IMG/VR virus record: IMGVR_UViG_2713896784_000032 | From: a virus | Taxonomy: Duplodnaviria; Heunggongvirae; Uroviricota; Caudoviricetes | DNA length: 15,041 bases | Direction: 5' to 3' (one strand) | Shown: piece after piece, positions 1 to 15,041 of the stretch | How the letters are laid out: every line of letters starts with the position of its first letter | Numbering within the stretch: the first letter of the stretch is position 1 | The notes under the pieces: model-generated | Told to the model about the DNA's origin: nothing | Seen by the model: only the letters and a program-made list of their open reading frames with translations | Database searches by the model: none | Made by a program: the position numbers and the translations under genes

Positions 1-1002
1 TTACCCTCTATTGTCAAAAGGGTTCAATTCAACAGCAGCCTCTAAATGACCTGGAGCAAAATGCGCATAACGCATAGTCATTTTTATATCGCTATGCCCC
101 AGTATTTTTTGCAACACAAGAATATTTCCACCCCGCATCATAAAATGACTGGCAAACGTGTGACGTAGCACATGAGTTAATTGCCCATCAGGAAGCTCGA
201 TCTTCGCTCTCTTAATTGCAGCGTCAAAAGCCTCATAACATGGTGAAAATAGCGCTCCTCGTTTTTTAGGAAGCATAGCTTGCAATTGAGGTGAAATCGG
301 TACAGTGCGGTTCTTCTTTCCTTTAGTTTTAACAAATGTGATTCGACCGGGCAGTACTTGAGATTGCTTTAATCCTTCTGCTTCACTCCACCGAGCACCA
401 GTCGCAAGCCCAATACGGACAACAACCCCCAAATCTTTATTCCGTGACTCATCACACGCAATCAGAAGGCGTTCAATCTCATCTACATACAGAAACGCCA
501 GTTCCTTTTCTTCCTCACGAAACTTGCGAATACCAGTCAGGGGGTTTTCACCAGACCACTCCCCAAGGCGCTTCAGTTCGGCAAAAACAGCATGTAGATA
601 TGACTGCTCGCGATTAACGGTTGCTTCACTAAGTTTTTTCTTCCCCTTGGGATTCCATTCTCCTGATAGCCTTCTTTCCCGATAAGTAGCAAACATATTT
701 TTGTCAAACTGAGAAGCAAATGGATCTCCCAGCCTGGAACAAATCGCCTCAAGTTTGACTTTGCGCTCTGCACCAGAGGACAAGGTTTTACCGTACATCT
801 CAAACCAACGAGCAATCAACTCAGAAAGACGAGGACCAGAACCATCTTGAAACTCGTCTCCAACTCTACTATTCATTAAACGGCGCTCATAAGAGAGCGC
901 CTCACTTTTTGTCGCAAACTGTTTACGAATGCGTTTTCCCGATGCCCCGTAGGGATAACATTCACAAAGCCATTTACCTGATGGAATCTTACGAACCGAC
1001 AT
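1..1002 (-). CDS. int: Tyrosine recombinase (phage integrase), P2 Int-like
   Basis: 333-aa ORF. C-terminal region ...LTHVLRHTFASHFMMRGGNILVLQKILGHSDIKMTMRYAHF... carries the tyrosine-recombinase HxxR...Y signature. N-terminal GKRIRKQFATKSEA and central ITFVKTKGKKNRTVPIS match my recollection of phage P2 Int. Only 5 nt separate it from the upstream gene and it has no obvious Shine-Dalgarno, suggesting co-transcription. The ORF ends at the window edge, so any att site lies outside the window. Confidence 0.9.
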   Translation of the reverse strand: MSVRKIPSGKWLCECYPYGASGKRIRKQFATKSEALSYERRLMNSRVGDEFQDGSGPRLSELIARWFEMYGKTLSSGAERKVKLEAICSRLGDPFASQFDKNMFATYRERRLSGEWNPKGKKKLSEATVNREQSYLHAVFAELKRLGEWSGENPLTGIRKFREEEKELAFLYVDEIERLLIACDESRNKDLGVVVRIGLATGARWSEAEGLKQSQVLPGRITFVKTKGKKNRTVPISPQLQAMLPKKRGALFSPCYEAFDAAIKRAKIELPDGQLTHVLRHTFASHFMMRGGNILVLQKILGHSDIKMTMRYAHFAPGHLEAAVELNPFDNRG

Positions 1003-1007
1003 TTTAG

Positions 1008-1355
1008 TTACTTATCACATAAATCAAATGCAGCCTTAGTGACATCCCCCAGACTCTTTTTTAACCCTGGGGCGGCATCATTATCTAGCCAAAATGGATT
1101 ATTGTTATCTAACGGTAACGCACCAAATGTTTTACCTTTTATTCGAGCCAAACCTGTAAGTGCATATAACTTATTATCGTCAAAATTCATCACATAAGGA
1201 TTACCATCAAGACACTGTAATTGAACCTCATCAGTATTAAATGGCCATACCCCATTGAAACTCTCACGTTCAATAGTTTTAAAAGGCATTGCGACGGCGG
1301 AAAAAGAAAACATAGATAAAAAAGTAACTAATAGTTGAACCTTTTTTACTTTCAT
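1008..1355 (-). CDS. Small secreted protein, DUF2511/YebY-like (tentative family assignment)
   Basis: 115-aa ORF with an N-terminal signal-peptide-like segment (MKVKKVQLLVTFLSMFSFSAVA) and two cysteines (one near the middle, one near the C-terminus). The WPFNTDEVQLQC ... KKSLGDV ... LC pattern resembles what I recall of the E. coli YebY family. Shine-Dalgarno-like GAGGT lies upstream of the start. Confidence 0.55.
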   Translation of the reverse strand: MKVKKVQLLVTFLSMFSFSAVAMPFKTIERESFNGVWPFNTDEVQLQCLDGNPYVMNFDDNKLYALTGLARIKGKTFGALPLDNNNPFWLDNDAAPGLKKSLGDVTKAAFDLCDK

Positions 1356-1384
1356 ATCATTACCTCAATTTAGCTCAAGTAAGA

Positions 1385-2035
1385 TTACAAATTAAAAAAC
1401 GCCCTAGAAATGACACCGCCTACCAAAACCCCTACGCAGATAAAGAATATTATTTCTTTTGGATAAAGTCGGATTAATTCTGAAGCACGAAGTCGGACTT
1501 CTGGTAAGGTCGAACTCTCTATGTGGCTTGATGCCGATTGTTGCTCTAACCACGACAATGCAGACTGTAACTGAGAACGAGTAAGATCGTTTAAACGTCC
1601 TGTACCGAAATTGATATGGCAATACCGCAGAAGTTTTTGTCGAAGTCCACAGTCTTCACTGTTACGTAGTAATAAACTTACAAGAGCCTTACAGGCATCA
1701 TGATCTTTACATCGCTCAAGCATTGCATGCAGAAAACTCTCCGCTGTTTTATATTGATTTACTGTCATATCATCAATACCAGCTACACCAATCTCCGCAT
1801 GTACTTTTTGCCAAATAATAAACGCTTCAGTATTGCTAGCTTCTGCAATAGCAGCAACCAAGCTATTTAGCTCCTTACGCTGAGCCTTAAGCAAAGGGCG
1901 ATCGTCATCATCATTATTCGAAGGGATTGCGATATTGACGGTATGAGAACCATCATATCGCTCTATCTGAATATTCTTTTCGTGAAAATCACGCCCAGCA
2001 ACGCGATTGTTTGAACCGTTTGAGTTGACGGCCAT
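1385..2035 (-). CDS. Hypothetical tail-anchored membrane protein (cytoplasmic domain plus single C-terminal transmembrane helix), unknown function
   Basis: 216-aa ORF. Strong Shine-Dalgarno (GGGAGG) 5 nt upstream of the ATG, 15 nt after the stop of the upstream HTH gene. C-terminal hydrophobic stretch IIFFICVGVLVGGVISRAFF. An acidic DDDD run near the N-terminus. N-terminal motif NNRVAGRDF is shared with the C-terminus of the upstream HTH protein. Confidence 0.6.
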   Translation of the reverse strand: MAVNSNGSNNRVAGRDFHEKNIQIERYDGSHTVNIAIPSNNDDDDRPLLKAQRKELNSLVAAIAEASNTEAFIIWQKVHAEIGVAGIDDMTVNQYKTAESFLHAMLERCKDHDACKALVSLLLRNSEDCGLRQKLLRYCHINFGTGRLNDLTRSQLQSALSWLEQQSASSHIESSTLPEVRLRASELIRLYPKEIIFFICVGVLVGGVISRAFFNL

Positions 2036-2050
2036 GTCACCTCCCTACTA

Positions 2051-2455
2051 TCACCTACCCTTAGTTTCGTTATAGTCACGACCAGCGATACGGTTATTAC
2101 CACCAGAAATATTTAACTCACGTCCTGATGGCTGAGTTTCCTTTTCACTGATCGCACCTTTTAAAGCCCCAATCACCGCGTTTTTCACATCTAACGAAGC
2201 TGCTCGAAAGCGAGTAATCAATTCCTGCTCATCATCGTTATAAGTTTCAGGTGAGTGAATTCCCAACACAACATACTGAACATCAAGGCCAAAACGAGAC
2301 AGCGCTGCCAAATACGCAGCATCAGGAAAGCTATCTCCTTTCTCATATCTAAGCTGAGTTAGCTTTTTGACTCCACCAATGTCGCTCATGGCAACTTGAC
2401 TAAGTCCCAATCTTTCCCTTTCCTCACGCAACCGCCGACCAATATCATTTTTCAT
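2051..2455 (-). CDS. XRE-family helix-turn-helix transcriptional regulator; candidate immunity repressor (position equivalent to P2 C)
   Basis: 134-aa ORF. N-terminal region RLREERERLGLSQVAMSDIGGVKKLTQLRYEKGDSFPDAAYLAALSRFGLDV fits a Cro/C1-type HTH. First gene of the leftward operon, divergent from the Cox-like gene, as in the P2 C-int arrangement. Confidence 0.75.
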   Translation of the reverse strand: MKNDIGRRLREERERLGLSQVAMSDIGGVKKLTQLRYEKGDSFPDAAYLAALSRFGLDVQYVVLGIHSPETYNDDEQELITRFRAASLDVKNAVIGALKGAISEKETQPSGRELNISGGNNRIAGRDYNETKGR

Positions 2456-2530
2456 ACAAAAACCTTGACAGGTATCTTTTTTGATACCAAAATGATTTCA
2501 CGAGCTATTAGATGATCACAATATACCACT
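2456..2530. promoter_or_regulatory. Divergent promoter/operator (switch) region between the repressor-like gene and the rightward early operon
   Basis: 75-bp intergenic region between divergent starts. Consensus -35 hexamer TTGACA at 2465..2470 on the plus strand, immediately followed by a perfect palindrome GGTATC-N6-GATACC (2471..2488). A further GATACC copy lies at 2549..2554. Exact -10 elements are not assigned with confidence. Confidence 0.4.
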
Positions 2531-2737
2531 ATGAAACAAGTTCTTCACGATACCAGATCACGCATTCCGCGTAACACCGCCACAGGTCCAAGACTGGCAC
2601 TTCGGCTGTCCCTCGAGGAGCGAGCCGTCATTGATGAAATGGCAGCTAAAGAACAACGCTCATCCTCTAACATGGCGCGCATGATCTCCCTTCGCGGCCT
2701 AGAGCTAACCCAGAAAGAACAAAACAAATCTTCCTGA
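2531..2737 (+). CDS. Small ribbon-helix-helix-like DNA-binding protein (tentative)
   Basis: 68-aa ORF. The segment RLALRLSLEERAVIDEMAAKEQRSSSNMARMI looks like a beta-strand followed by a helix, as in CopG/Arc/MetJ-type proteins. No clear Shine-Dalgarno upstream, so the call is uncertain. Confidence 0.4.
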   Translation: MKQVLHDTRSRIPRNTATGPRLALRLSLEERAVIDEMAAKEQRSSSNMARMISLRGLELTQKEQNKSS

Positions 2738-2753
2738 TCAGGAGGCTAGTGGG

Positions 2754-2957
2754 ATGTCAGGTATAACCATCAATATCAATGTGAATGCCCCCAATGTATC
2801 CCTGCAGAAATATGCAGAGATAACAGGTATCCCTCTTAATACATGCAAAAAGATGTTGGCTGACGGTCGAATTATTATCCGCCCCAAACGCGCCAAAATG
2901 GAAAAGCCTGAAGTAAACCTTGTGGCGATGTTAAAAGACGCTTTGGCTAACAGCTAA
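2754..2957 (+). CDS. Cox/Apl-like small HTH protein (candidate excisionase and lysogeny-lysis switch regulator)
   Basis: 67-aa ORF with a strong Shine-Dalgarno (AGGAGG, 2740..2745). The segment VSLQKYAEITGIPLNTCKKMLADGRI resembles the HTH of P2 Cox as I recall it (IPYQEFAKLIGKSTGAVRRMIDKGKL). Its position divergent from the repressor matches P2/186 organisation. Confidence 0.55.
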   Translation: MSGITININVNAPNVSLQKYAEITGIPLNTCKKMLADGRIIIRPKRAKMEKPEVNLVAMLKDALANS

Positions 2958-2978
2958 AACAATGAACAGAGCACCATC

Positions 2979-3329
2979 ATGAAAAAAAACGCTAATAATC
3001 CATACTCCAAATTTCGTAATGGCGTAGAACGCCATGTACACCACGTCGCTACCAGTGCATCACGTAGTAACAGTCGCTATAACCTGAACGAGACGCATGC
3101 AACACCGGATGGCCACGCTGTAAAACAAATCGGCGAACATGCCTGGCTGATTGAGAAAGCTGGAATCGTGGTCCACAAATGCCCACGCAATCCGTTTACC
3201 GGGAACCGCATTTTTGCATTGAACTGCGGCGACAATCACTTCGGGCAGGATTTCACATTATACGAAGCACTTCGCACGGTTGATCGTCTGCTTCGCGGGC
3301 AAAGTTTTATTAAACAGGCTGATTTATAA
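2979..3329 (+). CDS. Hypothetical protein (early operon)
   Basis: 116-aa ORF, same strand and tightly packed with neighbours. No recognisable domain by eye. Confidence 0.45.
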   Translation: MKKNANNPYSKFRNGVERHVHHVATSASRSNSRYNLNETHATPDGHAVKQIGEHAWLIEKAGIVVHKCPRNPFTGNRIFALNCGDNHFGQDFTLYEALRTVDRLLRGQSFIKQADL

Positions 3330-3339
3330 CAGGTGCTTT

Positions 3340-3618
3340 ATGACCAAAGAGCATGCACAAGGTGTATTTATCCGTTTTATTGATTTTCGCGGTGAACTGT
3401 TATTACGCGCATCAGCCATTGACGGAATTGTTCCATCCGAAAAAAACGCAGCTACTTACGTTTATCTGAACGGTACGCGCCTGACTGTGGAGCTTCCGTA
3501 CCAGACCGTACGAGAAATCATTAGCGAAGCTGAAAAGGCTCGTCAGGTTAATGGCGATGAACCCTATATCGAAATTATTTGTATGGATTCAGAAGCTGAA
3601 ATTCAGAAAGCAGATTAA
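3340..3618 (+). CDS. Hypothetical protein (early operon)
   Basis: ATG at 3340, with AGGTG 4 nt upstream and 10 nt after the preceding stop. 92-aa product MTKEHAQGVFIRF.... The six-frame track begins this ORF at 3280, overlapping the previous gene; the internal start is preferred. Confidence 0.45.
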   Translation: MTKEHAQGVFIRFIDFRGELLLRASAIDGIVPSEKNAATYVYLNGTRLTVELPYQTVREIISEAEKARQVNGDEPYIEIICMDSEAEIQKAD

Positions 3619-3629
3619 AGGGCGTTGCG

Positions 3630-3872
3630 ATGGGCAAAGAATATAAAACTCTCATTAACAAAGCACCTGAACGATTTTATTTTCGCTTAAGTGCATCAGG
3701 CGCTCATGCTGAACGTGCAGCCCGTGACTCATTGACCAGGGCAATCCGGAGTTTGTATGACGTTGCTTTTTACGCTGATGATCTGGATGCACTTAACGAA
3801 CTTTCCGAGCTGATCTGTGCCGCAGAATGCGGGGAACACATTGAACCATATAAGCTGGGGAATATCGCATGA
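3630..3872 (+). CDS. Hypothetical protein (early operon)
   Basis: 80-aa ORF with an AAAGGG Shine-Dalgarno-like sequence upstream. No recognisable domain. Confidence 0.45.
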   Translation: MGKEYKTLINKAPERFYFRLSASGAHAERAARDSLTRAIRSLYDVAFYADDLDALNELSELICAAECGEHIEPYKLGNIA

Positions 3873-3982
3873 GTATATTTATCTCATGGCTTGTTCTGAT
3901 TATTTCGGTGGCCTGCGCCATTGGGATTATGCGAATTATTCATTCAGTAAAAAAGATTGAACGCTTTTTCACTGACAAATAA
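3869..3982 (+). CDS. Small hydrophobic peptide (37 aa), candidate single-pass membrane protein
   Basis: Not in the supplied ORF track (too short); read directly from the sequence. ATG at 3869 overlaps the TGA stop of the upstream gene (ATGA coupling). Translation MSIFISWLVLIISVACAIGIMRIIHSVKKIERFFTDK, stop TAA at 3980..3982. Hydrophobic helix followed by a basic tail. Confidence 0.3.
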   Translation: MSIFISWLVLIISVACAIGIMRIIHSVKKIERFFTDK

Positions 3983-4074
3983 CAGCTTAAACAGAACACC
4001 AGATTAAACCCGAAAACCTGAAAACTATCCGCATTCGCGGAGGTATTCGCACACGTAAATAACGGAGATATAAA

Positions 4075-4491
4075 ATGAACGCAAAAGAAAAAAATATTAT
4101 CAATACATTAAAAATAGTGTCAGCAGAGCAAGACAAGCTGTCCAGGGCAGCCCAGAAAGATAATCAACATATGGCAGCGCTTTACGCACTGACCATCGCA
4201 ATAGCCACCCCTGAAGCAGCCAAAGTTATTGAGGAACAGAGCAAAGAAATCGACACTCTTAAAACACAGTCAACAGTTGCAGCCATGAATCCGTCCAGCA
4301 TTGGACGCTGCATTTATATTCTTGGTTCAGCAATGATGCTGCAATACACCATTATTGCCGAACTGCACGGCAAATACCTGATAACGCCTTACCACACAAA
4401 AGAGTCAGAGCTTCTGACAAATCTCCGCCTGATAGAACGCTCTCAAGCTGTATTCATTGATGACGCGCAACGTGCCGTATTTAACGCATAG
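4075..4491 (+). CDS. Hypothetical protein (early operon)
   Basis: 138-aa ORF with a good Shine-Dalgarno (GGAG) 7 nt upstream. No recognisable domain. Confidence 0.5.
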   Translation: MNAKEKNIINTLKIVSAEQDKLSRAAQKDNQHMAALYALTIAIATPEAAKVIEEQSKEIDTLKTQSTVAAMNPSSIGRCIYILGSAMMLQYTIIAELHGKYLITPYHTKESELLTNLRLIERSQAVFIDDAQRAVFNA

Positions 4492-4514
4492 GGTTACTGG
4501 ACAAAGGGGGCGCA

Positions 4515-4718
4515 ATGGCAATTAAGCATTTTCCCGTCGTTCGCTTTACCTCCAGAGGGCGCGAATACGAGGTCGACGAACGCCTGATTACCACTATCGA
4601 CAAACATCGTTCGGAAAAGGATGCACACCACATCTACCTCACTGACGGCACTTACTTCTGCGCCACCAACGTGGCGCGAGTAAATCTTATCCGACAGGTA
4701 CAGGAGCCACGCAGATGA
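4515..4718 (+). CDS. Hypothetical protein (early operon)
   Basis: 67-aa ORF with AAAGGGGG upstream. Its stop overlaps the next start (ATGA). Confidence 0.45.
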   Translation: MAIKHFPVVRFTSRGREYEVDERLITTIDKHRSEKDAHHIYLTDGTYFCATNVARVNLIRQVQEPRR

Positions 4719-4981
4719 CCATTCTGGACTACATCGCTACTCATCCGGGGTGTAGCGGCGGAGAGATCGCCGCAGCACTGAATACCCCAACCACAGCCAT
4801 TAATGCTGAGTTACGCCGACTTTGGCGCGGCGGCTTAGTCATCAGAACAAACCGCAGCACAGGTGGTCGCGCTCGCAAAACAGGAGGCCAGGCTTCTTAC
4901 CACGTAAACCCGATGCCGTTCGGGTGTAGCAATCCACTTACTCACATGTTTAACCAGCTACTGAAGGAAGCCAGAGCATGA
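4715..4981 (+). CDS. Hypothetical protein, possibly a winged-helix-like DNA-binding protein
   Basis: 88-aa ORF, start overlapping the upstream stop, AGGAG upstream. The segment ATHPGCSGGEIAAALNTPTTAINAELRRLWRGGLV has a helix-turn-helix-like character. Assignment is tentative. Confidence 0.45.
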   Translation: MTILDYIATHPGCSGGEIAAALNTPTTAINAELRRLWRGGLVIRTNRSTGGRARKTGGQASYHVNPMPFGCSNPLTHMFNQLLKEARA

Positions 4982-5277
4982 GCACCATCAACCACCAGAA
5001 GCTACGCGAACTGGCATTTGCCCTGCAACGAATGGCAACGCCTCAAAAATTACTGGCATTTCGCGCAATGCTCTCGCCGTCTGCTGTGCTGGCACTGCTG
5101 GATCAGCTGGAGCACGCCAGAACCACGGCTCCTGCCATTCGCCTCACGCTCCATCATGAAATCGCTGATTTCTGCGCAACGCTGGGGGCACCTGGCGAAC
5201 CGGAAACGCCGGAAGCAATGCAGCAAGAGCTGCTGCAACGCATCGATAACGTTTTTGATTTTTTTCTGAACCAGTAA
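4978..5277 (+). CDS. Hypothetical protein (last gene of early operon segment)
   Basis: 99-aa ORF, start overlapping the upstream stop (ATGA), followed by a non-coding structured region and terminator. Confidence 0.45.
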   Translation: MSTINHQKLRELAFALQRMATPQKLLAFRAMLSPSAVLALLDQLEHARTTAPAIRLTLHHEIADFCATLGAPGEPETPEAMQQELLQRIDNVFDFFLNQ

Positions 5278-5400
5278 GAAACCAGAACATGCACACACAA
5301 AAAAACCGCTTGCCATGCCGCAATCGGTCAGGTTACATTTCCGCTGCACCTCATAAAACGGGTGCCGGGATTCTCAACCCGATACAGAGCAAAGCGCATA

Positions 5401-5420
5401 ACCGCGCTAGCGGTTTTTTT
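5401..5420 (+). terminator. Rho-independent terminator-like hairpin plus T-run
   Basis: ACCGC-GCTA-GCGGT hairpin (5401..5414) followed by seven T residues (5414..5420), downstream of the 4978..5277 gene. Confidence 0.5.
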
Positions 5421-5599
5421 GTGCGTACTGTATTGCCACGTCTTTTTCGCGTCAGAATTATGGCGGGGCGTACGGGGCCGACTTCGGTCGGGCCGGATTC
5501 TTTGCTCTCCGGTGTTGAGAACCCTGTACGTCTCGCCACCCCGAGATTCTCAACTCTGGATGGTGAGTTATTTCTATCACCGAGCAAAGAGGCCACACC

Positions 5600-5830
5600 A
5601 TGGCAGACCGCAAACAGCACCGCGCTATCGCGGAGCGTCGTCACATCCAGACTGAAATCAACCGCAGACTTTCCCGCGCATCACGCGTCGCGCAAATCAT
5701 GCACATCAATATGCTGCATGAGCGCAGCCACGCACTATCAAACATTTATTCCGCCTCTGTTTTCAGCTATCTGGCGGATGATCTGCACGAGTTTCAACAG
5801 CTCATCCAGCAGCAAAACAAACTCCATTAA
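5600..5830 (+). CDS. Hypothetical small basic protein
   Basis: 76-aa ORF with AGAGG 7 nt upstream of the ATG. Protein-like composition (MADRKQHRAIAERRHIQTEINRRL...). Preferred over the overlapping 205-aa low-complexity ORF 5289..5906. Confidence 0.4.
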   Translation: MADRKQHRAIAERRHIQTEINRRLSRASRVAQIMHINMLHERSHALSNIYSASVFSYLADDLHEFQQLIQQQNKLH

Positions 5831-5902
5831 TTCCTGTTCCGGGCCTTTCCTGCACCTTGCGGCGGGAGGCCTTCGCACATCTGTAACAAGAGGATTGCCG
5901 CA

Positions 5903-6268
5903 ATGATTCTCGCCAACGACTTTCTTGAATACCTGCTCAACACAGAACGTGATCTTGCCGCTCGCGTGCGTGATCGTTATGACATGTACCTGAAATCCCT
6001 GCCTGTACCGCAGCTCGCTGACGGAAAGATTGTTATTGATGGTCGCTACATGATTGACAGCCACGAGGGAAATTACAGGCTTTACCGCATTGAAGGTGGC
6101 ACCCCGTCCGTTATTGGCATTTACCAGCGCCCATCCTCTGCAATCGTCGATGTGATTGCCGACAGCATCCGCATCACACATCGCCATGCCGACACAGAAG
6201 ACACCGTGCTGGAAATTCAGCGGCTGGCTACAGCCTGCCGCGACACCCTGAATGGCATGACGAAGTAA
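5903..6268 (+). CDS. Hypothetical protein immediately upstream of the replication initiator
   Basis: 121-aa ORF with AGAGGA upstream. Stops 6 nt before the rep gene start, so probably co-transcribed with it. Confidence 0.5.
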   Translation: MILANDFLEYLLNTERDLAARVRDRYDMYLKSLPVPQLADGKIVIDGRYMIDSHEGNYRLYRIEGGTPSVIGIYQRPSSAIVDVIADSIRITHRHADTEDTVLEIQRLATACRDTLNGMTK

Positions 6269-6274
6269 ATCACT

Positions 6275-9097
6275 ATGACGGCAGAGTACATCAGGGACTG
6301 GCAACAACCGCGCCACGCAGTGGGGCGTGAAGGAACGGGGATCCCCGCTCCTGAATCCGCGCTTTCCTCCTGGCTGGATGCCTACCGGGTAGAGAACGAG
6401 CGCCGCCAGGAAATGGCTGATGCGGCGTTCTCCGCAACGCCGCTGGGCAACCTGATTAATAAAAGCCTGGACGCACAGGAAAAACAGGACAAAACCATCA
6501 CACTGGCAGGAGACGCCAGAAAACAGGCACGCGGTGCGGTGGATGAAGCCATGGCCTCGCTGCGCCTGCTGCCGTCCTATCTGCGCGATCCGCTTATTCG
6601 CCACCTCTCCTTCCTGCGCAAAAAACAGGAAGCCGATCGTCAGAAAGGCAAAAAGAGCTGGCAGGCTGAACGCTACGCGCGCGGAAACCTGCGCAAAATA
6701 TTCGAACGTCTGGAGCGCACCGATCACCGCTGGCTGACACAGGGTTATCGCTCCCTTGCCGGACGCGAACGCCTGGACGATTTGCTTTACCTGCCGCAGC
6801 TCAACAAACACCAGATACAGACGCTGGCCACCATGACGGCGGCGATGTTCAGCAGCACCTTCGAAAAACTCTGCGATGGCTTTGGCGCGACCGATGGCGA
6901 ACTGACCATGGATGTAACGCTGAAGGCGTATCAGATGCTGGCCCGCATGGCGTTACACCTGCACGCCATGCCTCCACATTATGACGCACTGACAACAGAC
7001 AAAGACCGGAGGAACGAACCGGACACGGAGCTGCTGCCGGGCGCAATCCTTCGCCTGACCTGTGCGGAATGGTGGAAACGCAAACTGTGGCTGTTACGTT
7101 GCGAGTGGAGAGAAGAACAACTCCGCGCCGCCTGTCTGGTTTCCAGAAAAACATCGCCCTATCTGAGCCAGGACGCGTTAAGCGAGTTTCGCGCACAGCG
7201 CGAGAAAACACGCGATTTCCTGAAAAGTTTCATGCTGGAAAACGAAGACGGGTTCACGATTGATCTCGAGACAGTGTATTACGCGGGAGTAAGTAACCCG
7301 GTTCACCGTAAGGCAGAAATGATGGCCACCATGAAGGGGCTGGAACTTCTGGCCGAAGCCCGTGGCGACAAAGCGGTGTTTCTGACTGTCACCTGCCCGT
7401 CAAAATACCACGCTACAACAGAGAACGGTCATCCGAATCCCAAATGGAACGGGGCCACCATGCGCGACTCCAGCGATTACCTGGTTAACACGTTTTTTGC
7501 GGCGGTCCGCAAGAAACTGAACCGCGACGGCCTGCGCTGGTATGGCATCCGCACGGTGGAGCCTCACCATGACGGCACCGTGCACTGGCATATGATGGTC
7601 TTTGCTCATCCGGAAGAAATCGACACCATTGTGTCCCACACCCGCGATATTGCCATTCAGGAAGATCGTCACGAGCTGGGCGATGATATTACTCCGCGCT
7701 TTAAGGCGGAGTATGTCGACGGCTCAAAAGGCACGCCAACCAGCTACATCGCCACCTACATCGGAAAAAACCTGGACAGCCGCGCCGTGGATGGCATCGA
7801 CCCGAAAACAGGCAAACCACGCGTTGACCACGAAACCGGAAAATCAATGACCGAGAGCGTGGAACGCGCCATTGGCTGGGCGCGCCTTCACCGGGTCCGC
7901 CAGTTCCAGTTCTTTGGCATCCCCTCCCGTCAGGTGTGGCGTGAACTGCGTCGCCTTGCCAGCCAGATGGCACGCAACCCGGAAGGCCCGCAACGGCTGA
8001 AGGATGACGCAATGGATGCGGTTCTTGCTGCCGCTGATGCCGGATGTTTTACCACCTACATTGAGAAACAGGGAGGCGTACTTGTTCCACGCAAGGACTA
8101 CCTGATTCGCACCGCCTACGACCTCGCAGATGAGCTGAACGATTACGGCGAACAGAGCGTACAGATTTACGGGATCTGGTCACCACTCATCGGGGAATCC
8201 TCCCGTGTGTGCACGCACCCGGATAACTGGAAGCTGGTAAGACGTAAACCGGGAGTAGAAGACAGCGCCCGCGAAAATGGTTTTGACCTTCAGGGCGGCC
8301 CTGCCGCCCCTTGGACTCGTGGCAATAACTGTCCCCGTGTACAGGAAACGGACAACAACGGGACAGAACAGCCGGAAGAACGGCCAGCACCGTGGCCGCA
8401 GCTTCCTGACGGCGTTGACGTGAACGAATGGATGCGCTCACTGAAACGGCACGAACGCCGGGCGCTGATGCGTTCGCTTCGTGACAAACAGGCAAAAAAC
8501 AGCAGTGATGAAATGCAGAGCTGGACACAGAGCCGCAAACAGCAGCGGCCTTTGCCTGATAACCACGAATTACTCGCTAAAGAATGGCGGGAGTCTGCTG
8601 AATCTCTCGGCCTGCATATCGGTGAACAACAGATGCAGCACCTGTTACGGGGCGGCAGTCTGTACGTTGACGGCAGCATCATTGCACCGCAGGGATTTGA
8701 AATTGTACGCAAACCGGATACCCGCCCGGACAGCCGAATCACGCAGCTCTGGCAGCGCCTGAGCCGTAATCATGGCGTAAGCAGCACGGAGATCCGCCAT
8801 AACCCGGTCGCCAGCTATCTGGCACAGCTGGGGGCATCAGACCCTGAAGCCGCCGCACGCCTGGCATCCACACTTCAGCAGGACCAGAACACCATGAAAA
8901 CACCCGTTACCGTGCTTTCTGACATGCTGCGCGCCATCCGCGACGCAGAGCACGCACAGAGAATCAGTGAAACCACTGAACGCGCCAGCCGCAAAGCAGA
9001 CCTGCTGCGGGGTGGCCTGACCAGTGGAAACAAAAAACAGACAGAAACGGGACTCACAAATCCCGTAAATGAGCAAAAAACGCGCCGCGATATATGA
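6275..9097 (+). CDS. Rolling-circle replication initiation endonuclease, phage P2 gpA-like (HUH superfamily)
   Basis: 940-aa ORF. Contains VTCPSKYH, RTVEPHHDGTVHWHMMVF (HUH-type metal-binding motif, about 7561..7600) and YIATYIGKNLD (paired Tyr YxxxY, about 7744..7775). These match the conserved core of P2 gene A protein as I recall it (TLTAPSKYH ... VEPHHDGTPHWHMM ... YIAKYISKNIDG). Longer than P2 A (about 760 aa). Confidence 0.85.
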   Translation: MTAEYIRDWQQPRHAVGREGTGIPAPESALSSWLDAYRVENERRQEMADAAFSATPLGNLINKSLDAQEKQDKTITLAGDARKQARGAVDEAMASLRLLPSYLRDPLIRHLSFLRKKQEADRQKGKKSWQAERYARGNLRKIFERLERTDHRWLTQGYRSLAGRERLDDLLYLPQLNKHQIQTLATMTAAMFSSTFEKLCDGFGATDGELTMDVTLKAYQMLARMALHLHAMPPHYDALTTDKDRRNEPDTELLPGAILRLTCAEWWKRKLWLLRCEWREEQLRAACLVSRKTSPYLSQDALSEFRAQREKTRDFLKSFMLENEDGFTIDLETVYYAGVSNPVHRKAEMMATMKGLELLAEARGDKAVFLTVTCPSKYHATTENGHPNPKWNGATMRDSSDYLVNTFFAAVRKKLNRDGLRWYGIRTVEPHHDGTVHWHMMVFAHPEEIDTIVSHTRDIAIQEDRHELGDDITPRFKAEYVDGSKGTPTSYIATYIGKNLDSRAVDGIDPKTGKPRVDHETGKSMTESVERAIGWARLHRVRQFQFFGIPSRQVWRELRRLASQMARNPEGPQRLKDDAMDAVLAAADAGCFTTYIEKQGGVLVPRKDYLIRTAYDLADELNDYGEQSVQIYGIWSPLIGESSRVCTHPDNWKLVRRKPGVEDSARENGFDLQGGPAAPWTRGNNCPRVQETDNNGTEQPEERPAPWPQLPDGVDVNEWMRSLKRHERRALMRSLRDKQAKNSSDEMQSWTQSRKQQRPLPDNHELLAKEWRESAESLGLHIGEQQMQHLLRGGSLYVDGSIIAPQGFEIVRKPDTRPDSRITQLWQRLSRNHGVSSTEIRHNPVASYLAQLGASDPEAAARLASTLQQDQNTMKTPVTVLSDMLRAIRDAEHAQRISETTERASRKADLLRGGLTSGNKKQTETGLTNPVNEQKTRRDI

Positions 9098-9173
9098 AGC
9101 GCGCACAAAACAGGCAAAAGCGGGATTTAAAAATCCTGTAACCGATTAATTAATCAACATAAGGAAAAGCGAC
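9030..9173. promoter_or_regulatory. Candidate promoter/centromere-like (parC-like) region upstream of parM
   Basis: Cluster of palindromes and repeats: ACGGGA-N8-TCCCGT (about 9047..9066), near-palindrome GGATTTAAAAATCC (9123..9136), AT palindrome ATTAATTAAT (about 9144..9153), and recurring CAAAAAAC/CAAAACAG. Overlaps the 3' end of the rep gene. No clean iteron array was identified. Confidence 0.3.
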
Positions 9174-10133
9174 ATGAAAATTTGTATCGACGACGGCTCC
9201 ACCAACATCAAGCTGGCATGGACTGAGAACGGCGAACGCCGCAACGCCATCAGCCCGAACAGCTTCAAGTCGGAATGGTCTGCGCCATTCGGTGGCACGC
9301 AGCCCGCGAACTACATGCTTGATGGCGTGCGCTATGGTTTTGATCCGGTCAGCGATCGCTTTGTCCAGACGACCGACACGCAATACCAGTACAGCGATGT
9401 GAATGTAATTGCCATTCATCACGCGCTGGTCAAATCAGGCATCACACCACAGGAAGTGGATGTGGTTGTCACCCTGCCACTGAGCGAGTATTTCGATACA
9501 AACGCACAGCCGGACATGGCCAACATCAACCGCAAAAAAGCGAACGTCATGCGCCCGGTGGAGTACCAGAACGGCGAAGCATTCACTATCCGTAACGTAC
9601 GGGTTATGCCTGAATCCATTCCTGCTGGCTTTAAGGCACTGGCTGACATGAGTCCGTTTGAATCCCTGCTGATTGTGGATTTGGGCGGAACCACGCTGGA
9701 TGTGGCAAAGGTTCAGGGGCAACTGGCAGGTATCAGCCAGGTGTTTTGCGATCCACACGTAGGCGTTTCTCTGATGGCCGATGCCGTACTGTCGGTGATG
9801 GCCACTAACGGTATGCGCACCAGTCACCACATCGCCAATACCATTATCGAACATCGCCATGATGAAGCCTGGCTGCGCCAGCACATCCACAATGACGCGC
9901 ATTACGCCAGCCTGATGGCGGTTATTCGTGAAAAGGAAGAAACACTGAAACAACGCGTGATCCGCGCGCTGGCGGTTTTTTCGGGTTACGGGCGGGTGAT
10001 GGTTGTCGGTGGCGGGGCGGAGATTGTGGCAACCGCTATCCGCGAAGCCTGCGGAGTTAATGCGACTTTCATCGCGGACGGGGTGCCACAGTTTGCTCTG
10101 GTTAATGGGTTGTACGCAATGAACAAGGAGTAA
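9174..10133 (+). CDS. parM: Actin-like plasmid segregation ATPase ParM (StbA)
   Basis: 319-aa ORF. N-terminus MKICIDDGSTNIKLAW plus SPNSF, YSDVNVIAIHHAL, VMPESIPAG, LIVDLGGTTLD and VVGGGAE motifs align closely with plasmid R1 ParM/StbA as I recall it. Shine-Dalgarno AAGGA upstream. Confidence 0.85.
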   Translation: MKICIDDGSTNIKLAWTENGERRNAISPNSFKSEWSAPFGGTQPANYMLDGVRYGFDPVSDRFVQTTDTQYQYSDVNVIAIHHALVKSGITPQEVDVVVTLPLSEYFDTNAQPDMANINRKKANVMRPVEYQNGEAFTIRNVRVMPESIPAGFKALADMSPFESLLIVDLGGTTLDVAKVQGQLAGISQVFCDPHVGVSLMADAVLSVMATNGMRTSHHIANTIIEHRHDEAWLRQHIHNDAHYASLMAVIREKEETLKQRVIRALAVFSGYGRVMVVGGGAEIVATAIREACGVNATFIADGVPQFALVNGLYAMNKE

Positions 10134-10137
10134 ACCA

Positions 10138-10452
10138 ATGACGACACCAACCAGACGGATAAGTTTCTATCTGAAGCCCGCCGCCGTCAAGAGTGAACAG
10201 GAGGCGTGCAATTACCTCGATAGCCTGCCAGCCTCCGAACGCAGCCGCGCGCAACGCGCGGCCTTTCTGGCTGGGCTAGCACTCATAAAGCGCAACCCAG
10301 CATTTGCCTACTGGATGGCCGAATGGCCAGAGGACAACCTCCCCTTCAATACCGTTAGCATCAAGGAAACATACCAGGCTAATCAGCCTAGCGGAGTTGA
10401 ATGCAATTTTTATAAAATAAAAAAGAATATTCAGACCTTATTCCCAGAATAA
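10138..10452 (+). CDS. parR: Partition adaptor ParR (StbB)-like DNA-binding protein
   Basis: 104-aa ORF starting 4 nt after the parM stop, with a strong Shine-Dalgarno (AAGGAG). N-terminal region RISFYLKP...YLDSLPASERSRAQRAAFLAGLAL resembles R1 ParR (DSIPQGERSRLNRAALTAGLAL). Confidence 0.7.
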   Translation: MTTPTRRISFYLKPAAVKSEQEACNYLDSLPASERSRAQRAAFLAGLALIKRNPAFAYWMAEWPEDNLPFNTVSIKETYQANQPSGVECNFYKIKKNIQTLFPE

Positions 10453-10546
10453 TCTGATAATTGTATGTGAACTAATAAAATACATTGTCATACGAGTCAC
10501 CTGTACTCCCTGTTGATGCCAGCAGTTTTGCTTCTTTTAGTCGCTC

Positions 10547-10596
10547 NNNNNNNNNNNNNNNNNNNNNNNNNNNNNNNNNNNNNNNNNNNNNNNNNN
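10547..10596. other. Run of 50 ambiguous bases (N), probable gap or masked placeholder
   Basis: Directly visible in the sequence; lies inside the IS3-family remnant. Confidence 0.99.
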
Positions 10597-10886
10597 ACAT
10601 AGACGAAGCCCTGCCATGTGCTGACGTAAGTAAAATCAGCCACCCACAGCTGGTCAGGACGTTCTGCCACGAACTGACGGTTTACGCGGTCGCCTGCGGA
10701 AACGGCTTTCCGGCTGACGGTAGTACGGACCTTTTTACCCCGGAGAACACCGGCAAGTCCCATAACCGCCATGAGGCGCGCCACTGTACATCTGGCCACC
10801 CTGATACCTTCGCGTAACAACTGGCGCCAGACTTTACGCACACCGTACACCTGATGATTTTCATCGTATACGCGCTGTATCTCTCT

Positions 10887-10936
10887 NNNNNNNNNNNNNN
10901 NNNNNNNNNNNNNNNNNNNNNNNNNNNNNNNNNNNN
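10887..10936. other. Run of 50 ambiguous bases (N), probable gap or masked placeholder
   Basis: Directly visible in the sequence; lies at the OrfA/OrfB junction region of the IS3-family remnant. Confidence 0.99.
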
Positions 10937-11053
10937 AAGCGGAAGCCTGGCGAAGGATATCGTTACTGCGGCGCAGTTCACGATTTTCACGTTCCAGCCA
11001 TAAAGTTATGTTCCTGACGTATGTATTCGTCCCGCAGGAATCAACCAACTGAT

Positions 11054-11443
11054 TTATCTGAATTTATCATGCCCCTCAACTCTGATTTTATTCATCTTGT
11101 TTACCGAATCGGGTATATCTGATAACTGTCCCGATAAGACTTTTTGTTTCGCCAGCATAATCTCTTTTTCAAGCTTTTGAAGTTCTTTTATATAGTCATT
11201 CTTCCCTTCTTCATCAGCCGGTGAAATGCTCTCAGGAAGACGCTTCATTGACTCATCTACAGCATCATCCATTCTGTCAAGAGCTTCAAGAAGCTCCTTT
11301 TTATCCATTGATGACTGAAGTACACTCATATTCCTTGCAAGAACTTGCATGCTTTCATCAAGTTCTTCTGCCACTGTAATCCCCCCACACAAAAAATATA
11401 ATGCCATACCACAGCTGATTATAACTTTATTGCTTTTCTGCAT
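11054..11443 (-). CDS. cybC: Soluble periplasmic cytochrome b562 family protein
   Basis: 129-aa ORF with a signal-peptide-like N-terminus. The mature region EELDESMQVLARNMSVL ... VEGHDKFR aligns with E. coli cytochrome b562 (ADLEDNMETLNDNLKVI ... NAYHQKYR), including the Met and C-terminal His heme ligands. Shine-Dalgarno GGAG 5 nt upstream. Lies downstream of the catalase-peroxidase on the same strand. Confidence 0.75.
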   Translation of the reverse strand: MQKSNKVIISCGMALYFLCGGITVAEELDESMQVLARNMSVLQSSMDKKELLEALDRMDDAVDESMKRLPESISPADEEGKNDYIKELQKLEKEIMLAKQKVLSGQLSDIPDSVNKMNKIRVEGHDKFR

Positions 11444-11455
11444 AATTTCTCCTTC

Positions 11456-11478
11456 ATGAGGGAGGTGCCCTCCCTCAT
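11456..11478 (-). other. Intercistronic stem-loop between the catalase-peroxidase and cytochrome b562 genes
   Basis: Perfect 10-bp stem (ATGAGGGAGG / CCTCCCTCAT) with a 3-nt loop in the 43-nt gap between the two genes. On the transcribed (minus) strand it is not followed by a U-run, so it is more likely an mRNA structural element than a terminator. Confidence 0.35.
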
Positions 11479-11486
11479 CAGTTTTA

Positions 11487-13712
<2,226 letters not shown>

Positions 13713-13873
13713 TTAAGGGAAATTCGCATGTTGTATACAAAAGTCAACTTTATTGATGCAACAGGATATACCTATTGCTGGGATAGATACTACAGACAAA
13801 AAATACTAAGGGGTTCCAAGCCGCAACTGACGATGCCGTTGAGTGCTGCGCAGACCTGAATATTCCCTTCTTT

Positions 13874-14059
13874 GTGGATGTCAGAAACAAAAAGCTGGTC
13901 TTCTGGTTTGTACGTGTTGATGACGAAGGGTATCCTGAAATAGCCCGCTGCACGGAGCGGGAGTTTGCGACCATTCTTGCCGGTATCAGCGCCGGCGGCA
14001 TGTACTGCCCGGAGTGTGGCACGGTTCACTGGCCGGACGGAGTTCCCCCGCCCTTCTGA
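13874..14059 (+). CDS. Small ORF translationally coupled to the IS91-family transposase gene (possible IS91 accessory ORF)
   Basis: 61-aa ORF containing CPECG. Its TGA stop (14057..14059) overlaps the ATG (14059..14061) of the downstream transposase reading frame. IS91 is known to carry a small ORF upstream of tnpA; homology could not be verified by eye. Confidence 0.3.
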   Translation: MDVRNKKLVFWFVRVDDEGYPEIARCTEREFATILAGISAGGMYCPECGTVHWPDGVPPPF

Positions 14060-14460
14060 TGCTTCCCCGTTTTGCCGACATTTTTCAGCAGGGAAACCGC
14101 TGGCTTAACTGGCTGGAGAAACAACCGGAAGGTTCAGTGCGTCCGGTAGTCATTGAGTCTGTGACAAAAATCATGGCCTGCGGGACCACGCTGATGGGGT
14201 ACACACAGTGGTGCTGTTCATCTCCGGACTGCAGCCACATAAAAAAGGTCTGCTTCCGGTGTAAAAGTCGCTCCTGCCCGCACTGCGGAGTGAAGGCTGG
14301 CGCACAGTGGATACAGTATCTGCTGAGTCTGGTTCCCGACTGTCCGTGGCAGCATATTGTGTTCACACTTCCCTGCCAGTACTGGTCCCTGGTGTTCCAC
14401 AACCGGTGGTTACTGGCAGAGATGAGCCGCATTGCTGCGGATGTGATACAGGAAATCTGC
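14059..14460 (+). mobile_element. IS91-family (rolling-circle, HUH) transposase gene, N-terminal fragment only (3'-truncated)
   Basis: Translation MLPRFADIFQQGNRWLNWLEKQ...KIMACGTTLMGYTQWCCSSPDCSHIKKVCFRCKSRSCPHCGVKAGAQWIQ...QHIVFTLP has the N-terminal zinc-binding CxxC...CxxC region typical of IS91/ISCR transposases. Homology ends near 14460, where IS3-family sequence begins. Confidence 0.7.
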
Positions 14461-15041
14461 CGCCAGGCAGATGTGCGACTACGAACTCGAACCACAATCT
14501 GCCAGTTGCGCCAAATCTGCTGAACCAGACGTTCGCTCCTGCAGCACCAAATCAGGTCTGGGTGGCGGACCTGACGTATGTTGCCACACAGGAGGGATGG
14601 TTGTACCTCGCTGGCATCAAAGATGTTTATACGTGCGAAATTGTCGGCTACGCCATGGGAGAGCGCATGACAAAAGAGCTGACAGGTAAAGCCCTGTTTA
14701 TGGCGCTCAGGAGCCAGCGCCCACCTGCCGGGCTAATCCACCACTCTGATCGAGGTTCACAGTACTGCGCATACGATTACCGGGTCATACAGGAGCAGTT
14801 TGGTCTGAAAACATCAATGTCGCGTAAAGGTAACTGTTACGACAACGCTCCGATGGAAAGCTTCTGGGGAACGCTGAAAAATGAGAGCCTGAGCCACTAT
14901 CGTTTTAATAACCGGGATGAAGCCATCTCAGTAATACGGGAATACATTGAGATTTTCTACAATCGTCAGCGTCGTCACTCTCGTCTGGGGAATATCTCCC
15001 CGGCAGCCTTCAGGGAAAAATATCATCAGATGGCTGCTTAA
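14460..15041 (+). mobile_element. IS3-family transposase OrfB, C-terminal catalytic (DDE) portion; 5'-truncated element running to the window end
   Basis: Translation ...TTNSNHNLPVAPNLLNQTFAPAAPNQVWVADLTYVATQEGWLYLA...HHSDRGSQYCA...SRKGNCYDNAPMESFWGTLKNE...YNRQRRHSRLGNISPAAF shows the IS3-family DDE motifs. Stop codon TAA at 15039..15041. No OrfA or OrfB N-terminus upstream (IS91 sequence instead). Confidence 0.8.

What the first reader, a model, noticed from the sequence alone, without database searches (positions are those of the whole stretch)
1008..2035. Two-gene envelope-targeted cargo inserted between repressor and integrase (candidate prophage-encoded exclusion or defence module)
In P2 the repressor C and int are adjacent and co-transcribed. 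Here two extra genes sit between them in the same operon, with tight spacing and their own ribosome-binding sites: a tail-anchored membrane protein with a cytoplasmic domain of unknown function, and a small secreted two-cysteine protein. Genes expressed from the lysogenic repressor transcript are, by precedent (lambda rexAB, sieB and similar), frequently superinfection-exclusion or abortive-infection functions. A cytoplasmic sensor on the inner membrane plus a periplasmic partner would fit an envelope-level exclusion mechanism. Neither protein matches a defence family I can name.
Basis: inference. Interest (0 to 1): 0.55.

Follow-up and report, generated by a model that had tools for sequence, protein, structure and literature searches.

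The report
Repressor-mimicking membrane partner plus swappable cargo
Between the repressor and integrase of an E. coli O157:H7 P2-like prophage, one gene encodes a membrane-anchored protein whose start copies the repressor's tail and always travels with it, and the other is a small secreted protein in a cargo slot that related phages fill with different genes.

Summary
1008..2035 holds two real minus-strand genes in the repressor-to-int operon of a P2-like prophage at yecA in E. coli O157:H7. About 506 of 5426 complete E. coli genomes carry this module.

The reading as one two-gene defence module is only partly supported.

- **ORF216 (1385..2035)** is a Flk_N-domain, C-terminally tail-anchored protein. 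It is a fixed companion of this repressor type, not cargo. In 62 of 62 distinct loci it follows the repressor. Its disordered N-terminal head (NNRVAGRDFHE) copies the repressor's disordered C-terminal tail (NNRIAGRDYNE).
- **The two motifs co-vary** through 7 sequence variants in P2-like and Mu-like phages (B3, BcepMu, KS10). Matched pairs beat all 20000 permuted pairings. A tail-less repressor relative has no partner.
- **ORF115 (1008..1355)** is a periplasmic YebY-family protein. It sits in a real swap slot (window about 1007..1535) that holds at least 9 cargo types elsewhere, including a homologue of Vibrio phage K139 orf2. It occupies the position of the K139 exclusion gene glo.

Neither window protein matches a known defence family.

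Most likely ORF216 is a membrane-tethered partner or mimic of the repressor tail that modulates the lysogenic switch. ORF115 is most likely an independent envelope moron. Both mechanisms are inferred, not shown.

The parts
2051..2455 (-). Prophage repressor, 134 aa. It has an XRE-type HTH at residues 1-64, two helices at 74-105 and a disordered tail at 105-134.
   Evidence: Pfam gives weak HTH_31 and HTH_3 hits. PHROG matches are transcriptional regulators and repressors. AlphaFold model me796342bfd13 gives the domain layout. 213 relatives were found.
2066..2116 (-). Repressor C-terminal tail motif, LNISGGNNRIAGRDYNE (residues 114-130).
   Evidence: The motif is conserved at the repressor C terminus in all 62 distinct loci and in remote relatives. 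It is predicted disordered, pLDDT 32-45.
1385..2035 (-). ORF216, a tail-anchored inner-membrane protein that accompanies the repressor. It consists of a head motif, a Flk_N helical domain, a variable linker and a C-terminal transmembrane helix.
   Evidence: It matches phrog_5825 at 8.5e-103 and the N-terminal part of NCBIfam Flk at 8e-16. Homologues carry precomputed PF27202 Flk_N. AlphaFold model me5676a59603f gives the layout.
1979..2029 (-). ORF216 N-terminal head motif, VNSNGSNNRVAGRDFHE (residues 3-19), which copies the repressor tail.
   Evidence: The local alignment to the tail scores 62, against 22.9 +/- 4.8 for shuffled sequence (z 8.2). Only 4 of the 10 identical residues use the same codon. 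The two sites were the only matches to the core pattern in 31 kb of six-frame translation that were not obvious noise.
1520..1900 (-). Flk_N helical domain of ORF216 (residues about 46-172).
1388..1465 (-). Tail anchor of ORF216 (residues 191-216; hydrophobic core IIFFICVGVLVGGVI).
   Evidence: The Kyte-Doolittle maximum is 3.03 at residue 195, and this is the only hydrophobic segment. AlphaFold models a helix at 191-214. Flk itself is an experimentally verified tail-anchored protein.
1008..1355 (-). ORF115, a secreted YebY/DUF2511-family protein with a signal peptide at residues 1-22 and cysteines at 48 and 113.
   Evidence: Pfam PF10709 scores 28.4 bits against a cut-off of 21. It matches solved structure 7n0j (YebY) at E 0.0027 with the Trp and both Cys aligned. 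It matches phrog_2950 at 8.7e-40. The leader is hydrophobic.
1007..1535 (.). Swap cassette: the cargo slot plus the 3' end of ORF216 that encodes the linker and tail anchor.
   Evidence: Against E. coli relatives that carry other cargo, homology runs over 1..1006/1010 and resumes at 1536/1539. At least 9 cargo families occupy the slot across 24 lineages.
1..1002 (-). P2-type tyrosine integrase, the last gene of the operon.
   Evidence: Pfam Int_N at 5e-32 and Phage_integrase at 2.5e-22. It lies next to yecA in O157:H7.
2465..2957 (+). Divergent early lytic unit: a promoter-like site at 2465..2493, an Arc-like repressor gene at 2531..2737 and a Cox-like gene at 2754..2957.
   Evidence: The promoter scan matches 10 of 12 positions. 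phrog_3431 scores 4e-27 and phrog_575 scores 4e-26.

Best explanation
The interval holds two separate things, both expressed from the lysogenic repressor transcript.

**1. ORF216 belongs to the immunity cassette.** It is a cytoplasm-facing, C-terminally tail-anchored inner-membrane protein. Its disordered N-terminal head mimics the disordered C-terminal tail of the repressor encoded just upstream.

The most likely mechanism is inferred. Head and tail either pair with each other or compete for one binding site. That site could be the Flk_N helical domain, the repressor core or a host factor such as a protease. Either way the membrane protein would tether, buffer or protect the repressor, and so tune maintenance of lysogeny, induction or immunity. 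The nearest functional precedent is lambda RexA/RexB acting on CI.

**2. ORF115 is an independent moron.** It sits in a swappable slot next to int. It is a soluble periplasmic protein of the YebY/MlbQ fold. It most likely binds a periplasmic ligand or an envelope protein to the lysogen's benefit. That could be superinfection exclusion like K139 Glo, or resistance to a peptide or modulation of copper uptake like its homologues.

**Shown:** gene reality, topology features, family membership, fixed repressor-partner linkage, motif co-variation and slot variability.

**Inferred:** physical interaction, effect on the switch, and any exclusion activity.
For: **Linkage.** In all 62 distinct sequence versions, drawn from about 90 loci, the Flk_N-like gene follows the repressor. 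The gap is 2-18 nt in all but two. The tail and head motifs are both present in every case.

**Co-variation.** The two motifs change together in 7 sequence variants:

| Lineage | Repressor tail | Partner head |
|---|---|---|
| Enterics, Pseudomonas B3/Ps59 | NRxAGRD[YF]xE | same motif |
| Ralstonia | NNVQIGSV | GNVQIGKV |
| Burkholderia KS10 | GITQVGSRV | GIIQVAGDL |
| Metagenome L158, P. aeruginosa | QQFNGPVGTVTTGDVVN | QQFHGAVEQVAAGDIKN |
| BcepMu | QVFHGSVGQA | QEFNKPVGQA |
| Burkholderia P2-like | QNFEGAKIGNHVVGDV | QKFSGEVGQVAGGDV |
| Gilliamella | ..VSGQVSAENIYN | ..VDQVAANNIYN |

Matched pairs sum to 446, against 280 +/- 40 for permuted pairings. None of 20000 permutations reached the observed sum.

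**Protein-level selection.** Only 4 of 10 identical residues share a codon, and nucleotide identity over the motif is 59%.

**The motif, not the Flk_N domain, is the constant.** The B3, Ps59 and Gilliamella partners have the head and membrane segments but no Flk_N domain.

**Modularity.** L010 and L065 share tail and partner but have different HTH domains. The tail-less repressor relative P0356 has no partner. P88 C and K139 cI belong to other repressor types and also have none.

**Disorder.** Both motifs lie in predicted disordered termini.

**Fold.** The Flk_N fold resembles a peptide- and protein-binding three-helix bundle, the Red-beta C-terminal domain.

**Slot.**
- There are at least 9 cargo types, with swaps inside one 90%-identity lineage.
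- The breakpoints are defined.
- A K139 orf2 homologue occurs in the slot at E 3e-49.
- K139 glo is annotated as periplasmic and involved in phage exclusion.
- The int-to-primase interval holds 8% of the defence systems found in P2-like prophages (PMC13586616).
- A TIR-domain protein occupies the corresponding position in a B3-like phage.

**Precedent.** Lambda RexA binds CI.
Against: - No experiment bears on either gene.
- AlphaFold places neither motif confidently on any domain in the monomer models. A complex prediction could not be run.
- Co-variation of two adjacent segments could partly reflect shared descent. It could also reflect occasional gene conversion that is later blurred by synonymous change.
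- The KS10 and Ralstonia partners show no obvious membrane segment, so membrane tethering may not be universal.
- In Ralstonia the two genes are convergent rather than co-transcribed.
- For ORF115, all 46 phage-type YebY-like genes in IMG/VR lie on contigs that also carry the Flk_N-like gene. They diverge in step with it. In Erwinia the YebY-like gene stays adjacent despite a different gene order. A functional tie between the two window genes is therefore not excluded.
Confidence: 0.5

Rival explanations
1. ORF216 and ORF115 form one envelope-level exclusion or abortive-infection module: a cytoplasmic sensor on the inner membrane working with a periplasmic partner.
For: - Both genes sit in the lysogenic operon.
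- Every phage-type YebY-like gene found in IMG/VR (46 of 46) is on a contig that also carries the Flk_N-like gene.
- The two proteins diverge in step, at about 60-70% identity.
- They remain adjacent in Erwinia despite a different order.
- K139 has an exclusion gene at this position.
Against: - The Flk_N-like gene occurs with at least 9 other cargo types. It lacks the YebY-like gene in 19 of 24 lineages.
- The tail anchor leaves 0-7 residues outside the membrane, so the two proteins share no compartment.
- There are no PADLOC hits.
- ORF216's head motif ties it to the repressor instead.
Confidence: 0.12
2. ORF216 is itself a superinfection-exclusion or abortive-infection effector at the inner membrane. 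The shared motif is a common degron or antirepressor-recognition site. Repressor and effector would then be removed together at induction, or the membrane protein would act as a decoy that protects the repressor from an antirepressor or protease.
For: - Both motifs sit at exposed, disordered termini, as degrons do.
- The partner is membrane-bound in most lineages. That places it near FtsH (proximity to FtsH is from established knowledge).
- Genes in repressor operons are often exclusion functions, for example lambda rexAB and K139 glo.
- The Flk_N region gives weak hits to Ant anti-repressor families.
Against: - The motif matches no known degron class that I could test.
- No defence-family hit was found.
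- The middle domain of the partner varies (Flk_N, none, or coiled coil). That fits an adaptor better than a conserved effector.
Confidence: 0.22
3. ORF216 is a prophage copy of the flagellar regulator Flk. It would alter flagellar type III secretion or motility of the lysogen.
For: - It matches the N-terminal part of NCBIfam Flk at 8e-16.
- It has the same tail-anchored topology as Flk.
- The prophage lies about 13 kb from flhDC.
Against: - The score is 58 bits against an equivalog cut-off of 353.
- True Flk proteins are about 340 aa with two repeats and no head motif.
- The family is abundant in Klebsiella pneumoniae, in 754 contigs. That species lacks flagella (established knowledge).
- Partners in B3 and Gilliamella lack the Flk_N domain altogether.
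Confidence: 0.04
4. The tail-head resemblance has no function. It would be a remnant of a local duplication or a chance similarity, and ORF216 would be ordinary cargo of unknown role.
For: The two segments are only about 90 nt apart, which would favour duplication or conversion.
Against: - Shuffle z-scores are 2.7-11.9 in nine lineages. Matched pairs exceed all 20000 permuted pairings.
- Most identical residues use different codons.
- The resemblance persists between proteins whose other parts are unrelated.
- The tail and the partner are absent together.
Confidence: 0.07

Closest known systems
Flk (RflH, 'Fluke'), flagellar type III secretion switch inhibitor of Salmonella and E. coli
   Same: It shares the Flk_N helical domain. 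It has a cytoplasmic N-terminal part held to the inner membrane by a C-terminal tail anchor.
   Different: - ORF216 has one Flk_N unit rather than two, and 216 aa rather than about 333.
- It carries the repressor-like head motif, which Flk lacks.
- It is encoded in a prophage immunity operon.
- It is common in Klebsiella pneumoniae, a species without flagella.
- It scores far below the equivalog cut-off.
Lambda RexA/RexB, co-transcribed with CI from PRM
   Same: These proteins are encoded in the repressor transcript. One of them binds the repressor and shifts the switch, and one is an inner-membrane protein. The system also excludes other phages.
   Different: There is no sequence or fold relation. 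Rex shows no terminal-motif mimicry. An interaction of ORF216 with its repressor is inferred, not shown.
Vibrio phage K139 lysogenic operon cI-orf2-glo-int
   Same: It is a P2-like phage with two extra genes between repressor and int. One of them, Glo, is a small periplasmic protein annotated as involved in phage exclusion. Homologues of orf2 (E 3e-49) occupy the same slot in enterobacterial relatives of this prophage.
   Different: Glo is not detectably related to ORF115. K139 cI is a 215-aa repressor of another type, with no tail motif and no Flk_N-like partner.
[quoted passage not shown]
   Same: ORF115 scores above the Pfam cut-off, has a signal peptide, and keeps the conserved Trp and the Cys48-Cys113 pair. 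The YebY paper already noted yebY genes lying between a recombinase and a phage CI-type repressor in Enterobacteriaceae.
   Different: The similarity to chromosomal YebY is low (E 0.0027). ORF115 is not in a yobA-yebZ-yebY copper operon. It forms its own phage subfamily, phrog_2950.
Pseudomonas phage B3 ORF18/ORF20, Burkholderia phage BcepMu gp17/gp18 and Burkholderia phage KS10 gp13/gp12
   Same: They have the same repressor family, with a partner gene immediately downstream. The partner's N-terminal head copies the repressor's C-terminal tail.
   Different: These are Mu-like transposable phages. B3 ORF20 has two membrane segments and no Flk_N domain. BcepMu gp18 adds a periplasmic Cys-containing domain. 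None has an assigned function.

Membership tests
Flk (NCBIfam NF007987, equivalog) | Whole-protein score at or above the curated cut-off of 353 bits | tested here: not met
   ORF216 scores 58.2 bits. Only residues 37-166 match model positions 20-149 of 339.
Flk (NCBIfam NF007987, equivalog) | Flk_N domain present | tested here: met
   Homologues carry precomputed PF27202 Flk_N. A profile search recovers true Flk proteins of about 340 aa.
Flk (NCBIfam NF007987, equivalog) | C-terminal tail anchor with a cytoplasmic N-terminal part | tested here: met
   There is a single hydrophobic segment at residues 190-214 of 216. AlphaFold models a helix at 191-214. This is a prediction only.
Flk (NCBIfam NF007987, equivalog) | Role in the flagellar secretion-specificity switch | not testable with these tools
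   Indirect evidence argues against it. The family is abundant in Klebsiella pneumoniae, a species without flagella, and it sits in a prophage immunity operon.
YebY / DUF2511 (PF10709) | Pfam score above the gathering cut-off | tested here: met
   28.4 bits against a cut-off of 21, covering residues 28-113 and model positions 2-87 of 87.
YebY / DUF2511 (PF10709) | Signal peptide and the conserved disulfide-forming cysteine pair | tested here: met
   The leader is hydrophobic and ends AVA|MPF. C48 and C113 align with YebY Cys48 and Cys113 and are invariant in the phage subfamily.
YebY / DUF2511 (PF10709) | Location in a yobA-yebZ-yebY copper operon | tested here: not met
   The gene lies between a prophage gene and int. 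The YebY paper reports that other genomic contexts exist.
Known anti-phage defence systems (PADLOC-DB 2.0) | Match of either protein to a defence-system model | tested here: not met
   There are no hits for ORF115 or ORF216 at E up to 1. Among other cargo in the slot, only the K139-orf2-like BRCT protein gives a notable hit, to PDC-S48 at 8.7e-08. The remaining slot cargo hits are marginal, at E 0.001 or weaker.
Superinfection-exclusion proteins of lysogeny modules (K139 Glo type) | Small envelope-located protein encoded between repressor and int | tested here: met
   Position and predicted secretion fit ORF115.
Superinfection-exclusion proteins of lysogeny modules (K139 Glo type) | Sequence relation to Glo | tested here: not met
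   blastp of Glo against the window proteins and all slot cargo found no hit at E up to 1.
Superinfection-exclusion proteins of lysogeny modules (K139 Glo type) | Exclusion phenotype | not testable with these tools
   This needs plaque assays.
P2-like accessory or defence hotspot | Conserved flanks with different gene content in related elements | tested here: met
   The flanks are int and the Flk_N-coding part of ORF216. Breakpoints lie at 1006/1010 and 1536/1539. At least 9 cargo families occur in 24 lineages, with two types inside one 90%-identity lineage.
Tailed-repressor plus head-bearing partner pair (defined here) | Partner N terminus matches the repressor C terminus, and the two co-vary across lineages | tested here: met
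   In the permutation test, 0 of 20000 pairings reached the observed score.

The most novel reading that the evidence does not exclude
The repressor tail and the partner head may form a previously undescribed switch element of temperate phages. It would be shared by P2-like and Mu-like families. A membrane-anchored protein made from, or next to, the repressor transcript would capture or shield the repressor through a matching terminal peptide. Lysogeny maintenance, induction or immunity would then be coupled to the state of the inner membrane, such as envelope stress, membrane proteolysis or an incoming phage.
Probability: 0.3. Interest if true: 0.8.

Novelty: new variant of a known kind. Interest (0 to 1): 0.62.

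Why it matters
The module sits in roughly one in eleven complete E. coli genomes, including O157:H7, O26, O103, O145 and ETEC H10407. Relatives are common in Klebsiella, Salmonella, Yersinia and Serratia, and in classic Mu-like phages (B3, BcepMu).

If the membrane partner really engages the repressor, many non-SOS P2-like and Mu-like prophages would have an unrecognised control input on lysogeny. That bears on prophage induction, satellite-helper conflicts and the engineering of phage switches.

The work also redefines the accessory slot next to int. Its true boundaries run from inside the partner gene to int, and it holds untested candidates: BRCT proteins, DUF8087, a Zn-ribbon plus coiled-coil pair, a TIR protein and YebY-like proteins. 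This gives defence screens a clean place to look.

Finally, the matching terminal peptides make the hypothesis directly testable with simple deletions.

Tried and rejected
- **Complex prediction.** I tried a single-chain fusion of repressor and ORF216 with a paired alignment. 
- **Stop-codon read-through.** The two genes are in frame in many enteric loci, so a repressor-partner fusion was considered. It is rejected. The window has three consecutive stops, TGA TAG TAG, and the frame relation is not kept in B3, BcepMu and several enteric loci.
- **DNA-level duplication or gene conversion.** Rejected as the sole cause because of codon differences.
- **Flagellar role.** Rejected.
- **HTH domain fused to Flk_N.** I looked for a natural fusion that would support the model. 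None was found among 13 longer relatives. One relative is a Rha/Ant-type protein with a Flk_N-like segment.
- **tblastn against 50,697 phage records.**
  - ORF216 matched only phage 520873 and three weak Ralstonia hits.
  - ORF115 matched only phage 520873.
  - In the 520873 record both matches are broken into three pieces and neither gene is annotated.
- **Solved structures by sequence for ORF216.** Nothing meaningful.
- **Nesper 1999 paper on K139.** Not held, so the Glo function rests on the GenBank annotation and on my own recollection.
- **Position-by-position covariation (Y/F) between tail and head within the enteric variant.** No signal by eye.
- **Fc02 gene e4.** In this B3-like phage the gene after repc is co-transcribed in the lysogen. 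I did not verify that e4 is the ORF20 homologue.
Full report
**Where the window comes from.** Bases 1..3400 are 100% identical to the chromosome of many E. coli O157:H7 strains. There the integrase lies next to yecA, at one end of a P2-like prophage. The only sequenced phage with the same region is Escherichia phage 520873 (Xuanwuvirus, 96.9% identity). A 2520-bp query covering int to repressor is at least 80% covered in 506 of 5426 complete E. coli genomes. These include O26, O103, O145 and ETEC H10407.

**Check of the observation.** On the minus strand lie the repressor (2051..2455, 134 aa), ORF216 (1385..2035), ORF115 (1008..1355) and int (1..1002).
- The gaps are 15, 29 and 5 nt. ORF216 and ORF115 have GGAGG and GAGGT ribosome-binding sites.
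- The scan finds no minus-strand terminator in the operon.
- Both ORFs are real genes. Their PHROG matches score 8.5e-103 and 8.7e-40. RefSeq annotates them, and homologues at 56-72% identity exist across Enterobacterales.
- ORF216 has one hydrophobic segment, at its extreme C terminus. ORF115 has a cleavable-looking leader and two cysteines.
- In phage P88, a phage of the same genus as phage 520873, int and the repressor C are adjacent.

**What ORF115 is.** It belongs to the YebY/DUF2511 family. Pfam scores 28.4 bits against a cut-off of 21, and it matches PDB 7n0j at E 0.0027. The conserved Trp and the Cys48-Cys113 pair are in place. [quoted passage not shown] YebY dampens copper import by YebZ. 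The YebY paper had already noted yebY genes lying between a recombinase and a phage CI-type repressor in Enterobacteriaceae.

**What ORF216 is.** It matches the N-terminal part of NCBIfam Flk at 8e-16, far below the equivalog cut-off. Its homologues carry Pfam PF27202 Flk_N.
- The AlphaFold model has a disordered head (residues 1-45), a confident helical domain (49-172, pLDDT about 90), a variable linker and a terminal helix at 191-214.
- Flk itself is an experimentally verified tail-anchored protein that holds the flagellar export gate in early mode.
- True Flk proteins are about 340 aa, have two repeats and lack ORF216's head.
- The ORF216 family is abundant in Klebsiella pneumoniae, which has no flagella. 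A flagellar role is therefore unlikely.
- No PADLOC model matches either protein.

**The two genes behave differently in relatives.** I collected about 90 loci encoding ORF216 relatives from genomes and viral contigs and analysed them by script.
- In all 62 distinct sequence versions, the Flk_N-like gene directly follows an HTH repressor and int lies downstream.
- The interval between the Flk_N-like gene and int varies from 322 to 1850 bp. It holds at least 9 unrelated cargo families:
  - YebY-like proteins
  - a BRCT plus WYL-like protein
  - DUF8087
  - a second BRCT protein
  - a Zn-ribbon protein paired with a coiled-coil membrane protein
  - several secreted or membrane proteins
  - VasI
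- Among 24 lineages (90% identity clusters of the Flk_N-like protein), YebY-like cargo fills the slot in 5.
- One lineage carries two different cargo types, which implies a recent swap.
- Against E. coli relatives with other cargo, homology with the window ends at 1006/1010 and resumes at 1536/1539. The exchanged cassette is therefore ORF115 plus the 3' end of ORF216 that encodes the linker and anchor.
- The second BRCT cargo is a clear homologue (E 3e-49) of orf2 of Vibrio phage K139. The K139 lysogenic operon reads cI-orf2-glo-int, and glo is annotated as a periplasmic protein involved in phage exclusion.
- A 2026 survey lists the integrase-to-primase interval as a minor defence hotspot of P2-like prophages, holding 8% of systems.

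So a hotspot exists, but it begins inside ORF216, not at the repressor.

**The repressor link.** The repressor ends ...LNISGGNNRIAGRDYNETKGR. ORF216 begins MAVNSNGSNNRVAGRDFHEKN....
- The resemblance is present in every enteric locus.
- It is kept at protein level. Only 4 of the 10 identical residues share a codon.
- Remote ORF216 relatives found by a profile search of 1.8 billion proteins keep the arrangement.
- The repressor family also occurs in Mu-like phages. In Pseudomonas phage B3 the repressor ORF18 ends ISVTGDGNRTAGRDFHERKE. The next gene, ORF20, starts NIEVTGSNNIVAGRDFIEN. ORF20 has two membrane segments and no Flk_N domain.
- Other lineages use other sequences, and tail and head change together. 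This holds in Ralstonia, KS10, metagenome L158 with P. aeruginosa, BcepMu and Burkholderia P2-like phages, and Gilliamella.
- Across nine lineages the matched tail-head alignment scores sum to 446, against 280 +/- 40 for permuted pairings. None of 20000 permutations reached the observed sum, and the protein's own partner scores best in 7 of 9 rows.
- Two loci share tail and partner but have different HTH domains.
- A tail-less member of the repressor family, in an E. coli P2-like prophage, has no partner. Cargo follows the repressor directly.
- Both motifs are predicted disordered in the monomer models.

**Interpretation.** ORF216 is best seen as a component of the immunity cassette: a membrane-anchored protein that presents a copy of the repressor's tail peptide.
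- The simplest mechanisms are direct tail-head pairing, or competition of the two peptides for one site. That site could be the Flk_N helical domain, the repressor core or a host factor such as a membrane protease.
- Either mechanism would make the amount, location or stability of free repressor depend on the membrane protein.
- This step is inferred. I could not run a complex prediction, and no experiment exists.
- The nearest functional precedent is lambda, where RexA, made from the CI transcript, binds CI and biases the switch while the membrane protein RexB modulates it.

ORF115 is best seen as a separable moron in the slot, analogous in position and compartment to K139 Glo. A tie between ORF115 and ORF216 is not excluded. 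All 46 phage-type YebY-like genes in IMG/VR lie on contigs that also carry the Flk_N-like gene. The two co-diverge and stay adjacent in Erwinia in a different order. However, the anchor exposes almost nothing to the periplasm, and most lineages lack the YebY-like gene.

**Verdict.** The cargo-slot idea is an instance of a known kind. The co-varying repressor-tail and partner-head pair was not described in the literature I could search. I rate it a new variant of repressor-associated switch modulators. It would matter more if a direct, membrane-coupled control of the repressor is shown.

Noticed in passing
window 10486..15041: From an IS3-family fragment with masked bases onward, the window is 100% identical to the katP region of pO157 plasmids: cytochrome b562, catalase-peroxidase KatP at 11487..13697, and IS600/IS91. 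No complete E. coli genome covers 80% of 9000..15041. The join between prophage and plasmid segment is therefore either an IS-mediated rearrangement peculiar to this source or an assembly chimera.
   Followed up: partly
window 9174..10452: The P2-like prophage carries a plasmid-type partition pair just after its replication gene: a ParM-like protein (319 aa) and a Plasmid_stab_B protein (7.7e-29). This hints at a phage-plasmid lifestyle in this lineage.
   Followed up: no
window 5600..5830 (+): A member of the 'Derepression protein family' (PF25738, 1.1e-07) lies in the prophage's own early operon. Proteins of this name derepress P2-type repressors. It is a candidate third player acting on the tailed repressor.
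   Followed up: no
window 2531..2737 (+): An Arc-like repressor ORF (phrog_3431, 4e-27) is not annotated in RefSeq O157:H7 strain TR01. TR01 instead lists a 45-aa hypothetical ORF on the opposite strand, at locus L001 16545..16682. The phage 520873 record annotates the Arc-like gene.
   Followed up: partly
L109 (Pseudomonas phage B3) 1944..2947; L159 (BcepMu) 1950..3145; L111 (KS10) 2001..3059; L166 (Gilliamella) 2501..3367: Classic Mu-like phages have the same repressor family, followed by a gene whose N terminus copies the repressor's C terminus. The middle domains differ: none, Flk_N-like, or with an added periplasmic Cys domain.
   Followed up: yes
L158 3490..4362: In a B3-like metagenomic phage a TIR_2-domain protein (290 aa) sits two genes after the repressor-partner pair and before the holin. 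It is a likely defence effector in the corresponding accessory position.
   Followed up: no
L006 4647..5513; L066 5158..6036; L107 (K139) 2194..3099: Two families of about 290-aa BRCT-domain proteins are the commonest slot cargo in Klebsiella and Enterobacter. One is homologous to K139 orf2 and gives a hit to the PADLOC candidate PDC-S48 (8.7e-08). Their function is unknown.
   Followed up: partly
L002 (phage 520873) 2048..3065: In the only sequenced phage record that carries this module, both genes are unannotated and match in three pieces each. The integrase is annotated as two separate CDSs and the DUF4761 CDS is shorter than in the window. The record probably contains frameshift errors.
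   Followed up: no
window 2036..2050: The repressor ends with three in-frame stop codons (TGA TAG TAG), directly followed by the ORF216 ribosome-binding site. The two genes are in the same frame in many, but not all, relatives.
   Followed up: yes
L163 2857..3632; L067 5460..6226: A conserved two-gene cargo recurs next to int, with or without the Flk_N-like gene. It consists of a 117-aa protein with two CxxC motifs and a 137-140-aa protein with a coiled coil and a C-terminal membrane helix. It looks like a self-contained module.
   Followed up: no

What the first reader, a model, noticed from the sequence alone, without database searches (positions are those of the whole stretch)
1385..2455. 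Repressor-like HTH protein and the downstream membrane-anchored protein share a conserved NNR[IV]AGRD[YF] peptide at opposite termini
The HTH protein ends ...NISGGNNRIAGRDYNETKGR and the next gene begins MAVNSNGSNNRVAGRDFHEKN.... The two coding stretches are about two-thirds identical at the nucleotide level by my count, with most differences at third codon positions. That points to selection on the peptide rather than a recent DNA duplication. A shared terminal motif on a regulator and a co-transcribed membrane protein could be a common docking, cleavage or degradation signal that couples the effector to the repressor state. The motif contains Ala-Gly, the bond cleaved in LexA/CI-type repressors, but no S24 peptidase domain is present, so any cleavage would need a partner. 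I do not recognise this arrangement as a described system.
Basis: seen in the sequence. Interest (0 to 1): 0.6.

Follow-up and report, generated by a model that had tools for sequence, protein, structure and literature searches.

The report
Repressor and membrane protein share peptide
In this E. coli O157 P2-like prophage, and in many unrelated prophages, the lysogeny repressor ends with the same ~18-residue peptide that begins the membrane protein encoded next to it, and the two copies co-evolve, which suggests an undescribed physical link between a phage repressor and the cell membrane.

Summary
The 134-aa HTH repressor (2051-2455, -) ends with LNISGGNNRIAGRDYNE. The next gene (1385-2035, -) begins VNSNGSNNRVAGRDFHE. 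No shuffle of the two sequences reached the observed alignment score.

The locus is the immunity region of prophage Sp13/CP-933T. The 216-aa protein has a disordered N-terminus, a helical Flk_N domain and a C-terminal membrane anchor.

The pairing recurs in P2-like and Mu-like prophages of Proteobacteria. The repressor's C-terminal tail resembles the N-terminus of the downstream small membrane protein in 45 of 51 repressor-anchored loci and in all loci anchored on the membrane protein. The peptide differs between lineages but stays matched within pairs (0 of 20,000 permutations). Codon identity is at background, so selection acts on the peptide.

Both copies lie in termini that AlphaFold2 predicts as disordered, are rich in Asn and Gly, and are poor in Leu, Pro and Lys. 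This layout matches amyloid-signalling motif pairs (BASS; Bab/Agp), but here it sits on a repressor and on membrane anchors.

Best reading, inferred: the two peptides pair directly and couple the repressor to the membrane partner. LexA-like Ala-Gly cleavage is not supported. I found no description in the searched literature.

The parts
2051..2455 (-). Immunity repressor of the prophage: XRE-type HTH protein, 134 aa. Residues 1-102 are folded and residues 103-134 form a disordered tail.
   Evidence: Pfam HTH_31/HTH_3. PHROG transcriptional regulator/repressor families. Divergent from the Arc-like and Cox-like genes. AF2 pLDDT is 80-90 for residues 1-102 and below 50 for 103-134.
2066..2116 (-). 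C-terminal copy of the shared peptide: repressor residues 114-130, LNISGGNNRIAGRDYNE, with the core at 2072-2098. It is followed by a basic end, TKGR.
   Evidence: Conserved as [IV]N[VI]SG..NR[IVA]AGRD[YF][NH]E.KK in about 50 of the 120 listed homologues.
2036..2050 (-). 15-nt spacer between the two genes: TAG TAG GGAGG TGAC. It holds two further in-frame stop codons after the TGA stop, and a GGAGG ribosome-binding site at 2040-2044.
   Evidence: Read from the sequence. No terminator-like site in 900-2800.
1385..2035 (-). 216-aa tail-anchored membrane protein. Its order is shared peptide, acidic linker, Flk_N helical domain, then a C-terminal transmembrane helix.
   Evidence: phrog_5825 E 8.5e-103. 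NCBIfam Flk PRK10715 E 8e-16 over residues 37-166, below the family cut-off. PF27202 Flk_N precomputed on homologues. AF2 model.
1979..2029 (-). N-terminal copy of the shared peptide: residues 3-19, VNSNGSNNRVAGRDFHE, with the core at 1985-2011.
   Evidence: N10, R11, G14, R15, D16 and E19 are invariant in 18 homologues of 58-84% identity. AF2 pLDDT is below 50.
1931..1954 (-). Probable degenerate second pseudo-repeat of the peptide core: residues 28-35, DGSHTVNI. More divergent homologues have IGRDIVNI or VGRDLVNI here.
   Evidence: A second core-like element 17-18 residues after the first is found in 119 of 127 long-form family members.
1520..1900 (-). Flk_N-type all-helical cytoplasmic domain, residues 46-172.
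1394..1462 (-). C-terminal transmembrane helix (tail anchor), residues 192-214.
   Evidence: AF2 helix 192-214. A hydrophobic C-terminus is conserved in the family. Flk is described as a C-terminally anchored cytoplasmic protein (PMC13344023).
2444..2530 (.). Divergent control region between the repressor gene and the early (Arc-like/Cox-like) operon. It holds a promoter-like site TTGACA-17-CAAAAT (2465-2493, +) overlapped by a 19-nt inverted repeat (2444-2462 / 2478-2496), which is a candidate operator.
   Evidence: These are pattern matches only.
2531..2957 (+). Early lytic-side regulators: Arc-like repressor (2531-2737) and Cox-like excisionase/repressor (2754-2957). Context for the switch.
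   Evidence: phrog_3431 and phrog_575. Annotation of phage 520873.
1..1355 (-). Downstream genes of the lysogenic operon: a DUF2511 secreted protein (1008-1355), which occupies a variable cargo slot, and the tyrosine integrase (1-1002).
   Evidence: Pfam. Related loci carry different genes at the cargo position, while the HTH and Flk_N genes stay constant.

Best explanation
The shared peptide is a homotypic interaction module. The repressor's disordered C-terminal tail and the disordered, cytoplasmic N-terminus of the tail-anchored membrane protein carry the same Asn/Gly-rich, strand-prone peptide of about 18 residues. I propose that the two copies pair with each other as a beta-zipper or, by analogy with amyloid-signalling motifs, as a templated cross-beta assembly. 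The pairing would physically couple the lysogeny repressor to a partner at the inner membrane. My preferred direction of control is that the membrane protein is the upstream part. It carries the motif at its N-terminus, often in two pseudo-repeats, as sensors and nucleators do in amyloid signalling. When it clusters or changes state, it would capture and sequester repressor at the membrane, lowering free repressor and favouring derepression. This would be an induction route that does not depend on RecA-mediated cleavage. Shown here: the peptide pair exists, is terminal, is predicted disordered, is conserved, co-occurs and co-varies at the protein level across unrelated prophages and across different repressor and membrane-protein families. 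Inferred: direct binding, the beta or amyloid nature of the contact, and the direction and outcome of control.
For: 1. Significance in the window: score 62, reached by none of 5,000 full-length or 20,000 termini shuffles.
2. Conservation in both families.
3. Co-occurrence. All 9 genome loci found with the Flk_N-family alignment have an HTH regulator with the tail directly upstream, though the motif is degraded in three endosymbiont remnants. Of 51 repressor-anchored viral loci, 45 have a downstream partner whose N-terminus aligns with the tail at score >=30; 3 are weaker and 1 locus is truncated. All non-redundant loci anchored on the membrane protein have the upstream HTH with the tail.
4. 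Co-variation. The peptide changes between lineages but stays matched within pairs. Examples: QIFNGDISGQFAGNQIIN / QEFNGTAQGQFSSRDIIN in a Mu-like Pectobacterium prophage; FHGAVSGGVAARDIINNPG / FQGNVDGGVAGRDIVNQAPG; NRVAGHTF / NRVAGHTY. The summed cognate score is 1535 against 1118 +/- 57 for permuted partners, reached in 0 of 20,000 permutations. In the subset that lacks the NRxAGRD type it is 409 against 281 +/- 25, again 0 of 20,000.
5. No DNA copying: 41% same-codon use at identical residues in cognate pairs against 36% in non-cognate pairs, and no DNA repeat was detected.
6. The peptide is a portable terminal module. Of the unique occurrences of N-R-[IVM]-A-G-R-D-[YF] in IMG/VR, 42 are N-terminal, 9 are C-terminal and about 5 are elsewhere. 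The carriers include several HTH families and several unrelated small membrane proteins with 1-2 transmembrane helices.
7. Both copies lie in AF2 low-confidence termini next to well-folded domains, as expected for a motif that folds on binding.
8. Composition and pair statistics match published amyloid-signalling motifs. Asn is enriched 3.5-fold and Gly 2-fold; Leu, Pro and Lys are depleted; the median shared length is 18 aa at 56% identity. The BASS description gives about 25 aa, enrichment of Q, N, G, V and I, depletion of K, P and L, and 43-56% identity for tested pairs. The genes are collinear with gaps of -3 to +35 nt, as in BASS pairs. The membrane protein often carries two pseudo-repeats.
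9. The tail-anchor topology places the N-terminal peptide in the cytoplasm with the repressor.
10. Sp13 is induced by mitomycin C although its repressor has no peptidase motif, and the mechanism is stated to be open (PMC2669165).
Against: No binding, aggregation or localisation data exist, and a complex prediction could not be run. The peptide matches no curated motif family in Pfam. The published BASS profiles could not be compared. Type-A motifs contain conserved Arg and Asp, and Gln, Val and Ile are not enriched, so this is not a textbook amyloid composition. Within the NRxAGRD type alone, co-variation is weak (600 of 20,000 permutations reach the observed value). Both proteins are made constitutively from one operon, so an uncontrolled interaction would always be on; a trigger has to be postulated. 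The prophage also carries a classical candidate induction route, an epsilon-like antirepressor behind a C4 antisense RNA, which might explain mitomycin C induction without the peptide. Two repressor-anchored loci (L091, L094) show no matching partner. The direction of control is an analogy, not a result.
Confidence: 0.4

Rival explanations
1. Direct pairing, but with control in the opposite direction, like a toxin-antitoxin or abortive-infection module. The membrane protein would be an effector that self-assembles through its N-terminal peptide (pore, exclusion or lysis-timing function). The repressor's look-alike tail would cap and restrain it. When the repressor is lost or inactivated, by prophage loss, induction or attack by a foreign antirepressor, the membrane protein would assemble.
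For: The gene order, an HTH protein with a disordered C-terminal tail followed by a small protein with a tiny gap, is the usual type II antitoxin-toxin layout (own knowledge; the HTH hits to MqsA/HipB-type antitoxin models are weak). The partner 'bodies' are diverse small proteins with 1-2 transmembrane helices, and only membrane anchoring is constant. In characterised amyloid-signalling pairs the membrane-targeting protein is the effector. The repressor carries one copy of the peptide and the membrane protein often two. Co-variation is explained equally well.
Against: Neither protein has a hit to a known toxin or defence family; the only PADLOC matches are weak HTH-region matches. Flk, the only studied relative, is a regulatory lock and not a toxin. 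The large conserved cytoplasmic Flk_N domain looks like a binding domain rather than a pore former. The gene is intact in hundreds of O157 genomes, but that does not discriminate. No toxicity data exist.
Confidence: 0.25
2. Common handle for a third factor. Both peptides would be recognised by the same co-evolving protein, such as a phage antirepressor, an adaptor, or a protease like ClpXP, Lon or FtsH. The repressor and the membrane protein would then be inactivated or degraded together on induction.
For: Terminal disordered peptides are typical degrons and docking sites. Repressor tails end in Lys/Arg clusters (KK, KKNK, RRRKTK). By my own recollection these resemble a class of C-terminal ClpX recognition signals. 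Antirepressor specificity could drive diversification of the tail. Sp13 carries an epsilon-like derepression gene.
Against: It needs three-way co-evolution across P2-like and Mu-like phages, and no conserved third gene was seen next to the pairs. Host proteases are conserved, so they would not demand lineage-specific peptides. P4 epsilon-type antirepressors are absent from the Mu-like loci examined.
Confidence: 0.2
3. Evolutionary relic without function: a junction duplication from gene fission or fusion, module-boundary recombination, or gene conversion between neighbouring sequences.
For: In the window the two ORFs are in the same frame, separated only by three stop codons and 12 nt. Phage genomes are mosaic.
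Against: Same-codon use is at background and there is no DNA repeat. The peptide is conserved under divergence of the rest of both proteins. Cognate similarity exceeds non-cognate similarity, which independent decay from one ancient duplication cannot produce. The frame relation is not conserved across loci; gaps run from -3 to +35 nt. No fused HTH-Flk_N protein was seen among the hits.
Confidence: 0.03
4. LexA/CI-like processing at the Ala-Gly bond of the motif by a trans-acting partner after SOS induction.
For: Ala-Gly is present in both window copies. Sp13 is mitomycin-C-inducible.
Against: There is no S24 domain. Ala-Gly is replaced by Ser-Gly, Ala-Ser, Ala-Ala, Ser-Ser and Ser-Ala in family members. 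The site lies 10-12 residues from the termini, so cleavage would not separate domains.
Confidence: 0.02

Closest known systems
Amyloid-signalling motif pairs: fungal HET-S/NWD2, bacterial BASS1-10 (Dyrka et al., bioRxiv 10.1101/2020.01.06.895854) and E. coli Bab/Agp with BASS11 (bioRxiv 10.1101/2024.11.07.622273)
   Same: A short motif of about 20-25 aa sits at the C-terminus of one protein and at the N-terminus of the protein encoded by the adjacent collinear gene, with a tiny intergenic gap. Cognate pairs are about 45-60% identical. The motif is rich in Asn/Gly, poor in Leu/Pro/Lys, and lies in otherwise disordered termini. One partner can carry pseudo-repeats. The motif is attached to different protein 'bodies'. 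One partner is membrane-directed. Bab/Agp also sits in E. coli prophages.
   Different: There is no NLR/STAND or TPR-GreAB-PIN sensor, and no Bell/HeLo/TIR death effector. The C-terminal carrier is a prophage immunity repressor. The N-terminal carrier is a small membrane protein of 118-340 aa, here Flk_N plus a tail anchor. Hosts are unicellular Proteobacteria. The motif sequence matches no curated motif family. Amyloid formation is untested. The presumed output is control of lysogeny, not cell death.
Flk (Fluke/RflH) of Salmonella and E. coli
   Same: It shares the Flk_N helical domain and the C-terminal membrane anchor with a cytoplasmic orientation. Flk acts through protein-protein contacts as a lock on the flagellar export switch (PMC13344023).
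   Different: Chromosomal Flk proteins are 320-430 aa, have two Flk_N repeats and start with a Pro-rich MQPxSGP... sequence that lacks the peptide. The phage protein scores 58 bits against an equivalog cut-off of 353. It is also common in non-flagellated hosts such as Klebsiella.
Type II toxin-antitoxin modules with XRE-HTH antitoxins
   Same: An autoregulating HTH protein with a disordered C-terminal tail is followed closely by a small partner gene. The tail is expected to fold on the partner.
   Different: In these modules the tail does not resemble the toxin's own terminus. No known toxin family is present here. The HTH protein is the prophage master repressor.
Membrane sequestration of transcription factors (for example Mlc by PtsG; own knowledge)
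   Same: A soluble repressor is controlled by capture at the inner membrane by a membrane protein.
   Different: Those systems use globular domain contacts, not a shared co-varying terminal peptide, and they are not phage switches.
Non-cleavable P2/186-type immunity systems with antirepressors (P4 epsilon, 186 Tum, P1 immI C4/Ant)
   Same: The same genomic position, and a repressor without a peptidase domain. The window holds an isrK/C4 RNA module plus an epsilon-like gene.
   Different: None of these systems is described with a repressor tail repeated on a downstream membrane protein.

Membership tests
Amyloid-signalling motif pair (BASS/FASS type) | The same short motif at the C-terminus of one protein and the N-terminus of the product of the adjacent gene | tested here: met
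   for the window. for more than 60 non-redundant related loci.
Amyloid-signalling motif pair (BASS/FASS type) | Collinear adjacent genes with a very short gap or an overlap | tested here: met
   15 nt in the window. Gaps of -3 to +35 nt in related loci.
Amyloid-signalling motif pair (BASS/FASS type) | Motif of about 20-25 aa, cognate identity about 43-56%, enriched in N/G/Q/V/I and depleted in K/P/L | tested here: inconclusive
   Median 18 aa and 56% identity. N is enriched 3.5-fold and G 2-fold; L, P and K are depleted. Q, V and I are not enriched, and R/D are conserved.
Amyloid-signalling motif pair (BASS/FASS type) | The N-terminal carrier is an NLR/STAND (or TGP) sensor; the C-terminal carrier is a cell-death or immune effector (Bell, HeLo, TIR, CHAT...) | tested here: not met
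   The carriers are an HTH repressor and small membrane proteins. There are no defence-family hits beyond weak HTH matches.
Amyloid-signalling motif pair (BASS/FASS type) | Sequence match to a described motif family (HET-s/HRAM, sigma, PP/RHIM, BASS1-11) | tested here: inconclusive
   Ten terminal peptides gave no meaningful Pfam hit at E<=10; the single match was a chance-level scorpion antimicrobial peptide family at E 0.12. BASS1-11 profiles were not available to compare.
Amyloid-signalling motif pair (BASS/FASS type) | The motif forms cross-beta fibrils, templates its partner and propagates like a prion | not testable with these tools
   AF2 monomers only show disorder.
LexA/lambda-CI type self-cleaving repressor (peptidase S24) | C-terminal S24 domain with a Ser/Lys dyad | tested here: not met
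   No S24 hit. Residues 103-134 are a disordered tail. [quoted passage not shown]
LexA/lambda-CI type self-cleaving repressor (peptidase S24) | Conserved Ala-Gly (or Cys-Gly) scissile bond in the inter-domain linker | tested here: not met
   Ala-Gly varies to SG, AS, AA, SS and SA in homologues, and it lies at the extreme termini.
Flk (flagellar biosynthesis regulator, NCBIfam PRK10715 equivalog) | Flk_N domain plus a C-terminal membrane anchor | tested here: met
Flk (flagellar biosynthesis regulator, NCBIfam PRK10715 equivalog) | Full-length equivalog score (>=353 bits), about 330 aa with two Flk_N repeats | tested here: not met
   58 bits and a single domain in 216 aa. Chromosomal Flk-like representatives differ at the N-terminus and in length.
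Type II toxin-antitoxin module | The downstream gene encodes a recognised toxin whose activity is neutralised by the HTH protein | not testable with these tools
   No toxin family was recognised. Toxicity needs an experiment.
P2-like prophage immunity region | An int-proximal repressor gene divergent from or facing a cox-type gene, in a Peduoviridae genome | tested here: met
   97.9% identical to Escherichia phage 520873 (Peduoviridae, Xuanwuvirus), and 99.9% identical to the O157:H7 prophage next to yecA.

The most novel reading that the evidence does not exclude
The peptide pair is a functional amyloid-like (prion-type) signalling motif, wired here to a transcription switch rather than to a death effector. 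A membrane-anchored nucleator would template the C-terminal tail of the prophage master repressor into an inactive, self-propagating assembly. That would give temperate phages of Proteobacteria, both P2-like and Mu-like, an all-or-none, RecA-independent induction or commitment switch that reads the state of the cell membrane.
Probability: 0.25. Interest if true: 0.92.

Novelty: new variant of a known kind. Interest (0 to 1): 0.78.

Why it matters
Textbook control of lysogeny has two routes: repressor self-cleavage and soluble antirepressors. A repressor coupled to a membrane protein through a self-matching, co-evolving terminal peptide would be a third route. It offers a concrete, testable candidate for how prophages with non-cleavable repressors sense their host; Sp13 of E. 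coli O157 is one such prophage, and its induction mechanism is stated to be open.

If the contact is amyloid-like, it would extend amyloid signalling from cell-death effectors to transcription factors, and from multicellular bacteria and defence islands to the core switch of common enterobacterial prophages.

The module is compact (two termini of about 20 aa), portable across protein families and lineage-specific. That also makes it attractive as an orthogonal protein-tethering part.

Tried and rejected
- Complex prediction. 
- Motif-only database search. It was replaced by a degenerate DNA-pattern census of IMG/VR.
- Locus retrieval with the broad Flk_N alignments A4 and A5 failed, because no stretch was conserved enough. 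The narrower A6 worked.
- PADLOC, Pfam and NCBIfam gave no defence, toxin or peptidase assignment.
- A LexA box was sought as an SOS link. The search found 5 matches at one mismatch or fewer against 4.5 expected, none placed upstream of the epsilon-like gene.
- Literature. No paper combined amyloid signalling with repressors or prophage HTH proteins, and none contained the motif strings in this context. The review of P2-like regulatory regions does not mention the gene.
- Rejected readings: read-through or fusion of the two ORFs (three stops, and the frame relation is not conserved); recent DNA duplication or gene conversion; LexA-type cleavage.
Full report
**What the locus is**

The left 10 kb of the window is the immunity and early region of the P2-like prophage of E. 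coli O157:H7 (Sp13 / CP-933T), integrated next to yecA. Bases 1000-2960 are 99.9% identical to hundreds of O157 chromosomes, with matches in 525 of 5,426 complete E. coli genomes. They are 97.9% identical to Escherichia phage 520873 (Peduoviridae, Xuanwuvirus).

On the minus strand the gene order is as follows:
- HTH repressor (2051-2455)
- 216-aa protein (1385-2035)
- DUF2511 secreted protein (1008-1355)
- integrase (1-1002)

Arc-like and Cox-like genes are transcribed divergently. The two genes of the finding are 15 nt apart, a GGAGG site precedes the second ATG, and no terminator-like site lies in 900-2800. Co-transcription is therefore likely, though inferred.

**Check of the observation**

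The sequences and coordinates are correct. The core NNRIAGRDY / NNRVAGRDF is encoded at 2072-2098 and 1985-2011, with 19 of 27 nucleotides identical. Only 2 of the 7 identical residues use the same codon.

The similarity spans 17 residues (LNISGGNNRIAGRDYNE against VNSNGSNNRVAGRDFHE) and scores 62. No shuffle reached that score, in 5,000 full-length shuffles or 20,000 shuffles of the termini.

**Anatomy of the two proteins**

*Repressor.* It is an XRE-type HTH protein. AF2 gives a confident fold for residues 1-102 and pLDDT below 50 for residues 103-134.

*The 216-aa protein.* It belongs to phrog_5825. It carries a Flk_N domain: PF27202 on its homologues, and an NCBIfam Flk match at E 8e-16 that is far below the equivalog cut-off. 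AF2 predicts three parts:
- residues 1-41: disordered
- residues 46-172: helical, pLDDT about 80
- residues 192-214: a terminal transmembrane helix

This is a tail-anchored protein whose N-terminus faces the cytoplasm, as described for Flk. Both copies of the peptide therefore lie in flexible termini in the same compartment.

**Conservation and co-occurrence**

In 18 homologues of the 216-aa protein (58-84% identity; Escherichia, Klebsiella, Serratia, Erwinia and others), N10, R11, G14, R15, D16 and E19 are invariant. About 50 of the 120 listed repressor homologues end in [IV]N[VI]SG..NR[IVA]AGRD[YF][NH]E.KK.

All nine genome loci retrieved with the Flk_N-family alignment show the order HTH, then Flk_N protein, then variable cargo, then integrase. 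In most, both proteins carry the peptide. In three endosymbiont prophage remnants it is decayed.

**The pairing extends beyond P2-like phages**

More distant repressor homologues have different Gly/Asn-rich tails. Two of them were traced to their contigs (Pectobacterium and Gilliamella). Both sit in Mu-like prophages, with an rve transposase and DUF3102. Each is again followed directly by a membrane protein whose N-terminus mirrors that particular tail:
- Pectobacterium: QIFNGDISGQFAGNQIIN against QEFNGTAQGQFSSRDIIN (a Flk_N protein)
- Gilliamella: GQISAGNIYNN against EQVAGENIINV (a 152-aa protein without Flk_N, with two hydrophobic stretches)

**Counts from independent samplings**

| Sampling | Result |
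|---|---|
| 51 diverse viral loci retrieved with the repressor family | 45 have a downstream partner aligning to the tail at score >=30; 3 weaker; 1 locus truncated; 2 without a match |
| Loci retrieved from the membrane-protein side | Every non-redundant case has the upstream HTH with the tail |
| Unique occurrences of N-R-[IVM]-A-G-R-D-[YF] in IMG/VR (DNA-pattern census) | 42 N-terminal, 9 C-terminal, about 5 elsewhere |

One locus, L120, has three consecutive carriers. The first two share the unusual variant AGHTF / AGHTY.

In the census, the N-terminal carriers include several unrelated small membrane proteins, such as a zinc-ribbon protein with two transmembrane helices and others of 140-187 aa with two transmembrane helices. 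Each lies just downstream of an HTH regulator that carries the C-terminal copy. These regulators belong to more than one HTH family.

The constant features are therefore a repressor tail, an N-terminal copy of it, and membrane anchoring. Flk_N itself is not constant.

**Co-variation and its cause**

For 31 non-redundant pairs, the summed cognate score is 1535 against 1118 +/- 57 for permuted partners (reached in 0 of 20,000 permutations). For the 11 pairs outside the NRxAGRD type it is 409 against 281 +/- 25 (0 of 20,000). Within the NRxAGRD type alone the excess is weak (600 of 20,000 reach the observed value).

If the two copies were decaying independently from one ancient duplication, a tail would be no closer to its own partner than to partners from other lineages. 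The excess therefore means concerted evolution.

Gene conversion is not the cause. At residues identical between the two copies, the same codon is used in 41% of cognate comparisons against 36% of non-cognate ones. No DNA repeat is detected either. Selection keeps the two peptides alike.

**Nature of the peptide**

A gapless register unites the two sequence types:
- ..[IV]x[VS]xGxxNR[VI]AGRD[YF]xE..
- ..QxFxGxVxQVA[AG][GR]D[IV]xN..

The shared regions have a median length of 18 aa and 56% identity. Asn is enriched 3.5-fold and Gly 2-fold. Leu, Pro, Lys and Met are depleted.

In 119 of 127 long-form family members, a second core-like element follows 17-18 residues later, for example IGRDIVNI.

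The Flk_N family is small, with 134 clusters at 50% identity among 1.84 billion representatives. Chromosomal Flk proteins start MQPxSGP..., have two Flk_N repeats, and lack the peptide.

No Pfam family matches the peptide.

**Comparison with what is known**

The layout is the one that defines amyloid-signalling motifs: fungal HET-S/NWD2, the bacterial BASS families, and the experimentally shown Bab/Agp abortive-infection pair of E. coli prophage hotspots. The following features agree:
- the motif at the C-terminus of one protein and the N-terminus of the adjacent gene product
- collinear genes with tiny gaps
- pair identity near 50%
- Asn/Gly-rich, Leu/Pro/Lys-poor composition
- pseudo-repeats in one partner
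- attachment of the motif to varied protein bodies
- disorder in the monomer

Two defining components are missing. There is no NLR or TGP sensor, and there is no death effector. The carriers are a master repressor and membrane anchors. Amyloid formation could not be tested. I therefore do not file the pair as a member. I say it may work like one.

**Mechanism**

I commit to direct homotypic pairing of the two peptides, which couples the repressor to the membrane partner. My preferred direction is membrane protein to repressor: capture and sequestration, leading to derepression. Confidence is 0.4.

Sp13 is induced by mitomycin C although its repressor lacks a peptidase motif, and the authors call the mechanism unresolved (PMC2669165). 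The prophage also has an isrK/C4 antisense RNA module in front of an epsilon-like derepression gene. That is a competing explanation for induction.

The rivals are:
- the reverse direction, in which the repressor tail caps a membrane effector in the manner of a toxin-antitoxin or abortive-infection module (0.25)
- a shared handle for a third factor (0.2)
- a relic of duplication (0.03)
- LexA-like Ala-Gly cleavage (0.02)

The last is contradicted by the variable Ala-Gly dipeptide and the absence of an S24 domain.

**Novelty**

Searches of the held literature gave nothing for the motif strings. They gave nothing for Flk with prophage repressors, and nothing for amyloid signalling with HTH proteins or repressors.

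Among 50,697 deposited phage genomes, only phage 520873 (present as two records, with the gene broken and unannotated) and three Ralstonia phages encode a relative of the 216-aa protein. The system has therefore escaped the well-studied phages.

I rate it a new variant of a known kind: the paired terminal signalling-motif architecture, applied to a lysogeny switch.

Noticed in passing
window 5346-5830: An isrK Hfq-binding RNA (5346-5420, 63 bits) and a C4 antisense RNA (5456-5543, 78.5 bits) lie directly upstream of the 76-aa epsilon-like 'derepression protein' gene (5600-5830). This looks like a P1 immI-like antisense-controlled antirepressor module inside a P2-like prophage, and it is a candidate for the unexplained mitomycin C induction of Sp13.
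   Followed up: partly
window 1008-1355 (-); L004-L006, L009 at about 4640-5500: The slot between the Flk_N gene and the integrase gene is a variable cargo position. It holds a DUF2511 secreted protein here and unrelated genes of 102, 244 and 292 aa in related prophages, while the repressor/Flk_N pair stays constant.
   Followed up: partly
window about 10485-15041: The right part of the window is pO157 plasmid DNA (katP catalase-peroxidase, cytochrome b562, IS3- and IS91-family transposases). It is joined to the prophage through an IS element that contains masked bases (runs of X in translations). No complete E. coli genome holds 9100-14300 contiguously. This is either an assembly chimera at an IS copy or an IS-mediated cointegration.
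   Followed up: partly
window 2036-2053: The repressor ORF and the next ORF are in the same reading frame, separated by three consecutive stop codons (TGA TAG TAG) and 9 further nt. The frame relation is not conserved in related loci.
   Followed up: yes
L120 1600-3142: Three consecutive genes carry the peptide: an HTH regulator (..NRVAGHTFNERKG), a 154-aa membrane protein (MSIQVEGNNNRVAGHTYNE..) and a Flk_N protein (..NRVAGRDFQE). The first two share the rare HT variant. One repressor may therefore serve two partners.
   Followed up: partly
repressor tails in P0121-P0226; window 2054-2065: Almost all repressor tails end in a Lys/Arg cluster right after the peptide (KK, KKNK, RRRKTK, GKKKK; TKGR in the window). 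The membrane-protein copy is instead followed by an acidic linker (NNDDDD). The purpose is unknown; possibilities are a protease tag, or membrane or DNA contact.
   Followed up: no
L001 (NC_049344.1) 1039-3065: In the deposited genome of Escherichia phage 520873, the Flk_N gene matches only in three pieces and is not annotated, and the integrase is split into two CDS. These are likely sequencing frameshifts or real decay.
   Followed up: no
window 2444-2496: A 19-nt imperfect inverted repeat (ATCATTTTTCATACAAAAA / TTTTTGATACCAAAATGAT) overlaps the start of the repressor gene and the promoter-like site of the early operon. It is a candidate operator.
   Followed up: no
P0350 (270 aa) and phrog_245: A Flk_N-like stretch also occurs behind an N-terminal region that looked to me like a Rha/antirepressor-type domain (by eye, not checked by a search). 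The 216-aa protein has a weak match to the PHROG 'anti-repressor Ant' family (E 0.0045). This hints that Flk_N-type helices occur in antirepressor-like proteins.
   Followed up: no

Follow-up and report, generated by a model that had tools for sequence, protein, structure and literature searches.

Related RNA immunity systems

Described relatives of the locus analysed here are the immI regions of phages P1 and P7, the immunity region of satellite P4, the CB RNA–antirepressor region of N15, and the isrK–STnc1160/orf45–anrP region of the lambdoid prophage Gifsy-1. In P4, immunity is organised as seqA, CI RNA (seqB) and seqC, followed by epsilon and alpha, and the CI RNA acts through seqA and seqC to end transcription prematurely. 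This mechanism has been summarised in the study of Gifsy-1 (PMC4825925), in which IsrK (the type member of RF01394) precedes a processed C4-like RNA and an antirepressor; a single promoter gives rise to short and read-through isoforms there, the short RNA can activate the silent read-through mRNA, and regulation starts from orf45, passes to AnrP by translational coupling and then reaches the antiterminator AntQ. The immI region of P1 and P7 consists of a promoter, a1, b1, a terminator-like hairpin, C4, a2, b2 and a first gene, and its specificity alleles make related phages hetero-immune (PMC12197685).

The window, that is, the whole stretch of DNA analysed, comprises 15,041 nucleotides of a virus of the class Caudoviricetes (IMG/VR record IMGVR_UViG_2713896784_000032). 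Positions 5296–5600 very probably constitute an IsrK–C4 antisense-RNA immunity cassette of the P1 immI, P4 CI and N15 CB type that works by the mechanism proposed below, and a P2-like prophage of the P88/Sp13 type carries it in the early operon. Matches to isrK and C4 in the same order and spacing are found in P4, P1, N15, Yersinia and many lambdoid and Stx phages, and homology to Stx-converting phages extends from window position 5347 to 5573–5593, which is the RNA cassette, with nothing upstream.

The elements follow one another as in P1 and P7 immI, the recognition elements reside in the hairpin loop and the junction of the same fold, and specificity alleles set apart related phages in P1 and P7 as they would in the window. 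The P1 GenBank record annotates a1, b1, c4, a2 and b2, and the site names used here (a1, b1, b′, a′, a2 and b2) follow it; P1 b2 lies at the ribosome-binding site of icd, just as b2 lies at a ribosome-binding site in the window. In P1, however, the leader ORF icd is coupled to the ant antirepressor, whereas the window has a 76-aa epsilon-like gene without a leader ORF, and P1 is a plasmid prophage whereas the phage of the window is a P2-like myovirus. The upstream element of P1 scores 35.1 bits with the isrK model, which is below the cut-off, and passes the c4-a1b1 model; the window shows the opposite, with 63 bits for isrK and 15.9 bits for c4-a1b1 (RF03163, gathering score 46.7). The c4-a1b1 family was rejected for these nucleotides, since it falls below threshold and the isrK model describes them better.

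The P4 immunity region yields the same two Rfam matches in the same order (C4, 74.9 bits; isrK, 60.8 bits), which bears out a suggestion made in an earlier, sequence-only reading of the region, namely that it might encode an immunity or antisense RNA of the kind known from satellite P4. P4 and the window have in common the three-copy layout of the sites, the position of the second downstream site on the Shine–Dalgarno sequence, and a homologous derepression protein downstream that is followed by a replication gene. In P4, by contrast, CI and epsilon are separated by a spacer of ~107 nt and an additional ORF (eta-like, MATTLTP...), and the conserved MAT... ORF that follows C4 in P4 and in the lambdoid copies is missing from the window. 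The epsilon proteins of P4 and the window share only 32% identity, the a and b alleles differ, and the replication protein is of the P2 A type in the window and the alpha primase in P4. The 121-aa ORF of the window was considered as a homologue of P4 orf151 and rejected, as no similarity was found.

N15 has isrK and C4 in the same order as the window and the same a allele (GUUGAGAA / UUCUCAAC), but differs in the b allele, in the downstream genes (gp32, gp31 and Ant) and in its linear plasmid-prophage backbone. The proteins through which Gifsy-1 regulation proceeds are absent from the window. The cassette of the window is set apart from P1 immI and P4 by the lack of a leader ORF, by the proposed direct control of an epsilon-like gene, and by its place in a P2-like early operon before gene A.

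The prophage and the elements of the cassette

Window positions 1–10998 are 100% identical to a P2-like prophage in E. coli O157:H7 (EC4115, TW14359 and others), and the region shares ~90% identity with Xuanwuvirus phages, P88 among them. An integrase gene is followed by a minus-strand HTH repressor gene, the early operon, a 320-bp gap and the gene for the 76-aa "derepression protein", after which come a 121-aa ORF, the 940-aa gene A replication endonuclease, ParM and StbB. This order matches that published for the P2-like Sakai prophage Sp13, which is without morphogenesis genes and carries a P4 epsilon-like gene (PMC2669165). Sp13 is induced by mitomycin C though its repressor has no peptidase motif, and the epsilon-like gene has been suspected as the cause (PMC2669165). 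The RefSeq annotation of positions 5278–5599 is empty, and a tRNA/tmRNA scan gave no match. Sp13 is unmentioned in the main text of an O157 Hfq-CRAC study, which was looked through for an Sp13 small RNA, and a literature search found no paper describing an IsrK–C4 cassette in P88/Sp13-type phages.

The sequence-only reading had treated about 300 bp of this gap as non-coding; it had overlooked C4 as a unit and the second triplet of repeats described below. All of the strings it quoted were found in their places. Its judgement that the long ORF across the region (5289–5906) is implausible also held, as the ORF is present in the window but its ATG is absent in 11 of 44 relatives and the frame is interrupted in two more. 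Both this ORF and a second one (5362–5655) were rejected as genes: 1–2-nt indels occur among the relatives, the variation tracks RNA pairing, and neither ORF is annotated in RefSeq. A search against covariance models of RNA families, which the same reading had proposed, placed isrK and C4 above their curated cut-offs. The coordinates of the features are collected in Table 1.

Table 1. Positions of the cassette elements, the controlled gene and the repressor gene in the window
Feature	Position	Strand	Description
HTH repressor	2051–2455	−	134 aa
Left arm of perfect 15-bp inverted repeat	5296–5310		CACAAAAAAACCGCT; partner 5409–5423
Sigma-70-like promoter of IsrK (promoter scan)	5310–5339	+	−35 TTGCCA 5310–5315; 18-nt spacer; −10 TACATT 5334–5339
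IsrK-like small RNA (P4 "seqA" region)	5346–5420	+	Rfam RF01394, 63 bits, cut-off 50
a1	5371–5378	+	UUCUCAAC (DNA TTCTCAAC); loop of IsrK hairpin 2; complementary to a′
b1	5386–5394	+	AGAGCAAAG; IsrK linker; complementary to b′
C4/CI-type antisense RNA	5456–5543	+	Rfam RF01695, 78.5 bits, cut-off 45
b′	5500–5508	+	CUUUGCUCU; loop of C4 hairpin 2
a′	5514–5521	+	GUUGAGAA (DNA GTTGAGAA); single-stranded C4 junction
a2	5547–5554	+	UUCUCAAC; 7 nt past predicted C4 3′ end
"X box"	5561–5567	+	UGGUGAG; complementary to C4 closing-stem 3′ strand 5530–5536
b2	5581–5591	+	(C)GAGCAAAGAG; overlaps Shine–Dalgarno AAGAGG 5587–5592 of the gene at 5600
Epsilon-like "derepression protein"	5600–5830	+	76 aa; Pfam PF25738; ATG at 5600

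The isrK match is full-length (model positions 1–77 of 77, 63.0 bits, above the gathering score of 50), and the RNA begins with two hairpins, which a single-stranded linker joins to an intrinsic terminator (5400–5420). Its fold has a free energy of −24.2 kcal/mol (z = −2.7 against shuffles) and the structure that the model predicts. The terminator-like hairpin with a U-run that the sequence-only reading had noticed was also picked up by a terminator scan (5400–5415, followed by the T-run), and is the IsrK terminator. Transcription is predicted from the sequence to start at G5346, and the −10 hexamer ends 6 nt before the first base of the isrK model in P4, P1, N15 and six other phages (9/9 homologues); the P1 record names the corresponding promoter P1c4, formerly P51b. 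The two marks of the isrK family, an immediately preceding promoter of its own and a 3′-terminal intrinsic terminator, are both recognisable at the sequence level (5310–5339 and 5400–5420).

The C4 match is likewise full-length (model positions 1–87 of 87, E = 2.6e-14, above the gathering score of 45), and its minimum-energy fold (−47.6 kcal/mol, z = −4.9) equals the model structure, which consists of a 17-bp acceptor-like closing stem, a UUCG hairpin (5478–5491) and a second hairpin. The stable CCGAC-TTCG-GTCGG tetraloop hairpin singled out in the sequence-only reading is the first of these internal hairpins. The acceptor-like stem ends in a 3′ ...GCCACC tail, as in P1 c4, and comparison with the homologous c4 RNA annotated for P1 predicts a mature C4 spanning ~5462–5540. 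Across 44 relatives, pairing is kept in 98.2% of the cells of the internal stems of the two RNAs, and six pairs are changed on both sides. Pairing of the X box with the C4 3′ strand would give an alternative hairpin with a2 in its loop; this hairpin is weak in the window, and the X box covaries with the C4 3′ strand across P4, N15, PA2 and the lambdoid copies. The promoter scan also picked up a second promoter-like site (TTGCCA 5433 / AATTAT 5461), whose start would fall inside the C4 5′ stem.

The 76-aa protein, named "derepression protein" in RefSeq, matches the P4 epsilon family PF25738 with 31.9 bits (E = 1.1e-7, gathering score 27) and P4 epsilon itself with 32% identity over 50 aa (BLASTP, E = 6e-9). 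No leader ORF of the icd, eta or orf45 kind was found between C4 and the gene at 5600, so translational coupling cannot work as it does in P1, P4 and Gifsy-1. Identical epsilon-like proteins accompany up to four different immunity clusters of the prophages, which makes it unlikely that the protein is tuned to one repressor, and co-variation of the protein with the repressor region was sought and was absent.

Base pairing between the sites and the competing readings

The octamer TTCTCAAC is found at 5371 and 5547 and its complement GTTGAGAA at 5514, and neither occurs elsewhere in the 15 kb; the three copies, which lie inside a stretch of 184 bp and were listed in the sequence-only reading, were confirmed and are a1, a2 and a′. 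The expectation is 0.56 copies, and three were reached in 5/200 shuffles. A second triplet, missed in that reading, is made up of GAGCAAAG (5387 and 5582) and its complement (5500); five copies occur in the window as a whole where 0.67 would be expected, and 0/200 shuffles contained as many. The a and b matches are exact over 8 and 9 nt, respectively.

Relatives were retrieved with the 76-aa protein, and the cassette was present in 83/83 loci; a scan of genome contigs with the same protein gave three loci, the viral collection being far richer. The 83 loci gave an alignment of 44 distinct 331-nt sequences, which are near-identical outside the six sites, with 1–2-nt indels and with the variation concentrated in the sites. 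The helices a1–a′ and b1–b′ are paired in 96.3% of cells and changed on both sides in 184 cells, and their covariation score of 0.653, compared with 0.121 for shuffled alignments, was attained in 0/500 shuffles; sliding the partners by 1–3 columns lowers pairing to 28–59%. The downstream helices behave alike, with 94.1% of cells paired in a′–a2 and b′–b2 and a score of 0.566 against 0.129 (0/500). The three-way covariation comprises nine functional b alleles, five a alleles and 12 combinations, and cognate duplexes are on average more stable than non-cognate ones for both b′–b2 (~−14.6 versus −6.6 kcal/mol) and a′–a2 (−10.1 versus −4.1 kcal/mol). Another a/b allele type is exemplified by CUUGUGUAG/CUGCGAA. 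The six sites are thus selected to pair. This covariation shows selection on pairing, and does so equally for a translational block, for termination or for activation.

When the region from the integrase gene to DUF4761 was typed in 70 loci, 15 immunity clusters were obtained. Each cluster with at least two members has at least two C4 types, and the C4 type of the window spans seven clusters, so that the RNA code is a specificity module that assorts separately.

In the proposed mechanism, transcription would begin at ~5346 from the promoter at 5310–5339, and most transcripts would end at the terminator at 5400–5420 to give an IsrK-like RNA of ~75 nt that carries a1 and b1. C4 would be excised from read-through transcripts in the manner of its P1 and P4 counterparts, whose 5′ ends are generated by RNase P; b′ in the C4 hairpin loop and a′ in the C4 junction would pair with a2 and b2 on any transcript reaching them. 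As b2 covers the Shine–Dalgarno sequence, this pairing would block translation of the epsilon-like gene, and polarity would probably lower the 121-aa gene and replication gene A as well. The a1 and b1 of IsrK may serve as a second binding place for C4, which would either promote termination at 5420, C4 then blocking a small antiterminator hairpin, or titrate C4, IsrK then being abundant. The a and b sites would constitute a specificity code conferring RNA-level hetero-immunity on otherwise near-identical phages. For the locus, the ends of the transcripts, cleavage by RNase P and binding of Hfq are predicted from the homologues.

It may be, at rather less than an even chance, that P4-style termination is the main output, with C4 forcing a stop at 5420 from the nascent a1/b1 and with a2/b2 being secondary. 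A candidate antiterminator hairpin adjoins b1, formed by AGCGC (5393–5397) and GCGCU (5404–5408) at −7.9 kcal/mol, so that C4 binding at b1 would disfavour it. In 10/10 homologues, a nascent IsrK that stops short of the 3′ terminator arm forms a hairpin (−5.4 to −7.9 kcal/mol) that takes the 5′ terminator arm, and the arm sequences of this hairpin vary by lineage yet still pair. This predicted hairpin is a new detail that supports a termination component, and a1/b1 covary with C4 as tightly as a2/b2 do. On the other hand, b1 overlaps the 5′ arm of the antiterminator by only 2 nt, and b2 lies over the Shine–Dalgarno sequence in 44/44 relatives and in every homologue, P4 included, which is hard to account for if translation is irrelevant. 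Termination of this kind is compatible with the IsrK–C4 immunity cassette as the best explanation.

The opposite sign of control, in which the short RNA would turn on the epsilon-like protein and prophage induction as IsrK does in Gifsy-1, is possible but doubtful, and it too is compatible with the immunity cassette. The Salmonella homologue was shown by compensatory mutations and 30S binding assays to act in this manner (PMC4825925). The read-through RNA (5346–5625) has a full-length fold of −110.5 kcal/mol (z = −4.4) in which a′/b′ pair with a2/b2 in cis and hide the Shine–Dalgarno sequence, and IsrK carries perfect copies of the C4 targets; the mitomycin C inducibility of Sp13 in the absence of a repressor peptidase motif, with the epsilon-like gene as suspect (PMC2669165), also points this way. 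Activation in Gifsy-1, however, proceeds via orf45 and translational coupling, and orf45 is absent from the window; moreover, co-expression of the C4-like RNA strengthened the IsrK growth arrest and gave no relief in the Gifsy-1 study (PMC4825925). Termination, translational block and Gifsy-1-type activation are compatible with one another.

The long inverted repeat requires separate consideration. The sequence-only reading had described a 12-bp repeat, and this is exact: the 12-mer AAAAAAACCGCT at 5299–5310 is the reverse complement of 5409–5420 and matches no other place in the window (0.01 matches expected by chance; two copies in 0/200 shuffles). Its length was understated, the repeat being 15 bp (5296–5310/5409–5423). 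It is invariant in 44/44 relatives, with no variation in 12/12 tested pairs, and is retained even where the upstream gene has been replaced, homology beginning at ~5297. The same reading had proposed covariation as a check, which upheld the six sites and the RNA stems; for the inverted repeat covariation carries no information, since it does not vary among the 44 relatives. A counterpart of more than 6 nt was sought in P4, ASU11, PA2, Stx2, mEp460, Sal3, YpM39 and N15 and none was found, and P1 is also without one. As a conserved RNA helix the repeat was rejected, being invariant in the 44 relatives and absent from distant homologues.

It is very improbable that the arms close a discrete RNA of ~120–130 nt, or that the left arm serves as an antiterminator for transcripts from the early promoter. 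A perfect 15-bp repeat kept in all 44 relatives is far from chance, and an RNA started upstream folds with the 15-bp helix (−51.1 kcal/mol, z = −5.2). Relative to the IsrK promoter, however, the left arm occupies about −50 to −36, with an A7 tract at ~−47 to −41, and as it is upstream of the −35 box of a promoter shared with the homologues, IsrK transcripts should lack it; the discrete RNA would be ~75 nt long from ~5346, which contradicts the earlier proposal of a ~120-nt RNA closed by the repeat. Covariation is zero, and nothing comparable exists in the P4, P1, N15 and lambdoid cassettes. Known antiterminators sequester the 5′ arm of a terminator, whereas such a helix would have to take the 3′ arm, at a kinetic disadvantage. 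A different structure also accommodates the left arm, as the minus strand (5327 to 5299) forms a terminator-like hairpin with U7 (−11.4 kcal/mol) of which the arm is the 3′ half and U-tail. In the commonest variant, a C-to-U change, this hairpin holds at −9.2 kcal/mol through a U–G pair, whereas the plus-strand hairpin (5305–5328) falls to −4.5 kcal/mol and was rejected for this reason; C-to-U survived on the minus strand alone. A promoter scan found no leftward promoter. The 15-bp repeat is real and clade-specific, lies outside the conserved switch and is unexplained by the switch model.

A role for the repeats as DNA, either in binding a regulatory or initiator protein or within an origin, which the sequence-only reading had also considered, is barely credible: short repeats do lie just upstream of the replication gene, and small DNA-binding proteins are encoded near the cassette in the window, but the copies are related by complementarity, with G–U pairs present in the site helices, which speaks for base-pairing RNA rather than protein-binding DNA repeats, they occupy loop and junction positions in two RNAs recognised by curated covariance models, they vary freely between near-identical phages whose neighbouring proteins are unchanged, and the P2-family origin lies inside gene A.

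Meaning for P88/Sp13-type phages

The switch is of a kind already well known, the cassette belongs to the C4 and isrK families, and the known principle of such switches is unchanged by it. An annotation blank is filled in a prophage common to many E. coli O157:H7 genomes, and the P4-type module of RNA immunity plus epsilon is found also in phages of P4's helper family. The cassette offers a testable route to the unexplained mitomycin C inducibility of Sp13. The reshuffling of nine b and five a alleles on a near-constant backbone, independently of the repressor, provides natural evidence that both target pairs are used, and the allele data show RNA-level hetero-immunity under diversifying selection.

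It is conceivable, if unlikely, that the IsrK–C4 switch, rather than repressor cleavage, decides the induction of P88/Sp13-type phages, that the a and b alleles act as a barcode, and that a clade-specific helix or hairpin layer is superimposed on them. If so, C4 would be titrated as IsrK increases, freeing the epsilon-like derepressor and gene A, and the induction of Sp13 by mitomycin C without a cleavable repressor would be explained. The reassorting a/b code (9 × 5 alleles) would then be an RNA immunity barcode independent of the protein repressor, and the 15-bp helix or the leftward terminator-like hairpin would set transcripts from the early promoter apart from those of the IsrK promoter.

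X box and closing stem of the C4 antisense RNA

The 3′ strand of the closing stem in C4 has its complement in the X box, a segment of 7–9 nt that lies directly 3′ of the downstream target a2, and a comparison of the window with L002 and L086–L092 (loci of other phages) reveals that the two segments co-change between lineages. One pairing is GGUGGUGAG with CUCACCACC; in P4 the partners are GGCGAUAGC and GCUAUCGCC, and N15 has GGUGGUAGC opposite GCUACCACC. The pairing is weak in the window copy. In RNA that has not been processed, the X box could pair with the C4 3′ strand to give an alternative hairpin with a2 displayed in the loop.

Features of the cassette and of the distal window
Feature	Position	Strand	Remark
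Leftward terminator-like hairpin	5299–5327	minus	U7 directly after it; shares bases with the −35 box of the IsrK promoter
Candidate antiterminator hairpin	5393–5408		AGCGC/GCGCU; adjoins b1; competes with the IsrK terminator
Second sigma-70-like match	5433–5461		TTGCCA, 17-nt spacer, AATTAT; conserved IsrK–C4 spacer
X box	5561–5567		complementary to 5530–5536
ParM/StbB partition pair	9174–10452		plasmid-type; inside the P2-like prophage
Rest of window	up to 15041		cytochrome b562; 736-aa catalase-peroxidase; IS91-type zinc-binding transposase domain; IS3 integrase core

Signals within and beside the cassette

The candidate antiterminator hairpin of IsrK was found in all ten homologues examined, with arm sequences that differ. 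In the leftward hairpin, the commonest substitution is tolerated only as a U–G pair on the minus strand, and the promoter scan found no leftward promoter for it. The predicted start of the second sigma-70-like match would fall within the 5′ stem of C4.

Upstream flank and distal end of the prophage

When window 5277–5298 was compared with the upstream sequence of the relatives, homology ended at ~5297, and the genes preceding the cassette differ from phage to phage; the site immediately before the cassette therefore acts as a slot for variable cargo.

Phage P88 likewise has a plasmid-type ParM/StbB pair. In the part of the window at 10484–15041, which follows ParM/StbB, an IS3-family element marks the end of the P2-like prophage. 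The whole window was found contiguous in none of the complete E. coli genomes, so it may have been joined at the IS element by assembly.

Annotation and recognition alleles in other phages

In several lambdoid phages, including mEp460 (L089) and Salmonella 118970_sal3 (L090), a long deposited "Rha/antirepressor" CDS spans the isrK–C4 cassette, and its start codon has probably been mis-called.

The b alleles differ between N15 and the P2-like prophage of the window, whereas the a allele (GUUGAGAA / UUCUCAAC) is common to N15 (L092, 1502–1589) and this prophage (5514–5521); recognition alleles are thus common to unrelated phage backbones.
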